Part shown: positions 1 through 64,000 of the stretch, in pieces | How positions within the stretch are numbered: the stretch's first letter is position 1 | How the letters are laid out: the number at the start of each line of letters is the position of its first letter | Translations under genes and position numbers: made by a program | Virus record (IMG/VR): IMGVR_UViG_3300005686_000008 | DNA length: 64,000 bases | Direction: 5' to 3' (one strand) | From: a virus | Lineage: Duplodnaviria; Caudoviricetes | The notes under the pieces: generated by a model | What the model was told of the DNA's origin: nothing | The model's input: the letters and a program-made list of their open reading frames with translations, nothing else | Databases searched by the model: none

Positions 1-1
1 T

Positions 2-2206
2 GACCCTCAAGGAAACTTCGGCTCTGTGGATGGCGATAATGCCGCTGCTGAACGTTATACCGAGGCTCGCCTTTCTTATGCTGGTGCGGCTCTTTTGGAA
101 GACCTTTCTCCAAGAGTCGTTAGGTTCAAGAAAAACTACGACGAGTCAAGGGAAGAGCCTTCCGTACTGCCGGCTAAACTTCCAAACCTCCTTTTGAACG
201 GCTGTTCGGGTATTGCTGTAGGCTATGCAACCAATATCCCTCCGCACAACCTGAGAGAACTTGCAAGGGTCTTTGAGGCCTTTATCAAGAATCCCAATAT
301 TACTCCGCAGGAAATCATCAAGATCATGCCCGGTCCTGACTTCCCAACAGGCGGCGCTCTTCTTGGGCAAGAAGGGGTTCTCGAATACTATCAGACTGGC
401 AAAGGTTCTATCAAACTTGAAGGCATCTATACCATTGAGCCTGATAGCAAAGGAAATGACCAGATCATCATTACTGAGTTCCCCGAGGGAGGCGCTCCCG
501 AGAAGTTTAGGGAAGAGGTTAAAGACCTGATTGATAAGGGCAAGATTGGCGGCATCTCTGATATCGCTAACTACTCTTCCAACAAGATTGGAACAAGAGT
601 AATCGTTGAAATCGGTCGCAACGGAAATGTAAAGACTATTCTCAACCAGATCCTGTCTCATACTTGTTTGAGAGTGTCTTTCTCTGTCAACTCAACAGTC
701 CTTATCAATGGAAAGCTTTACGACAAGGCTCCTATTACCGTTCTGGTAAAAGCCTTCATTGACCATCGTACAGAGGTTCTTACCAACAAGTTCAACGCCG
801 AACTCGCTGATAGTCTTGAAAGAATCGAAATCCTTGAAGGGCTTCTTAGCGTTGCTTCTCATATTGATGAGGCAATCAAGATTGTTCGCGCAAGCGAAAA
901 TCCAGAGGCGGCTGCAAAGGCTTTGATTGAAAGAAAGCTGGTAACAACCGAGCGTCAAGCAAAGGCTGTTCTTGCTATTACTCTTGCAAAGTTGACCAAA
1001 CTTGAGCATAATGCCCTGCTGGAAGAGAAGAAGAAGAAAGAAGAAAGAGTTGCTTGGCTCAATAAGACTCTTGCTAATGTTAATGATATTCTTTCTCTCA
1101 TTATCCAAGAGCAGAAAGAGATTGCTGAAAAACTCGGAGATGACCGTAGAACAAAGATTTCTGGTTCCGCGGAGAACATCATTGAGGCAGACCTTATTCC
1201 TGTTGAAGATGTAGTTGTATGTATCACTACCGACGATTGCATTAAGCGCGTTCCTCTAAAGGAATATCGCAAGCAAAATCGTGGCGGCGTTGGAGTAAGC
1301 TCTGGTTCTTCTAGTGAAGACTTCTGTATGCAGTCTATGTTTGCTGCATCTACTCACGATGACCTTTTGTGTTTCACAGATGGCGGTAGAGCCTTCTCTA
1401 TCAAGGTCTTTGAGCTTCCTGAAACCGGAAGAACGGCCAAGGGTCGTCCTATTATCAACTTCATCAATCTAAAGAATGGCGAAAGGATCTGCGCTTATCT
1501 CCCAATCAAGGGACTTGGAAAGAGCCATACGTTCCTTAACTTCATTAGCGAGAATGGTCTTATCAAGAGGGCAGCGCTTCGCCAGTATGCAAATATCAAC
1601 AAGGGAGGCGTTGTTGCTGTCAAGGTAAAGAATGGAGACAGAATCGTAACCGTTCTTCCTTCTAAGGGAATTGATGACCTTCTTCTTGTAACGCATCTTG
1701 GAATGTCAATCAGGTTCAGCGAACTTGAAGTTCGTATCGGCGGGCGTCAGTCGTCTGGCGTAACTGGTATCAAGATTGGCAACAATGATAAGGTTGTTGG
1801 CGGCATCGTTGTTCCGATGAAGTTTGACAAGGATGGAGACACTATAACTTCGGAGAACGGTCTTACCATGATGACCTTTAGTACAAGGGGTTTCGGTAAG
1901 AGAACCAATGTTGACGAATATCTTGTCTCTCCTGTTGATGGCGGGAAACTCCGTCAGCAATCTCGCGGAGGCAAGGGTCGCATTGATATGAACATTGAAA
2001 AGAAAACAGGCAACTGTAGCGGCGTAATCCCTGTCAGGAATGGCAAGGATATTGTAATCATCACCAAGCAAGGTCAAATGGTAAGAATCCCTGGCGACTC
2101 AATCAAGACAACTTATAGAGGCACTAGCGGAGTAAGGATTGTAAAACTTGGAGATAATGACGAGGCTATCGCAGCTTCCCCGGTTGCTCAGGAAGTTGAA
2201 GAATAA
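2..2206 (+). CDS. gyrA: DNA gyrase subunit A (5' end lies upstream of the window)
   Basis: Frame is open from the window start (DPQGNFGSVDGD). Active-site AAAERYTEARL, GIAVGYATNIPPHNL, GPDFPTGG, and C-terminal propeller repeats with GyrA-box-like QNRGGVG and QSRGGKG. Confidence 0.95.
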   Translation, partial: DPQGNFGSVDGDNAAAERYTEARLSYAGAALLEDLSPRVVRFKKNYDESREEPSVLPAKLPNLLLNGCSGIAVGYATNIPPHNLRELARVFEAFIKNPNITPQEIIKIMPGPDFPTGGALLGQEGVLEYYQTGKGSIKLEGIYTIEPDSKGNDQIIITEFPEGGAPEKFREEVKDLIDKGKIGGISDIANYSSNKIGTRVIVEIGRNGNVKTILNQILSHTCLRVSFSVNSTVLINGKLYDKAPITVLVKAFIDHRTEVLTNKFNAELADSLERIEILEGLLSVASHIDEAIKIVRASENPEAAAKALIERKLVTTERQAKAVLAITLAKLTKLEHNALLEEKKKKEERVAWLNKTLANVNDILSLIIQEQKEIAEKLGDDRRTKISGSAENIIEADLIPVEDVVVCITTDDCIKRVPLKEYRKQNRGGVGVSSGSSSEDFCMQSMFAASTHDDLLCFTDGGRAFSIKVFELPETGRTAKGRPIINFINLKNGERICAYLPIKGLGKSHTFLNFISENGLIKRAALRQYANINKGGVVAVKVKNGDRIVTVLPSKGIDDLLLVTHLGMSIRFSELEVRIGGRQSSGVTGIKIGNNDKVVGGIVVPMKFDKDGDTITSENGLTMMTFSTRGFGKRTNVDEYLVSPVDGGKLRQQSRGGKGRIDMNIEKKTGNCSGVIPVRNGKDIVIITKQGQMVRIPGDSIKTTYRGTSGVRIVKLGDNDEAIAASPVAQEVEE

Positions 2207-2233
2207 GTTTTGATAGCGAAAGGCGCGGTATGT

Positions 2234-2713
2234 ATGAGTTCCGTTAATAGTATTGAAAGAATCCATAAAGTGATTGATGCTTGCACTACAGCGGCTAGGC
2301 ACTTTCTTTTCATCAACAATGAGGAACAAATTCCATTGAACTTTAGGTTTCTAATGCCTGATGGAACAATGGAGCATGTTTCTGAACAATCTCTTCTTGG
2401 ACTTTCTAAAGGGTCAATAGAGGCTCTTATCGGAAGTATCGCAGAAAGACTCAAACCTATTGCTCTTTTCCAGATTTGCGAAGCAAAAAACCCGGATGAC
2501 ATTGACATATTTTGTGTTTCTGCATCCTACAACGTTGACGGTTCGCCTGCATATACTTCTCTTGTTATTCCAATTACAAAAAATGCCGATGGAACTAGAA
2601 CATTGAAAGACGGAATGGGCGAAAGAATAAGTAATTTCGGTTTAGCTGGACGACCTGCTTTCCATTTTGCGTCGAAGACTTTTACCTCAATCAATAGTGG
2701 AGAAAATAAATGA
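2234..2713 (+). CDS. hypothetical protein
   Basis: ORF packed between gyrA and the next gene; ATGA-type overlap region at its 3' end. Confidence 0.6.
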   Translation: MSSVNSIERIHKVIDACTTAARHFLFINNEEQIPLNFRFLMPDGTMEHVSEQSLLGLSKGSIEALIGSIAERLKPIALFQICEAKNPDDIDIFCVSASYNVDGSPAYTSLVIPITKNADGTRTLKDGMGERISNFGLAGRPAFHFASKTFTSINSGENK

Positions 2714-3261
2714 AGTACAAGGGATATATTGTTTTGGGCGTTGTTTTGTTTGTTACTGTTTTCTTGGGAGGTTGCCCTCTCATTACCTATGGCAATAGAG
2801 AGGCTGATCTGAGAACGCAAGTTGAAGCCTCTCAGCAGGCGAACCAGGTTGTTTATGACCGTGTTTGGAAAACGCTTCAACAGCAGGCTGGCGTTACTGA
2901 TAGGTATCAGGAAAGTTTCCGCGCCATCTATAAGGATATCATGGACGCAAGGAATCCTGATGGACAGGCTAAACTTTTGAAGTTCGTTCAAGAGTCTAAC
3001 CCCAACTTCGATTCTAACCTCTTTAAAACCCTTATGACGAGCATTGAGGCTAACCGTAGGGACTTTGAACGAGAGCAGAAAACTCTTATTGATATCCATA
3101 GGGAGCATACTGTTATGTTCAGGCAGTTCCCGAGTAGCGTCTATCTTTCTGTTCTTGGGCGCAAGCAAATCTCTATCCAACTTGTAACATCAACCCGTAC
3201 TGATGAAGCGTTCAAGAGTGGTAAGGATGATGATGTTGATTTGTTCAAGCAGAACAAGTAA
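2710..3261 (+). CDS. membrane-anchored/secreted coiled-coil protein (LemA-like, tentative)
   Basis: N-terminal hydrophobic helix ending LGGC; helical body; RQFPSSVY resembles LemA-type sequences. Confidence 0.55.
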   Translation: MKYKGYIVLGVVLFVTVFLGGCPLITYGNREADLRTQVEASQQANQVVYDRVWKTLQQQAGVTDRYQESFRAIYKDIMDARNPDGQAKLLKFVQESNPNFDSNLFKTLMTSIEANRRDFEREQKTLIDIHREHTVMFRQFPSSVYLSVLGRKQISIQLVTSTRTDEAFKSGKDDDVDLFKQNK

Positions 3262-3290
3262 CTTAGAATATTGAAAGGCTGGAACTTGTT

Positions 3291-4466
3291 ATGATTATTT
3301 TCACTGCAATGTTAATCCCTCTCATAACAGCAGCCGTTCTGTGGTTCAAGTTTAAGCATCATACAAAGTGGTGGGAGTTCCTAATCCCATTTGGCGCTTC
3401 ATTTATCTTTGCCCTTCTTATGCATCTTCTTACCTCTTTCTTTCAGGTAAATAGAGATGAATATTGGACAGGCTGGATAACTAAGGCTAGCTATTTTGAA
3501 GCATGGAACGAAAAGGTTTATTATACCGAAAGAGTTCCAGACGGAACAACTCGTTATAGAGGAGCTGATGGTAAATGGCACTCTAAAACTAAATACAAGA
3601 CTGTACGCAAGTCTCGCATTGATGAACATCCTCCTCAGTGGGCTGCTTATGGTAGCAACGGAGAGACCTATTCAATAAGCCAGTCTGAATACAAGTCTTT
3701 TGTCAACAGATGGGGCAATGAATCGTTTGAGGAATTGAATAGGCATTTCTATAGTAGAGACGGAGACAGATATAACGTTTTATACAATAAAGTAGAAAAC
3801 GATATGGAGGTTATTAGTTCTGTCCATACTTATGAAAATAAAGTTGCCGCCTCAAGGTCTGTATTCAAGTTGCGGCCAGTATCTAAAGAGGAAGTAAAGA
3901 CTTTTGGACTTTACGATTATCCCTCTATGTCTGGAAGCTGGAACTTGCCATCCATATTAGGGTCGGATGTTCCTGGATTTTCTCAAGCGGAACGACAACT
4001 TAGTATCTTGAATGCAAAACTAGGGGCTTCGAAAGAAGTCAGGATATGGTTGCTTGTATTCAAAGAGAAACCATTAGATGCGGCTTATGCGCAGCAGAAC
4101 TATTGGATCAATGGCAACATGAACGAGTTTGTTATCTGCGTTGGAGTTGATCAAAATAATAAAGTTCAATGGGGTCATGCTTTTTCTTGGACAGACAACA
4201 GTAGCCTGATCGTTGAGGCACGAAATGCTGTCGATGCTCAGGTAGATAAAAGAGTTGAACTTGACCAAATTATTGACTGGGCAGAACAGAACATTCCTCA
4301 AAAGTGGACTAGAAAGGATTTTGAGAAAGATTTTGACTATCTCTCGGTCGAACCTCCGCTTTGGGCCATAATTCTGACATTTGTGCTAACTCTAGGACTA
4401 AACTTTGGCATCTCTTTTTGGATAGTAGGCAACGAGTTTATGGAAGACAAAAGAGCCATCGCATGA
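3291..4466 (+). CDS. integral membrane protein
   Basis: Two N-terminal and one C-terminal hydrophobic helices around a large soluble domain. Confidence 0.7.
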   Translation: MIIFTAMLIPLITAAVLWFKFKHHTKWWEFLIPFGASFIFALLMHLLTSFFQVNRDEYWTGWITKASYFEAWNEKVYYTERVPDGTTRYRGADGKWHSKTKYKTVRKSRIDEHPPQWAAYGSNGETYSISQSEYKSFVNRWGNESFEELNRHFYSRDGDRYNVLYNKVENDMEVISSVHTYENKVAASRSVFKLRPVSKEEVKTFGLYDYPSMSGSWNLPSILGSDVPGFSQAERQLSILNAKLGASKEVRIWLLVFKEKPLDAAYAQQNYWINGNMNEFVICVGVDQNNKVQWGHAFSWTDNSSLIVEARNAVDAQVDKRVELDQIIDWAEQNIPQKWTRKDFEKDFDYLSVEPPLWAIILTFVLTLGLNFGISFWIVGNEFMEDKRAIA

Positions 4467-4807
4467 CGCTTAAGCAGATAGCCGACACCTATGGGCTTCC
4501 TGCTAGGATTAGAATTCCTTTAGAGAAGCATATTGTCAACCAGTTTGGCAAATCTGTTAGACTAATAGAGTTTCTTCATCGGACAATCACAAAAAAGCTT
4601 GAAAATGGGCATTACCTCCAATATGATGAATCTCAACCGTGGCATGGCGAGTTTCAGTGCTGCTACGTTGAAAGCGTTTCGGACAAAGTTCAAAAGAATT
4701 GGGAATATGCTGGTAAGCCTACTCCCGAACAACTTCCAGAAAAAGGAAAAGAAAATGGGTGGGACAAATCAAAAAACGTTGACCCCGGCAGTTCCTCAAA
4801 CAGCTAA
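4463..4807 (+). CDS. hypothetical protein
   Basis: ATG overlaps the upstream TGA (ATGA). Confidence 0.5.
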   Translation: MTLKQIADTYGLPARIRIPLEKHIVNQFGKSVRLIEFLHRTITKKLENGHYLQYDESQPWHGEFQCCYVESVSDKVQKNWEYAGKPTPEQLPEKGKENGWDKSKNVDPGSSSNS

Positions 4808-5117
4808 TGTTGGTTCTGCAATTATTTCTTCTCTTCGCATTCACGAAAACAACGGAGAAGTCCATCTGCATGATGATGCAAACAGTCGTAAATTTGCATG
4901 TCCTGTGGCTGAGTTTTATTCTGGTTGGAAAAATGGTAAATCGTCAAATTTTGCCAATCCTCTTGTTCTTGTTGGACATGATGGAAACGGGAACCCCTTG
5001 TCTGCTCGTTTCGAAAAGGTAATTTCAAACGGTAAGCTGGATGTTTCCATTTCGTTTGACAAGGTTGAATCTGGTGACACGATTAACCAGATTGATGATT
5101 TTGTAAATGGTCGGTAA
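4755..5117 (+). CDS. hypothetical protein
   Basis: ATG preceded by AAGGA; codon style matches neighbours. Confidence 0.6.
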   Translation: MGGTNQKTLTPAVPQTANVGSAIISSLRIHENNGEVHLHDDANSRKFACPVAEFYSGWKNGKSSNFANPLVLVGHDGNGNPLSARFEKVISNGKLDVSISFDKVESGDTINQIDDFVNGR

Positions 5118-5148
5118 GTAAATACAATTCTTTCAGGAGATTTAGAAA

Positions 5149-6480
5149 ATGACCGCTGTAGCAACCGAGAACAAGAAGTCCAAAGTATCAGCCAAAGACC
5201 GCATTAACGCTTTCATGGAAAGGCATATATGCGATTTTGTTGGCACGAATAGTAAGCCCTATGAATTAACTAGCGTCAAGAGTTTGCAGAGGCCTTCGGA
5301 AGAAACTCTCTTAAATGTTATTCCAACATTTGAAGAGTACACCAAGACCAGAAAGAGTCCCGTAACTATTAATGGTCTTGATGTTGTTTTGCTTGAAACA
5401 TTCAATTTGGAAAAGACTAACAATAACTATATTCCTGGCATTTCAACAAAGGGATTCTCTGCTATTGCGGTTGAAAGGAAAACAGGATTTGCTTGGGGAG
5501 TTATTACTTCTTTTCACAGTCACTCTCTAACTTCTGATGGAATTTCTTATGCAAGAAATTTCTCGGGGAAATTCTCGGGGAAAAATGTAGAGAACGATAC
5601 TAGCTATTTCTATAGCGATGACTGCGTTGATGACACTATTGCTCCAGCTTTGCTCTTTATTGGAGATACTGTCATTGCCAATGCTGATGAAAATGCTTCT
5701 GACAATCAAATCCTTGATTACGATTTATGCCAGAATCTCGCCTGCCTCAGCTTTGATTGCCTTGCGAACCTGATCCGTGGAAAAGTTGTTAATGATTGGC
5801 CTTCAAAGACTATGAAGGTTATTTCTGGCGCTAAACTTTCTATTGTTGATTTTACTCCGCAGGAAACAAAACCAGCCTCGGCAGCTATTCGCGAGAATTA
5901 TAGTTCTGTAAATCGTAAGGCTAATTTCAACTTCTATGCTTGGGCGGCAAAGCAGAAGACCCCTGGTTATGGTTTCTCTCTTATTATGACTAATAAGCTT
6001 GAATGGCACAAGCCTTCTACTGTTGTTATTCGTAATGGCAACGTCACTTACCTTATGGGACAGGATGAAGATACTTATTTTGGTTGCCAACTCGCAGATA
6101 ATCCCAATTCCATTGAAGAAGCCTATCTCTCTCTTATTCCGGCAGAAGCAAGAGGGGTTAAGGGTGTACTCCGTCAAGGTGAATGGTTTGCAATTCCTGT
6201 TGCAAATCAAAAGAGCGTTCCTGATCGTTTCGATAAGAACGTTATTCTTTGCGATTGCGATTGTGATAGCCTTGGCCTTTGTTTTGGTTTAGAAGATAAG
6301 GACTCTAACCATCATCATCTTAGCGGCGAAATTATCGTTTTGAAAGATGGCAGGTACTTTGTTCGCAACTTTGAGATTGAGCATAGCGAACATGCTACTC
6401 TTAGCGGAGAACACAACGTGTGGTATACTTTCGCCCGTAATACGGCTGTAGCTTCTTTCTCTGCTGAAAGAGTAGACTAA
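5149..6480 (+). CDS. hypothetical phage protein with RQG(E/D) motif and His-rich C-terminal domain
   Basis: 443 aa ORF with AGGAG SD; LRQGEWFAIP, NHHHL, HSEH motifs. Confidence 0.7.
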   Translation: MTAVATENKKSKVSAKDRINAFMERHICDFVGTNSKPYELTSVKSLQRPSEETLLNVIPTFEEYTKTRKSPVTINGLDVVLLETFNLEKTNNNYIPGISTKGFSAIAVERKTGFAWGVITSFHSHSLTSDGISYARNFSGKFSGKNVENDTSYFYSDDCVDDTIAPALLFIGDTVIANADENASDNQILDYDLCQNLACLSFDCLANLIRGKVVNDWPSKTMKVISGAKLSIVDFTPQETKPASAAIRENYSSVNRKANFNFYAWAAKQKTPGYGFSLIMTNKLEWHKPSTVVIRNGNVTYLMGQDEDTYFGCQLADNPNSIEEAYLSLIPAEARGVKGVLRQGEWFAIPVANQKSVPDRFDKNVILCDCDCDSLGLCFGLEDKDSNHHHLSGEIIVLKDGRYFVRNFEIEHSEHATLSGEHNVWYTFARNTAVASFSAERVD

Positions 6481-6486
6481 ATTCAA

Positions 6487-6519
6487 CGCCGGCTTGCCGA
6501 AAGACAAGCCGGTAGTTTT
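6487..6519 (+). terminator. intrinsic terminator-like hairpin
   Basis: GCCGGCTTG-loop-CAAGCCGGT followed by AGTTTT, right after a stop codon. Confidence 0.55.
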
Positions 6520-6744
6520 ATGTCATACTTATCTGATGATATTCCGTTTGAAGAGTTAGAACAAACTCTTCCCATTGTTGATAATATCTTAGAACAATCA
6601 TTTGATGGAAGACCTGCTGAAGATCTTACCAGCAAAGAGAGAATCAAGCTCAATTTGCTGTTTAGAATAGCAGCTAGTATTCATCTTGCTAAAAGAGGCT
6701 ATACTTGTCCTCCTGATGAAATTGAATACTGCTTTGGGAGATAG
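6520..6744 (+). CDS. hypothetical protein
   Basis: Short ORF in a packed gene array. Confidence 0.5.
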   Translation: MSYLSDDIPFEELEQTLPIVDNILEQSFDGRPAEDLTSKERIKLNLLFRIAASIHLAKRGYTCPPDEIEYCFGR

Positions 6745-6750
6745 TTCCTA

Positions 6751-7107
6751 ATGTCAAGAGTTGTACAAGAATTCTATTGCGCGAAGTCTGGCGGCGGATG
6801 CGGCGGATTTTTCCTCGCAAAACTCAATATGTCGCTCAGCGGCATTCACAAAATAATCTGCCCCAACTGCGGACATGATCATCAACGTCGAATTAAAGAC
6901 GGAGTGATTGTTGAAGACAAACGATATGAGAATAAGCCTGTAGATGAAATCTACCCAACTAAATCCAGCTTCCGAATGGAGCCATATACTCTTCAAACAA
7001 AACAGAGAGTAGGAACTGATAAAGAAAGAGATTGTGTTGTATTAGATAAGAAAACCGCTCCTAAAGACATTAGCCATTGGATTGAATGGCATGGAGACAA
7101 GATATGA
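6751..7107 (+). CDS. zinc-ribbon protein
   Basis: C-AKSGGG-C and CPNC cysteine pairs. Confidence 0.6.
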   Translation: MSRVVQEFYCAKSGGGCGGFFLAKLNMSLSGIHKIICPNCGHDHQRRIKDGVIVEDKRYENKPVDEIYPTKSSFRMEPYTLQTKQRVGTDKERDCVVLDKKTAPKDISHWIEWHGDKI

Positions 7108-7463
7108 ACGAGGTTCTTAATAAAATCAAGTTCTCCCCATTTTCCCAGGCTCGCGCTCTGTTCGAAGTAGAAACATCTCTTCAAACTCCTGATGATAAAG
7201 GTTTTGCGCACATCGAAAACGATCCTGATTTCGGCGTATTCAGAATACTTGATCAAAGAGAAGGAGACAAACGGCTCGTTTGGAACCGTTTGAGCATGGG
7301 CGATATCGCTGAAGCAGGTAGGATGTTTGATAAGTTCCTCAAAGAGGGGCTGGCGGCTTATAGAGTTGGAGGCGACGGCAAGACTGGTGCAAGGATGGAA
7401 TCCTTTGACCCAACAGCCGAAGAAGTCATTTTCATGCCCATCAAACTCATAGCTGGCGGATAA
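7104..7463 (+). CDS. hypothetical protein ending in di-glycine (IAGG)
   Basis: ATGA overlap, GGAG SD, C-terminal LIAGG-stop. Confidence 0.65.
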   Translation: MNEVLNKIKFSPFSQARALFEVETSLQTPDDKGFAHIENDPDFGVFRILDQREGDKRLVWNRLSMGDIAEAGRMFDKFLKEGLAAYRVGGDGKTGARMESFDPTAEEVIFMPIKLIAGG

Positions 7464-7466
7464 CTC

Positions 7467-8609
7467 ATGAGCGCTGTTATTGAAAAAGGCGTTGCAGAAA
7501 GAGAACTGGATGTTGCTGTAGATGATGCTATCTACTGCATGCAACATAAGTATGAACTCCCTTACACAACCGTAGACCCTTACGGGAATACAACAGTTAG
7601 CGTTGTTGATAAGGTTGAGACATACTTCCAGCCTACGCCAGATGGCGATGCAATGCGGGCTAAACTTTCTCTCAAGGTATTCAAGAACCAAACCGTCAAG
7701 GTTTCTCCTGTTCTTGCAACCGGAGAAGAAGTTCATCCTCACCAAAGAGGATTTGTTGATGCGACAATGAATGCTCTTGAGCATTTAGAAAAAGAAATGC
7801 CTGATGACAGAAACCTCAAACAAATATATAGGTCTCTTATGAGATACAGCACAACAGGTACATCCGCAATTTCAACGCTCAGTTACTCTGCCTATGATGA
7901 TGAAACTGACATTACAGATACTTCATCATACTATAATAAGTATGCTTACTTGTATCGAAACTCCGTAAACGCTACAGAAGCATACCTTACCCCTTATTAC
8001 AAGACTCTTTCTACAACGTCAACAACATATACTGCTTGGGATACAACTACAGACTCTTCTTATAATCATCATGTTAAGTATTGGCTTGGCAGGGAGAGGT
8101 CTCATCCGATTGTTGATGCGGTTGAGAGAATCAAAGAAATCATCCGTAATCGTCAGGCTCCAGCCGTCATTATTCGCGACAACGTTATTCGCAGAACTAC
8201 TGATGTTCGTGAAATTCGCGCAAGACAAACTCTTCGCCGATTGATCGGGGAAGATGCGTATCAAAAGTTCATTTGTAGAGGCTTCGTTACTTATAAGGGC
8301 GAAAATAGAACCTATCAAATCTTCCCTGGACATAAGAAAGTCGTTGTTTGGTCTCAGGGTAAGAAAATAGAAGAACTCTGCATCATCCTTTCTGGAGACT
8401 TCCCGCCTACGGATACTCTTCTTATGCGTCTCTTATTTATTCAGGAGAGCGAAGAAAGATTCCGCGCAACTTCCAACGTCTTCCCTGCTTATGCTCCTTC
8501 TCATGGAAGGGCTATTGAGGTTGAGACTCCGAAGATTATTACTCTGCCAGAAATCTTTGCTGGCTTGAAAGTTGAGCAAGACCGTTCGCAGCGTAGACTG
8601 GTGGCATAA
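7467..8609 (+). CDS. hypothetical protein
   Basis: 380 aa ORF; Thr/Ser/Tyr-rich linker and a globular C-terminal domain. Confidence 0.7.
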   Translation: MSAVIEKGVAERELDVAVDDAIYCMQHKYELPYTTVDPYGNTTVSVVDKVETYFQPTPDGDAMRAKLSLKVFKNQTVKVSPVLATGEEVHPHQRGFVDATMNALEHLEKEMPDDRNLKQIYRSLMRYSTTGTSAISTLSYSAYDDETDITDTSSYYNKYAYLYRNSVNATEAYLTPYYKTLSTTSTTYTAWDTTTDSSYNHHVKYWLGRERSHPIVDAVERIKEIIRNRQAPAVIIRDNVIRRTTDVREIRARQTLRRLIGEDAYQKFICRGFVTYKGENRTYQIFPGHKKVVVWSQGKKIEELCIILSGDFPPTDTLLMRLLFIQESEERFRATSNVFPAYAPSHGRAIEVETPKIITLPEIFAGLKVEQDRSQRRLVA

Positions 8610-8851
8610 TGTTTCAATGGCTTACAAACCTGTTCAAAAGAAAGTCTCCATCTTATAAGGTTTGGGCTTATAGATTCGATTGCGTTAGTAAATGGAGTAA
8701 GGTTGTTTCTGTTGACAAACCCTCTCCTGATTTTACAGGAAAGGTTGTTGGACCATTTAGGTCAGAGGTTGATTGCGAAGAATTTTGCTCAGAACAAAAC
8801 GCAACAATGTATTGGATTTCAAATGAGCAATCCAGAAAAGTCAAACGATAG
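8609..8851 (+). CDS. hypothetical protein
   Basis: TAATG coupling to the upstream gene. Confidence 0.5.
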   Translation: MFQWLTNLFKRKSPSYKVWAYRFDCVSKWSKVVSVDKPSPDFTGKVVGPFRSEVDCEEFCSEQNATMYWISNEQSRKVKR

Positions 8852-9320
8852 AGAATCTTGTCCTTGTGCGTTTGGAAATCCTTGTTCTCCAAATTGTTCT
8901 TGCGCTCATAGATTTATGTCTGGCGGATGTCGGCGCTGCTGTCGTTATGGTTCCAAAGAACAGCAAAAGGGAATGGCTAAAGCACTCATTGATAAAGAAG
9001 TATTGTTCAATAAGGCTATAGATGCTCTAACGGCTATTTCTCAACTCGGAGGCAACCTTTCTGATGGAAAGTTCATAAGCAGAAGCGGGACAAATGATGC
9101 AGTTTATAGAGGGCAGATGTATGTTAGCGCAAGAGCTATCGCTAATGAGTTCTTGAGCTACAAAAAAGACGCTGAAAACGGCAAATATAAGATCAAGGCT
9201 CCAAAGGATTGTGTTATTGATGACAAGGGAGATGTTATCAAAGGAACATGGACCCGCGAAAATGGCGGTCATGGAGACTTTTGGTGGAGATTTGATGGCG
9301 AAGCCTTTGAGGATGACTAA
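8823..9320 (+). CDS. Cys-rich hypothetical protein
   Basis: CPC...PCSPNCSC...GCRRCC cluster; TAATG coupling to the next gene. Confidence 0.55.
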   Translation: MSNPEKSNDRESCPCAFGNPCSPNCSCAHRFMSGGCRRCCRYGSKEQQKGMAKALIDKEVLFNKAIDALTAISQLGGNLSDGKFISRSGTNDAVYRGQMYVSARAIANEFLSYKKDAENGKYKIKAPKDCVIDDKGDVIKGTWTRENGGHGDFWWRFDGEAFEDD

Positions 9321-9937
9321 TGAAAGAATATCCGTCTATTGAAGGGCCTCTTGGTGACTTTGGAAAGCCTTGTATTGCTTTTTATAAGTATGATGGTAGC
9401 AACCTGCGATTTGAATGGACCCCTAAGAATGGTTGGACTAAGTTTGGAACCAGAACGAGACTATTTGATAAGACCGATCCTGTTTTTGGTTGCGCAATAG
9501 ATATCTTCATGGCGACACAATCTGAAGGCATTGAGCGAGTTATTAGAAACACAAAAGAGTTTCGTAATAACGAACGAGTAACAGCTTATTGCGAGTTCTT
9601 TGGCCCCAAATCGTTTGCTGGCATCCATGATTTAGAGCCAGACAACGATCCCAAGGAACTTGTTTTATTTGACATAAACTTCCACAAGAAGGGCATTCTT
9701 GGGCCGAGGGATTTTGTGAAACACTTTGGTCATCTCAAGTCTGCTCAGGTTGTTTATGATGGCAACTTTAATCAAGAGCTGATTAACGCTGTACGCAATA
9801 GGACTCTTCCTGTTTGGGAAGGAGTTGTTGCCAAGGGCGGCTCTGGACATGATTTATGGATGCGCAAAATCAAGTCCAACGACTATCTTGATAAATTGAA
9901 AGCCGTCTTTGCTGGCGAATGGGAAAAGTACGTCTAA
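9320..9937 (+). CDS. ATP-dependent RNA ligase-like nucleotidyltransferase (adenylation domain only)
   Basis: Motif I KYDGSN, III YCEFFG, IIIa LFDI, IV WEGVVAK, V MRKIK. Confidence 0.8.
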   Translation: MKEYPSIEGPLGDFGKPCIAFYKYDGSNLRFEWTPKNGWTKFGTRTRLFDKTDPVFGCAIDIFMATQSEGIERVIRNTKEFRNNERVTAYCEFFGPKSFAGIHDLEPDNDPKELVLFDINFHKKGILGPRDFVKHFGHLKSAQVVYDGNFNQELINAVRNRTLPVWEGVVAKGGSGHDLWMRKIKSNDYLDKLKAVFAGEWEKYV

Positions 9938-10779
9938 ACGAACTTCTTCCAGAAGTCTTTCTTGAAATAGTGGAACATGGCGTACTCAACCTTGTAGTTG
10001 CTCCACTTGGTTGCCTTGACAACCTCGCGACTAAACTTTTCTGAGCCTACCGCTTTGAAGATCGCCTCTGCTTCTTCTCTTGAATCGCAGACAATAGCGA
10101 AGGCTCCCTCAGTCATTCCATATTCCCCTTCCAGATCCAGTAAGGGTCGAATATGCTCTCCAACATTAAGTATGACCTTGTTCTTAACTCCGAATAGACC
10201 TCGTTCGGTAGTTGAGGCATACATAAAAACTGGTCCATCCTTTACAACAGAATGAAGAAGAGGATACTTGTGAGTATCGCTTTTCTTATCTTTTACAAGA
10301 GACTTGTACTTTGTATGATAATAGGTGCAATAAAGAACATTGAGCCTATTCCTTCCGGTTGAATCAATAAGGTCTAAAACGCCAAAAATGTTTGCACTTG
10401 GAAGAAATGGCAATCCAGATATGTCTAAGACCGCTACATTGCCCTCCTCGTCGTTTATAGCTGTAGATTTTTGATACTTTGCCTTTTTGAGAATATAGTA
10501 GTCAAAACGAGTATTTGCCCCAAAGATTTGCTTAGCGGCCTTTTTTGAATGCATCTTTAGAATCTGTATGTCATAAGCAATGAGAATCGAATATAATTTT
10601 GACCAAGGTTTTCTCCATATGGAGGGATGGATATTGGCTATATATCCATCATCCTTACAAAGCACGATAGCCTTTTCAACGAATAAAGGCCACAATAGTT
10701 TATTGCGGCCTATCCCATCCTTACTGCTTTGCTGGTAAGGAGGATTCATTAAAATAACATCGAACTGCTTTGAACTCAT
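9934..10779 (-). CDS. amino-methyltransferase catalytic/specificity half (NPPY), Eco57I/TaqI-like
   Basis: FDVILMNPPYQ, LWPLFVEKAI, IHPSIW; no FxGxG-type motif I; paralogous to 20618..21841. Confidence 0.8.
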   Translation of the reverse strand: MSSKQFDVILMNPPYQQSSKDGIGRNKLLWPLFVEKAIVLCKDDGYIANIHPSIWRKPWSKLYSILIAYDIQILKMHSKKAAKQIFGANTRFDYYILKKAKYQKSTAINDEEGNVAVLDISGLPFLPSANIFGVLDLIDSTGRNRLNVLYCTYYHTKYKSLVKDKKSDTHKYPLLHSVVKDGPVFMYASTTERGLFGVKNKVILNVGEHIRPLLDLEGEYGMTEGAFAIVCDSREEAEAIFKAVGSEKFSREVVKATKWSNYKVEYAMFHYFKKDFWKKFV

Positions 10780-10807
10780 GTTGATACATGAGTTTCGTCA
10801 ATTCTGC

Positions 10808-11587
10808 TTAGAAGACACAAGACATTTTTCTGTCTTGTAGAAGTTTCTTTTCAACGGCAGCGTTCGCTATAACTTGTTCTTTGTTGAACTCTCGCCGGAA
10901 ATTCTCAACAGAGTCATATCCCCAAAGTCTCATTTTCTTGGCTTTAGACATCCATGCGCCAACAAAATAGAAGAAATCATCATCAACCCAGGGCGGAACC
11001 CAACAGCCAGAACGAGCAATAAAGATTTTGCTTACGGTTCTTGCATAAGTTTCGCTAATGCCGTAAACAACATCAACCTTAACTCCAAGTTTTTCCATCT
11101 CTGTCATTGCTTCGTTGGACGGATAATCGCTATCTTCGTCTTTTCGCCAAAGAGGATAAACAACCGTTACTTTGTTAACTCTACCCTCTTTTGCAAGATG
11201 GAAGATCCAGTTTCCGCAATCGAGCTTTGCTTTCTGGTGGTAGAATATGTCGTGGTGAGCGTCGATGTTGACGATTTCCAGGTTTTCAGAATCCTTGAGC
11301 AAGTGATAAGCTGATGCATGAGATTCTGCAATAGAAACCTCAACATTCTTTTTGAACTTCCAGCCAAGGATTTCAAGGTCAGATGGCAAATCAACTGGTG
11401 AACCAACGACCCCAACCTCCTTGAAAGGATCGATACCCGAGTTGATGAGGTTCATTGCTCTGATTGCCCATATTTCGTTCAAAAACATGGGACTGGATTC
11501 GCTATGAGACCAGTCATATGAATCCTTCTCCTTGACGAAGAAATCGAAATCTACGCTCAGAACGACGGAGTTTCGGGGCTTTGCCAT
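10808..11587 (-). CDS. UPF0489/arginase-deacetylase-fold metalloprotein
   Basis: SVDFDFF, ESHA, NIDAHHD, DCGNW, RSGCWVPP motifs; start placed 31 nt after a minus-strand GACTAAACTT motif. Confidence 0.65.
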   Translation of the reverse strand: MAKPRNSVVLSVDFDFFVKEKDSYDWSHSESSPMFLNEIWAIRAMNLINSGIDPFKEVGVVGSPVDLPSDLEILGWKFKKNVEVSIAESHASAYHLLKDSENLEIVNIDAHHDIFYHQKAKLDCGNWIFHLAKEGRVNKVTVVYPLWRKDEDSDYPSNEAMTEMEKLGVKVDVVYGISETYARTVSKIFIARSGCWVPPWVDDDFFYFVGAWMSKAKKMRLWGYDSVENFRREFNKEQVIANAAVEKKLLQDRKMSCVF

Positions 11588-11714
11588 GCACGTTCGGTTT
11601 TTAGCGAAAAGTTTAGTCGTGATTAGTTTCAAACACAAAAACCTTGCCTTATTTTTGTTAGCTGACTAAACTTTCTACGGTAAAGTCTATTAAGCAAACC
11701 ACATAGGAGCGTAT

Positions 11715-11870
11715 ATGAACCAGTCAGGTATAGCAAAGAAGGCGTGGAAAACTCGTAAGGAAAATGAAGTGAAAGAAAAGAGATCAAATGCTGCTAAGAA
11801 AGCGCATGTGACTCGCAATAGGAAATCTGCCGCTAAGAAAGCCTGGAAGACTCGCAGGGAGAATGATTAA
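11715..11870 (+). CDS. 51-aa basic protein with three (A)AKKA(W/H)xTR repeats (below the ORF-track size cutoff)
   Basis: AGGAG SD; translates MNQSGIAKKAWKTRKENEVKEKRSNAAKKAHVTRNRKSAAKKAWKTRREND. Confidence 0.75.
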   Translation: MNQSGIAKKAWKTRKENEVKEKRSNAAKKAHVTRNRKSAAKKAWKTRREND

Positions 11871-11871
11871 G

Positions 11872-14100
11872 ATGCCACTTACGCAAGACCAAATTGAGGC
11901 AAGAAAGCCTAATGCTTTTCCAAAGACTTTCTTTAGCTTAGATTCTACATCAAAAGTTAAATCTATCACTCTTCCAGATGAATTTGAAGAGTTAATCTTT
12001 ATTCCTCGTGATGTTCAAAAAAACCCTCTTGAGTTTTTTTGCAACAGACATAATAATAAGAAACGAATCTCTGGAGCTATTTTAACAACAGGTGCAGGCA
12101 AGAGTAAATTGGCAAGTTTTAGCGCCTGTGAAATTCTTCGACAAAACAGCAAAATGAGGTTCATAATCGCTGTTCCTCAAGAAGTTATTGGAGAAAGTTG
12201 GAGGCATGGAAGTGATGAAGAGATTTCCAATTTCTTACTTGGAAAAGAAAACTGGAAACTATTTGAAGGCTTGTCTGAAGAAGATATGAAGAAGTGGAAA
12301 ACTCTTAGACTTTTTGATTCCAATGATGTTGTTTCCTGGAGCATTAATACAGACTTATGCCGTGGGGCAGGTAAAGCTTGTCAAACAGAGAACAGTAAGG
12401 TTATGGAGCTTATTAATTTCCTGAGACAACCTCCATCAAAATCTGTTTGTTCCAGAATAGCTCTTGTTTCTCACTCAACACTTGCTAGAGCATATAAAAA
12501 GATTGAAAAAGAAAAACGTTTGCATCTTTTTTGTAATACCATTACTTGTATTGACGAGTTTCATCATCTTTATGTTGACAATAACAAGGATGAATGCAAT
12601 TCTCTTGGTGAACTTGTTTATTGCCTCGCCGAGAAAGGCGACAATTTAAACGCCTTTGTTTGGTGTCTTACTGGCACTTTCTTTAGAGGCGACCGTAGAA
12701 GAATTTTTGGCAACGAGTTTAATGATCTAGTCAACGATGCTTTCTACGAGCTTCCATTTGATGAATACTTTAAGACAATGAAGTTTCTCAATAAACTTCT
12801 ATACAGATTTGGAGTGTTCAATATTGAAAATGGATACTCTGACGCTATTGCCAGTACCATTGCTAGCGATGGAATTAATAAAACTCTAATCTTTATCCCA
12901 TCCAGAACAAAAGGTGAGTCGTCCTTATTCCCTGTTTGCAAGAAAAAGGATGAGATCAAAGGAGTTCTAAAAGGAATCGTTAAGGGGGCAGGATGGAACG
13001 GAGAAGTGGAGACAGCTCCATACATTACCAGCGATGGAACAACTAACAAAGCGATTTTCAAACTGAGAGTTGAAGAGAACAAGTGGATTACGGTTGTTGA
13101 TGCTGTTGATGATGAAGATCATATTCGTAAGGGAGTAAAAGCGTTCCTAAGAAAAGTAAATAGCGGGAAAGATAATGTTGACATTATCATTGCTCTTGGT
13201 ATGTGCAAAGAAGGATTCGACTGGATTGCTTGCGACAGAATCATTCAGGTTGGTATTATTAAAAGTCTTGGAGTCATTGTTCAAGTCAACGGAAGAATGA
13301 TTAGAGATTTTGCTGGCAAGAATGTTGCGCAAATGACATGGCTCTTCCCGTCTTCTTCAAAAATTGATAAAGACTCTATTGCTGAAGACCTGAATGAAGC
13401 GCTAATGACTATTAATCTTGCTCTTATGATGTGCGTTGACATCATGCAGCCAATCAAGATTTCTGTTCCTAAAAAAGATAACCCTAATGAACAGGAAGAA
13501 ATTTCTGGCGGAGACCTTCTTAGCGAACTATTTGTAGAAATGGATGATCGTACAACCTTCTTGACTATGGTATCAGCCAAGATTGCTGCTATTGGTGGCA
13601 ATATATCATTTGAAGATAGAGTCTTGATTGTTTCTGATTTGCTTCTTGAGTTTGGAGTTGATGAGGATGATGTTACTTTTTACAAAGAAGCGGTAGCAAC
13701 TTACACACTAAAACGAGCCGCAGCAATCCTGTCAAATAAGGATTTCCGTCTTTCATTGGATTTTGATTCTCCAATCATTCGTGAAATGTGTAAAGAATTC
13801 AATATTGTCAACCCAGAAGATATTTCTCCAGAAGGATTGATTGCTTTTTTTGCTGCTGATGCGATTGGTGTTTCTTCATTTGAGACTTACAGGAAGGCTG
13901 TCACTCGTATTTCTATGAGTTATAGCGAAGAGGCATTCAATGAATTCCAGATAAGTATGGATAAGTTCAGAAAAGATAACAATAGGATGCCAGATCTTGA
14001 ATCTGAAAACGAGAGCGAAAGAGAACTCGCAGAAGAGCGCAATAGGTGGATAAATAATCGCATCTTAATAAATTGTGCGCGTAGTATGGAGAGGGAATAG
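11872..14100 (+). CDS. superfamily 2 helicase/ATPase
   Basis: Walker A TTGAGKS, Walker B IDEFHH, motif III LTGT, KEGFDW, QVNGRMIR. Confidence 0.85.
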   Translation: MPLTQDQIEARKPNAFPKTFFSLDSTSKVKSITLPDEFEELIFIPRDVQKNPLEFFCNRHNNKKRISGAILTTGAGKSKLASFSACEILRQNSKMRFIIAVPQEVIGESWRHGSDEEISNFLLGKENWKLFEGLSEEDMKKWKTLRLFDSNDVVSWSINTDLCRGAGKACQTENSKVMELINFLRQPPSKSVCSRIALVSHSTLARAYKKIEKEKRLHLFCNTITCIDEFHHLYVDNNKDECNSLGELVYCLAEKGDNLNAFVWCLTGTFFRGDRRRIFGNEFNDLVNDAFYELPFDEYFKTMKFLNKLLYRFGVFNIENGYSDAIASTIASDGINKTLIFIPSRTKGESSLFPVCKKKDEIKGVLKGIVKGAGWNGEVETAPYITSDGTTNKAIFKLRVEENKWITVVDAVDDEDHIRKGVKAFLRKVNSGKDNVDIIIALGMCKEGFDWIACDRIIQVGIIKSLGVIVQVNGRMIRDFAGKNVAQMTWLFPSSSKIDKDSIAEDLNEALMTINLALMMCVDIMQPIKISVPKKDNPNEQEEISGGDLLSELFVEMDDRTTFLTMVSAKIAAIGGNISFEDRVLIVSDLLLEFGVDEDDVTFYKEAVATYTLKRAAAILSNKDFRLSLDFDSPIIREMCKEFNIVNPEDISPEGLIAFFAADAIGVSSFETYRKAVTRISMSYSEEAFNEFQISMDKFRKDNNRMPDLESENESERELAEERNRWINNRILINCARSMERE

Positions 14101-14828
14101 TGTTCAAGAGTTATCATATAAAAGCTATCAAGTATCTTGAAAGCCTAGATGGACACTATTGGCCGCAACCACGAGATTTAGATGCGCAATGGCAAGAGAA
14201 TGCTGACAAGTTGAAAACCTTTGTAAATAAATACAATAGGTTGCCAAGTTTTCGTACCAAAGATTCGGAAGAAAAGAAGATTGGCAGTTGGGCAAGTCAT
14301 CAAAGACGAAATTACAAAGGTAGTGGTAACAGAACTCTTACTAGAGAGCAGATTGCTTTTTTAGAAAGTATTCCTGGTTGGTACTGGGAAAAAGATTTAG
14401 ATGGATTGTGGCAAGAGTATGCAAATAATCTAAAAGCCTTTGTTGATAAACGCAAAAGGTTGCCAAATTTCCGTTCCAAAGATTCAGAAGAAAAGAAGAT
14501 TGGTAAATGGATGCATCATCAAAGACAAAATTACAAAGGTAGCGGAAAAAGAACTCTCACTCAAGAGCAGATTGCTTTCTTAGAAAGCATTCCTGGTTGG
14601 TACTGGGATGTTGATGAATTATGGCAAGAGAACGCAAACAATCTGAAAGCCTTTGTAAAGAAATACAATAGGTTGCCAATCTCTAATTCTAAAGATTCAG
14701 AGGAAAAAAAGATTGGTAACTGGATGTATCTTCAAAGACGAAATTACAAAGGTAAAGGTAGTAGAGTTCTTACTCAAGAACAGATTGCTTTTTTAGAATC
14801 TATTCCTGGTTGGAAGTGGAGCGGATAA
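14100..14828 (+). CDS. helicase-associated (HA) domain repeat protein, three ~71-aa repeats
   Basis: Three copies of WQE.A..LK.FV.K..RLP...KDSEEKKIG.W...QR.NYKG.G.R.LT.EQIAFLESIPGW.W. Confidence 0.8.
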   Translation: MFKSYHIKAIKYLESLDGHYWPQPRDLDAQWQENADKLKTFVNKYNRLPSFRTKDSEEKKIGSWASHQRRNYKGSGNRTLTREQIAFLESIPGWYWEKDLDGLWQEYANNLKAFVDKRKRLPNFRSKDSEEKKIGKWMHHQRQNYKGSGKRTLTQEQIAFLESIPGWYWDVDELWQENANNLKAFVKKYNRLPISNSKDSEEKKIGNWMYLQRRNYKGKGSRVLTQEQIAFLESIPGWKWSG

Positions 14829-15526
14829 TGACCATTACCTCTAAAACTTACACCGGCTGTCCTCGCAAGCAAGCTGCTAGAGATGCTACAATCATCAATC
14901 TATACAAACAACTGCGAGGGCCATCTATCCCTTTAAATAAGCAGTATTGGAGCATGTGCGCTCATTGTGCTAATAAAGATGGTATCATAGAAGGCTCAGA
15001 ACTTGACCAAATAATTAAAGCTGGTTTGATAAAGCAAGAACAGTTTCATGGAGTTGATAATTTTCGAGATAAAAATACCGGCGAGTTAAGTATCTATAAT
15101 TCAAATTCTCAATATTCAGGTTGTCATTGGTATGGAGAAGATTTTCTTATTGCCATGCAGGAAGAGCAGTCTGCCGGCAAATTCAATCCAGAAATAGTCA
15201 ATGCAGACCTTATCAATATGCATGAGGGAGCAGCAAGTCGAGCCGGAAAGATTTTGAATTTCCTGCATGATTCAGGTAATGTTGATACTATTTTTATCCT
15301 TAACGTTGTTCTAAAAGCCCATAATCGCCATTCTGATGTTGTAGACCTAGAAAAAAGTTTATGCAAGGATTCTATATTTAGAATTATTTGGAATAAGGGG
15401 TTGTGGAAAATACTAGGAAACGAAGTGTATACATATCATGGAACCCAACCTAATAAAAGCGTCAATAATGATGTAAAGAATCCCAAAACGATTATGGGAA
15501 CAGTTGTATTTGTTCCCAACAAGTAA
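14828..15526 (+). CDS. hypothetical protein, possibly Rossmann/methyltransferase-like
   Basis: TAATG coupling; FHGVD and IVNADL strands; function uncertain. Confidence 0.55.
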   Translation: MTITSKTYTGCPRKQAARDATIINLYKQLRGPSIPLNKQYWSMCAHCANKDGIIEGSELDQIIKAGLIKQEQFHGVDNFRDKNTGELSIYNSNSQYSGCHWYGEDFLIAMQEEQSAGKFNPEIVNADLINMHEGAASRAGKILNFLHDSGNVDTIFILNVVLKAHNRHSDVVDLEKSLCKDSIFRIIWNKGLWKILGNEVYTYHGTQPNKSVNNDVKNPKTIMGTVVFVPNK

Positions 15527-15531
15527 AAAAT

Positions 15532-16530
15532 ATGAAATCGTATCATATAAAAGCTGTCAAGTATCTTGAGAATCTTCCAGGTCATCGCTGGCCCAATCGT
15601 TCAGACAGATCTGTAGAGCATAATCAAAAGATTTTGTTGAAAATGGCTGATGAAAAAAAGCCAAGACCAAAGCATAATACGAAAATTGGCAAAGCTCTTA
15701 TTCGATATACTACAGGTAATAATCGTAATAGCAATTTTGATATAAGAATCAGAGAAAAAATACCAGAGTGGTTTATCAGCCAATCTGATATTGCTAATCA
15801 AAAAAAGCAAATGTTCTTGGATATGGCTAGTAGAGGAGAGCCTCGTCCTAGTTCAAAAACAAAAATGGGGAAATTGCTTTATGCATATCTAGATAAAAAC
15901 CATCATCTATATGATGAAGATTTTGAATCAGATTTATCTAAATTTCCAGAATGGATAATTAAAGTATCCGAAAGAGTAGCTAAAAACAAATCAATTCTTC
16001 TAGAAATGGCTGAATCTGGAAAACCCAAACCAAAGAGAGGTTCTTCTCTAAGAAATTTGTTAGACAATTACATGAGAGATGATGATGTATTTAGGGGAAA
16101 AATTATAGAATCCAACACTGCTTGGGCACCAAAAGCAAAGAATGAAATTGAACAGAAAAAACAATTAATTCTAAATATGGCTCGAAATAACGAACCTAAA
16201 CCAAATTGCAATTCTGCACTAGGACAATTTCTTCGTAGACAAATGAAACGAGATAAAAAATTTGCAGCTCAAGTGCGCCTTATTAACCCAAATTGGGCTG
16301 CAAAAAGATCTAACATAGCACCTAGAAATAAAGCAATACTTTCAAAAATGGCCAGAAGAGGAGATCCAAGACCAAAAGCTAATACAAAGCTTGGCGGAGC
16401 GTTGCATTCATATACAACAATTGGACATAAAGCATATGATTCTTCTTTCGACAAATCTATTAGGTTTGATAGAAAAAACTGGTTTAGGATAAGAAGAAAA
16501 AACAGTGACAAATCTTTATCAAAATGCTAG
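15532..16530 (+). CDS. basic protein with five L.MA..G.P(R/K)P repeats
   Basis: Repeats LKMADEKKPRP, LDMASRGEPRP, LEMAESGKPKP, LNMARNNEPKP, SKMARRGDPRP. Confidence 0.7.
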   Translation: MKSYHIKAVKYLENLPGHRWPNRSDRSVEHNQKILLKMADEKKPRPKHNTKIGKALIRYTTGNNRNSNFDIRIREKIPEWFISQSDIANQKKQMFLDMASRGEPRPSSKTKMGKLLYAYLDKNHHLYDEDFESDLSKFPEWIIKVSERVAKNKSILLEMAESGKPKPKRGSSLRNLLDNYMRDDDVFRGKIIESNTAWAPKAKNEIEQKKQLILNMARNNEPKPNCNSALGQFLRRQMKRDKKFAAQVRLINPNWAAKRSNIAPRNKAILSKMARRGDPRPKANTKLGGALHSYTTIGHKAYDSSFDKSIRFDRKNWFRIRRKNSDKSLSKC

Positions 16531-16736
16531 TTCTAATTTGTGCTTTCGAGCCGGCTAAACTTCCCCTTAGCGCCTGTATCTTGTCTCCCGCTCTCTTAGC
16601 CGCCCAGTTTGCTGTGGCACAAATAACAGCAAAAAATCCCGGAACTTCGTAGAAGCCCTTTCACTTGGAAGCTCAACAAGAATAATAACCGGGTAAAGAG
16701 CAACAGACAACAAAGAGAAATCTTGCTGTCTGTTTT

Positions 16737-18008
16737 ATGGAAACTATTGCAGAAAAACTCGGCCCTGTCGTTATCCCACAAGACCAAACCGGCGGTGTTC
16801 ATATCAAGTGCTGGGCAAAGTCTATTGACCCAGAAACTGGTAAGCCAACTCTCAATATTGAAGAGAAGGCTATTCGCCAAGCCTCAGAAGCTGCAAGACT
16901 TCCTTGTGTCTTTCATCATGTCGCTTTGATGCCTGATGCCCATACTGGCTTCGGTGTTCCTGTTGGCTGCGTACTTCCATTGGATAACGCCGTATCCCCT
17001 AATGCGGTTGGTGTTGATATTGGTTGCGGTATGTGCGCATGGAACTCTGGTATCAAAGTCGTAGACCTTGATATCAAGAAATTGATGACAACTATTGCTG
17101 CTGATATTCCTGTTGGCGAAGGTAAGAATCGTTCCAATAGCGATTTATGGCTTGGTCACAAGAGAATCGTTAGCCATATTGCTGATGTCGAGAAAAAGGT
17201 TGAAGAAGCGAAGGAACTCTGCAAGACTCTTGATTATCCTGAATGGTCAAGAGCTAAGGTTCAAATTGGCACGTTAGGAGGCGGAAATCACTTCATTGAA
17301 CTTCAGCAAGACGCTGAAGGAAATGCCTGGTTTATGCTTCACTCTGGTTCTCGCGGACTTGGAGCGCAGCTTGCCAAGAAGTTCCATCATCTTGCGGTTA
17401 TGACCTGCCGTAAATATCACACTCGTCTCGAAAATGAAGAATTAGCATTTCTTCCTGCTGACTCTAATGAAGGTCAATGGTATATTGCAAGTCTTCTTGC
17501 TGCGCAAGATTATGCTCTTGCCAATCGCCTTCTTATGATGATTTGTTGTCAGGATGCTATTCGGGAACAGTATTTCAATACTAATCCTGTCAAGGAAATT
17601 ATCAACATCCATCATAACTACGCTACTATTGAACATCACTATGGAAGGAACGTTTGGGTTCACCGCAAGGGTGCTACTCTTGCTCGTAAGACGACTACTG
17701 GTATCATTCCAGGTTCGATGTGCAGCAAGAGCTACATCGTAAAGGGAATGGAACATTCTGATAGTTTCTCTTCCTGCTCGCATGGAGCCGGTCGCCCCTA
17801 TAGCCGTACTGAGGCTAAGAAGCGTATTGCGGAAGGTATCGACCCTCCGCAGCACCAGCAGCTCAATGGCGTTGAACTCTTTGGAGTCAAAGAGGCTCAT
17901 GATGAACTGGGTTCAGCATACAAGAACATTGATATTGTAATGAGCAACCAGAAGGATTTAGTTAGCATTCAAACCGAATTGCTTCCTGTTGCCGTACTAA
18001 AAGGATAG
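16737..18008 (+). CDS. rtcB: RtcB family RNA-splicing/repair ligase
   Basis: MPDAHTGFG, VGVDIGCGM, GTLGGGNHFIE, HSGSRG, HHNY, HRKGAT, IIPGSM, SCSHGAGR, AYKNID. Confidence 0.97.
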   Translation: METIAEKLGPVVIPQDQTGGVHIKCWAKSIDPETGKPTLNIEEKAIRQASEAARLPCVFHHVALMPDAHTGFGVPVGCVLPLDNAVSPNAVGVDIGCGMCAWNSGIKVVDLDIKKLMTTIAADIPVGEGKNRSNSDLWLGHKRIVSHIADVEKKVEEAKELCKTLDYPEWSRAKVQIGTLGGGNHFIELQQDAEGNAWFMLHSGSRGLGAQLAKKFHHLAVMTCRKYHTRLENEELAFLPADSNEGQWYIASLLAAQDYALANRLLMMICCQDAIREQYFNTNPVKEIINIHHNYATIEHHYGRNVWVHRKGATLARKTTTGIIPGSMCSKSYIVKGMEHSDSFSSCSHGAGRPYSRTEAKKRIAEGIDPPQHQQLNGVELFGVKEAHDELGSAYKNIDIVMSNQKDLVSIQTELLPVAVLKG

Positions 18009-18012
18009 TCAA

Positions 18013-18336
18013 ATGCAGGCTGGCGATAAAGTATGGGTATGGCATTTCGGAACCTTGAAAGAGATTGAAATTACCGGAGTAACAGTTATTCAGAATGCTG
18101 AAGCTGTTTTATACCCCGGTTTCGCTACATCCCACTTCTTTTTAACCAGAAACGAAGCTGTGGAAAATAGGCTTGCTACAATGTGTTCGTTAGCTATCGA
18201 ATTGGCAGAGAAGCCATATTCTAGAGAGCGAATCGAACATCTTAAAGAGATTGCTCAAAGCACAGTTTTGGCAGTCGAAAAAACTAGGGACCAATCTAAT
18301 GTTTTATCTACCAAAATGGCCGGAACTCCGAGTTGA
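18013..18336 (+). CDS. hypothetical protein
   Basis: ORF directly after rtcB. Confidence 0.5.
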   Translation: MQAGDKVWVWHFGTLKEIEITGVTVIQNAEAVLYPGFATSHFFLTRNEAVENRLATMCSLAIELAEKPYSRERIEHLKEIAQSTVLAVEKTRDQSNVLSTKMAGTPS

Positions 18337-18943
18337 AGGCAAGCCTGTAACCAAAGAACAGGCAATGGAAATCATTATCCGCACCGATTACTCTGTAATC
18401 AATCCTTCATCGAATGATGGGGTATGGTGCGAAATTGTAGCCCAAATTATCGGCGTTCCTATTCAAGAAAAGGACGAAGGCTTTAATCTCTTCTATCAAA
18501 GAAGAGACAAGTTTGCTGAATCTATTGGCTGGATTAGCGAAATCGAATATCTCCGTCCTAGTAGAATCACCGACTCTTATATTGGCGGTTCTCATGGGTG
18601 GATTGATTGGGATGGTTTTGTAGGAACCTCTGGTCATAACATTGGCAAGTGGCCCAAGGATGAAGAAGTTCTTAATGACTGGAAGATTCTTCTTCAAAAC
18701 TTCCCGTTCTTATCTCTTCGCGCTCAACTTTTTGATAGGGAGCAATGCGAAGAGGGTGGAACTCCTATTGTTGAGTACATTATTGGCGATGGTAATGTTG
18801 AAATGAAATCGCCAGGCGAAAAAATCGCTCCATGCGTAACCAGAAGCCTTGACGATGACGTTTCTAGGCATTTCACTTTTGGCGGCGAAAGATATTGCAG
18901 CGTTAAGACTCTCAAAGAGGCTATCGCTCTTGTTAGGAAATAA
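18299..18943 (+). CDS. hypothetical phage protein
   Basis: LPKWP...IGGSHGWIDWDG...NIGKWP motifs. Confidence 0.65.
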   Translation: MFYLPKWPELRVEGKPVTKEQAMEIIIRTDYSVINPSSNDGVWCEIVAQIIGVPIQEKDEGFNLFYQRRDKFAESIGWISEIEYLRPSRITDSYIGGSHGWIDWDGFVGTSGHNIGKWPKDEEVLNDWKILLQNFPFLSLRAQLFDREQCEEGGTPIVEYIIGDGNVEMKSPGEKIAPCVTRSLDDDVSRHFTFGGERYCSVKTLKEAIALVRK

Positions 18944-18945
18944 AC

Positions 18946-19239
18946 ATGCCACCTATTAGCCCTAAAGAAATAAGTTCTTCGGACGCTTTCCCAGAAGAGG
19001 TCTTTGAAGCTTTTAACACTCTGATTAAATCAAACCATCGAAACGGTCAATCAGTGGTTAGTCAAAGTGATGTAACCAAACTTCTTATCAAGGCAGGTTT
19101 TTCTAAAGAAAAAATCTATAACAAGAAACTTCTAGATGTTGAAATGGCATATAGAGAAGCTGGCTGGGATGTTACATATGACAAACCGGCTCCTGGCGAA
19201 AGCTTTGAACCTTATTTTGTTTTCAAGAAGAAGTCCTAA
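18946..19239 (+). CDS. hypothetical phage protein
   Basis: PEEVFEAFN...YREAGWDVTYDKP pattern. Confidence 0.65.
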   Translation: MPPISPKEISSSDAFPEEVFEAFNTLIKSNHRNGQSVVSQSDVTKLLIKAGFSKEKIYNKKLLDVEMAYREAGWDVTYDKPAPGESFEPYFVFKKKS

Positions 19240-19506
19240 AGTGATTGCCCATTATTACGAAAAACTACTAGGCATTTATGTTCTTCGGGTTAATCCTGAC
19301 CGAGAGTACCGTATAGAAAAAATCAGTAGCCATAAATGGGAATGGTCTGAATGGGTTTCTTTTTGCGGATTACCTTCAAAGAAAAACTCAGGTATTCGCA
19401 AAAGATTCAAAGACTGCCTCCTTGCTGTTGAGATGGACAATCAGTTTAAGCCAAAAACGAATGGATATCCCCCATTGAACCCATTCTCAAATTGGAATAA
19501 AAACAC

Positions 19507-19944
19507 ATGAGCGACAAACAACTTTATATCGTTATGTTCCGCACTTTGGGGATGGTTGGCGGAACCGCAAGAGGCGTTTACAAAATGCTCTGCTCTAGCC
19601 CTGGATGGGCCGAGCAACATTGTGATGGTAACGCTTCTTTTTTTGCTGCTAATATAGCAGTTTGCAATATTGTATGGAGAACCCATTACAAAACATTTGA
19701 AAATGTTTCTGCTGAAGTTGAAAGACTAAAGCTTTTCTACAAGAATGAATACGAAGTCTTCCTTATTTCAGGAGAAGAGGCTCTTAGGATTGAAAAGGGA
19801 GAAGCCGTTATAGACTCTCCCGGAACTATTTCTCCTAAGATCGTAGATATGATTCTTTCGCAGGGCGACCAGTCTCAGGTTATTAAGATAACCAAGGAAG
19901 AGTTTGATCAGATGCTTAAGGACAGAGACGATGAACAGCCCTAA
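19507..19944 (+). CDS. hypothetical protein
   Basis: ATGA overlap with the upstream ORF. Confidence 0.55.
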   Translation: MSDKQLYIVMFRTLGMVGGTARGVYKMLCSSPGWAEQHCDGNASFFAANIAVCNIVWRTHYKTFENVSAEVERLKLFYKNEYEVFLISGEEALRIEKGEAVIDSPGTISPKIVDMILSQGDQSQVIKITKEEFDQMLKDRDDEQP

Positions 19945-20263
19945 TAGAGAATCCTCTGAATACAAACTGGCTGCATCTGAAACAAAAAGACAGCTAGAGA
20001 TTATGCAACTGTGTTTTGCTAATATGCACATTTGCATGAAGATGTGCAGAGTCTCTGGCGATATAACTCATGAACAGATAGATACCTTCAAAAGAGAAGT
20101 TGCCGACAAGATGAAGACTATCTCGGATAGACTCTTTGATAATGACAATTCTTCTACAGGAACTCAGGCTATAGTCGATCTTGGGAAAGCCTTGAGCGAG
20201 GACTTCTTGATGGATTACTTTGCGAGTAAGAAAAATGGACGACTTGAAAAAGATAGCATCTGA
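19931..20263 (+). CDS. hypothetical protein
   Basis: Overlapping ORF in a packed array. Confidence 0.5.
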   Translation: MNSPNRESSEYKLAASETKRQLEIMQLCFANMHICMKMCRVSGDITHEQIDTFKREVADKMKTISDRLFDNDNSSTGTQAIVDLGKALSEDFLMDYFASKKNGRLEKDSI

Positions 20264-20486
20264 ACTCCAGTTCTGGGCAAGACGATATGCCGATGGTCGT
20301 ATGACCGTTGCTGTTGATGAAGTTAATAGGCTTACTGAATCTCTTATTCTCAAAGGTATTGAATGCCAACCTGAAACCGTTGGCGAAAGAAAAGGCAGTA
20401 TTTGGGCATTCGATGGAGACCCTCAGTTGTGCGTCACTAAGGGATATATTGAAAAGTATGGATTGGATGGAAAGAAAAAGATCTGA
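20235..20486 (+). CDS. hypothetical protein
   Basis: WARRYADGR motif; ends just before a terminator. Confidence 0.55.
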   Translation: MDDLKKIASELQFWARRYADGRMTVAVDEVNRLTESLILKGIECQPETVGERKGSIWAFDGDPQLCVTKGYIEKYGLDGKKKI

Positions 20487-20493
20487 ACCTCTT

Positions 20494-20520
20494 AGCCCCT
20501 GGAATCAGGGGTTTTCTTTT
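20494..20520 (+). terminator. intrinsic terminator
   Basis: AGCCCCTG-GAAT-CAGGGGTT followed by a T-rich tract. Confidence 0.75.
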
Positions 20521-20617
20521 GTCTTTTTTCCAAATAACTCCCTAACTTGTATTTTGCAAATACGAATAATGTCCTAACGGTTACTCAGGCTAAACTTTCT
20601 GCGGAAAAATGAGAAAT

Positions 20618-21841
20618 ATGAATACTGTAGAGTTCAATTCGAAGATAGAAAAATTCATGCAGTCTAGCATATGGAAAGAAGAGGGTCATCCATTCGTAAT
20701 CAAACATATGCTTTCTGATAATGGTTTGCAGGCTACCTATACTCCTGTTGAGCTTTGCAAGGAAATCATCGCAAAGCTCAGGGAGTTTTGTCCTTTAGGA
20801 GATGCTCAAATTCTTGTTCTTTTCAATCTTGAATTTGTCGATACTCTTATGAGGGTTTTCAAGGTTGACCCGAAGAATATCACGTTCTTTGCTGATTCTG
20901 ACTTAGAAAAAGTTGCAGCAAAAGAATGGTACGGAGTTGATTGTCCTGAACAAATCATCACTTGGAACGCTGAAAACAAGAAGGTTGTCATGCCGAATAT
21001 CAAAAAGCAGTTTGACGTTGTTGTGATGAATCCTCCGTACCAATCTCCTACAGACAACAAAGGATCGGGACATACTCTTTGGGATATTTTTGTCAAAATT
21101 TCAATTGATGAACTTCTTAAGAATTCTGGATATCTTTGTGCCGTTCATCCTTCTGGATGGAGAAGGCCTACGGGAGGATTTGTTCCTCTTGGTGAAAAAA
21201 TAAGAAATAAACAAGTCAATTTCTTATCCATTCATTCTATTCAGGAAGGCATTAAAACTTTTGGAGCAACCACAAGATATGATTGGTATATTTTATGTAA
21301 TAAGAACAATACACAAAAAACAAAAGTAAGAGGCGAAGATGGAATTGTCAGCGATATTGATTTGAAAGAATTACCTTGTGTTCCGAATGGTAATTTTGAT
21401 AGAATTATCAAACTTTTTGCAAAAGAAAATGAAGAACGAGTCAAGGTAATAAATGATCGTTCTGCATATGGAGCAGATAAAGATTGGGTATCTGAAAAAG
21501 AAACTACTAAATTCAAATACCCATGTATTTATTCTTTGCCTCAAAAGGGAATCCAGATTCGTTGGTCTTCAATTAATACCAAAGGCCATTTTGGTATTTC
21601 AAAAGTCATTTTTTCCAATGGAGCTGCTCCTCAATTATTGATTGATAAAAATGGGGAATATGGTCTTACTCAATGGGCATTTGGAATTGTTGATAAACCT
21701 GAAAACTTGCCCAAAATTAAAAAAGCAATGGAAAGTGAAGAGTTTATTTCATTGTGCAAATATATGAGATTTACTCTTGATAGGTACGATCCTAATTTTA
21801 TCGCTTGTCTTCGTAAAGATTTTTGGAAAGAGTTCATTTGA
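20618..21841 (+). CDS. DNA amino-methyltransferase, catalytic NPPY plus target-recognition part
   Basis: YTPVEL, FDVVVMNPPYQ, LWDIFV, VHPSGWR; motif I appears degenerate. Confidence 0.85.
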   Translation: MNTVEFNSKIEKFMQSSIWKEEGHPFVIKHMLSDNGLQATYTPVELCKEIIAKLREFCPLGDAQILVLFNLEFVDTLMRVFKVDPKNITFFADSDLEKVAAKEWYGVDCPEQIITWNAENKKVVMPNIKKQFDVVVMNPPYQSPTDNKGSGHTLWDIFVKISIDELLKNSGYLCAVHPSGWRRPTGGFVPLGEKIRNKQVNFLSIHSIQEGIKTFGATTRYDWYILCNKNNTQKTKVRGEDGIVSDIDLKELPCVPNGNFDRIIKLFAKENEERVKVINDRSAYGADKDWVSEKETTKFKYPCIYSLPQKGIQIRWSSINTKGHFGISKVIFSNGAAPQLLIDKNGEYGLTQWAFGIVDKPENLPKIKKAMESEEFISLCKYMRFTLDRYDPNFIACLRKDFWKEFI

Positions 21842-21877
21842 TTTTAGATCTATACTCCTAAGTCCAAAGCAAAAACT

Positions 21878-22426
21878 ATGACAAAGCCAATAGAACAACG
21901 CAGAGAAGAAAGAGCCAAGCAAACGGCTGAGGTATTCACTCCTCCTCGCCTTGTTAAGCAAATGCTTGATAAACTCCCGAAGGAAGTTTGGAAGAAAGGC
22001 AAAACCTTCTGCGATCCAGCCTGCGGCAATGGCAACTTTCTCGTATCTGTTCTCTGGCGCAAGCTTGAAAGGGGACACAATCCTCTTGCAGCATTGCAAG
22101 CGGTTTATGGCGTTGACATTATGGCGGATAATATCCGCGAATGTCGATTGCGTTTATTGAAGCTTATTTCTGTTTATGATGAAATCACAGAGGATCATGT
22201 TCGAGCAGTGCTTACGAACATAAAACGAGTTAATATCGAGAAGTTCCCCGGCGGCGCGCTTGACTACGACTTTTCCTTTTCTTCAAGCGGACTCAATCAG
22301 AAAGATGTTGACCGCTGGATTAAATGGGTTGAGAATGGCAAGTTGGATGAAGTTGATCTCCCTGTTGAGGAAACGGAATGTCCAACTAAAGATGGTTGCA
22401 TGATGATTGATTTTGGAGGCAAGTAA
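21878..22426 (+). CDS. DNA methyltransferase SAM-binding half
   Basis: AEVFTP (motif X), FCDPACGNGNF (motif I), VYGVDI (motif II); no NPPY. Confidence 0.85.
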   Translation: MTKPIEQRREERAKQTAEVFTPPRLVKQMLDKLPKEVWKKGKTFCDPACGNGNFLVSVLWRKLERGHNPLAALQAVYGVDIMADNIRECRLRLLKLISVYDEITEDHVRAVLTNIKRVNIEKFPGGALDYDFSFSSSGLNQKDVDRWIKWVENGKLDEVDLPVEETECPTKDGCMMIDFGGK

Positions 22427-22427
22427 C

Positions 22428-23054
22428 ATGAATATCAAGTTGACCCATAGTTTCATGTTCCTTTGCATAGACCCTGATAATCTATTGAAGGGCTGCACAA
22501 AGTTTAATACCTTTGCTTCTCGTCTTGAAAAGCAAGCAAAGACCTACGCCTCCCAGTTCAATCCCGACCCCGAAAGCAAGGAATTCAAGAATAACGAAAA
22601 CGTCTATAAAGGGGCAGGTTTTGAGATGTTTTGTGAATGGCTCATCCGGTCCTTCCCTTATGACAAACGCATTGGCATTACTGAGTTCAAGTGCGTTGAT
22701 GGAGAGGAAGATACAGGTGTTGACGGATACGGAATCGGATGGAATGGGAAACCAGCGACCATGCAGGCGAAGTACCGCCAAGCCGATCACGTTCTTACCT
22801 CCAACGGAGATAACATCGACCGCATTGTGACCGCTTCGCAAAACAAGTATGGCGTTGCGGTTGACGAACACGAAAACATGCTTGTTATTACTTGCGGCAA
22901 AGAAGTTAACTGGTTTACCAATGACAAGATGATGTATGGAAAGGTCCGTACTATCAACCGTAAGAAGATTCGTAACCTGGTCGATGGACATTTGCTTTTC
23001 TGGCGCGATTTTCTCGCAACCTGGAAAGAAAGTCTCCCGAAAAAAGCCAACTAA
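22428..23054 (+). CDS. Mrr-like PD-(D/E)XK restriction endonuclease domain protein
   Basis: GAGFEMF...DTGVDGYG...MQAKY pattern. Confidence 0.65.
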   Translation: MNIKLTHSFMFLCIDPDNLLKGCTKFNTFASRLEKQAKTYASQFNPDPESKEFKNNENVYKGAGFEMFCEWLIRSFPYDKRIGITEFKCVDGEEDTGVDGYGIGWNGKPATMQAKYRQADHVLTSNGDNIDRIVTASQNKYGVAVDEHENMLVITCGKEVNWFTNDKMMYGKVRTINRKKIRNLVDGHLLFWRDFLATWKESLPKKAN

Positions 23055-23078
23055 GTTTCCCTTGAAAGGGGAATAGAT

Positions 23079-24860
23079 ATGCCAAAGAATAAGATTCCAG
23101 CAAAGCGTTTCTGGCAAGATGAAGCGTTGACTTCTTTTCAGGGTATCACGTTCAATGGAGGTCCGGGACAGCTCATTCTTCCAACAGGTACAGGAAAGAC
23201 TCGCATTGCCATTAACATAATGGAAACCCATACTAAGGGAGTAGGGCGTCATGGGTTTTATGGGGTCATCGTTCCTCGCCTCTTGCTTTCAACGCAATGG
23301 ATACATGAAATGGCAACCCGTTTCATGGGGAATGATAAAAAGGCAGGACTTGGTATTCCGGTTTCTTTTATCATCGTTAGTACCGGCGGTCTTACGGGAG
23401 AGATTCTTAATCCTATCCGCGCAGCCTTGTATGCCGTTATTGGCGGTGCTGCGGCTGCTGCGGTGGTTGTAACTACAAACGCGGATGAAATTCGTTCGCA
23501 AGTTTCTATGCGGCAAAGAGAGGGAAAGTCTGCAATCATAGCCGTTTCAACGTATGATTCCTCTGCTCGCCTTGCCGAAGCAACAAGGATTCTTTCAGAT
23601 GAGGAATTGAAGGAACGCGAGGAGCAAGGGCGCAAGACTAACAACATTGGTCCGATTGATATTTGTTTCTACGATGAATGTCATTACCTTGTTAATGGTC
23701 GCCTTGAACAATCTACTAAGTTTGAGGCAGCGCTGGATATTAATGTAACTTCTAAGGTCTTTATGACCGCAACCCCTCGCATTACCTGCGATGATTGGGA
23801 ATATGCGCCGGGCATCGAAGCAAAAGGGATGCAAAACCACGAACGTTTTGGAGAAGTTGTTTATTCAAAGACTCCCCTTGAAATGATTGAAGCAGGCGGA
23901 ATTGTTGCGCCAAAAGCTTTTATTGTTGGTTCTAATGAGACTGACAATAGCGAACTAACAGAAGATAGCGGTAAAAACAAGCTCAAGGTTTGCCATGAAG
24001 CCCTCTCGCATCTTCGTAAGACTATCGCTGAAACTTCCTCGGCTCCAGAAAAAGTAGGAGCAAAGATTCTTGTTGTCTGCGATGGACAAGAGACTCTTCG
24101 CCGCATCTTTAACAATGCAAAGGTTTTTGATGCGTTCCGCGCTGCTAATCCAAAACTCAAGATTTTTGGCCTTTGCAGCGATTTTGGGTGCTACATTGAT
24201 GGGGAATTTTTTACCCCTCCTGTTACAAACGCTGTTAAGGATAAGTTACTTCTTGCGCTAAGGAACTTAAAGCCAGAAGATGAAGCAATCATCTTCCATG
24301 TTGACATGATTTCGGAAGGGCTTGATGTTCCTGGCATTAATGCTATTCTTCCGTTCCGTAACTGCGGAACAATCAAGTTTTTACAAAATCTTGGAAGGGC
24401 AACTCGTCTGCATCCAGAAGATGCAATCCGCATCTTTGAGACCGGAGAAATCAAGCCGAACAAGAAGGGGAAGGACTATATCAAACCTAACTGTCTTGTT
24501 TACTTCCCTTATCTCTTTGCTGGTCGTGATGATGTTGTTCCTGAATGTCTTGATATGATTTTTGCCATGATTGAGCATTATGATTTCGACTCAAGCGAAC
24601 TGGTGGAAATCAGTTTCAGCTACCCGGCGCAAATCCCTGATGGGTTTGAAACTCCTGTTAATATGCAGGCTCGGAATTCTCCTCTTGCGCAAGAAATCAA
24701 GAACTTGCATATTGAAGAAGTTGATCACAGGTATGGACTAAGTAAGTATCGCTGGTCGAGATGCTTCTTCAAGACTCTTTTGAATCAACAAAAAATAGAT
24801 GTCACTCGTATTTTAGGAAAACTTCAGGTTACTCCAAATGTCGTTTTTGACAATAAGTGA
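23079..24860 (+). CDS. superfamily 2 helicase (restriction-enzyme Res type)
   Basis: LPTGTGKT, YDECHY, MTATP, ISEGLDVPG, QNLGRATR. Confidence 0.9.
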   Translation: MPKNKIPAKRFWQDEALTSFQGITFNGGPGQLILPTGTGKTRIAINIMETHTKGVGRHGFYGVIVPRLLLSTQWIHEMATRFMGNDKKAGLGIPVSFIIVSTGGLTGEILNPIRAALYAVIGGAAAAAVVVTTNADEIRSQVSMRQREGKSAIIAVSTYDSSARLAEATRILSDEELKEREEQGRKTNNIGPIDICFYDECHYLVNGRLEQSTKFEAALDINVTSKVFMTATPRITCDDWEYAPGIEAKGMQNHERFGEVVYSKTPLEMIEAGGIVAPKAFIVGSNETDNSELTEDSGKNKLKVCHEALSHLRKTIAETSSAPEKVGAKILVVCDGQETLRRIFNNAKVFDAFRAANPKLKIFGLCSDFGCYIDGEFFTPPVTNAVKDKLLLALRNLKPEDEAIIFHVDMISEGLDVPGINAILPFRNCGTIKFLQNLGRATRLHPEDAIRIFETGEIKPNKKGKDYIKPNCLVYFPYLFAGRDDVVPECLDMIFAMIEHYDFDSSELVEISFSYPAQIPDGFETPVNMQARNSPLAQEIKNLHIEEVDHRYGLSKYRWSRCFFKTLLNQQKIDVTRILGKLQVTPNVVFDNK

Positions 24861-24899
24861 AAACGAGCAGGCTAAACTTACCTTTGAGGCTTGAACAGT

Positions 24900-25430
24900 A
24901 TGCAGAAACCCATCTCCATCGCAGAAAAGACAATCTTCTCGTCTAGATGGTTGATGGCTGTCATGTCTCTTGGCCTTTCTATTGGTCTTGCCCTCTATAC
25001 CTTCAAGTTCTGCCAAGAACTCTACCATATGGCTTCTACTATCCAAAGCGCAACTTCGGAAATGACGATGCTTGCTTTGCTCGGACTTGTTGACATTGCA
25101 ATGGTATCTAACCTGGTAGTCATGATTGCTATTGGAGGCTACTCAATCTTTGTACGAGAAATCAATCCGAAGGATATTGAGAATCGCCCTAGATTCATGA
25201 ACCATATCACAGCTTCCGGTCTGAAAGTGAAGATGGGTTCATCCTTGATTGGTGTATCCTCTATCCATCTTCTCAAGCGATTCGTTGAAACAGCAGAACA
25301 CAATGGCTCTGGAACCGATTGGAACCAGATTGGCGCTCTGCTCGCTATTCATGGCATCTTTGTTGTTTCTACAATAGCATTAGCATACATTGATAGGCCT
25401 TATCCATCCAAGGAAGAAAAACATGCGTAA
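24900..25430 (+). CDS. YqhA/UPF0114 membrane protein
   Basis: SRWL, LVDIAMVSNLVVM..GGYSIFV, LKVKMGSSLIGVSSIHLL. Confidence 0.85.
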   Translation: MQKPISIAEKTIFSSRWLMAVMSLGLSIGLALYTFKFCQELYHMASTIQSATSEMTMLALLGLVDIAMVSNLVVMIAIGGYSIFVREINPKDIENRPRFMNHITASGLKVKMGSSLIGVSSIHLLKRFVETAEHNGSGTDWNQIGALLAIHGIFVVSTIALAYIDRPYPSKEEKHA

Positions 25431-25602
25431 CTTGTTTGTTATACTCTTTTGCGGTTTGTTTTTCTTGACAGGATGCGGAGAATGCGCCTGCGGTAAAAAG
25501 AACAAGAAGCAGGAAAAAAAGGAAGAGCAAAAACAAGAAGATGGAGTTATGGAATTCCAGAATAACGGAGAGTTCCCGTCTTTGCCGCCAGGATCTTTTT
25601 AA
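25423..25602 (+). CDS. small lipoprotein-like protein
   Basis: Signal-like N-terminus with lipobox LTGC. Confidence 0.5.
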   Translation: MRNLFVILFCGLFFLTGCGECACGKKNKKQEKKEEQKQEDGVMEFQNNGEFPSLPPGSF

Positions 25603-25611
25603 GAGAAAACA

Positions 25612-25908
25612 ATGTCCAACGAACTTCCTATTACTGGTCAGATTTTCTTTCGGGATACTTATAATCCAGAAGACAAAAATACTGCCGCTCCCAAAGGTAA
25701 AAAACTGATGATGTTCATTGGGATTGTTGCCGTTCCCGAAGATACTGAAATAAAGGGAGAGCATCAATACATTCTCTTTGGTAGAGAAGAAAAGCCGTTA
25801 CAGATGACAGGTCTTACTGTTATCAATCAAACAGGTCAAGACCTTACGAAAGAAGTTGCAGGTTGTGGAATCGGACAAGTTCTGTCCCTTCCTATTTGGA
25901 GAGTTTAA
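25612..25908 (+). CDS. hypothetical protein
   Basis: ORF in a packed operon. Confidence 0.55.
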   Translation: MSNELPITGQIFFRDTYNPEDKNTAAPKGKKLMMFIGIVAVPEDTEIKGEHQYILFGREEKPLQMTGLTVINQTGQDLTKEVAGCGIGQVLSLPIWRV

Positions 25909-25910
25909 TA

Positions 25911-26576
25911 ATGACAAGCCTCTCGTCCCAATCATCCATCGTTCCTTCTGGTCCTGTAGGTATCCCAGTTGAAAACTTCTCTGTTATGGAGACAAGATCA
26001 AAGGTCGCCAGAGGAAGTCATATTGCCATTGTTAATCAGTCATACGAATGGAGCAACCTGGACGGTTCTCCTTCCGTTCCTGAGTATCGCGAATATGTTC
26101 AGCTTCGCAAGATGTCAGCAACCATTCTCCCGATGTGTCCTCGCTCTGGTAAGTTTTTGCTCATTCGTCAGTATAGATACCCCGCTCATTATAATGCGCA
26201 AATGAACGGTAGCAACCAGATGCACGAAGATGCATGGTTGTACGAAACTATTGCCGGTGTTATTGAGCCTGGCGATAGCCCTCTTGATACCGCTGTTCGC
26301 GAGGCTCAGGAAGAGGGAAACATCATTATTGACCCTACCGATGTTCGCGAAATCCATAAGGCAATGATGACCCCCGGCGTTACTAATGAGGAAATGACCT
26401 TCTTCCTCGGTATTGTCGATCAAGTCGGTCCAGATGGTCCTAGCGGCCTTGCTAATGAAGGCGAACGTATCAAGGCTAAGTGGATGACCCAAGATGAAAT
26501 CCGTCAACTGGCGGCTCAAGGTCTTATTAGGGATGCAAAGACTCTTATTTGTCTTTATGCCGCTCGGGTACTGTAA
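25911..26576 (+). CDS. NUDIX hydrolase (ADP-ribose pyrophosphatase-like)
   Basis: LIRQYRYP, Nudix box GVIEPGDSPLDTAVREAQEEG, TPG, EGERI, IRDAKT. Confidence 0.9.
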   Translation: MTSLSSQSSIVPSGPVGIPVENFSVMETRSKVARGSHIAIVNQSYEWSNLDGSPSVPEYREYVQLRKMSATILPMCPRSGKFLLIRQYRYPAHYNAQMNGSNQMHEDAWLYETIAGVIEPGDSPLDTAVREAQEEGNIIIDPTDVREIHKAMMTPGVTNEEMTFFLGIVDQVGPDGPSGLANEGERIKAKWMTQDEIRQLAAQGLIRDAKTLICLYAARVL

Positions 26577-26953
26577 TGACAAACAAACATAAAGAACCAA
26601 CTTGTATTTGCGGATGCTGCTTTCCTTCTCCTCCCGGCTCTTTATGCGGAGGAATGAAAGAAGTAGAATCTAAAGATGATGGCTGGATTATAACCAAACC
26701 AATTCGCAATTGGTGGAAAAGCCGTCTTCGCCGTATTGATTGCGAATGTCTCTTGCCTCAGATTATTGATAAGGCAGATACAGTCTCAAATGCATTCAAG
26801 GCATGGGAAATCCATTGCAAGTCCTCCCCGCATTGGGAAGGACACGATGCGGAAGCAATCGAAAACTTTGGAATGTGCGCTGCTGTTGTTGGTGCATTGA
26901 AGTCAGGTAAGCCAACGATTCTTCACATGAAGATAGATCCAGAAGCGTGCTGA
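26576..26953 (+). CDS. hypothetical protein
   Basis: TAATG coupling; Cys-rich N-terminus. Confidence 0.5.
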   Translation: MTNKHKEPTCICGCCFPSPPGSLCGGMKEVESKDDGWIITKPIRNWWKSRLRRIDCECLLPQIIDKADTVSNAFKAWEIHCKSSPHWEGHDAEAIENFGMCAAVVGALKSGKPTILHMKIDPEAC

Positions 26954-26983
26954 ACTAGCCCAAGACTAAACTAAAGCCGATAC

Positions 26984-27010
26984 AACCCAAGCCCTCGCTT
27001 GGGTTTTTTC
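26984..27010 (+). terminator. intrinsic terminator
   Basis: AACCCAAGC-loop-GCTTGGGTT followed by TTTT. Confidence 0.75.
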
Positions 27011-27085
27011 TTTGCAAAATCTATGCGTGGAAGGTATGGCTATAGTTCAAAATTTGCCGATTAACAAACATAAAGGAGACCAGAA

Positions 27086-27607
27086 ATGGCTGAATCTAAG
27101 AAACAAATAGAGTGGAATGAAAATCTTGAAAAAGTGAAGCAGTTTGCGAGCGCCAACAAGAAGTGGCCCTCCACAACTTCTAAGGATGAAACAGAAAAGA
27201 ACCTTGGACAATGGTGGAGTAGGCAAAAGTACCTGCTTACTAATAATAAAGGCGAAGGTAAGGCAACCCTTTCTGATGAAAGAAAGGCCCTTGTAAGCGG
27301 AACTATTGAACTCTATTCTGAACTAGAAAGAGATGGAATCTGGGACAAGAAGTATGGAGTTATCGCTGATAAGATCAAGGCTGATGGAAAGTTGTGGAAG
27401 TATGCCACAGAAAATGAAGATGAACAGAAGAGCATCCGCTGGTGGAACCAACAGAAAACCTTTGCTCGCAAGTTCAAAGCAAATCCCACCGGGTCGTTCG
27501 GCGGAATGAATCAGCCTCGCTATGATAAGGTTGTCGCTTTGATGAGAGTTATGGGCGATAACATTGATGAGATAGTTGTTGATCAGGCCTCTCCTGTTCA
27601 ACAGTAA
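27086..27607 (+). CDS. helicase-associated (HA) domain protein, two repeats
   Basis: WNENLEKVKQF...WPS...EKNLGQWWSRQK; strong AAGGAG SD. Confidence 0.7.
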   Translation: MAESKKQIEWNENLEKVKQFASANKKWPSTTSKDETEKNLGQWWSRQKYLLTNNKGEGKATLSDERKALVSGTIELYSELERDGIWDKKYGVIADKIKADGKLWKYATENEDEQKSIRWWNQQKTFARKFKANPTGSFGGMNQPRYDKVVALMRVMGDNIDEIVVDQASPVQQ

Positions 27608-27700
27608 AAATGTTTACCAGATTGCTTAGAATGTTGGATATATGGTTCCTTAAAAGTCTGTCTTTTGCAGATAGAAAAAGATGGATGAAGAGGTGGAGAT

Positions 27701-28054
27701 ATGGCAAAAATTACGCGCAACGAAGAAACTAATAAACAAATCACTACAATAGATGACCAACGCCGTAGACTTGGCATTGCTTCGCTTCATGGAAAAATCA
27801 AGTCCTGTATCCACCTTCTTAAGATGGCAGATGCAGTATGCGGAGAGGCGGCAGACTCCTATATTGACCCTGATAAATCAGAAGGCCACCTCTATTCCTG
27901 CCTTGAAGCTATACATACCGCTTTAGCCGAAGTGAAAGACCATGCTAATATCGGATCTGCCCTCTGCGAACAAATTGTAGGAGAGAAAATAGTACCGCCT
28001 CTTACTAACTTTGCTAATCAAATGATTAGATACAACGAAACTCCACAAAACTAG
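27701..28054 (+). CDS. hypothetical protein
   Basis: GGAG SD; helical ORF. Confidence 0.6.
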   Translation: MAKITRNEETNKQITTIDDQRRRLGIASLHGKIKSCIHLLKMADAVCGEAADSYIDPDKSEGHLYSCLEAIHTALAEVKDHANIGSALCEQIVGEKIVPPLTNFANQMIRYNETPQN

Positions 28055-28131
28055 TATCCAGGACTAAACTTTCTTAATGTAACCAGTGGATATAGAAATT
28101 TTGATATTCACTACTCAGTGGAATTCATATT

Positions 28132-28503
28132 ATGGATATTTATAGCAAAGCAATCGAATACTTCAAAGAAAATCCAAATCAAATATTAGAAGTTTGGGAT
28201 GACCCTAAAAGCCATTTCTCTGGCGTTCTGTTCCAGGCAGTAACCCCCGATGGTTCTTGCCAACCTAATAACGAAGGAGATTATTGCGGAGATATCTGCG
28301 AAATACACTCCATCGAAGCGTCCGCATGGACAAGAGAACTAGAACAAGAAATCTTGGATGACTTCCGAATCCCTAAGATATACGCCAGCCACGGTTATAG
28401 ACCTAAAATAACCGTTGATATGCTCGAAATCTTCGCTGAATGGCAAAGAAAAATAGATAAGGTCTTGGGTAGAAATCCAGAAAACTTTGAATATGAACAG
28501 TAA
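28132..28503 (+). CDS. hypothetical protein
   Basis: ORF in a packed array. Confidence 0.6.
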   Translation: MDIYSKAIEYFKENPNQILEVWDDPKSHFSGVLFQAVTPDGSCQPNNEGDYCGDICEIHSIEASAWTRELEQEILDDFRIPKIYASHGYRPKITVDMLEIFAEWQRKIDKVLGRNPENFEYEQ

Positions 28504-29005
28504 TCTCTTCGGAGGATTACCTCTTGGCGAAATTTGCGCCATTACAGGGAAATCAACTTTCGATTTTAGACAAGTAAGACCAGTAGGTAAAGTTATGTCC
28601 GCTTTCAATACATCTTCGCCTCCGTCTCCGCTTGTTCGTAAGTCTGCTTTTTTTGAGGGAGTAGAACTTCCGCCAACATTCAGAATCAGAAAAGAAATGG
28701 CAGCGCCACTTAAGGTTCTCAAAGAACTTTGCGATTACCCTGTTCTTTATATGAACTACAGAGTAATTAACAACGAAGGAGCGATTGCTGTAACAATAAG
28801 CGATAAAAATCCTACAACTGATAATAAGGAAATGACGGCGAAGTATCCCGGAGATGCCATAGTTGTGGACCTATGCTTGTTCAACGATACAAGTGAAAAA
28901 TACATCCATACAATAGACTACTGGGCAAATATGCTTTGCTCCGTCCTCACCTTTAGAGGACATGAAGTATTCCTGAATGGACACCTATATGTCCCTTACG
29001 AATAA
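28493..29005 (+). CDS. hypothetical protein
   Basis: Shares LT.RGHEVF with the next ORF. Confidence 0.6.
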   Translation: MNSNLFGGLPLGEICAITGKSTFDFRQVRPVGKVMSAFNTSSPPSPLVRKSAFFEGVELPPTFRIRKEMAAPLKVLKELCDYPVLYMNYRVINNEGAIAVTISDKNPTTDNKEMTAKYPGDAIVVDLCLFNDTSEKYIHTIDYWANMLCSVLTFRGHEVFLNGHLYVPYE

Positions 29006-29573
29006 TAAACTATTGCCGCCATATAACCCTGACTTCGCGGATAAGTATATAAAAGCTTCTCCAGAAACATTTAGAAAAGAATATATGGGAGACTTTCTAA
29101 CTAGCGGAAGACTAAAAGGCCCAGAAGTGGAATCATTTGACCGCAATGACAAGTCCGTTAAACACTCTCTCCTGGTTGAAGAAATCTTCGACAATGTTAG
29201 TATTTATCTTCATATAACAGTAGACCCCGATGGAGTTGATTCAACCAGACATTCAAGAGTAACAATTTCAAGTATCCCATTTACAGACCCAGAATGGGGA
29301 AATAGACTCCACCACATCTGTCTTGGAAGCGAGTTCCCAAAACTCATGGACGTTCAATCAAATGAAAAGAAGTCTTATGAGTTGCATAGAAAGCTTCTTA
29401 TAGAACTTGCTTATATACTTACTCTTAGAGGTCATGAAGTCTTTACTTGCTTTGTTCGAAATCCTACACCTGATAACACGTTAGAATATACTCATTTCTC
29501 TGAAAAACTAAGAGAAGAAATATCAAATAAGAAAGAAAGGGAAACCATCAATGCTAGTTCTAGCAATACTTAA
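28989..29573 (+). CDS. hypothetical protein
   Basis: Shares LT.RGHEVF with the previous ORF; also FRKEYMGDF. Confidence 0.6.
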   Translation: MSLTNNKLLPPYNPDFADKYIKASPETFRKEYMGDFLTSGRLKGPEVESFDRNDKSVKHSLLVEEIFDNVSIYLHITVDPDGVDSTRHSRVTISSIPFTDPEWGNRLHHICLGSEFPKLMDVQSNEKKSYELHRKLLIELAYILTLRGHEVFTCFVRNPTPDNTLEYTHFSEKLREEISNKKERETINASSSNT

Positions 29574-29781
29574 ACTGATTTTTGGAGGACTACTGTTCCT
29601 TGGCGGTATCGCCATGTATACAACAAATGATTCAACATTCCTCAAGATAGTGGGGGCAATTTTCGGAGTATTCGGACTGGTTCTTATCCTTCCAATGTTC
29701 CTATCGTTTACCTTTTATGCAATCATTGTAGCTCTTATTGTTATTATTGCTTTGAGCGCTATCAAAATGTTTGGTAACTAA
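29551..29781 (+). CDS. small membrane protein
   Basis: Mostly hydrophobic, 76 aa. Confidence 0.55.
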   Translation: MLVLAILKLIFGGLLFLGGIAMYTTNDSTFLKIVGAIFGVFGLVLILPMFLSFTFYAIIVALIVIIALSAIKMFGN

Positions 29782-29783
29782 TC

Positions 29784-30566
29784 ATGTCTTCTTCTAATGG
29801 CGAAATATACCACAACTGTAGAGTTTTGTCTCCTGATGGCATAGAAATGTTTCGCTGCCATAGAAAGAAGTTTAATTGGTATATCAAAAAGGGACTCGCT
29901 GAACTCGTTGAAGGTAGAGAAGACACGATACGCCTCCTCTTCCAGCCTAACGGCCTCGGTTGGGCTGGCGAACATTACTTCCTGCAAGATAGAGATAATA
30001 AGTGCTGCTGCTGCGGAACCTCCCAAAACCTCACAAAACACCACGTTATCCCTTATTCTTATCGAAAGCATCTTCCTATTGAAATCAAAGAATCTAACTA
30101 TTATGATGTACTGCCTCTTTGCGTAGAATGCCATAATAGATATGAAATTTTCGCGAGAGATAAAAAGAAAGAACTCGCAGAACGATATAATGCCCCTATC
30201 CAGGGAATCAATAATTTCACAACCTCAACAGGGCCATGCTTCGCAAAAACATTGTTGCAACATGGAAATGTTATACCTGATGGCCGCAAACAACAAATGC
30301 TCGAATATATCGAGAAAGAATTCGGGAAGAAAAACCTTACACCGAAAGACCTGAAAGAAATAGCAAGCCTAAAAGAAAAAGGTAAACAAAGATCGGATTA
30401 TAAATCGCACGCTGAAATTGTGGTCTCTTCAATAGAATCCTACCAAAAATTCTTCAAAGAGTGGAGAGAACATTTTGTAACGCATATGCAGCCGAAGTGT
30501 CTTCCTAAGTGTTGGGAAATCGAAAGGGATTTACATGGACGAACAAGAAAAAATCAAAAACACTAA
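29784..30566 (+). CDS. HNH-type nuclease resembling the EXD2 C-terminal domain
   Basis: YHNCRVLSPDG...WYIKKGLA...IRLLFQP, CCCCG, KHHVIPYSYR, DVLPLCVECH, WREHF...QPK.LP..W. Confidence 0.75.
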   Translation: MSSSNGEIYHNCRVLSPDGIEMFRCHRKKFNWYIKKGLAELVEGREDTIRLLFQPNGLGWAGEHYFLQDRDNKCCCCGTSQNLTKHHVIPYSYRKHLPIEIKESNYYDVLPLCVECHNRYEIFARDKKKELAERYNAPIQGINNFTTSTGPCFAKTLLQHGNVIPDGRKQQMLEYIEKEFGKKNLTPKDLKEIASLKEKGKQRSDYKSHAEIVVSSIESYQKFFKEWREHFVTHMQPKCLPKCWEIERDLHGRTRKNQKH

Positions 30567-30921
30567 AATGGAAGCCTTCTTTCCAAAGATTTTTTGTGTA
30601 TTGACTTGCCTCATTGGTTGCCTAGTATTGATAGCGGCTCCATTCTACGTCCCGCTGGTTAGTATCCTCAAGTTCGTTGGAACAATGGCTACCTCCGCTG
30701 TCCTCGCTCTCTTGTTCGGAATCGTTTCGGTTAGCGGGCTAAACTTTGCCGCCAAAGATGCAGAAAGGAAAGAATCTTCTCTCACCTTCTTGGCTATGCT
30801 CTACCTAACTTCGCTGAGTCTAGGTTTCGTTGCGCTGCTCAGCTTCTTGAGAATCCTCGTTTGGTCGTTCGATCATTTTTTCAATGTTCACATCAGCTGG
30901 TTCTTAGTTCCAGCGCAATAA
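30535..30921 (+). CDS. membrane protein
   Basis: Three hydrophobic segments. Confidence 0.55.
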   Translation: MDEQEKIKNTKMEAFFPKIFCVLTCLIGCLVLIAAPFYVPLVSILKFVGTMATSAVLALLFGIVSVSGLNFAAKDAERKESSLTFLAMLYLTSLSLGFVALLSFLRILVWSFDHFFNVHISWFLVPAQ

Positions 30922-30932
30922 AGGAGATGTTC

Positions 30933-31151
30933 ATGGATAGTGAAACTTGTAGTTCAGGGTGCCCCGTTCGTAGTCCCCTCGTTCGTAGGGCGCTGCTTCT
31001 CGCAGTTGTCCTCTCGGTCATTGCCGGCGGATATTACTGGTATATCATGAATGATGCTTCCTCGGCTTCAACGCCCGCACGCCCGCAGGTGAATAAGGCC
31101 CCGAACCCGAACAGCCAGGCCCCGACCCCGACTTCAACTACCCTGCCTTGA
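30933..31151 (+). CDS. small membrane-anchored protein
   Basis: AAGGAG SD, one transmembrane helix, Pro/Thr tail, terminator downstream. Confidence 0.55.
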   Translation: MDSETCSSGCPVRSPLVRRALLLAVVLSVIAGGYYWYIMNDASSASTPARPQVNKAPNPNSQAPTPTSTTLP

Positions 31152-31174
31152 AAGTAAGGTAATTCCTCTTGCTC

Positions 31175-31208
31175 AACCCTCTTCCTCGTCTTGGGGAAGA
31201 GGGTTTTC
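31175..31208 (+). terminator. intrinsic terminator
   Basis: AACCCTCTTCCTC-loop-GGGGAAGAGGGTT followed by TT. Confidence 0.7.
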
Positions 31209-31297
31209 ACATTAACTGTAACAGATTGCCATATATGAGCCTAGTATTGTAGAACCCCTCTCCGTCTCTGTAATCCTTGGGAAAGATGCAGGTATAT

Positions 31298-31783
31298 ATG
31301 CTCACAATAGGCGTTTCTAAATCCACTAATATTCGTAGACATAAAGACTATTATAACATTCTCTACAATGGAGAAACAAAACTACACCACTATGGCGCTC
31401 TTAGAAGTTTGTTCGAAATGCCTGAACGATGTAACCCGTCTTTTATCGCAATCGCTCGCTCGGGAAGTCATCTGGTTTGCGCAGCATCAGTCACTTTTAA
31501 TGAAGAAAGAAGCTCTCATTCGCAATCAGGATTGATTGTCTCCCACCCTCCTATTGTTGATGGTAAATACTTCGCACCACTTTTCCCTAATGTAGAAGTT
31601 ATGGGATTCACAAGACCTGAGTTTAGAAGAAAAGGATTCGCAACGAAAACCTTGTTCTCTTTACTCAAAAAAGCAAATATACCGAAAAACTATACAGTCT
31701 ATGTATACTCGCAAGCAATGAAAAGAATGCTCGAAAAAATAGGCTTTACTAATGTTGTAAACCTCCACCAAACAACCCCGTAA
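31298..31783 (+). CDS. GNAT-family acetyltransferase
   Basis: TRPEFRRKGFAT acetyl-CoA loop; LEKIGF. Confidence 0.65.
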   Translation: MLTIGVSKSTNIRRHKDYYNILYNGETKLHHYGALRSLFEMPERCNPSFIAIARSGSHLVCAASVTFNEERSSHSQSGLIVSHPPIVDGKYFAPLFPNVEVMGFTRPEFRRKGFATKTLFSLLKKANIPKNYTVYVYSQAMKRMLEKIGFTNVVNLHQTTP

Positions 31784-32953
31784 TGACAGCATTCCCTCGA
31801 AAAATTAGCCTCCACGAAATAGAACCGTTCGGAGTTCTTAAAGACCTCTATATGTTCGAAATTCGAAATATCGAATATGCGAATAAGGTTGAGTTTAGAC
31901 TTTTTTCTGATAGATATGAATCAAAAGAAAGCGTTATCTCCAAACTGCTTAATGAACTTGATAAAAGAAACCTCTTCATAGACTCTATTTTTGTTGATTT
32001 GGTTGTTGTTATTGAATCTGATGAACCAATAGTTATTGGTAATATACGGACGCTCCCTAATGCCTCCGCTGAACAATGGTACATTGTGAATGTTTGCTCT
32101 CAACCGGAAGGAAATAATGAAGACTTACCATTCTAAAACACAGTTTCTAGCTAAATGCGCAGCCGTCGCTGTCCCCCTTGTGTCAGCCGTAACCCTCTTT
32201 ATCTACTTGTCGATTAAAGGAAAGCCAGAACTCGGCGAAGAAACTGCAAGAGAAATAGCACTTCTTTACTTGTCGTTTTGCACTCTTATCTTCTGTATCA
32301 TCACCCCAGTAGCGGCTAAAATAATCGTCCGCACCCCCGCCTGTAAGGAATAATGCTTGAAGAACTATATCGCAGTCAAAAACGAACTCTTCCGTAATGA
32401 CTCCGAAAGAACTTGGGTCGCTACCTTCCAATCCGAAAATGACTGCCAGGCAGTCTGTAAAAGCCTCAACCAGAAAAACCCGCGCAAAGAAACTAGACAA
32501 CTCCAAGAAGTTCAATCAGAAAAGTAAATATGCGATTCCTTGTTAACTTCATATTGGTCTCTTTTGACTTCTTCATCATTGTAATCGAAATCGCTGTATG
32601 CTTCTTCCAGCTTATGCTGGAAATCTCCCTCTTTTGTTTTGAAATCATTTCTGATATATTCTTCTCATTTATCGCCTTCACTGCCTATAGTATTAGACAA
32701 CTCTTTAGGTAAGAAATATGACGCTCCATAAAATCATCCACATCCTGAGATTCGTTATGTACTTCGTTACATTGGTCTACTTCTCATACCAAACATACGA
32801 ATCTGCTCAAAGAAAAGAAATTGGCCTTATGTTTTGCTCGGTTTTCCTTGCATCGCTATCGCTCCTCCTGATTATAGGATATCTTACTCCAAGATGTAGA
32901 ATCTGCGAAAGACAAGACCCTCCCATCGGTCCCCCAACCTGAAGGATAAGATA

Positions 32954-33256
32954 ATGTTCGCTAGATTCCTCGATGAAGAAGAAGCCCTTGAACAAGCCAG
33001 AATAATCGGAGAAAAATGGGGATACGGAAACTGTATCCAATACCTCCAATATGCCTGGGCTGACTCCCTTATCGAAAAATACCCCTCCGTCTCCCGCTCC
33101 ACAGCAGCTATAAGCGCAGGGATAACTGACCCTGAAGAAATTGAAGCCTATGCCAAAGGATTCAATGTCCTCAAAAACCCGTCAACCAAAGGCCTCCAAA
33201 ATGCCGCGCAAGAAAATAACGCTCAAACAAGTACAGTTAAACCTCAAAACGCTTAG
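32954..33256 (+). CDS. hypothetical protein
   Basis: GYGNCIQYL motif; SD-like AAGGA. Confidence 0.5.
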   Translation: MFARFLDEEEALEQARIIGEKWGYGNCIQYLQYAWADSLIEKYPSVSRSTAAISAGITDPEEIEAYAKGFNVLKNPSTKGLQNAAQENNAQTSTVKPQNA

Positions 33257-34613
33257 AAGAAGATCTGACTCGGCAGAAGATGAATTCAAGAAAGAATTCC
33301 AAAGAATTAATGACTGGGTACAAATAGTTGGAACAGATGCCCTTGGAATAGATAATGACCTCTCTAACCTTATGAAAATGTACTACGCGGCAAATGTTCA
33401 TAGAAACTTGGCAGACTTCGTTGAAAAAACGCAATATAGTGGAGTTCAAGATATGCACCCCTTCGCTTTTCCTGATAATGATACCGGCGCTCTTGGAATG
33501 AAATCGGGACAAACCTTGATAGATAATGAGGGTAATATCTGTACCGCTGATGAGTTCCTTACAGATGGAGAAGTCTTTGTCTCCTATCCAGATGGTTCCT
33601 ATTCTACTCTCAAATGGACGCAAGTAAGACCGCCAACACCAGAAGAAATGGATAAGTTCAATGGACAAAACAAAAAATAAGGTCATATGGGCAAATAAAT
33701 ACGTCGATTATGATAAACTCTCTCCCTTAGAGAAAAAGGCTTTCGAAATCTGTAGTAAAATAACCTATGACCACGCCGGTATCCCTCCCTACATCGACGT
33801 AGTACAAGGCACCGAAGTCTGGGCGCAAGATGGAAATGACCTTAAAAAACAAGTCATTGAGATCCTGAAGGGAAAAGCAAAATGAAGTTCTTTGAATTCT
33901 CAAATACGTCCGGCGAAATCTTCCGAGCTAAGTTCACTACAAAACAAGAAAAACTCAAAGCTTATAAACGGATGTGGAACTATTATAATAATGATAATAG
34001 ACTCCATCCTATCTTGGAGTTCCTTGACCTGGCAGAAGAACAAGAACTAAAACTCTATACTAAGGCTGAACAAGGTAATGTCTGGGCTATCCAGAGATGC
34101 TTGAGAATCATGTGGAGTAGAACTGACCTGTCTTCCTTCTATGGCAAAATTGTAACTATCAGATAGGATTGTAAGGCAATGAAAATCACACCACAACAAA
34201 TGCAAGAACTTGACCAGGCAACAGCACGCTATGTTGACCTCATAACTCCTTCCCTCAAAAGACTTTATGATAACCTCATAGAGTCAGGAATACCCAAGGA
34301 AGTTGCAGCCCAAGCATTAGCAAGAGCAGCATCTGACCTGTTCATATCGTTCCTTGGTATTAAGAGAGAATAACAAAGTATGGATACCGTCCTAACAATT
34401 CTCAAGTTCATTGCTATTGGCGTTGGAGTCATCATCGCTATCCCTGTAGCCGTTGTTCTTCTTGGAATGGCTGTCGCAATACTCGGCGCTATCGTTGAAG
34501 CAGGCGTCTTCCTCTTCCTCTTCCTTGTTGCCGCTGCCGCTAGCTTCTTTAATGCTTTCTTCGAAACGTTCTTTACCCCAAAGAACCCCAAAACCTAAGA
34601 AAGTTTCGCGCAT

Positions 34614-34901
34614 ATGAAAAAAGCTTTCACCCTCATCGAAATTCTTGTTGTCGTTATTATCTTTGCCATCATTGTTCTAATCATAACCGCTGTTACTCCC
34701 TCGTCAAAAAGAAATACACCAAAACAACCAACAGTACCCGCAAACTTCACTGTACTCTCCAGAGAAGCTACAGGAGCAACCTGCTGCGAACCCTTCATCA
34801 TTATTGTCAAAGATTTACAGACAGAGCAGGAATATATCATCATTGAGGACGGTAGCGGAGTCTCTATAACCCCAAGATTGCCAAAGAAAGAAGAACGATA
34901 A
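34614..34901 (+). CDS. prepilin-type N-terminal cleavage/methylation domain protein
   Basis: MKKAFTLIEILVVVIIFAII. Confidence 0.75.
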   Translation: MKKAFTLIEILVVVIIFAIIVLIITAVTPSSKRNTPKQPTVPANFTVLSREATGATCCEPFIIIVKDLQTEQEYIIIEDGSGVSITPRLPKKEER

Positions 34902-35395
34902 TGTCAAAGCTTAGAAGAGGCTTCGTCGAGCCTCCTGAAATCCTCGTTATCCTCGCTATCATCTGCCTACTCATTGGTATCCTCATACCAGCAATAGGTA
35001 AAGCCAGAGAAGCTGTTCGAAGGAATGCCGCCGCACAACCCCAAAGCATCTCCCAAGAAGAAAAAGATAGACTGCAAAAAGATGGCGAACTATCTGCCAG
35101 AGAACGAGCTGAAATCGCTAGAAAACAAAATGAGGCAGACTCTAGAGAAAATGAACAATCCCTCCTTAACCGAATCCGACAAGAAGAACAAACTGAACTC
35201 CAAATCCAACAAGAATACGCTAGCCAACTCCAACCCCTTTCCTTTATAGTCTCTAACTGGCAACTCAATAGAAAAGAAAATCTTAAAGTATTCGTTCTCT
35301 ATGATATCCAAAATAAACAGGAATATATCATTGTCCAAAATGTTTATAACCCCGAAGTTATGACCATTACCCCGAGAATCAAAAATGACCACTGA
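34901..35395 (+). CDS. prepilin-like protein with planctomycete DUF1559-style N-terminus
   Basis: RRGF...EILVILAIICLLIGILIPAIGKAREAVRR. Confidence 0.7.
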   Translation: MSKLRRGFVEPPEILVILAIICLLIGILIPAIGKAREAVRRNAAAQPQSISQEEKDRLQKDGELSARERAEIARKQNEADSRENEQSLLNRIRQEEQTELQIQQEYASQLQPLSFIVSNWQLNRKENLKVFVLYDIQNKQEYIIVQNVYNPEVMTITPRIKNDH

Positions 35396-36297
35396 TTATG
35401 CAACACTTAAAAAGTCCGTATCAGAACTCCAAACTATCATAGAAGAACATGAACGCTATAAACGAGCGCTCCTCATTATCTCTAGCCCAGTTCCAGCAGC
35501 CCTCTCTCCCCATGATATAGCGCTACATGCCCTCAAGGATTGGCCCTTCCCTGACCCGCCAAAACCCCAACCCAAACCTTGCCGTATCTGCGGAGACCCT
35601 GACTGTAAGAAAGATTAACATAATGAGAATGAATAATAAAAAAAGATGCACAACCTATACCTGGCAATGCCCTATCTGCCGTAAAACCTATTCGGAACTT
35701 GTATCCTATTGCCAGCCCTGCCATAAAGCCGAAATAGATGATCCATCCCTCCGATATGCCGCTAACCCAAACGCCCGAAATATACCATCCAAACCTAAGA
35801 CTAAACTTCCCAAAAGACCCTGATACCCTATGCAAACACCCGTTCTCTCCAAAGTAGTCGTTTCTCCCCAATCAATCCAGTTTTTCGCGCAAAAGAAACT
35901 CGTCGCCAGTATCACCCCTACCTCCATCAACGCCCCAGCTTCTAAACACAATAAGAACCTGATACCCTACCCAAGACAATCTACTAGCCTCCAACTGTCC
36001 TCTAATATCCTCTCATTCTCCTCAACCTCCTATGCTGCCACTGATTCCTTCAATATCGCTATTGTACCTAATGACCTTAAAGAACAAGTTTCTATAGCTA
36101 TCGCAAAGGAACCCTCCCCATGAAACCAATCAAAGATTATCTCAAAGACCCGCCCACAATGTTCCTCGTTGTTATCTCTATCTTCTTCCTCTGTACAATC
36201 ATCAATCTTGCTATTAGTATCCTCCACCTCTTCATTAATCACTAATCCTTCAAAACCTTCGAAAACTTTATACTAGGAAATCTTACAGGAAAGTTTT

Positions 36298-36747
36298 ATG
36301 AATATCAAAATGTATATCAAAAACCTGTTCAAGAAACTCTTTATTTCGGAGAACCCGTTCTATCCGTTCAAGGCGGCAATCGCTATCTTCTGTATCATCC
36401 TTCTTGTTGATTATTGTATCATGGGAAGTCTCAATGTCGTTGTCTTCTTTATGTCTGCTATGACCCTCGCTACAATGTTCCCAATCTGCTTGTATAATGA
36501 ACGCCTGCTCCAAGAAAAACAACTCAGAGAAATACAAGCACAAAAAGAACATCTTGAACTCGAAAAATCTATCAAGTATTGTATGGAAATGAATAATGTC
36601 ATTCGAGAAGAGAATAGTATAAAATCTCCTGACACTGAATCGAAATGTTCCACTGCGCAAGCCCAGATTGCAAGTAGAGAAGAAAGCGGTAGGTTTCCTG
36701 CTCCTAAAGGAAGATGGCCCACTGTTTACCGAGATTCTGACCTCTAA
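36298..36747 (+). CDS. membrane protein
   Basis: Two hydrophobic helices followed by a coiled coil. Confidence 0.5.
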   Translation: MNIKMYIKNLFKKLFISENPFYPFKAAIAIFCIILLVDYCIMGSLNVVVFFMSAMTLATMFPICLYNERLLQEKQLREIQAQKEHLELEKSIKYCMEMNNVIREENSIKSPDTESKCSTAQAQIASREESGRFPAPKGRWPTVYRDSDL

Positions 36748-36780
36748 ATGAGGTTTTTGTTGGTAAAGTTTATACTACTT

Positions 36781-36820
36781 CTACACTTTGCTACACTTTG
36801 CACCACATAACGACACTTTT
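36781..36820. repeat. 10-bp direct repeats in an intergenic gap
   Basis: CTACACTTTG twice in tandem (36781-36800) plus variant CGACACTTTT (36811-36820). Confidence 0.6.
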
Positions 36821-36892
36821 CGTATCTATACCCGCTTCTCTCTTCCAGTAACTTTTCCCGCTTTCATCAAAATATAACACAGGAAATAATAG

Positions 36893-37192
36893 ATGATTCC
36901 CCCAACTCTTTCTCCCCTCTTTGTTTATTCTTTCATCTATGTTGCAATGGGCGCTATTACAGCCTTTGGAGTTACCTCTCAAGATGAAGAATCTGCTCAG
37001 CCCGTTCCCTCTTGGACTTTCTTATTGAGCTTCTTCTTTTGGCCCGTCTTCATCTTTGTTTATTTCTTTCTAACTTTGCTTACAGCCGTCCATAAAGGGC
37101 TTGAGCTTGCTAATACGCTATGGATTCAAAAATCTTATGGTAAAACGTCTTTTTGGGCCATCCTCAAAGACCTTTCAAAGGACAAAAAATGA
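36893..37192 (+). CDS. membrane protein
   Basis: Two hydrophobic helices, FFWP motif. Confidence 0.55.
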   Translation: MIPPTLSPLFVYSFIYVAMGAITAFGVTSQDEESAQPVPSWTFLLSFFFWPVFIFVYFFLTLLTAVHKGLELANTLWIQKSYGKTSFWAILKDLSKDKK

Positions 37193-37860
37193 GAATACGC
37201 AGGGTACAAGTAGAATGGTCCACTGGTAAGGCGAACCTTGATCTTCGCAATGAAGCGGGTTTACCATTATCTCTTGTGGGGATTGTTGGGCCTAACGGCT
37301 CGGGTAAGAGTTTATTACAATTGCTAGCACTGCGCTGTTTCAAGAACAGCATGAGTCCTAACACTGTTTTCCTCGATTGGGATGATGTCTCTGGTAGCGT
37401 AGAGATGGAATATGGCGGGGCCATAGCAACAGCGATTGTTCATAATGGCAAGATAGTGCAAAACTTAGTATTTCCAAATATGACGGTAGACAAGATGAGG
37501 ATGCAGGGAGGGGTACTTGGGTATACTCGTCATAGGTTCTCTTGGGAGTTAGCTCGTTGGGGAGAGAGCAACGAGATGGGGTTAGGGGAGAAGGGCATAA
37601 CATCTATCCTTCATGATTTGTACAAGGGCGATATTAGGAATAGCGTGATATGGGTTGATGACTTTGCTATTGGCTTGGATAAAGAGAACTCTTCCAGGTT
37701 CCTGCAAACTTTGATAAAGAAGTGTTTAGAGAAGAGCAATCAGTTGATATTTAGTACAACTGGGAATGCTGGGGTAGGGGAGTCTGGGGTATCAGTTGAG
37801 TGTACAAGGTTCTTAGCTGATAAGGTTGATCTTGTATCTACTGTCTTGAAGAAGTTATGA
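37189..37860 (+). CDS. ABC/AAA-type P-loop ATPase
   Basis: GIVGPNGSGKS, MGLGEK signature-like, IWVDD, QLIFST. Confidence 0.75.
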   Translation: MRIRRVQVEWSTGKANLDLRNEAGLPLSLVGIVGPNGSGKSLLQLLALRCFKNSMSPNTVFLDWDDVSGSVEMEYGGAIATAIVHNGKIVQNLVFPNMTVDKMRMQGGVLGYTRHRFSWELARWGESNEMGLGEKGITSILHDLYKGDIRNSVIWVDDFAIGLDKENSSRFLQTLIKKCLEKSNQLIFSTTGNAGVGESGVSVECTRFLADKVDLVSTVLKKL

Positions 37861-37986
37861 CTAGCACTGATTCCACTAAATTGGTTTCTTCTACAAAGGA
37901 AGAAATGGAGGAGATGCTTCCACTGCGCTGTTGTTCCACTGCGCCTCTGGGACTAAACTTTCTTTTGCGCGAAAAAACTGATTCCA

Positions 37987-38721
37987 TCAAAACTTATAGT
38001 AACGGTCTTGATGTTCTTGGACATCTCGGAGGAACTGGTCCTTATCATCTCTGATTTTGAACTTAAGTCCGGCATTCAGTCGCAGTAGGTTTTCGGTCAA
38101 GCGAGAGACACGATTGGACCCATCTTGGAAGGGTTTGATACAGGCGATTCCGAGGGACGTAGTATAAATCTTACGTTCCAAGTTTTTCCAATCTGATTCT
38201 TCCATAAGTCTGGGGTTATCGAGTTGGTCTTTGATAGAGAGTACATAGGAGGAGTAATCTTGGAAGAGGCTGATGAGGAGAGGTTGGATTTGTTCTGGGG
38301 GAGGCATTTGGCGATGGCCCAGGGACTTTTCATGGATACGGTATTGACCGAGTTCATCTTTGGAGGGATAATCAATGGAGTTAATAAGTTCTTCTCCCTT
38401 TTTCCAAAAGTCATGAAGTAAGTTCTTATGAAGTTGTTTCAACCACGGGAACTGTGAATCGAAGTTCTTCATTGTTATAAGATTTGCTTTTGGGAACAGG
38501 TTTGGATTTTCAGCAAGTTGTATAACAAGGTGGATACATCTCATTTGACCTGATACGGCTGGATGCGCTCTACCCTGGAAGAGCAGGTTAGATTGGACTT
38601 CTTCTCGTTTCATGAAGATTCTTTCCATTTCATTAGAGTGGAGGATGAAGTCTATTTTTTCATCTTCTGTTACTTCCGGGAAGTAGCGTCTATCGAAGTC
38701 AGTGATTGGGATAAGTTCCAT
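37987..38721 (-). CDS. Fic/Doc family protein with non-canonical motif
   Basis: HSNEME, QLHKNL, GQYR, IKPFQDGSNRVSRL. Confidence 0.8.
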   Translation of the reverse strand: MELIPITDFDRRYFPEVTEDEKIDFILHSNEMERIFMKREEVQSNLLFQGRAHPAVSGQMRCIHLVIQLAENPNLFPKANLITMKNFDSQFPWLKQLHKNLLHDFWKKGEELINSIDYPSKDELGQYRIHEKSLGHRQMPPPEQIQPLLISLFQDYSSYVLSIKDQLDNPRLMEESDWKNLERKIYTTSLGIACIKPFQDGSNRVSRLTENLLRLNAGLKFKIRDDKDQFLRDVQEHQDRYYKF

Positions 38722-38894
38722 ATTTGTTAATATCGGCCTTTCGTTGGGCGAAGTTTGGCAGGCACGATAGGGTAATCGTTATGAGTGTGGGGAAGGGGTT
38801 TGTTTGGCGTTGAAATTCTTTTGTGGAGCGCTTGCTGGTGGCTTTTCGGTTGCCTATAGTTCGTATGATGGGAGAGGTCGTTGGAGCTTTCGTT

Positions 38895-39566
38895 ATGGCA
38901 AAAAGTCGTCAACTGTACCTTGATGTTGCTTCGCATGCGGAGATTCCTCTAGCAAACAGAAAAGAGGTTGTTTCAGGAAGGGGCGGGGAGCTTAGGGTTC
39001 CTCGCCGTTATCATTTGAAGGCGGACAAGCTTATTGCTTTGCGCAATCAGATGAAGGAATCTGGTCATTTCATATCTCCTTACGGGGCGAATCGTCTCTA
39101 CACATTTATCATTGAGGCCTTATCCGAGTTAGGGACGAACAAGCCTCACGCATGCAATGTGGTATGGGAGAAGTTCAAGGAGGTAGCATCTCGTCCTGGG
39201 ACGACGAAGGCAGGGAAGACGGCGTGGGAGCGTTTTTCTGAGCGTCCCAGTCGCAGCGCGACGACCGGGCTTGACGATTTTTCTCGGTTTCTTCAGAACC
39301 TTGAGGTACTTCAGAGGCTTGGGGGAGATCATCCTTACGGGTTCAAGCTATCGCAGGTGGGCGCTTGTATTGACATCTTGATGGACATTGAGACGGGGAT
39401 GAAGGTACAGCTTCGGACTGGGATTACTGATGGCGAGCCTGTGAAGCCTGTTAACATGAGTCGTAAGAGGGTATATAAGAAGACGGTTGATTTCATTCCT
39501 GCTGGAACGTTGATTGATGCGGTCTTTTCTGATGACGAGGGGGCTTCAGAGGAGTCCGAGGACTAA
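38895..39566 (+). CDS. hypothetical protein
   Basis: GGAG SD; stop codon lies inside a GACTAAACTT motif. Confidence 0.65.
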   Translation: MAKSRQLYLDVASHAEIPLANRKEVVSGRGGELRVPRRYHLKADKLIALRNQMKESGHFISPYGANRLYTFIIEALSELGTNKPHACNVVWEKFKEVASRPGTTKAGKTAWERFSERPSRSATTGLDDFSRFLQNLEVLQRLGGDHPYGFKLSQVGACIDILMDIETGMKVQLRTGITDGEPVKPVNMSRKRVYKKTVDFIPAGTLIDAVFSDDEGASEESED

Positions 39567-39700
39567 ACTTTTTTGGCGGAAAATTAGGCTATCCGTTCGC
39601 TCTCGCCATGAGCGGATTCTTTGGACCCCTAGGGAGTTTCTCTGGGGGTCTTTTCTAGACAGAGAGAGTTTTCAGGTAGCAACATATAGGAATCATTCGT

Positions 39701-40729
39701 ATGGGACGGAAGAGCGTAACGGTTCCAAAGGATCAGGGCGCTGGGTTATCGAACGAGCAGCGGATTGGGGTATTACTTCAGCACACATGCGACAATGATA
39801 GCGTCTTCTATGCATTATGTCGGATGAGGCCAAATCTTGCTGCGATTGAGGACAACGAGACGCGCCGGCGGTATGCAAGGAATCATGGCGTTGAGTGTCC
39901 TGCATTTGACGCAATATTCCATCAACGGTTACTAGAGCAGATCCGCAAAGTCAAGTGCAAATACATGGAGGAAGTCAGGAAGGATGAGGTTCTGAAGCCT
40001 TCCAAGAACGACGATGGCTCGGCTGTGAAGGTTGCAGATATTGAGATTGCTGACATTCCGAGGTTTAGTCTGGGCATTCCGGCTTTGGACCAGATTTTGG
40101 GGAAGGATGACAAGACCGGCATATATGGGATGCCGAAGGGGTCTTGTCTTATTTTCGGCGCGGAAAGAGGAACTGGCAAAACCAGGCTATCAGTAGAGGT
40201 AGCATCTCATGTAGGAAGTCCTTGGCGTCACATCGACGCCAATGGCAATAACGGCGTTTTGTATATTCAGAACGAGGAGAAGCTTTCCGTCTTCAGGGCA
40301 AGGGCTGCGAGGTCTTGGACGGATGAGCATAATATTTGGGTTTCTTCTTCTGACAATCTACTTCAGCATCAGTTTCTGATTGACAAGCACAAACCGAAGC
40401 TTGTGATTATTGATTCGATGCAGGATACGGTTCAGGCTCGTTATACTGGCGGCTTGATCAATATGTTAACTACCTATAAAGCGATAGCAGAGGATACTGG
40501 TATTTCTTTCTGGTTGATTTCTCACCTGACGGTAAAGGGGACCATCAAGGGAGGGAGTTATCCTGGGCACAAAGTGGACATCGAGTTGATTGCAGTTCGG
40601 AACAAGGAGGACAAGGGGTTATTTGATGTATCTTGTCCTGTGAAGAACAGGTACGGGGCTACGAACATTGTATCTACCTTTAGGCATACTGACTCTGGGG
40701 TTCGGTTTGTAGCGATGAGAGAGACCTGA
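39701..40729 (+). CDS. RadA/Sms-like RecA-family ATPase
   Basis: GIPALDQILG, GAERGTGKT, VLYIQNEE, VIIDSMQ, ISHLTVKG, KNRYG. Confidence 0.85.
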   Translation: MGRKSVTVPKDQGAGLSNEQRIGVLLQHTCDNDSVFYALCRMRPNLAAIEDNETRRRYARNHGVECPAFDAIFHQRLLEQIRKVKCKYMEEVRKDEVLKPSKNDDGSAVKVADIEIADIPRFSLGIPALDQILGKDDKTGIYGMPKGSCLIFGAERGTGKTRLSVEVASHVGSPWRHIDANGNNGVLYIQNEEKLSVFRARAARSWTDEHNIWVSSSDNLLQHQFLIDKHKPKLVIIDSMQDTVQARYTGGLINMLTTYKAIAEDTGISFWLISHLTVKGTIKGGSYPGHKVDIELIAVRNKEDKGLFDVSCPVKNRYGATNIVSTFRHTDSGVRFVAMRET

Positions 40730-40758
40730 GTTTGGTTCTAGTTTGGGATTTTATATGA

Positions 40759-40788
40759 ACAGCCTCCGAATAGGGGGCTGTTTTCTTT
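40759..40788 (+). terminator. intrinsic terminator
   Basis: ACAGCCTCC-GAATA-GGGGGCTGT followed by TTTCTTT. Confidence 0.75.
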
Positions 40789-40804
40789 CTAACTTTATGT
40801 TGCC

Positions 40805-40941
40805 GACTAAACTTTTGCGCGAAAAAATAAGGTTGTCGGATAGAATAGGATAAGAAGGGGTAGTCTAGCGGGCTAAACTTTCTTAGGAAAAAAGAAACTT
40901 ATCAGAAAGATGGACAGACGTAAAGATGCTGGCTAAACTTT
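40805..40941 (+). promoter_or_regulatory. three tandem RRCTAAACTT elements (putative phage promoters)
   Basis: Copies at 40805, 40871 and 40931, between a terminator and the 41029 gene. Confidence 0.6.
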
Positions 40942-41028
40942 CTGAGGCGAAAAGAAAGAATGTCAAAGTCGAGCGAAATGTAAGTAGCAATAACTTTGAC
41001 GGACGAATCCTTCTAAAGGAGAAAGCAA

Positions 41029-49221: not shown

Positions 49222-49294
49222 GGTGGCTATAGTTCAAAGGCTAGAATACCTGGTTGTGAGCCAGGGGGTACGGTTTCGAGATCCGTTAGCCACC
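49222..49294 (+). tRNA. tRNA-His(GTG) with G-1
   Basis: G-1 GTGGCTA/TAGCCAC C, loop TTGTGAG. Confidence 0.88.
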
Positions 49295-49307
49295 CTTTGA
49301 TTTGTTT

Positions 49308-49379
49308 AGGACTGTAGCTCAGAGGCAGAGCATTCCCTTGATAAGGGAGGGGTCGGGATTTCAATATTCCCCAGTCCTA
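49308..49379 (+). tRNA. tRNA-Ile(GAT)
   Basis: Acceptor AGGACTG/CAGTCCT, loop TTGATAA. Confidence 0.85.
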
Positions 49380-49386
49380 TTTTCCC

Positions 49387-49476
49387 CGGATAGTGTCCTG
49401 AGTTGGCTAAGGGGCCGCCTGATAAGCGGTGCATACTCCACAAGAGTATATGTAGGTTCGAGTCCTATCTATCCGA
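49387..49476 (+). tRNA. tRNA with GAT (Ile) anticodon and a long variable arm
   Basis: Acceptor CGGATAG/CTATCCG, loop CTGATAA, variable arm ATACTC-CACAA-GAGTAT. Confidence 0.8.
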
Positions 49477-49488
49477 TTATAATCTTAT

Positions 49489-49562
49489 GGGCGTCTGGCG
49501 CAATTGGCTAGCGCGCTTCTTTGACGTAGAAGAGGTTCCGGGTTCGAGTCCCGGGATGCCCA
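49489..49562 (+). tRNA. tRNA-Val(GAC)
   Basis: Acceptor GGGCGTC/GATGCCC, loop TTGACGT. Confidence 0.9.
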
Positions 49563-49597
49563 CTTCAGACTAAACTTTTTGGGGAGAATATTAAGAC

Positions 49598-50477
49598 ATG
49601 CGTAAGGACATGAAAAAGGTCGTTACTGAGAAGGGCGCTGTCGGAGGCGTCGGCAATTTCATGATCCGCCGCAATCGTCGTCAGGTTAAGAAGGCCTGCT
49701 TGGACGGTAACGAAGACGTTGATTCTCTCAACTTCCACGGAATCAGGAAGGTTCACACCTCCAGCCCCTGTTCTTGGGATAACCTCAAGTCATCGGGGTG
49801 CAACTCGAATGTCATCCGTCGTTACCTCAAGTCCCGTGTTGGCCAGGTGTGGAACGATGTCTACAGCGACATGAGCAAAAACCTGGACCGTAAGGCTCTC
49901 GATAATGTCAACTGGATGGTCGAAACCAAGACTTTCTTTGAGAATGGCAAGATTTGGGTCGCCGGCATCCCTCCCACTGTCCTTGGTTTGTCGTACCATC
50001 GCGATGAGTTCTATGTTGACCCGAGGGACGGGACACTGCGCTGCATGCCGCAGGCCGCAGGCTCCTGGCGGTAAGCATTACGCCGCTCGTCGCATGGAGA
50101 TGATGGACAGGTTCCGCTACATTGATTCAAAGAAACCTCTCGTTCAGTACCACTGCATCAATGGTATTTGGTACGAGATCAAGCTCCGCGAGGCTTCTGC
50201 TTCCGAGAAGAAGGAGAAGTCCTTCGGCGAGTACCGTCGCAACTACAATCGTGCGACTTTCATGCTTGAGACGGAGTGGTGCAGGATTTACAACAACGCC
50301 ATTGTTGACCAGCTTGTTGAAAACCACAGGGAAGCTCTCGTTTTCGAACGTGATAATGTTTGGGAGCTTTGCGTTTCACTGTTTCGCGGTCATTACTTAC
50401 CCATCTCGAAGAGGCAGATTTCCTCGAAGGAGATTCGTCTCGTTAAGGAGTTGATGGAAGAGAGAGACAAGGAGTGA
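49598..50477 (+). pseudogene. hypothetical phage gene split by a 7-nt tandem duplication
   Basis: (GCCGCAG)x2 at 50047-50060; removing one copy joins ORF 49598 in frame to the 49905..50477 frame (RCMPQAPGGKHY). Confidence 0.7.
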
Positions 50478-50518
50478 AGTCTGTAGGACTAAACTTCTGT
50501 AAGTCGAAAAATGTTTGA

Positions 50519-50594
50519 GGGATGCGTGTTGCCGAACGGTTTAGGCTCTCGACTCATAATCGAGGCAATGTGGGTTCAAGTCCCACCCATCCCA
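50519..50594 (+). tRNA. tRNA with CAT anticodon (Ile2 or Met), irregular acceptor/D junction
   Basis: GGGATG/CATCCC, CTCGA-CTCATAA-TCGAG, T arm GTGGG/CCCAC. Confidence 0.7.
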
Positions 50595-50600
50595 TTTGTT

Positions 50601-50672
50601 AGGCTCTTAGCTCAGCGGTAGAGCAGGAAACTCATAATTTCTTGGTCGCCGGTTCGAATCCGGCAGAGCCTA
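50601..50672 (+). tRNA. tRNA with CAT anticodon, probably Ile2
   Basis: Acceptor AGGCTCT/AGAGCCT, loop CTCATAA; body resembles Ile2 tRNAs. Confidence 0.85.
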
Positions 50673-51100
50673 TTTTATGCCGAAAGCAAAAATCAGAGAC
50701 CCCTGGAATGTTGTTGAAGAAACAATAACCAGAGCTGTTCGAAGAGCCTGGGAACGACGCTTGTACAAGCATGTCGAATGTCCCATCAAAGATGATGCTG
50801 AAGTTCAACGTATTATCGACACTGTTTCTGATGAAGTTCTAGTTCAGATCATGGAAACCATCAGCTTTGAGGATTAATAATGAAGCTTACGCAAATTGAA
50901 CAAGGTCAAACGGTAAAATACAAAGGCTCCAACTACGTTGTTATGTTGACCTGGGGAAATCGCGCCATTCTTTCTCCTATTGTAGGAGATCAGCGTATCG
51001 AGGTTGATGTAGGAGAGATTTCTGGACTTGTTCGGGTTTCTCCTGCTCAGCAGTTTGTTTTGGATTCGCAGGCTAAACTTCCGCAGCAGTCCTAGGGGAT

Positions 51101-51490
51101 ATGGCACAACTCTCCCCCAATCCCCATCAGCCCACTGAACCGAATGTCAGCTTTGAGGATTTTTCCCTAGAGGGGATGCGTCGGGCTGACAAGTACGTTC
51201 AAGATTTGATTGACAAGATGCAGCAGAAGGATCCGGACGATCCGAACTGCGACATTCGGGGAGTGATTCTTTCATTCCCTCGGGGCGATGGTGCTGCTTA
51301 CTACATTGTCAGCAAAGTCCGCCCACTGACTGTCGAGCATATTCCTGTCTGCGATGCATGGCGGGCCTATCCGGAAGATCTTGTTTTGAGGGGCATCAAC
51401 AAGGCCTACATCATGGACATCCTCCGCATGGAGAAGAGGATGCGGGGAGCGTTAGGCGTCCGTCAGCGCGGCTGGGCACCCGGCAACTAA
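51101..51490 (+). CDS. hypothetical phage protein
   Basis: FPRGDGAAYYIV...DAW motif; bounded by CTAAACTT motifs at both ends. Confidence 0.65.
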   Translation: MAQLSPNPHQPTEPNVSFEDFSLEGMRRADKYVQDLIDKMQQKDPDDPNCDIRGVILSFPRGDGAAYYIVSKVRPLTVEHIPVCDAWRAYPEDLVLRGINKAYIMDILRMEKRMRGALGVRQRGWAPGN

Positions 51491-51514
51491 ACTTTCTGCG
51501 CGCAAAAAAGAGGC

Positions 51515-51748
51515 ATGGCAAAGACCAAGAAAACCTCGAAGCGCTTCTATTTGATGTATGTTTGCGGAGGGACTGATCCGATGGTACTCGGTCGCTCTCA
51601 CAAGGACTATGATGGCGTTTTGAGGGCGGCTCGAAAGTTTGTCAGGGGAGATGATTACAAAGAGGGCGAGGACGGTGTTTTTTACCTCGTTACTACCAGC
51701 AGAACCGTGAGAGCTGGTTCATTCGACAGTTCAGAACTTGAGGATTAA
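51515..51748 (+). CDS. hypothetical protein
   Basis: ATG 30 nt after motif. Confidence 0.6.
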   Translation: MAKTKKTSKRFYLMYVCGGTDPMVLGRSHKDYDGVLRAARKFVRGDDYKEGEDGVFYLVTTSRTVRAGSFDSSELED

Positions 51749-51751
51749 GTC

Positions 51752-51946
51752 ATGGGTATGGTAAGCAAAGAACTGATGGAAGGCATGGAAGTCAACGTTT
51801 CCGCTCCCGAAGAGGGCGATTCTCATCCCGGTCCTTTTGTGGGACTGGTTGCTGGTATTCAGGAAGATACCATTCTGGTCAAGGATCAGGATGGAAACGT
51901 GTTTGAAATGGGCAAGGCGAGGGTCAAGCCGATTTCTGAGGACTAA
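51752..51946 (+). CDS. small SH3-like hypothetical protein
   Basis: Beta-rich pattern; stop codon lies inside the motif. Confidence 0.55.
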   Translation: MGMVSKELMEGMEVNVSAPEEGDSHPGPFVGLVAGIQEDTILVKDQDGNVFEMGKARVKPISED

Positions 51947-51990
51947 ACTTTCCGCGCAAAAACGGAAGGTATCTCAAAGGGAACAAAGAA

Positions 51991-52167
51991 GTGAAGGATA
52001 ACAGCTTTTGGATTGTGGTTGAAGAGGGGAAGTCACTAGCGAGCGGAATTCGTTGTGACGGCGGAAAGTCGGAAGCCAAGAACCTCCGAAAAGAGATGGA
52101 ACAGCAGGGCGGCAAATGGAAGGCCCTGAAGACGACGAAGAAAGAGATTGTTTCCTCGAACGCTTGA
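51991..52167 (+). CDS. 58-aa hypothetical protein (GTG start; not in ORF track)
   Basis: Open frame VKDNSFWIVVEEGKSLASG...IVSSNA downstream of motif 51941. Confidence 0.45.
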   Translation: MKDNSFWIVVEEGKSLASGIRCDGGKSEAKNLRKEMEQQGGKWKALKTTKKEIVSSNA

Positions 52168-52294
52168 GCTTGAAAAGGTGAAACGAACGAGGATACAATG
52201 AAGAGCATGTTCCTTGGGCCTTTCGATGGCAGCCTGCAAGGGACAACCCACTGCGACGGAAACGACGTAATGGGTGTTTGACGGTTTCTTTGAT

Positions 52295-52621
52295 AAGTGA
52301 ATATGGTAAGCGGTGGCTGAAAACCTAATGTCTATCTCCAGACATAAGGCACTGAGTTTATGGTGACTCAGGTACGAGTAAGCCATTTTGGTGTAGTGCA
52401 GAAGGAAAACGGGTATCCGGCAAAGGCCATAGGAAAACCGTTGGGGCGCTAAAATCTCGACTGGCCATACTAACAATGACCAGGGGAGCGGGATTGCAGG
52501 TAACCATTCCTGCCTCGGAGAGACCTGATTCGAAGCGGGTTTCATTGATGAGTCGCATAATAACATCAGGATGGACGAAAATTCAGAGGCTAGTAACCTC
52601 TGCCGCTTACCATGTTCACTT
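52295..52621 (+). ncRNA. large structured RNA domain (unassigned)
   Basis: Closed by a 20-bp long-range helix AAGTGAATATGGTAAGCGGT/GCCGCTTACCATGTTCACTT; many internal hairpins; no credible + strand ORF. Confidence 0.7.
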
Positions 52622-52636
52622 TTCAATGGAGGTTTT

Positions 52637-52753
52637 ATGTGGTACAAAGTAGAACACAATCCACCGGATGATGACAACAGCGGTAGCGATTCGAATTGCC
52701 CTTGCGGTGATTCTGATTGCGACGGCGGCGGTAGCGATGGCGATTACGATTGA
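52637..52753 (+). CDS. 38-aa acidic Asp/Gly/Ser/Cys-rich peptide
   Basis: GGAGG SD; MWYKVEHNPPDDDNSGSDSNCPCGDSDCDGGGSDGDYD. Confidence 0.55.
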   Translation: MWYKVEHNPPDDDNSGSDSNCPCGDSDCDGGGSDGDYD

Positions 52754-52934
52754 ACCAATAGGGTCGTGTCGAACTTCTCCGTAGTAAGTTGACATGCTCC
52801 TAGCCGATGCAAGCGGCGAAGATTATGACGGAGCGTTGGGCTACGACTGAGCGGTAGCAGCGAATCCACTGTGCGGTGCAAGCCGAAGTTCAGCGGCAAT
52901 CAACTCCTGCAAGAGTTGGATTGCATTTACAGAT

Positions 52935-53010
52935 TGCGGAGTAGAGGAGTCTGGCCGTCCTCGTCTGGCTCATAACCAGGAAATCGCAGGTTCAAATCCT
53001 GCCTCCGCTA
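52935..53010 (+). tRNA. tRNA-Met(CAT), initiator-like
   Basis: Unpaired 1:72 (T:T), GCGGAG/CTCCGC, loop CTCATAA, T loop TTCAAAT. Confidence 0.88.
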
Positions 53011-53083
53011 TTCAAGGATTGGTCGCCTTGTAAATCAACAGACCTATTCTGTGTACTTAGGGTCGCTCCCTCGGGAAAGAATA

Positions 53084-53158
53084 ACGCCCAAAGCCTAAAT
53101 GGTGAGGCACTCGGCTTTCATCCGAGGTATCTAAGGTTCGAATCCTTAGTGGGATGTT
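53084..53158 (+). tRNA. tRNA-Glu(TTC)-like, irregular acceptor stem
   Basis: D arm GCCT/AGGC, CTCGG-CTTTCAT-CCGAG, T arm CTAAGG-TTCGAAT-CCTTAG; acceptor needs a bulge. Confidence 0.6.
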
Positions 53159-53477
53159 CCGTTCGAGTAGGTAGAACTTCTTAGAGATGGAGTAGGTCTA
53201 GTAAAACCTGAAAAGGTCGAAAAACCGTAGATAACTTTTCTGAGAAAGCCCTCACTGAGGGAAAATCCTATCTAGAGCGCCATCTAGATCGGTGTCAAGA
53301 ACCACCGAGAGGCGCAGTTGAGATGTTGGGTGAAACTCCCTTCATTCTCGCTTTCAGTAGACCCACGTTGGTATGAGGCTCGCCTCGGCAAGACCTGCAC
53401 CCAACCTCTGGGAGAGCAAGAACTGAACCGTATACTCGATGCATGCCCGGGGTTTAAAACGGTTCTCTACTGGATTT

Positions 53478-53523
53478 CGCCGTCAGAGCTACCGCAAGGA
53501 AAACTCTGGCGGCGTTTTCTTTT
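53478..53523 (+). terminator. intrinsic terminator closing the ncRNA region
   Basis: CGCCGTCAGAG...CTCTGGCGGCG followed by TTTTCTTTT. Confidence 0.8.
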
Positions 53524-53679
53524 GTAGGCAGGCTAAACTTTTAGCCGATATGAGGGGGACTTATCCAGACCTTTTCCCTGTCTGGCTAAACTTTCGTACC
53601 AAAAAGGGATACTGTCTTACCCAAATCCTCTACCTTGTCGGAACGAGTAGGTTTGGGTACTTTAGTAGGAGTCCTCAAC

Positions 53680-54597
53680 ATGAAGTTCTTTGCATCTCTT
53701 CTTGCGTTAGTCTGTGCTGTGGTAGCGTTTGCCCAGCCCATTCCACCGAAGGCTACGGCTGGTCCTGCGGTGGCTTCTCTCGATGATGTCGTCATTGACG
53801 AAGGCCCTCTGGTTTATTACCCGGCTCGCGACCCCCTCGCCTATATGGGGCAGGCGTGCTACGACCAGATGGAGCTGACCTGTTTCGGCGTTCAGACCAA
53901 TCAGACCGTTTGGAACCTCGACCTCAGTTCTCCGCCCACTGGCAACTACGCAAGCGGGCTGACTCGCAGCAACCTTCCGTTCAATGTGCAGTTCTCCGTC
54001 TTCATCGTTCGTGATGTGGATGACCCTTCTTTGGACCGTATGGGTACTTGGTATGGCGTCATCAGCGGCGATAACGGGAGTTTTCACTGCGGAGGTTACT
54101 ACTTCGAGCTTGGAGGCTTTGCGTCTATTGTCCCTCTTTATGCTCGCAGCGAGCAGGCGGAGATGTTCTCGATTCACGAGAATCTTTTGAGCTTGAGCGA
54201 CGGCGGCGGCTACGATGGTCGCCAATGGAACTGCGCTCTTGACGAAACTGCATTGTTCCAGGCGCAGCAGAACTACATCAACGCCACCGCATGTGCGGAT
54301 GCCCATTTCAATCGCTACATGGGCATCGCCCTCTCTTGTACGGCGATTGGAGTCGGCTCTTGCTGGATTTCGTTCGGAGCCGGCTGTATCGGCGCGCTCA
54401 TCTGCGATGGAGTCATTCTCATCAAGGATATCTTCTGGCAGCGCGAGTTCATGGGCGAGCAGAACCGCGCTCGGTCATGCCTCTGCCTTGAGTCCAACTG
54501 GCGCACGGCTCACCCCGGACAGCCGATTCCGAACTCGTCTTGCGGCGATTTCCATTGTCCTGACTCTCCCGGAGTTGATATCCCCAAGCTCGACTAA
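53680..54597 (+). CDS. secreted Cys-rich protein
   Basis: AGGAG SD, signal peptide MKFFASLLALVCAVVAFA, hydrophobic Cys/Gly hairpin near the C-terminus. Confidence 0.7.
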   Translation: MKFFASLLALVCAVVAFAQPIPPKATAGPAVASLDDVVIDEGPLVYYPARDPLAYMGQACYDQMELTCFGVQTNQTVWNLDLSSPPTGNYASGLTRSNLPFNVQFSVFIVRDVDDPSLDRMGTWYGVISGDNGSFHCGGYYFELGGFASIVPLYARSEQAEMFSIHENLLSLSDGGGYDGRQWNCALDETALFQAQQNYINATACADAHFNRYMGIALSCTAIGVGSCWISFGAGCIGALICDGVILIKDIFWQREFMGEQNRARSCLCLESNWRTAHPGQPIPNSSCGDFHCPDSPGVDIPKLD

Positions 54598-54635
54598 ACT
54601 TTCTTTGGAAGTTTATTTTCTCAAAGGAAGAATCA

Positions 54636-54806
54636 ATGACAACGCTTCAAATTTCCATCTCCCTCATGCTCTTGCTCCTTGTCTCGCTCTTTATTCGGGC
54701 GAAGCGTAAGGGCATGAAAATGGACGGTCGGACGGTTGGACTTGGAATCCTCTTGGGTATTGGGTTGGCTTTCGGCCTTCCGCTCTTGTTCAACCTGCTT
54801 TCGTAA
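54636..54806 (+). CDS. 56-aa two-helix membrane protein (not in ORF track)
   Basis: AAGGA SD; MTTLQISISLMLLLLVSLFIRAKRKGMKMDGRTVGLGILLGIGLAFGLPLLFNLLS; terminator follows. Confidence 0.55.
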   Translation: MTTLQISISLMLLLLVSLFIRAKRKGMKMDGRTVGLGILLGIGLAFGLPLLFNLLS

Positions 54807-54825
54807 TCCATCCTGTCCATCTTAG

Positions 54826-54871
54826 ACTCCCCATCCCTACTCGCTGTACGGGGTGGGGAGTTTTTCTTTTT
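54826..54871 (+). terminator. intrinsic terminator
   Basis: ACTCCCCATCCC...GGGGTGGGGAGT followed by a T tract. Confidence 0.75.
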
Positions 54872-54957
54872 GCAGGCTAAACTTTGCTGGGCGAAATGCA
54901 AAGAGTCAGAAGCAGAGGAGTATCTGCCTGACAAGGTTCATAAGATGGAGAAAGCAA

Positions 54958-55515
54958 ATGTCTGACACCGCGACGAAGAAGGAGAAGAAGGCCAAGGCGA
55001 AGAAGCCCGTTGAGGCAACTCCGACTGCGGCTCCCGTTGAGGCTCCGCAGGACACTGCGCCGGTTCTGGAGGCGAAGGTTGATGCGGTCCCCGAGGCGAA
55101 GCCCGAGGACGCGAAGACCGATTCGGCGAAGCGCAAGAAGAAGAACACGACCGTTGCGGTCATCGACCCCTCGAACCCCGAGAGCGTGACACAGTTCCTC
55201 AGCGAGTTCCTCGCTCAGTCGGCTGCTCAGCCTCCGACGAAGGGCTACGACCAGCACGTGAACCGCGAGGGCTTCGTCCATGCGGGGACGGCTCAGCGGC
55301 TCAGCAACGGCGGCATCTCGAACATGCTGGCGGTTCAGTTCGACATCCTGGCTCGTCGTTCGCTCGATGGCGACAAGGCTGCTGGCGAGTTCTATGACGC
55401 CATGCTGAACTTCGCCACGAGCCGGCGCGACCAGCTCAAGGCCGAGCGCAAGGCGAAGATTCTCGCCGAGGCGGAGGCCATTCGCGCTGAGGAGGCTGCG
55501 AAGGCGAACGCCTAA
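54958..55515 (+). CDS. hypothetical protein, paralogous C-terminus with 55759 gene
   Basis: GGAG SD, GC-rich codons, ends AKILAEAEAIRAEEAAKANA. Confidence 0.7.
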   Translation: MSDTATKKEKKAKAKKPVEATPTAAPVEAPQDTAPVLEAKVDAVPEAKPEDAKTDSAKRKKKNTTVAVIDPSNPESVTQFLSEFLAQSAAQPPTKGYDQHVNREGFVHAGTAQRLSNGGISNMLAVQFDILARRSLDGDKAAGEFYDAMLNFATSRRDQLKAERKAKILAEAEAIRAEEAAKANA

Positions 55516-55534
55516 CGAACTCTCTCTCCTCCAT

Positions 55535-55571
55535 GACCCCCTGGCGCAAAAGCGTAGGGGGTCTTTCTTTT
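55535..55571 (+). terminator. intrinsic terminator
   Basis: GACCCCCT...AGGGGGTC followed by TTTCTTTT. Confidence 0.75.
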
Positions 55572-55758
55572 GCTGGCTAAACTTTTTGCGCAAGGGGAAA
55601 GAGAAGAACGGCCAACAACCCAACAGACAGAAGGGAAGTTGGATTGCAAGACTAAACTTTCTTGCAAAAAACGGTTAGTATCAGATGAGAGCCGAAACAG
55701 AAGTAGGCTTTCCAAACAAGGCCCAAATAAAGGGCAGTTCAAGAAAGAGGAATGAATC

Positions 55759-56166
55759 ATGAGCGAAGCAACCAAGAAGACCCGCGCCTCCCGCAACAAC
55801 CACATCGCGACGAAGGACAACGCCATCACCGATGCGAAGTCGGCGCAGTTGTTCGTTGAGTCCGCTCGTCACGCCACGGCTGGCGACAAGCCCTCCACGA
55901 TGTTCAACGGTTCGGGTTTCGTCACCCCCTCCGCCCTCGATGGCCAGGACGCCGAGAACCTCGTTCGGATGGGCGCGACCATCAACGACGCTCTGGCTCG
56001 CATGGTTTCGCAGAACGCCGAGCAACGCGATATCGCCGAGCTCGGCCTCCGCATCCTCGCTCAGCACGCTGCCGACGCCAGCGAGATTCAGCGGCAGGCT
56101 CGTCGCGCCGCCGTCCTCGCCGAAGCCGAGCGCATCCGCGCCGAAGACGCAACGGCGAACGCCTAA
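55759..56166 (+). CDS. hypothetical protein, paralogous C-terminus with 54958 gene
   Basis: Ends AAVLAEAERIRAEDATANA. Confidence 0.7.
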   Translation: MSEATKKTRASRNNHIATKDNAITDAKSAQLFVESARHATAGDKPSTMFNGSGFVTPSALDGQDAENLVRMGATINDALARMVSQNAEQRDIAELGLRILAQHAADASEIQRQARRAAVLAEAERIRAEDATANA

Positions 56167-56181
56167 TCAGCCAATCCAAGA

Positions 56182-56207
56182 GAGCCGTCCGAAAGGGCGG
56201 CTTTTTT
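56182..56207 (+). terminator. intrinsic terminator
   Basis: AGCCGTCC-GAAA-GGGCGGCT followed by TTTTT. Confidence 0.85.
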
Positions 56208-56245
56208 ATTTGACAGGCTAAACTTATTTGGGAGCAATGGAATCT

Positions 56246-56551
56246 ATGACAACGCCCAAAGAACAATGCTCTGACCCCTTTTGTCGTTGCCATGATAAGT
56301 TTACTGGTCCGGGCTGCTGCGGAGACTGCAAAATGCTCCCCATCGTTCAAGTAACTCTTGGGCTTGCTCTCGCCGACCATACTTGGATTGAGCGGGTTGT
56401 CGAGTTCGAGTGCGACCCTGAGTTTGACGATGACGATTCGTTTGACTTGCAGGAAACTGCTGCTAATCATTTGATGTCCAAGAATCAGGAAGAAATGGAC
56501 AAGTTGGCTCCATCTGGCTGGTTCTTAATCGCCTGGCAATGGAAGGAATAA
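56246..56551 (+). CDS. Cys-rich hypothetical protein
   Basis: ATG 30 nt after motif. Confidence 0.6.
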   Translation: MTTPKEQCSDPFCRCHDKFTGPGCCGDCKMLPIVQVTLGLALADHTWIERVVEFECDPEFDDDDSFDLQETAANHLMSKNQEEMDKLAPSGWFLIAWQWKE

Positions 56552-56552
56552 C

Positions 56553-56927
56553 ATGCCTACTCCGATTACCGTCCCTGTTCTCGATGACGCCGAGAAGTGG
56601 TTGCGCGAGAATTTCCATGATCTGATGACCGACACGGTTTGTACGGTTCTCCCGGACCACAAGGTAGACCTTGATGGGAAGACTCGTTGGACTGATTCTG
56701 AGGATGGCTCAGAGAAAATCCTTGAAATGAAGGATTATGTCAACGGAATGTCTCTTCTCTTCAACCAAATCGGTCGCAAGTGGGTTGATGAGAATGGGAA
56801 TCAGCGCGGGTTGTTTGTCGGCTGCATTACGAACCCTGCTGACTTGATTGACCCCGGCAATTGGGACGCAGAGGTTGTTGATGCCTTTTTCCAACTCTGC
56901 TATTATGGAGAGGTTATCTACGGATGA
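56553..56927 (+). CDS. hypothetical phage protein
   Basis: DAEVVDAFFQLCYYGEVIYG C-terminus. Confidence 0.7.
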   Translation: MPTPITVPVLDDAEKWLRENFHDLMTDTVCTVLPDHKVDLDGKTRWTDSEDGSEKILEMKDYVNGMSLLFNQIGRKWVDENGNQRGLFVGCITNPADLIDPGNWDAEVVDAFFQLCYYGEVIYG

Positions 56928-57051
56928 TTAATCCGTTCAAGTTCCTCTGTTGTTGGTTCCGAGGTAAACATTCCTTCCGCTTTACATGCCGTCATCGTTG
57001 CGCATATTGCGGTAGGGATTTTGGTCAATGGGCAAGCAAATAGGGTGCTAT

Positions 57052-57522
57052 ATGCTTTCCAGATATGAAAAAGCGCAAATGGAAGAAGAATTGGCGGAAT
57101 TGACCCGAGAGTTGAACTCTTTAAGTTCTCCATCGGGTAGGATTGAAAACCGCTGTAATAAATGCAGAGCAACCCTCACATATGACAATCAAGGAGAACT
57201 ATGTGATGGACTCTGCAAAAGCTGCGAGAGTTCTTATAACATTGAGCGGATTGTAGAAGCGGGAAGAGAGGCGGGAGTTTACCCCTCTGACATTCGTAAA
57301 GACATTAATGAGAAGTATCCTCCCATCGTTTTGCTTCTTTGTCCTTATTGCGACAACGCTTGTTATCCAGAAGAATATGAACAAGGAGGGCATAGCGGAT
57401 GTATTCGCGATAACGAAGGAACCAAAGAAAGAATACAGAGAAGAATTGATAGGATCAATCATCTTCTAAACGAAGACCGCGAAGAAGCTTTGAAAAACTA
57501 TCGTGAGGAATTAAACTCATGA
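57052..57522 (+). CDS. zinc-finger-like hypothetical protein
   Basis: Several CxxC pairs. Confidence 0.55.
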   Translation: MLSRYEKAQMEEELAELTRELNSLSSPSGRIENRCNKCRATLTYDNQGELCDGLCKSCESSYNIERIVEAGREAGVYPSDIRKDINEKYPPIVLLLCPYCDNACYPEEYEQGGHSGCIRDNEGTKERIQRRIDRINHLLNEDREEALKNYREELNS

Positions 57523-57713
57523 ATATGACATGGCGGCAACTCTTAGAGATTTTGTCCCAAATGCCTAACGAGCGTTTGGATGACAACGTAACCGTCTTCG
57601 TTTGCGGCGAGTTTTTCCCAGTGCTGAGCATAGGTAAGGTTGAGAACGACCAAGACGAAGAGGGCGGCGGAGTCTTGGACGACGGCCATTCCTATCTCAT
57701 CGTTAACGACTAA
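57519..57713 (+). CDS. hypothetical phage protein
   Basis: MTWRQLLE.L...LDD.VTV pattern; stop codon lies inside the motif. Confidence 0.6.
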   Translation: MNMTWRQLLEILSQMPNERLDDNVTVFVCGEFFPVLSIGKVENDQDEEGGGVLDDGHSYLIVND

Positions 57714-57737
57714 ACTTTCTGCGCGGATAAAAGAAGT

Positions 57738-58268
57738 ATGAACAGCAACCTTGCCCAAGAGATTCTCCAAGACGCAGCTCGTCGCCTCGATGACAAGGGA
57801 GAAGGAGATGACTTTTCTCTTGAACAATGCGATGCGATTGCGAACGCTGTCAGTAAGGTTATGGAGGGCAAGGTCGTTGCTCGTTCTGCTGACCTTGACG
57901 GCATCTATAATGCGCTTGAGTACGCTTGCTCCTTCATCAAGGCTGGTCGTAAGGAGATGGACTCGACGGCTCGGGACCAGCTTTTGGTTGCGATGGAGCA
58001 AATCCGTCGCTATTCGAGGGGCGAACCCGAAGAGGGCGGCGAGGTTGTCCAAGACTCTTCGATCACATTCAAAGTTGATGATGTGCCGATTCGGGTTGGT
58101 AACGACATGAGGGTGGAGGCTTCTCTCCCTGACGGCGCAATGCTCGTTGTTGTTCTGACGCACGAAGGCATCATCATGGACTTTTGGCCCGAGGACGCAG
58201 ACGAGCCTGCGGCTACTTCTTCGATGATGTACGATGAGCAGGCTGTGGAGATGACAGAAGGACTATAA
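57738..58268 (+). CDS. hypothetical protein
   Basis: ATG 30 nt after motif; LTHEGIIMD. Confidence 0.65.
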   Translation: MNSNLAQEILQDAARRLDDKGEGDDFSLEQCDAIANAVSKVMEGKVVARSADLDGIYNALEYACSFIKAGRKEMDSTARDQLLVAMEQIRRYSRGEPEEGGEVVQDSSITFKVDDVPIRVGNDMRVEASLPDGAMLVVVLTHEGIIMDFWPEDADEPAATSSMMYDEQAVEMTEGL

Positions 58269-58742
58269 AATGATCTACATTGAAAAAGAGCAAGCTTCTC
58301 AGACTTCTGAGGGAGACTTTACCCTTCCCTGGTGGGTTGCGAGATTTCCGGTCAATACATGGCCCGAAAAGGTGGACTTTGATGGGTTCATCTATCGCAT
58401 GGACCAGTTCAGAAGGGACAGCGTTGGAGAGGTTCTGTCTGTCACATACATTTGCGGAGACAAGAAGCTTGTTGTTACAAGTTAGGACAGACTAAACTTT
58501 TTGAGCAGCATTGGACAAAGCAATGAGCGAGAAAATCAAAAAGGTTCTCTTGACGGATGAGGAGCGGCGGATTAAAGTTGAGGAGGCTATCCGCTTTTTT
58601 CAGTCAAGCAAGAAGACTGAACAAGACCTCTATAACCTCATCAGTAATCTTACAGCAATCTACAACGATAGCGTCCCGGGCGGTCGAGAGATGGATTTTA
58701 TCTTGAGTTGGGTTGCGAGTTTCCCTGACAACTAAACTTTTA

Positions 58743-58776
58743 GACTTGGTAGCTCAGTTGGTAGAGCAGCGGCCTT
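58743..58776 (+). tRNA. 5' half (nt 1-34) of an interrupted tRNA gene
   Basis: GACTTGG TA GCTC AGTTGGTA GAGC A GCGGC CTT; pairs with the 3' half at 59914-59952. Confidence 0.85.
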
Positions 58777-58848
58777 GAAGACGTAGCTCAGCGGTAGAGC
58801 AGTGGACTTTTAATCCATTGGCCGAGGGTTCAAATCCCTCCGTCTTCA
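58777..58848 (+). tRNA. tRNA-Lys(TTT), nested inside the interrupted tRNA
   Basis: Acceptor GAAGACG/CGTCTTC, loop CTTTTAA, T arm GAGGG/CCCTC. Confidence 0.92.
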
Positions 58849-58901
58849 TTAAAAAGAAGGATTCTTATATAGACCGACAGAATACATTTCTGGAGGTGTA
58901 T

Positions 58902-59330
58902 ATGAATCCAAAAGGAAAAGGCGAAAAAGCTCAGTTGATAGTAATGGGAGAGTTTGCGAAACTTGACATTCCGGTTTTGGTTCCGCTAAGCGATAACCTA
59001 CCATTTGACTTTGTTGCCGTAATAAACGGTAATCTCAAAAAGGTGCAGGTCAAGTCAAGCGAAGGCGTTCAGAGAACAGGATCAAGAGAATTCAAACTTC
59101 GCAAGACAAACTGGTACAAAAAGACTCACAAGGGATATACAGAGCAAGACTGCGACCTAATAATCTGCTACGATCACGAAACGAATGATCTGTATGTCCT
59201 AAAACCTGAGCATTTTATTGGCGCAAAAAGTTTTGCCATCAGGAAAGAAAAGGCTAAAAACGGTCAAACCAAAGGACTAAACTTTCACGAGGATTTTGTT
59301 CTCACGAAGGAAAGGTTAGAGCAGGTATGA
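58902..59330 (+). CDS. PD-(D/E)XK endonuclease of the group I intron-associated (I-Ssp6803I-like) type
   Basis: GGAGG SD; KGEKAQ...VLVPLSDNLPFDFV...KVQVKS...YTEQDCD. Confidence 0.8.
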   Translation: MNPKGKGEKAQLIVMGEFAKLDIPVLVPLSDNLPFDFVAVINGNLKKVQVKSSEGVQRTGSREFKLRKTNWYKKTHKGYTEQDCDLIICYDHETNDLYVLKPEHFIGAKSFAIRKEKAKNGQTKGLNFHEDFVLTKERLEQV

Positions 59331-59917
59331 AGAAGATTGTTCTTTTTGTTTTTTCTTTTCTTTGCCTTACTAATGCAGGGTGTCATTATCCAACCGTTGC
59401 AGAGCAATGGGAGAATGATCCTCGAATGAAAGAGGCCGCAGAAAAAGCAAAGCAAGAACAATCTCAGTGGGAAAAAGAAAGAATTGAAAGAGAAGACGGT
59501 TTTGCGAAGTTCCAAGCGCAAATGGATAAACTTCGAGAAGCTGAAAAAAAGAGACAAGAGATCGACAATAGGAAAATCTCTCGTAAAGCAATCAAAGCAA
59601 TTGATCTTTACATTGCTTTTCTGGAAAAGCACGAAAACCCGACAGATGATGAGGTTTACATTTCGCCGGAATGTCTCACTTGGTGGGGACAAGTAAAAAA
59701 AGGCATGAGCGAAGAGCGATTGCTTGCAGAAATCAATTATTATCGAGAACTTCATTCTTTTATTGAAAGTGGAGTTGATGAGAATTGTTTTCTTGCTCAT
59801 ATGGAATACCTCCGCCTCACTTTGGGGTATCTCGATTCAAGCAAAGTTACGGTGCAGGGGTATTTCAGAAAAGACGGAACATATGTTAGTCCTCATTTTA
59901 GATCACGACCAAAGTAA
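59327..59917 (+). CDS. lipoprotein-like protein with VxGYxRKDGTYVxPHxRS motif
   Basis: Signal peptide ending NAGC; C-terminal VQGYFRKDGTYVSPHFRSRP; stop codon overlaps the tRNA 3' half. Confidence 0.7.
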   Translation: MKKIVLFVFSFLCLTNAGCHYPTVAEQWENDPRMKEAAEKAKQEQSQWEKERIEREDGFAKFQAQMDKLREAEKKRQEIDNRKISRKAIKAIDLYIAFLEKHENPTDDEVYISPECLTWWGQVKKGMSEERLLAEINYYRELHSFIESGVDENCFLAHMEYLRLTLGYLDSSKVTVQGYFRKDGTYVSPHFRSRPK

Positions 59918-59952
59918 GCCGTTGGTCGCGGGTTCGAGTCCCGCCCGGGTCA
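59914..59952 (+). tRNA. 3' half of the interrupted tRNA gene
   Basis: GTAA GCCGT TGGTC GCGGG TTCGAGT CCCGC CCGGGTC A. Confidence 0.85.
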
Positions 59953-59955
59953 TTT

Positions 59956-60252
59956 ATGAACAACGATAAAGTTGAGCAGATTTTCGCGGAAGAGGTAGAA
60001 GACATCTGCAAGCAACTGCGCGAAAAGCTCAAAGGTCGTCGTTCAAAGTCTTCTCATGGAGTCATTCATATTACCATCAATCCTTTTGGAGGAGAGGAGA
60101 TATGGAACTTCGGAGAGCCGAATATCCATACAACGAGAATTGATGTTCAAATTGGAGGAATGAGTCGCCGAGAAGAAGTTGGCTCCTTCAAAAATATGGA
60201 TGAGGCTTTTTCTGCGATAAAAAAAGTTGCGCAGATAATTGGTCTTATCTGA
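59956..60252 (+). CDS. hypothetical protein
   Basis: ORF after the tRNA half. Confidence 0.55.
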   Translation: MNNDKVEQIFAEEVEDICKQLREKLKGRRSKSSHGVIHITINPFGGEEIWNFGEPNIHTTRIDVQIGGMSRREEVGSFKNMDEAFSAIKKVAQIIGLI

Positions 60253-60283
60253 AGACTAAACTTTTTACGGAAGGTTGAAGGCT

Positions 60284-60532
60284 ATGGACCTCAAGCAACT
60301 GATTTTCGAGAAGGATGGCAGCCGGATGACCGTCTCAAGGACGGAGGGCGGCTTCTTGTTTGAGACGAGCAAGAGCAAGTTCATCCGCAGGCATGGCGAA
60401 TCAATCGAGTTCCTCACGAGTTCGGCTTGCGAGAGCGACCCTGATTTCGCCACAGCATCAGAGCAGTTGAAGAACTCTCATCGGGGGATTCTGAATACGG
60501 CTTATGCTGGTATGTTGAACATGCTGTCATGA
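60284..60532 (+). CDS. hypothetical protein
   Basis: ATG 30 nt after motif. Confidence 0.55.
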   Translation: MDLKQLIFEKDGSRMTVSRTEGGFLFETSKSKFIRRHGESIEFLTSSACESDPDFATASEQLKNSHRGILNTAYAGMLNMLS

Positions 60533-60573
60533 AAAAGCGCAAGACTAAACTTCCGAAGAAGAAGGGGAAGAGT

Positions 60574-60861
60574 ATGGATACTTCTCTTGTTAAAGTCTCA
60601 AGGCCTACCCCTCCGCCCGGAGCCGTTGCAGTCTATGACGATTCCGCTCGGTACAAGTTCGGGTTTGGCGTTGCCTCGCAGAGCAGCGGGCGCATCTACA
60701 AGATTTCGTTTGATGCGGCTCCTGGCTGTCTGTATTGGAAATGCTCTTGTCCGGGCTGCATCTCTCATGGAGACTGCAAGCATCTGAGGGCTTGCGGCTT
60801 GAAGGGGAAGAACGGCGGCAAGCAGATTGATTTCGCCAAGAAGCATGGGTTCCTTCGCTGA
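60574..60861 (+). CDS. SWIM zinc-finger protein
   Basis: SSGRIYKI...WKCSCPG.....CKH; ATG 31 nt after motif. Confidence 0.75.
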   Translation: MDTSLVKVSRPTPPPGAVAVYDDSARYKFGFGVASQSSGRIYKISFDAAPGCLYWKCSCPGCISHGDCKHLRACGLKGKNGGKQIDFAKKHGFLR

Positions 60862-60889
60862 CTAAACTTCCGCTCCCAAAATGTGGAGC

Positions 60890-61297
60890 ATGATTACCAT
60901 TCCTATTGAAGATGTGGAAGGTCTGGTTCGGGCAGTTGAAGACTTCTTTGGCCCTGATATCTTTGTTCACTCATCCGAGACAGAAACAAAGACGGCCAAC
61001 CTCCACAAGTATGGGAAGGCTATCAAAGACATTCTTGACAAGAAGCGCAACGCAGAAGCCGAGGCCAAGCGCATCTACGAAACAATTGAGGCTCTTCCCA
61101 CTGCTGACCGTCTGGCCGAGATGAATGGGCTGCAAGAGTTCCTTGACGACACCTGCCATGACCTTGCCTCAAATGAGGGGTCTGACATCAACAATGAGGG
61201 CATCGAGGCTCAGATTGCTTTTGTCATTGAGGAATTAGGCATGGAAGAGGCAAAGCGCCAGTTGAACGTTTGGTTTGATGGACGCTTGGAGTTCTAA
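60890..61297 (+). CDS. hypothetical protein
   Basis: ATG 30 nt after motif; SDINNEGIEAQI. Confidence 0.6.
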   Translation: MITIPIEDVEGLVRAVEDFFGPDIFVHSSETETKTANLHKYGKAIKDILDKKRNAEAEAKRIYETIEALPTADRLAEMNGLQEFLDDTCHDLASNEGSDINNEGIEAQIAFVIEELGMEEAKRQLNVWFDGRLEF

Positions 61298-61742
61298 AAA
61301 TGGAAAAGAAGGCAACGAAGGCTCAGAAGGCCAACAAGCGGCTTCGTCAGCATAATTCCATTGAAGGAATCGCTTTTCGGCAAGGCTGGGACGCTTCTTC
61401 TGAACTTGGATTTTGTCGGGATTTCATTCTGAGCGACTCCAAGCGTGGCGATGCGTTTATCCGCTTCTTGCGGAACAAGGCAAAAAAGGAAAATGAAATA
61501 TGAACAAGCCCTTCATTGTTATTAACGTTGTTGATGGCAACGTTGCGGTTGTTTATATGAGGGATTCTGAAGAGGCAGCTCTCGAACTTGCCGTTTCGAT
61601 GGCGCAAGAGCAGTGCAACGAGCCTGAAGAGGACATTCGGCAGCAGTTGATGGAGAACTGGCTTTTCGTTCCTCCGAACGAAGACTTCAATGTTTGTATC
61701 CAGCAGCCCAAAGACTAAACTTTCTGCGCGAAGAAAGAAAGT

Positions 61743-62069
61743 ATGCCGAGGAAGTTAACCAAGCCCCGTCCCAACGTCTTTGCGAAGGACTACGCTCCTT
61801 ACGGAACGACCACGCAGAGAGGAAACCCCGATGACTGGCGCAAAGCCTATGAACATCGCATGATGGGCGAGGAGGAGGCGGTTGCGGTACTCGACAAGGA
61901 CAACCCGTACACTGTTTTGGGCTTGTCGCAGGGCGCAGACAAGGATGCTGTCAAGAGGGCGTTCCGCGCCTACTCGATGAAGTGGCATCCTGACGTTTGC
62001 AAGGAACCCAACGCAGCCGAGATGTTCAAGAAGGGTCATGCGGCTTATTCTTTACTGATGGGGAAATAA
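61743..62069 (+). CDS. DnaJ (J-domain) protein
   Basis: NPYTVLGL...VKRAFR...KWHPD...AY. Confidence 0.9.
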   Translation: MPRKLTKPRPNVFAKDYAPYGTTTQRGNPDDWRKAYEHRMMGEEEAVAVLDKDNPYTVLGLSQGADKDAVKRAFRAYSMKWHPDVCKEPNAAEMFKKGHAAYSLLMGK

Positions 62070-62070
62070 C

Positions 62071-62688
62071 ATGACAGAAGCCAAGCAAAAGCCCGACCGG
62101 GTTATCCGGGTCACCAAGAAGACCTTGAAGTTCTGGCGCGAAAATCTGGCTCGCAAGAGTTGGAACCCCGAGTACCCCGCTGGCGAGGTAATCCAAGAGG
62201 TTGCCAAGACTTTTGGAGTCGCAGGAACGAGGTACGAGGTTGCGCTGAAGTTGGTCAACTCCGAGCCGGACCGGGCAAGAGAGGCTGGCGGCGGACTCGG
62301 AGAACCGTCTGGCGGGCCATACCTCGATGCGATTTTGTTCGCCGATGGTTCGGAGCAATGCGTTCTGCCTCCCGAGCGCGAGCAGCTTGACGGCGAGTAC
62401 GTTTTCCGCGATTCGGTTGAGAACCGCGACATCCGGGTTCTGGTCAAAGGTCCGGATGTGAAGAAGCATGTGCTTCACAGGGATGGATGGAAGACCGAGT
62501 GGTGGATGGAGGATGGAGAGGTTTGCGTTAGCGTCTATCGCAAGGAGTTCTCTCCTTCTGGTCCCTTCTATAGCGATAAGCCCTGCCTTGAGTGGAGTTT
62601 CCCAAAGGTTCCGGGCAACAACATCTTGGGCAATGCGGCTATCTACCTTGACCAAGCGATTCTGTACGCCAAGAATCCTCCAAACTAA
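62071..62688 (+). CDS. hypothetical protein
   Basis: 205 aa ORF; stop codon lies inside the motif. Confidence 0.6.
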   Translation: MTEAKQKPDRVIRVTKKTLKFWRENLARKSWNPEYPAGEVIQEVAKTFGVAGTRYEVALKLVNSEPDRAREAGGGLGEPSGGPYLDAILFADGSEQCVLPPEREQLDGEYVFRDSVENRDIRVLVKGPDVKKHVLHRDGWKTEWWMEDGEVCVSVYRKEFSPSGPFYSDKPCLEWSFPKVPGNNILGNAAIYLDQAILYAKNPPN

Positions 62689-62727
62689 ACTTTTTCCGCG
62701 CAAAGAAAAGTCAGAAAGGAACTCAAA

Positions 62728-63285
62728 ATGCCCGCCAAGACAACCAAGAAGACGACCAAGAAGGCAACCAAGAAATCCGCCAAGAAGACCAAGAAGGCCG
62801 CTCCTCCGCAGGAGAACTTCGGCAAGGTCTATATCAGCGCAGAGCAGGCTGGCAAGTTGGACGGCAGCGGAGATGGGATGGGCGAGAGTTTTTGGGTTGT
62901 CCTTCTGGACGAGAAGAACACCGCCGAAGTGCGCAACAACTGCATGTGCGGTCTTTGCGTCGGCGATGTGATTGAGTTCAAGGAATACGTCGAAGACGAC
63001 GGAATCCATCATCCGAGGGAGTTCGTGAAGGTCATCAAGCGCGTTGCGGAAGCCTTTGGCCTTTACTACACCTTCCCCGGTCTCAAGGGGAAGACTTCGG
63101 GCGATAAGTTCCCCGAGGACTGCCAAAAGCATCTGCATATGCTCAACGAGCATAACATCAAGTTCGAGGGGATGGTTCCTGGTCTCGCGAGCGTTTCCAA
63201 ACCCGTCGAAATGAGCGATGAAAAGTTCTTCGCTCTCCTTAACAGCGGCCCCATGACCTTCTCGACCTCCAAGATTGAGGACTAA
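62728..63285 (+). CDS. hypothetical protein with Lys/Thr/Ala-rich (xTKK repeat) N-terminus
   Basis: MPAKTTKKTTKKATKKSAKKTKK; GESFWV motif. Confidence 0.65.
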   Translation: MPAKTTKKTTKKATKKSAKKTKKAAPPQENFGKVYISAEQAGKLDGSGDGMGESFWVVLLDEKNTAEVRNNCMCGLCVGDVIEFKEYVEDDGIHHPREFVKVIKRVAEAFGLYYTFPGLKGKTSGDKFPEDCQKHLHMLNEHNIKFEGMVPGLASVSKPVEMSDEKFFALLNSGPMTFSTSKIED

Positions 63286-63323
63286 ACTTCCCCTACCGCT
63301 TTCCAACACAAAAGGAGAACCCA

Positions 63324-63986
63324 ATGCCCGTACAGACGACTATTCTTGATATCGTGGAGGTTTTGCTTCCTGTCGTTTCTACCTGCTCCCATCAAACAGG
63401 GAACATCAACATCATCTTTATCCCGATTGCGGATGAGAATTGTTTTATTGCGAACTGGGGAAGCGGCTCCGAAGACGAGGATGTGGATTCTTGCATCGAG
63501 TGCGAGACTTTGGGAGAGTTGGGCGATGCCCTGCCCTTCTTCTTCATCCCTGCCATCTGCAAACCCAATTCGGATGATGATAGGGAGATTGTCGTTGTCT
63601 TGAAGATGGATGTTTCTGTCATCGAGACCCTGACCAATCTCGTCAACAACTATGCGGAGGAGAAGCTTTCCCCGAAGGAGCTTCGCGTCTATCCAGCGCA
63701 TGAGGAGATGTGCAACAAACTTGCTGACAATTTCCATGTTTTTGTCCAGCAAGGAAATGACGGGGACTTTTTTGACGACGATTGGACGTTCGATAAGCCC
63801 CGCTTCGTTGAGCGCAATAAGGCTGTAGTGGTTGGATACAACGGAGTTCATCTGTCCGCTGATATCTCAACAGTCGGCGACAATGAGCAAGAAATCTGTT
63901 CGGTTGAAACCATTTGGCTCAGTAAGAACGACCTTGCTGCACTGAATAGTTGGCTGACGAATCGGACAGAGCCAAGCCAGAGGTAA
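63324..63986 (+). CDS. acidic hypothetical protein
   Basis: AAGGAG SD; 220 aa. Confidence 0.6.
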   Translation: MPVQTTILDIVEVLLPVVSTCSHQTGNINIIFIPIADENCFIANWGSGSEDEDVDSCIECETLGELGDALPFFFIPAICKPNSDDDREIVVVLKMDVSVIETLTNLVNNYAEEKLSPKELRVYPAHEEMCNKLADNFHVFVQQGNDGDFFDDDWTFDKPRFVERNKAVVVGYNGVHLSADISTVGDNEQEICSVETIWLSKNDLAALNSWLTNRTEPSQR

Positions 63987-64000
63987 CACCGCGCCGGCTA

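What the first reader, a model, noticed from the sequence alone, without database searches (positions are those of the whole stretch)
52170..53523. 1.3 kb mostly non-coding, highly structured transcription unit punctuated by tRNAs
Seen in sequence: putative promoter TTGAAA-N18-TACAAT (52170-52199) and a strong terminator at 53478-53523. Between them lie a 327-nt domain closed by a 20-bp helix (52295-52621), a hairpin at about 52758-52802 whose loop CTCCGT could pair with ACGGAG near 52828, a small pseudoknot candidate (CAAGG/CCTTG with GGTC/GACC, 53013-53044), and a domain closed by TCGAGTA/TACTCGA (about 53163-53439). tRNA-Met and a tRNA-Glu-like gene separate these blocks. Established: large ornate RNAs such as GOLLD and ROOL occur beside phage tRNAs. 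Inference: one large or several tRNA-released ncRNAs; I cannot assign a family by eye.
Basis: partly seen in the sequence, partly recalled or inferred. Interest (0 to 1): 0.7.

Follow-up and report, generated by a model that had tools for sequence, protein, structure and literature searches.

The report
Self-pairing structured RNAs beside phage initiator tRNA
A 370-kb uncultured phage and about a dozen relatives carry a gene-free string of folded RNA modules around their initiator tRNA gene. No RNA database describes these modules, and two of them keep a self-complementary loop, so they probably pair with copies of themselves, as the ornate phage RNAs GOLLD and ROOL do.

Summary
The stretch is real, non-coding and structured. 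No Rfam 15 family matches except two tRNA hits.

I recovered 13 distinct homologues, all from uncultured-phage contigs, by following the conserved 58-aa gene upstream.

- **Domain A (52295-52621):** 51 of 96 base pairs show compensatory changes, against 7-12 in slid controls. Its closing helix is 21-26 bp in most members.
- **tRNA:** an initiator-type tRNA-Met (52935-53010) follows domain A in every locus read far enough.
- **Pseudoknot (53013-53044):** this H-type knot covaries in both stems.
- **tRNA-like element (53087-53154):** it has a short acceptor stem and its anticodon is not conserved.
- **Module D (53160-53345), domain B (53354-53476) and the terminator** complete the unit. Domain B has 23 of 50 pairs with compensatory changes.
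- **Promoter:** a sigma-70-type promoter is conserved upstream.

New here: a loop in domain A is UUCGAA or UUGCAA. A 9-nt loop in domain B always holds a 6-nt palindrome, in four versions. Compensatory changes preserve both palindromes. This points to kissing-loop self-association.

Modules are gained, lost and reordered between phages. The biological function is unknown.

The parts
51991..52167 (+). Conserved 58-aa lysine-rich protein gene immediately upstream. It is context, and was used to find the relatives.
   Evidence: It has 14 homologues and is 52-79% identical across them. The AlphaFold model has pLDDT 86.5 and a beta-beta-alpha-beta-alpha fold, with no PDB match. No Pfam family.
52170..52199 (+). 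Sigma-70-type promoter, TTGAAA-N18-TACAAT
   Evidence: Consensus scan scores 10 of 12. In relatives it reads TTGACG-N17-TACAAT or TTGACA-N16-TAGAAT at the same place, in 8 of 11 loci.
52206..52290 (+). Conserved leader, about 75 nt with hairpins
   Evidence: nhmmer matches at the same position in L058, L006, L055, L048, L041, L005 and L054; alignment A8.
52295..52621 (+). Domain A: 327-nt multi-branched RNA closed by a 20-bp helix (16 helices in the consensus)
   Evidence: MFE z-score -5.8. CM R1 finds it in 14 loci at 103-371 bits. 95.9% of cells are paired and 51 of 96 pairs are compensatory, against 7-12 in slid controls. The closing helix is 21-26 bp in 9 members and longer but mismatch-interrupted in the window and L057.
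52529..52534 (+). Palindromic loop UUCGAA of domain A (helix 14 loop)
   Evidence: The loop is UUCGAA in 7 sequences and UUGCAA in 4. The centre swaps CG to GC, so self-complementarity is kept. At least 3 switches are needed on a tree that is poorly resolved.
52637..52753 (+). Window-specific insert holding a 38-aa acidic, Cys-containing ORF behind a GGAGG Shine-Dalgarno sequence
   Evidence: Read in sequence. Absent from G001 and G002. No Pfam family.
52756..52928 (+). Module E: a conserved long hairpin (about 52762-52800), then a 12-bp terminator-like hairpin (about 52893-52921) followed by AUUU
   Evidence: Conserved in G001 and L047, with compensatory changes in the second hairpin. In L047 the module lies upstream of domain A. 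Terminator-like site.
52935..53010 (+). Initiator-type tRNA-Met (CAU) with a conserved U1-U72 mismatch and no encoded CCA
   Evidence: Rfam tRNA 53.3 bits; ARAGORN. A CAU tRNA follows domain A in all 11 loci that read that far. The L042 copy is 90% identical to the E. coli metZWV genes. Alignment.
53013..53044 (+). H-type pseudoknot. Stem 1 is 53013-53017 with 53026-53030. Stem 2 is 53021-53024 with 53041-53044.
   Evidence: Across 7 sequences both stems are 100% paired, with 3 compensatory pairs each.
53046..53082 (+). Conserved two-part hairpin following the pseudoknot
   Evidence: Helices 3 and 4 of alignment A15 have 7 compensatory pairs.
53087..53154 (+). tRNA-like element: canonical T arm, a 4-5 bp acceptor stem, and an anticodon that is not conserved
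   Evidence: Rfam tRNA 38.9 bits. The anticodon loop reads UUC here, an 8-nt loop with UUCA in G002, UCC in G001, UUU in L043 and L055, and AUU in L047. The T arm is degenerate in L042 and the element is absent in L041.
53160..53345 (+). Module D: a structured module present in only some members
   Evidence: Absent from G001 and G002. nhmmer homologues in L043 and L056. 15 of 39 predicted pairs are compensatory in 3 sequences.
53354..53476 (+). Domain B: a branched RNA of about 123 nt closed by an 8-bp helix
   Evidence: CM R2 finds it in 7 loci at 109-224 bits. 96.4% of cells are paired and 23 of 50 pairs are compensatory, against 1-5 in controls. In G002, L041, L047 and L055 its closing helix starts within about 3 nt of a tRNA or tRNA-like 3' end.
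53441..53446 (+). Palindrome GCAUGC at positions 3-8 of the 9-nt loop of domain B
   Evidence: All 7 sequences have a 6-nt palindrome at the same loop positions: GUAUAC three times, GCAUGC once, GCGCGC twice and GGAUCC once. The self-pairing columns are 100% paired, and 2 of the 3 pairs show compensatory change.
53478..53523 (+). Intrinsic terminator: a 13-bp G+C-rich stem followed by a U tract
   Evidence: Helix 7 of A12 has 7 compensatory pairs; sequence. The phage's own promoter-like motif GGCTAAACTT follows at 53531.

Best explanation
The stretch is an array of separate, stably folded non-coding RNA genes built around the phage's initiator tRNA gene.

How it most likely works:
1. A host-type (sigma-70) promoter at 52170-52199 drives a long precursor. 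In some relatives extra phage-type promoters also feed in.
2. The tRNA and the tRNA-like element act as punctuation. RNase P and a 3' tRNA endonuclease, cutting at these CCA-less genes, would release the neighbouring RNAs.
3. The 21-26 bp closing helix of domain A is long enough to be an RNase III processing stalk.
4. The released domain A (327 nt) and domain B (about 123 nt plus the terminator) each expose a hairpin loop whose centre is a 6-nt palindrome. Through it they pair with a second copy of themselves, in the manner of the HIV-1 DIS, giving homodimers or larger RNA-only assemblies like those of OLE, ROOL and GOLLD.

Shown here: the folds, the covariation, the maintained palindromes, the linkage to the initiator tRNA, and the conserved promoter and terminator.

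Inferred: transcription, the processing steps, actual dimerisation, and any role in translation initiation or tRNA handling.
For: - No Rfam family matches apart from tRNA.
- Domain A is 85-88% identical in DNA between phages whose neighbouring 665-aa protein is only 55-57% identical.
- Covariation is strong. Domain A has 51 of 96 compensatory pairs against 7-12 in controls. Domain B has 23 of 50 against 1-5. The pseudoknot spacer has 13 of 20 against 0-3. Module D has 15 of 39.
- No open frame is conserved.
- Palindromic loops are kept by double changes. Domain A has UUCGAA or UUGCAA, with at least 3 switches. Domain B has four different palindromes at fixed loop positions and is 100% self-complementary. 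Positions 5-6 are adjacent and 4-7 are two bases apart, so they cannot pair within one loop. Only pairing in trans explains the pattern.
- An initiator-type tRNA-Met follows domain A in all 11 loci.
- In G002, L041, L047 and L055 the closing helix of domain B starts within about 3 nt of a tRNA or tRNA-like 3' end.
- The promoter is conserved in 8 of 11 loci, and the terminator is conserved.
- The closing helix of domain A is 21-26 bp in 9 of 11 members and longer but mismatch-interrupted in the other two.
- GOLLD and ROOL lie near phage tRNA islands and assemble through kissing loops (10.1101/2024.12.08.627333).
- HIV-1 DIS palindromes include GCGCGC and GUGCAC (PMC5874298).
Against: - There are no expression data.
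- Only 13 distinct sequences are known, all from metagenomes. All were found through one neighbouring gene, so the linkage to that gene is partly an effect of how they were found.
- The tree is poorly resolved, so the counts of independent loop switches are rough.
- Domain A's loop has only two variants.
- Domain B is missing in L042 and L043, and the tRNA-like element is missing in L041. The modules therefore do not form one obligatory machine.
- In G002, L054 and L047 a phage-type promoter motif sits 25-27 nt before the tRNA, so co-transcription is not universal.
- The alignments were fitted to the covariance models, which leans the pair counts towards the structure.
Confidence: 0.6

Rival explanations
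1. Domain A is a cis-acting sensor (riboswitch-, T-box- or attenuator-like leader). It would control read-through of the terminator-like hairpin at about 52893-52921 into the initiator tRNA gene.
For: - Domain A always lies upstream of the initiator tRNA.
- A conserved terminator-like hairpin lies between them in the window and in G001.
- Earlier notes of this scan report leader-peptide attenuators in front of other tRNA clusters of the same phage (untested here).
Against: - The spacer between domain A and the tRNA ranges from 53 to 344 nt and is unrelated between phages. In the window it carries a 130-nt insert.
- The hairpin module lies upstream of domain A in L047.
- G002, L054 and L047 have a separate promoter motif directly before the tRNA.
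- There is no T-box or riboswitch hit.
- A closed 21-26 bp helix leaves no obvious alternative pairing with an expression platform.
Confidence: 0.12
2. The modules are only processing and stability spacers for tRNA maturation, like the spacers and stalks of rRNA operons. They would have no function of their own after release.
For: - Modules abut tRNA ends.
- A long closing helix could be an RNase III site.
- The pseudoknot lies directly after the tRNA 3' end.
- The set of modules varies between phages.
Against: - A 327-nt, 16-helix fold held at 85-88% identity, with invariant unpaired stretches, is far more than a spacer needs.
- Processing does not explain palindromic loops maintained by compensatory change.
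Confidence: 0.12
3. The stretch is debris or cargo of mobile elements that target tRNA genes, such as homing-endonuclease cassettes or degenerate introns.
For: - L055 and L057 carry a truncated 5' half of the initiator tRNA directly before a complete copy.
- Modules are reordered between phages.
- A group I intron lies 2.4 kb away in G002.
Against: - There is no intron or ribozyme hit in the stretch.
- There is no endonuclease ORF.
- Pervasive compensatory change shows that the folds themselves are under selection.
Confidence: 0.06
4. The region encodes protein, for example the minus-strand ORF 52036..52677.
For: A 213-aa frame is open on the minus strand in the window.
Against: In G001 and G002 every one of the six frames across domain A has 1 to 16 stops. 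The substitutions are of the compensatory RNA type.
Confidence: 0.01

Closest known systems
GOLLD and ROOL RNAs (ornate RNAs of phages and prophages)
   Same: They lie in or next to phage tRNA islands. GOLLD env-38 lies downstream of a Met-tRNA, and tRNAs can sit in the GOLLD linker between a less conserved 5' region and a conserved 3' region. They are multi-helix folds with no known protein partner, and they form homo-oligomers through kissing loops and A-minor contacts (10.1101/2024.12.08.627333).
   Different: There is no match to either covariance model, even at E<=10. The modules here are much smaller (327 and about 123 nt, against about 580 and over 800 nt). They are gained, lost and reordered independently. 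Assembly here is inferred from sequence only.
HIV-1 dimerisation initiation site (DIS) kissing loop
   Same: It is a hairpin loop whose centre is a 6-nt palindrome. The palindrome varies between strains but stays palindromic, for example GCGCGC and GUGCAC (PMC5874298). Domain B even has GCGCGC in two members. From memory, the DIS loop is also 9 nt with the palindrome at positions 3-8.
   Different: The biological setting is unrelated: a retroviral genome against a small phage RNA. No packaging role is implied. Dimerisation was not tested here.
Stable RNAs C and D (species 1 and 2) of the phage T4 tRNA gene cluster
   Same: They are small stable RNAs of unknown function, encoded among phage tRNA genes, co-transcribed with them and released by tRNA-processing enzymes.
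   Different: There is no sequence relationship (the blastn search of phage records found only the tRNA). The T4 RNAs are shorter, and no self-complementary loops are known for them.
phi29 pRNA
   Same: It is a phage-encoded RNA whose function depends on intermolecular loop-loop pairing into a ring. Covariation between related phages keeps the loops complementary (from memory).
   Different: pRNA uses two different complementary loops, not palindromes. It lies next to the packaging genes. Nothing here links these modules to DNA packaging.
manA RNA motif
   Same: It is a short natural RNA, found partly in cyanophages, now shown to form cages and other oligomers through kissing loops (10.64898/2026.07.01.735769).
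   Different: It is a different fold, it gave no Rfam hit here, and its context is a 5' UTR.

Membership tests
GOLLD RNA (Rfam) | Match to the family covariance model | tested here: not met
   No hit at gathering score in the whole window. No hit at E<=10 in 50000-55000.
GOLLD RNA (Rfam) | Location beside phage tRNA genes, with tRNA possible in a variable linker between two conserved regions | tested here: met
   The window holds 17 tRNA genes. A tRNA-Met and a tRNA-like element lie between domains A and B. This is a resemblance of context only.
ROOL RNA (Rfam) | Match to the family covariance model | tested here: not met
   No hit.
RNase P RNA, tmRNA, T-box, group I/II introns, 6S, Y RNA (Rfam) | Match to any of these covariance models over domain A | tested here: not met
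   Scanning 52270-52650 alone with lax filters gave only one chance-level snoRNA hit, E 0.49. ARAGORN found no tmRNA.
Bacterial initiator tRNA-fMet | tRNA fold with CAU anticodon | tested here: met
   53.3 bits against a 29-bit threshold; ARAGORN calls CAT.
Bacterial initiator tRNA-fMet | Unpaired position 1:72 | tested here: met
   U1 opposite U72 in nearly all 10 copies, while the rest of the acceptor stem covaries. In E. coli the mismatch is C1:A72 (established knowledge).
Bacterial initiator tRNA-fMet | Three consecutive G-C pairs at the bottom of the anticodon stem | tested here: not met
   The window copy has two G-C pairs above a U-A pair (sequence). L042 nearly keeps the E. coli-like GGGCUCAUAACyCG arm (y is U in L042, giving a G-U pair) and is 90% identical to metZWV. 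The family is therefore initiator-derived, but the window copy has diverged.
Canonical decoding tRNA (for 53087-53154) | 7-bp acceptor stem and an anticodon conserved among orthologues | tested here: not met
   The acceptor stem is 4-5 bp. The anticodon loop reads UUC, UUCA in an 8-nt loop, UCC, UUU or AUU in different phages.
DIS-type self-complementary kissing loop | Hairpin loop with a central 6-nt palindrome that stays palindromic when it changes | tested here: met
   Domain B has 4 variants, all palindromic at loop positions 3-8, and 21 of 21 cells are paired. Domain A has UUCGAA or UUGCAA.
DIS-type self-complementary kissing loop | Physical formation of a homodimer | not testable with these tools
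   Needs native gels, SEC-MALS or cryo-EM.
Intrinsic terminator | G+C-rich hairpin followed directly by a U tract | tested here: met
   Present at 53478-53523. The stem covaries in 7 sequences.
Sigma-70 promoter | -35 and -10 hexamers at 16-18 nt spacing, conserved in position | tested here: met
   The transcription start was not mapped.

The most novel reading that the evidence does not exclude
Domains A and B are protomers of a new RNA-only quaternary assembly (dimer, ring, cage or filament) that is made early from a host promoter together with the phage's own initiator tRNA. The assembly would act on translation initiation, for example by holding or delivering initiator tRNA, or by engaging ribosomes.
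Probability: 0.2. Interest if true: 0.85.

Novelty: new variant of a known kind. Interest (0 to 1): 0.72.

Why it matters
Natural RNAs that build quaternary structures on their own were recognised only recently (OLE, ROOL, GOLLD, manA), and what they do is still unknown.

This locus offers two small, well-delimited RNAs (327 and about 123 nt). Their self-association is predicted from evolution alone, through palindromes kept by compensatory change. That makes the prediction cheap to test by native gel and cryo-EM.

The fixed position next to an initiator tRNA gives a concrete functional lead that GOLLD and ROOL lack. The locus also shows that such RNAs can be modular and can be exchanged between phages.

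Tried and rejected
- **Rfam:** gathering and E<=10 scans of the window, the 5-kb surroundings and domain A alone gave only tRNA hits.
- **Known phages:** blastn against 50,697 phage records matched only the tRNA-Met.
- **Exact-pattern scans:** scans of viral contigs, metagenome contigs and reference genomes returned the two close relatives plus chance matches. Those inspected by eye lie in what looks like coding DNA, and none was confirmed by CM R1.
- **Protein routes:** searches through the 305-aa and 129-aa neighbours gave nothing useful. The 665-aa ATPase gave G001, G002 and G005, but the G005 contig ends before the locus.
- **Known RNA classes:** resemblances to RNase P, tmRNA and T-box that I recalled by eye were not borne out by the models or by the helix topology, so I dropped them.
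- **A-to-B pairing:** a search for covarying pairs between domains A and B found nothing convincing. One lead remains, where GUGCA of A could pair with the B loop, or GUGC with GCAY inside A. It rests on a single change in the long-branch sequence L056.
- **Paralogues:** the phage holds no second copy of domain A, of module D or of the relatives' extra module.
- **58-aa protein:** the structure model found no PDB match at E<=0.001.
- **Literature:** the survey of about 10,000 candidate viral RNAs (PMC10690425) could not be checked for this motif.

Full report
**Setting.** The window is part of a 370,652-bp IMG/VR virus record. It holds 17 tRNA genes on the plus strand. It also holds about 45 exact copies of the phage's own promoter-like motif RRCTAAACTT (59 matches with one mismatch allowed, 19 expected). 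That motif occurs at 51941, 53531 and 53584 but not inside 52170-53523. The stretch is bounded instead by a sigma-70-type promoter and a strong terminator.

**Check of the observation.** Domain A folds far better than shuffled sequence, z = -5.8. The 53155-53530 stretch does so only weakly, z = -2.5. No Rfam 15 family other than tRNA matches. This holds at E<=10, and also when domain A is scanned alone with lax filters.

**Finding relatives.**
- Known phage genomes share only the tRNA.
- A neighbouring 665-aa ATPase led to two IMG/VR contigs, G001 and G002. There the protein is 55-57% identical, but domain A is 85-88% identical in DNA and the 3' block 82-86%.
- Exact-pattern scans of viral, metagenome and genome collections added only chance hits. 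Those inspected look like coding DNA, and none was confirmed by CM R1.
- The productive route was the 58-aa gene just upstream. It has 14 homologues. The contigs that encode them carry domain A downstream in every lineage with enough sequence, except possibly P0011, where only about 600 nt were available.

**Structure.**
- *Domain A.* In 13 distinct sequences, 95.9% of cells are paired. 51 of 96 pairs show a change on both sides, against 7-12 when the partners are slid. With only the three closest sequences the figures were already 15 against 0-2. The closing helix is 21-26 bp without a double mismatch in 9 of 11 members. In the window and L057 it is longer but interrupted by single mismatches.
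- *Domain B plus terminator.* 96.4% of cells are paired, and 23 of 50 pairs are compensatory against 1-5.
Both stems are 100% paired in 7 sequences, with 3 compensatory pairs each. A two-part hairpin follows.
- *Module D.* The window-only stretch 53160-53345 is not junk. It has homologues in L043 and L056, with 15 of 39 compensatory pairs.
- *Coding potential.* No reading frame across domain A is open in the relatives. This removes the minus-strand ORF.

**What was not upheld.**
- The 'domain closed by TCGAGTA/TACTCGA' joins module D to the first half of domain B. In relatives without D, domain B is complete and directly follows a tRNA or tRNA-like element.
- The CTCCGT/ACGGAG loop pairing can neither be supported nor rejected.

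**The tRNAs.**
- A CAU tRNA follows domain A in all 11 loci. Several copies are plainly initiator tRNA. The L042 copy is 90% identical to the E. coli metZWV genes.
- Nearly all copies keep an unpaired U1-U72 while the rest of the acceptor stem covaries. The window copy has diverged in its D arm and anticodon stem.
- The second element has a good T arm but a 4-5 bp acceptor stem. Its anticodon changes from phage to phage, and it is absent or degenerate in two lineages. I read it as punctuation or a mimic, not a decoder.
- None of these genes encodes CCA, so 3' endonucleolytic processing is expected (established knowledge of tRNA maturation).

**The new point.**
- *Domain A.* The loop of helix 14 reads UUCGAA in seven sequences and UUGCAA in four.
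- *Domain B.* The 9-nt loop of helix 6 holds a 6-nt palindrome at positions 3-8 in all seven sequences, in four versions: GUAUAC, GCAUGC, GCGCGC and GGAUCC. Treated as pairs (3-8, 4-7, 5-6), all 21 cells are complementary and two of the three pairs show compensatory change.
- *Why this implies pairing in trans.* These positions are too close together to pair within one loop. Selection must therefore act on pairing between two copies of the same loop, that is, on a kissing homodimer.
- *Independent events.* On a poorly resolved tree the states need at least 3 changes (domain A) and 4 changes (domain B).
- *Precedents.* The same logic underlies the HIV-1 DIS, whose palindromes include GCGCGC and GUGCAC (PMC5874298). 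It also underlies the quaternary kissing loops of OLE, ROOL and GOLLD (10.1101/2024.12.08.627333).

**Organisation.**
- The promoter is conserved in position. It reads TTGACG-17-TACAAT in most loci, TTGACA-16-TAGAAT in L047 and TTGAAA-18-TACAAT here.
- Between the fixed points the content varies:
  - Relatives have an extra module of about 200 nt before domain A, which the window lacks.
  - The window has a 130-nt insert with a small ORF after domain A.
  - Module E lies after domain A here but before it in L047.
  - Domain B is missing in L042 and L043.
  - Three lineages have a phage-type promoter motif 25-27 nt before the tRNA.
- This modularity argues for several independent RNA genes, not one giant RNA, and against a cis-regulatory leader.

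**Mechanism and its status.** The folds, the covariation, the palindromes and the linkage to the tRNA are shown. The following are inferred:
- transcription from the host-type promoter;
- release by RNase P, a 3' tRNA endonuclease and perhaps RNase III at the long helix;
- self-association of domains A and B.

The biological role is open. The constant neighbour, an initiator tRNA, and the report that GOLLD pulls down ribosomes point towards translation. That is a lead only.

**Novelty.** The kind is known: ornate, self-assembling phage RNAs in tRNA islands. These families are not in Rfam 15, and I found no paper describing them. New features are the DIS-like palindromic loops, the small size, the shuffled modules and the fixed link to the initiator tRNA.

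Noticed in passing
window 52637-52753: A 38-aa acidic, Cys-containing ORF (MWYKVEH...DGDYD) sits 4 nt behind a GGAGG, in an insert that G001 and G002 lack. The opposite strand would encode a hydrophobic 59-aa peptide (52616..52795).
   Followed up: partly
L055 about 1216-1265 and L057 about 871-920: A truncated 5' half of an initiator tRNA, ending in or just after the anticodon loop, lies directly before a complete but differently built tRNA-Met.
   Followed up: partly
L006 1935-2140 (-) and L005 about 2060-2240 (-): Relatives carry a further conserved non-coding module of about 200 nt between the leader and domain A. It is absent from the whole 370-kb record of the window.
   Followed up: partly
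L006 1841-1934 (-): In G001 a 94-nt tRNA-like gene with an odd anticodon loop, and what looks like an encoded CCA, ends about 15 nt before the closing helix of domain A.
   Followed up: no
L047 4563-6522: A stretch of about 2 kb has no called gene. It holds module E, domain A, the initiator tRNA, a tRNA-like element and domain B, with two tandem AACTAAACTT motifs before the tRNA.
   Followed up: partly
L043 3032-3105: A relative carries a tRNA with anticodon CUA, which ARAGORN calls 'tRNA-Pyl'. It is an amber-suppressor-type tRNA, so this phage lineage may read UAG as a codon.
   Followed up: no
L013 11846-12061 (-): A group I intron (Rfam, 61 bits) lies 2.4 kb upstream of the locus in G002.
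   Followed up: no
window 51991-52167: The 58-aa lysine-rich protein is always encoded just before the promoter. Its confident model (beta-beta-alpha-beta-alpha) has no PDB match. It could be an RNA partner, but its adjacency is partly a result of how the loci were found.
   Followed up: partly
window 52399-52403 with 52555-52558; alignment A10 columns 95-98 with 305-308: GUGC in the invariant UAGUGCAGAAGGA stretch could pair with GCAY in the invariant single strand, instead of forming helix 6. The only change (GUCC in L056) is matched by GGAC, and it breaks helix 6.
   Followed up: partly
window 50528-50587: A partial tRNA hit (36.6 bits, model positions 7-64) lies directly before the tRNA-Met at 50601-50672.
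   Followed up: no

Follow-up and report, generated by a model that had tools for sequence, protein, structure and literature searches.

The window analysed here is a 64,000-nt stretch of a 370-kb huge phage record (IMG/VR record IMGVR_UViG_3300005686_000008). On its plus strand lies a tRNA gene in two halves (58743-58776 and 59914-59952), separated by a 1.1 kb insert that consists of a complete tRNA-Lys(UUU) gene, a homing endonuclease gene and a cargo ORF. Only about 53 nt of this insert belong to neither a tRNA nor an ORF. The initial annotation had described the arrangement as a tRNA within a tRNA, and direct reading of the sequence bears this nested layout out.

By direct reading and bookkeeping of the stems, the 5' half of the resident tRNA-Lys(UUU) gene (GACTTGG TA GCTC AGTTGGTA GAGC A GCGGC CTT) spans tRNA positions 1-34, that is, the 5' strand of the acceptor stem, the D arm, the 5' strand of the anticodon stem and the loop residues C32, T33 and T34. 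The 3' half (GTAA GCCGT TGGTC GCGGG TTCGAGT CCCGC CCGGGTC A) supplies positions 35-73, namely position 35 itself, T36, A37 and A38, the 3' strand of the anticodon stem, the variable loop, the T arm, the 3' strand of the acceptor stem and A73. The two halves pair in full. When joined, they form a perfect cloverleaf of 73 nt in which every pair is made in the acceptor (7/7), D (4/4), anticodon (5/5) and T (5/5) stems. This is far beyond chance, and the split also recurs in relatives. The insertion point is in the anticodon loop after position 34, where group I introns of tRNA genes classically sit. ARAGORN, run with an intron search, called the nested tRNA only and not the outer one.

Three samples from a single bioreactor-sludge study, which may be the source of the record and would then not be independent of it, yielded contigs that cover the whole stretch at depths of 8 to 520 and span both junctions with zero differences. 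The same layout is present in more than ten relatives assembled independently in other studies, and an assembly artefact or chimera at a junction is thus almost certainly not the explanation. Separately, one contig that joins 58768 to 59924 with 18 other letters in between was set aside, as it carries an unrelated tRNA from another organism and is not an empty site.

The nested tRNA-Lys(UUU) gene (58777-58848, plus strand; Rfam tRNA, 79.7 bits, E 2e-17) follows the 5' half in the window with zero spacer, as originally reported, while ARAGORN places it at 58776-58849, its start one base earlier. According to a whole-record ARAGORN scan, it is the sole tRNA-Lys of the 370-kb record. Among ten nested or adjacent tRNA-Lys homologues, 99.5% of cells are paired, compensatory change is seen in 15 of 21 pairs, and the CTTTTAA loop is invariant. 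This pattern of substitution indicates that the nested tRNA is under selection, i.e. a live gene.

The last gene of the insert is a variable cargo ORF of 196 aa, taken from the ORF list (59327-59917, plus strand). Its earlier designation as a lipoprotein gene agrees with the N-terminus, which resembles a signal peptide with a lipobox (..LTNAGC), but is not backed by a family, as none was matched in Pfam or PHROG and a search of Atlas gave no lead. In relatives, the same position is taken by unrelated ORFs or by none. The TAA stop codon of the cargo ORF is T36 A37 A38 of the split anticodon loop, and the terminal ORF stops on the TAA of the loop in seven of eight right junctions.

Three nt upstream of the 5' half lies a copy of the intergenic motif ACTAAACTT (58731-58739, plus strand). 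The window holds 29 copies where 0.45 would be expected, and 28 lie on the plus strand. The motif probably acts as a promoter or regulatory signal and also forms a recombination boundary of gene modules.

The endonuclease and its leader

The endonuclease gene (58902-59330, plus strand) encodes a 142-aa PD-(D/E)XK homing-type enzyme of the I-Ssp6803I family. This assignment, first proposed from the sequence by eye, is confirmed by matches to Pfam PF11645 (PDDEXK_5, E 5e-23) and PDB 2OST (E 4e-9). The Pfam match scores 82.1 bits against a cut-off of 26.1 and joins residues 1-133 to profile positions 1-136 of 138, and in the alignment with 2OST the segment KVQVKSS is identical. Residues E8, D34, Q47 and K49 align opposite D9, D37, Q50 and K52 of the 2OST chain and are conserved in all ten aligned relatives. 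A catalytic role of the acidic and (D/E/Q)xK residues was reportedly assigned in the I-Ssp6803I structure by Zhao et al. in 2007. Compared with relatives, the dN/dS of the endonuclease is 0.05-0.09, with synonymous sites near saturation, which indicates strong purifying selection on a live gene.

The translation-initiation region of the endonuclease folds into a hairpin (58859-58910, plus strand) with a minimum free energy of -24 kcal/mol (z -6.7; 0/200 shuffles as good). Its core helix is kept in nine relatives, with two pairs altered on both sides. Because the hairpin pairs both the Shine-Dalgarno sequence GGAGG (58892-58896) and the AUG (58902-58904), translation of the nuclease is probably low, and a regulatory role in which the hairpin holds down nuclease translation seems probable.

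Identity of the interrupted gene

Exact rejoining of the halves gives the loop CTTGTAA, and ARAGORN calls the joined sequence tRNA-Thr(tgt). This Thr reading, which the initial annotation had derived in the same way, is contradicted by relatives and by an intact allele, both of which favour its alternative guess of a tRNA-Lys with an ancestral CTTTTAA loop. The loop reads CTT|TTAA in L011/L040, and L030, whose 5' half is identical to that of the window at 33/34 positions, continues CTTTTA. A search for the uninterrupted allele in related phages, as had been suggested, found it in L063 (L063:64-136, GACCTCG..ACGGA CTTTTAA TCCGT..CGGGGTC A; 75.1 bits), with the loop CTTTTAA and a 5' part that matches the split 5' half of L035. 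Measured against this loop, G35 of the window is a change at the junction, in line with the suspicion that one base had been altered. The base itself (59914) is ambiguous between insert and exon.

The intact allele was sought with a DNA pattern in IMG/VR, and one such search is not decisive because the anticodon arm is common to many tRNAs (Lys, Met, Asn, Ile, Arg). It is a single allele, from a phage more distant from the window. Flanking proteins identified five syntenic relatives without the cassette, none of which has any tRNA-Lys at the locus, so these provide no empty site with an intact tRNA at the same position. A 21-22 nt insert in a second copy of the gene in L063 was considered as a remnant of the endonuclease 3' end and dropped, since its alignment was equalled by shuffles (p 0.16-0.9).

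Recurrence and mobility

The architecture was found in at least ten distinct relatives, with endonuclease identity to the window ranging from 92% down to 45%. The order of 5' half, nested tRNA-Lys, endonuclease and 3' half is kept in L035-38 (92%), L011/L040, L044/45, L041/42, L043, L048/49 and L058 (45%). The left part is also seen in L030, where the right end is off the contig, and in L039, where the 3' half was not found. Every relative in which that part of the contig is present has the core of tRNA-Lys and endonuclease, and L060 shows an upstream 3' tRNA fragment only. On either side of this core, cargo ORFs are variable. At the left junction, the 5' half abuts the nested tRNA directly (0 nt) in the window and L035. 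The two are 4 nt apart in L044 and 10 nt apart in L011, L030 and L039 have about 265 nt there, including an ORF, and L043 has 1.1 kb. Distant endonucleases (31-37% identity) are free-standing and lie directly 3' of a tRNA-Lys(TTT).

The same core and insertion point, after CTT, occur in tRNA genes with the acceptors GACTTGG, GATCCCG, GGGATCG and GCCCTTG, and L058 carries this core in a different, AT-rich phage background. Identities of cassette and flanks are discordant. L011 and L040 are 98.0% identical across the cassette and halves and 77-85% identical in the flanks, while the window and L035 share 89.9% in the cassette and 72-78% in the flanks. The reverse is seen between the window and L030 (flank 94.7%, cassette 75.7%). 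In L035 and L011, the 3' halves are identical and the downstream flank is 89.5% identical, with inserts at 76% and different nested tRNA lineages. The variation in cargo and the discordant identities of inserts and flanks indicate that the cassette is mobile.

Not all of this movement has to involve the endonuclease. The 98% island shared by L011 and L040 includes both halves and is bounded by two copies of ACTAAACTT, so its transfer needs no nuclease. The locus is also hypervariable, and in some relatives the same genes flank an empty interval or one with other ORFs. Both observations would fit a hotspot that shuffles motif-bounded cassettes. A single event of illegitimate recombination would then have split the tRNA, and the endonuclease would be no more than a bystander. 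Against this, the same insertion point and core are found in different tRNA-Lys alleles and in L058, and this recurrence in varied alleles and an AT-rich background makes a single accident insufficient. We therefore regard a bystander role as very unlikely.

Another origin to be weighed is an endonuclease-bearing group I intron at position 34/35 of the tRNA-Lys gene, comparable to the I-Ssp6803I intron in tRNA-fMet, that lost its ribozyme after capturing a tRNA-Lys, leaving immobile relics that spread vertically and by ordinary recombination. The insert lies directly after U34, which corresponds to the 'position 3, U-1' site classically used by tRNA-Leu introns (CUU/a...g/AAAA; bioRxiv 10.1101/2020.01.27.920355), and the G before TAA in the window, L043 and L044 resembles omega-G. 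The type member of the endonuclease family is intron-encoded (PMC3384342; Bonocora and Shub 2001, cited in PMC3984707), and whole modules move at ACTAAACTT. If G59914 is counted as omega, the loop shrinks to 6 nt (CTT+TAA); if the base is retained, the loop reads CTTGTAA and is not that of a tRNA-Lys. No group I core had been visible to the initial annotation, and this absence was upheld with Rfam Intron_gpI, which gave no match in the window at E<=10 and none in eight relatives at E<=1; no ribozyme remnant was present in nine loci. Strong purifying selection on the endonuclease would be unexpected for an immobile relic. Furthermore, different inserts beside identical 3' halves, and near-identical flanks with different inserts, point to repeated site-specific replacement, and the distant free-standing homologues next to tRNA-Lys suggest that the module of tRNA and endonuclease came first. 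Overall, descent from a decayed intron appears unlikely.

Decay at the junctions

Next to the insertion point, the split gene has decayed in several ways. Position 35 is G in the window, L043 and L044, L035 has TTT, the 3' anticodon strand is lost in L048/49, and the left loop is lost in L041. The distal acceptor stems stay at 7/7 pairs. Such a gradient away from the junctions is expected of homology arms, unlike a working anticodon. The halves of the window and L035 differ at 10/70 positions, all of them pair-preserving, against synonymous differences of 42% in the endonuclease. The halves are better preserved than would be expected of neutral DNA, and this calls for either repeated re-homing or some selection on a tRNA-like shell.

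In one alternative reading, the outer tRNA is still used at the RNA level. The transcript would fold so that the halves form a tRNA-like shell, which tRNA-end enzymes would process, and the halves would then either be rejoined or act in stabilising or regulating the mRNA. If joined by a ligase such as RtcB, the product would be a second tRNA reading CGGCCTT-GTAAGCCG. Several features agree with this. Acceptor stems are paired at 7/7 in eight variants despite synonymous saturation of the endonucleases, only pair-preserving differences separate the halves of the window and L035, and compensatory changes are seen between L048 and L049 (T6-A67 to C6-G67; 98.4% identical) and in the D stem of L041 (ACTC/GAGT). 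RtcB is encoded in the window (16737-18008). Part of the apparent covariation is, however, trivial, since a G-rich 3' acceptor strand can still pair after a C/T change opposite it.

Other features are difficult to reconcile with an RNA-level role. The left spacers range from nothing to more than a kilobase and can contain ORFs. Exact rejoining restores CTTTTAA in L011/L040 only, and otherwise yields G35 (window, L043, L044), a non-canonical loop (L035) or a product with no 3' anticodon strand (L048/49). The acceptor of L058, read by hand, is paired at only 4/7 positions, and L039 is without a 3' half. A splicing endonuclease, Rnl1 and Rnl2 were not found in the record, although the Rnl1 search matched nothing in the record nor in any control genome; the splicing endonuclease family PF01974 had no match in the record and was positive in 4/14 control genomes. 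This leaves RtcB as the sole RNA ligase found in the record. RtcB chemistry requires 3'-phosphate and 5'-OH ends. RNase P products have 3'-OH and 5'-phosphate ends and are not RtcB substrates, which makes them unsuited to such a reaction. The version put forward in the initial annotation, with RNase P releasing the 5' half at nt 34 before ligation, is unsupported because junctions, spacers and loop remnants differ among relatives: exact abutment is not conserved, and the loop remnants often cannot rebuild CTTTTAA. We consider use of the outer tRNA at the RNA level quite unlikely. Were it true, the outcome would be either a second working tRNA or an mRNA for endonuclease and cargo that is stabilised by a tRNA cap, and bacterial viruses would possess a 'tRNA intron' system that depends on proteins.

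A probable homing cassette with a spare tRNA

Taken together, the locus probably holds a mobile homing-endonuclease cassette without a ribozyme, which interrupts a phage tRNA-Lys(UUU) gene in its anticodon loop and carries a spare tRNA. This agrees with the earlier proposal that a selfish element lacking an intron destroys a tRNA-Lys and brings a replacement, which gains support from the conserved core, the discordant identities, the purifying selection and the presence of the nested gene as the sole tRNA-Lys.

The endonuclease would attack intact tRNA-Lys genes carried by co-infecting phages and cut them in the region of the anticodon arm. The break would be repaired from the occupied allele, with the tRNA halves serving as short homology arms, and the cassette would be copied in. 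The interrupted gene would then no longer serve in decoding, and its lost function would be taken over by the tRNA-Lys of the cassette; it is this restoration that would open an essential-type RNA gene to invasion without an intron. Insertion would also destroy the cassette's own target site and so confer immunity. In addition, whole modules of split tRNA and insert are swapped between phages by recombination at flanking ACTAAACTT copies.

Site-specific cleavage of the uninterrupted target is predicted indirectly, since the insertion site is constant and identities of insert and flank are discordant, and the target itself is deduced from the family and the insertion site. We infer this cleavage specificity, as well as homing and the two roles of the nested tRNA, which would resist the enzyme and compensate for the lost gene. 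With regard to resistance, the nested anticodon stem is without the C28-G29-G30/C40-C41-G42 of the split gene (target NCGGN) in 8/10 variants. A rule that the nested stem is always unlike the target fails in L043 and L048, both of which have a target-type stem. The idea of the nested tRNA as a cleavage-resistant replacement is thus only consistent with the data and is weakened by these two cases.

Comparison with known systems

No publication was found that describes an endonuclease cassette with a spare tRNA inside a tRNA gene. The closest enzyme is I-Ssp6803I from the Synechocystis tRNA-fMet group I intron (PDB 2OST; PMC3384342; Bonocora and Shub 2001, cited in PMC3984707), which belongs to the same endonuclease family. 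The presumed target here is of the same kind, a tRNA-gene anticodon region, which is naturally pseudo-palindromic, and both elements lie in the anticodon loop. I-Ssp6803I, however, resides in intron RNA in a cyanobacterium and interrupts fMet, whereas here a second complete tRNA gene lies within the insert, the genome is that of a huge phage, the gene is Lys and cargo ORFs are present too. As there is no intron RNA here, the interrupted tRNA is beyond rescue by splicing.

Among phages, SegB of T4/T6 (PMC2330249, cited in PMC13096335; 'intronless homing', PMC3984707) is likewise a tRNA-linked nuclease that moves with its flanks by break repair, as the cassette presumably does. SegB is a GIY-YIG enzyme that lies between genes and cuts at a distance, whereas the present cassette splits its presumed target. 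The distant homologues (L012-L026, L064) are of the free-standing kind, like SegB. The cassette shares with free-standing endonucleases the lack of an intron or intein and mosaic histories of insert and flank. It does not share their location between genes or their immunity by a target variant, both of which apply to the distant homologues; immunity here would come from disruption of the site, since the presumed target gene is the one that the cassette interrupts.

A related logic is seen in mitochondrial endonuclease ORFs (Allomyces macrogynus atp6; Glomus atp6, atp9, cox2 and nad3; PMC3630166), which enter a needed gene and bring a foreign copy of the part that they displace. In those cases, the C-terminal part of a protein gene is replaced in frame and the native remnant is left downstream, while the cassette carries a whole RNA gene and is flanked by both old remnants. 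Archaeal split and intron-containing tRNA genes (Nanoarchaeum and others; PMC3218864, PMC4033280) also have anticodon-loop interruptions and complementary halves. They differ in that a dedicated endonuclease acts at a bulge-helix-bulge before ligation, and the junctions here are not conserved. Finally, the locus does not resemble an integrase-type island, as the insert is without a recombinase and the halves are non-overlapping and without duplication.

Implications

To our knowledge, homing endonucleases persist in essential genes only inside self-splicing introns or inteins, and are otherwise located between genes. The cassette would represent a further solution for RNA genes, which is to enter the target itself and bring a spare copy. 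Its family links intron-borne I-Ssp6803I with the free-standing nucleases of tRNA clusters and offers plausible intermediates. This also has consequences for annotation, as the outer gene is missed by tRNA finders and naive rejoining gives the wrong isotype (Thr, not Lys). In terms of application, these endonucleases may yield new long-site nucleases specific for tRNA anticodon arms. For the phages themselves, the cassettes point to a route by which tRNA repertoires and small cargo genes can move between genomes. It is conceivable, though unlikely, that a mobile tRNA-Lys spread by its endonuclease also serves in anti-defence, countering anticodon nucleases directed at tRNA-Lys.

Structure of the split tRNA locus

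Direct sequence reading of 58500-60200 bore out the anatomy described in the initial annotation, a tRNA within a tRNA with an endonuclease and a lipoprotein-like ORF, and the observation is real. The 5′ half of the split tRNA (58743-58776, + strand) reads GACTTGG TA GCTC AGTTGGTA GAGC A GCGGC CTT, tRNA positions 1-34. A complete, nested tRNA-Lys(UUU) (58777-58848, +; Rfam 79.7 bits) starts at the base directly after it, a start that ARAGORN places one base early. A 53-nt leader then precedes a 142-aa ORF (58902-59330, +), a full-length PF11645 member (Pfam, E 5e-23). It also hits 2OST, the solved structure of I-Ssp6803I (E 4e-9), and the active-site strand KVQVKSS is identical in the two. Its stop is overlapped (ATGA) by a 196-aa cargo ORF (+) whose N-terminus is lipoprotein-like and which could be assigned to none of the families searched. 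The TAA stop of this ORF is T36 A37 A38 of the anticodon loop in the 3′ half (59914-59952, +). Once joined, the halves form a perfect 73-nt cloverleaf, named Thr(tgt) by ARAGORN. Only ~53 nt of the insert is neither tRNA nor ORF, and no group I intron family matched the window at E<=10.

The IMG/VR virus record holding this locus (370,652 bp, linear class, ~73% complete) derives from bioreactor-sludge metagenomes and carries 25 tRNA genes arranged in arrays. An array at 45928-46811 has seven tRNA-Leu calls, three of which, at only 74-76 nt (45928-46001, 46287-46360 and 46378-46453), are below the length of class II Leu tRNAs, and a 90-nt tRNA-Ile(GAT) at 49387-49476 has a long extra arm; these isotype assignments deserve a second look. 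Elsewhere in the record, beyond the window, a CTA-anticodon tRNA, which reads the TAG stop, lies at G000:C1:363188-363261 and is labelled Pyl by ARAGORN. Because this is possibly a suppressor tRNA, the late genes of the phage might be recoded.

Identity of the interrupted gene

Four lines of comparative evidence indicate that the split tRNA was a tRNA-Lys. In two related phage loci with the same architecture, L011 and L040, the loop reads CTT|...|TTAA. The 5′ half in a third, L030, is identical to that of the window at 33 of 34 positions and then continues CTTTTA. An uninterrupted allele, which the initial annotation had proposed seeking in related phages, is present in L063 (GACCTCG TA GCTC AGTCGGTA GAGC A ACGGA CTTTTAA TCCGT ... 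CGGGGTC A; 75.1 bits), and its 5′ part is the split 5′ half of the L035 locus. Uninterrupted tRNA-Lys(UUU) genes that share these D and anticodon arms are also common. These agree with the suggested ancestral CTTTTAA loop. The Thr(TGT) identity obtained by exact rejoining does not hold: G35 also occurs at the right junctions of L043 and L044, whose tRNA backbones have TTAA in other loci, and is therefore a junction change.

L063, a distant relative, carries the target tRNA-Lys twice. The other copy (3561-3654) contains just a hairpin-forming insert of 21-22 nt (CCGCTGTTGAAACAGCATGAA[T]) at the 34/35 site. This may be a cassette deletion scar or have another source; an origin from the endonuclease 3′ end was rejected, as the similarity is not significant.

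Variation among related phages

A protein search identified endonucleases 66-92% identical to that of the window, whose contigs share its layout with variations. L035-38 resemble the window in having the nested tRNA directly against the 5′ half, and lack a cargo ORF (right junction ATGA TTT|TCCGT). L011/L040 have a 10-nt spacer and a 70-aa membrane ORF unrelated to the window's cargo, while L044/45 have a 4-nt spacer and the loop's TAA is the endonuclease's own stop. Between 5′ half and nested tRNA, L030 and L039 carry a 78-aa ORF and L043 carries 1.1 kb with three ORFs. Other loci are eroded: L041/42 lost the left loop (right side TTTTTTAA), L048/49 have the entire loop on the left and lost the 3′ anticodon strand, and both halves are gone from L046/47. 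Five types share the left junction CTT|GAA, and in seven of eight right junctions the loop's TAA serves as the stop of the last ORF. The layout extends to L058, from an AT-rich phage, with an endonuclease 45% identical and a decayed acceptor (4/7 pairs). At 31-37% identity the endonucleases are free-standing, yet lie directly 3′ of tRNA-Lys(TTT), in phages with in-frame TAG codons.

The distant homologues L012-L026 have in-frame TAG codons in the endonuclease genes themselves (e.g. L012:3001-3408). Genes for tRNA-Sup(TTA) occur on the same contigs, as do RAGATH-14 or hammerhead RNAs, and stop-codon recoding is probable in these phages. In L064 (G003:C1:10284-13685), a relative with an empty Lys locus, a PF11645 endonuclease (C1:11784-12185) stands free between tRNA-His(GTG) and tRNA-Ile(GAT), with a leader resembling that of the window cassette; the window has the His-Ile array (49223-49380) without an endonuclease. 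A T-arm-like segment, ACGGGTTCGAATCCCGT, with no called tRNA around it, lies near L028:1748 beside an odd 94-nt ARAGORN call (796-889), and may represent a further tRNA that is broken or nested.

This variation bears on the earlier suggestion that RNase P releases the 5′ half and a ligase rejoins the two halves. A full-length RtcB RNA ligase is encoded at 16737-18008 (+; 348 bits), the only ligase found; neither a splicing endonuclease nor Rnl2 was found. RtcB, however, requires ends that differ from those RNase P produces. Because the abutment of 5′ half and nested tRNA is also not conserved, and loops often cannot be rebuilt, this route is unlikely. RtcB suggests that the phage, with its 25 tRNA genes, repairs tRNAs after cleavage by host anticodon nucleases.

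Mobility and mosaic history

Pairwise identities are discordant along the alignments. The halves and insert of L011 and L040 are 98.0% identical, against 77-85% in the flanks, and two copies of ACTAAACTT bound this island. Between the window and L035, the cassette is 89.9% identical and the flanks 72-78%; between the window and L030, the upstream flank reaches 94.7% and the cassette 75.7%. L035 and L011 have identical 3′ halves and a downstream flank at 89.5%, with inserts at only 76% and nested tRNAs of different lineages. L039 is a composite of segments from L030 and L011. It follows that different cassettes were inserted at one point of one gene, and that whole modules move too. In syntenic relatives that lack the cassette, the locus contains no tRNA.

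The motif ACTAAACTT occurs at 29 sites in the window (0.45 expected), 28 of them on the + strand; most copies shortly precede genes or follow tRNA arrays (e.g. 58491, 58731, 60255, 60544 and 60861). A role as phage promoter or regulatory signal is probable, and the motif also marks ends of exchanged gene modules, as in L011/L040.

Selection and proposed mechanism

The endonuclease is under strong purifying selection, with dN/dS of 0.05-0.09 against relatives whose synonymous sites differ by 42-83%. The nested tRNAs have 99.5% of cells paired, compensatory change in 15 of 21 pairs and an invariant CTTTTAA loop; apart from the nested gene, the record has no tRNA-Lys. A very stable hairpin at 58859-58910 (-24 kcal/mol, z -6.7) encloses the endonuclease Shine-Dalgarno and AUG, and is kept with some covariation across L011, L030, L035, L039, L041, L043, L044 and L048. 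The arrangement looks like repression of nuclease translation, which is known for some phage homing endonucleases.

Decay of the outer gene lies beside the junctions, and its acceptor stems are still 7/7 in eight variants. An RNA-level role for this outer tRNA shell is improbable; repeated homing into live alleles, with element-level selection for good homology arms, can maintain the halves. The comparative evidence supports the earlier proposal of a selfish, intronless element with a replacement tRNA, and a selfish cassette of homing endonuclease and spare tRNA-Lys is a reasonably likely reading. The endonuclease would cut uninterrupted tRNA-Lys genes, the occupied allele would template repair of the break with the tRNA halves as homology arms, and the nested gene would replace the broken tRNA-Lys in function.

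Relation to known systems

Among the papers searched, nothing described such an endonuclease and spare-tRNA design. The closest systems are the I-Ssp6803I intron, a group I intron of tRNA-fMet that encodes the type enzyme of the same family; the SegB-type free-standing nucleases of phage tRNA clusters (PMC13096335); and endonuclease ORFs in mitochondria that supply a substitute C-terminus for atp6 and other genes (PMC3630166). Introns in tRNA genes classically sit at position 34/35 (bioRxiv 10.1101/2020.01.27.920355). By carrying a spare gene, the cassette would place a free-standing homing endonuclease in the position of an intron.
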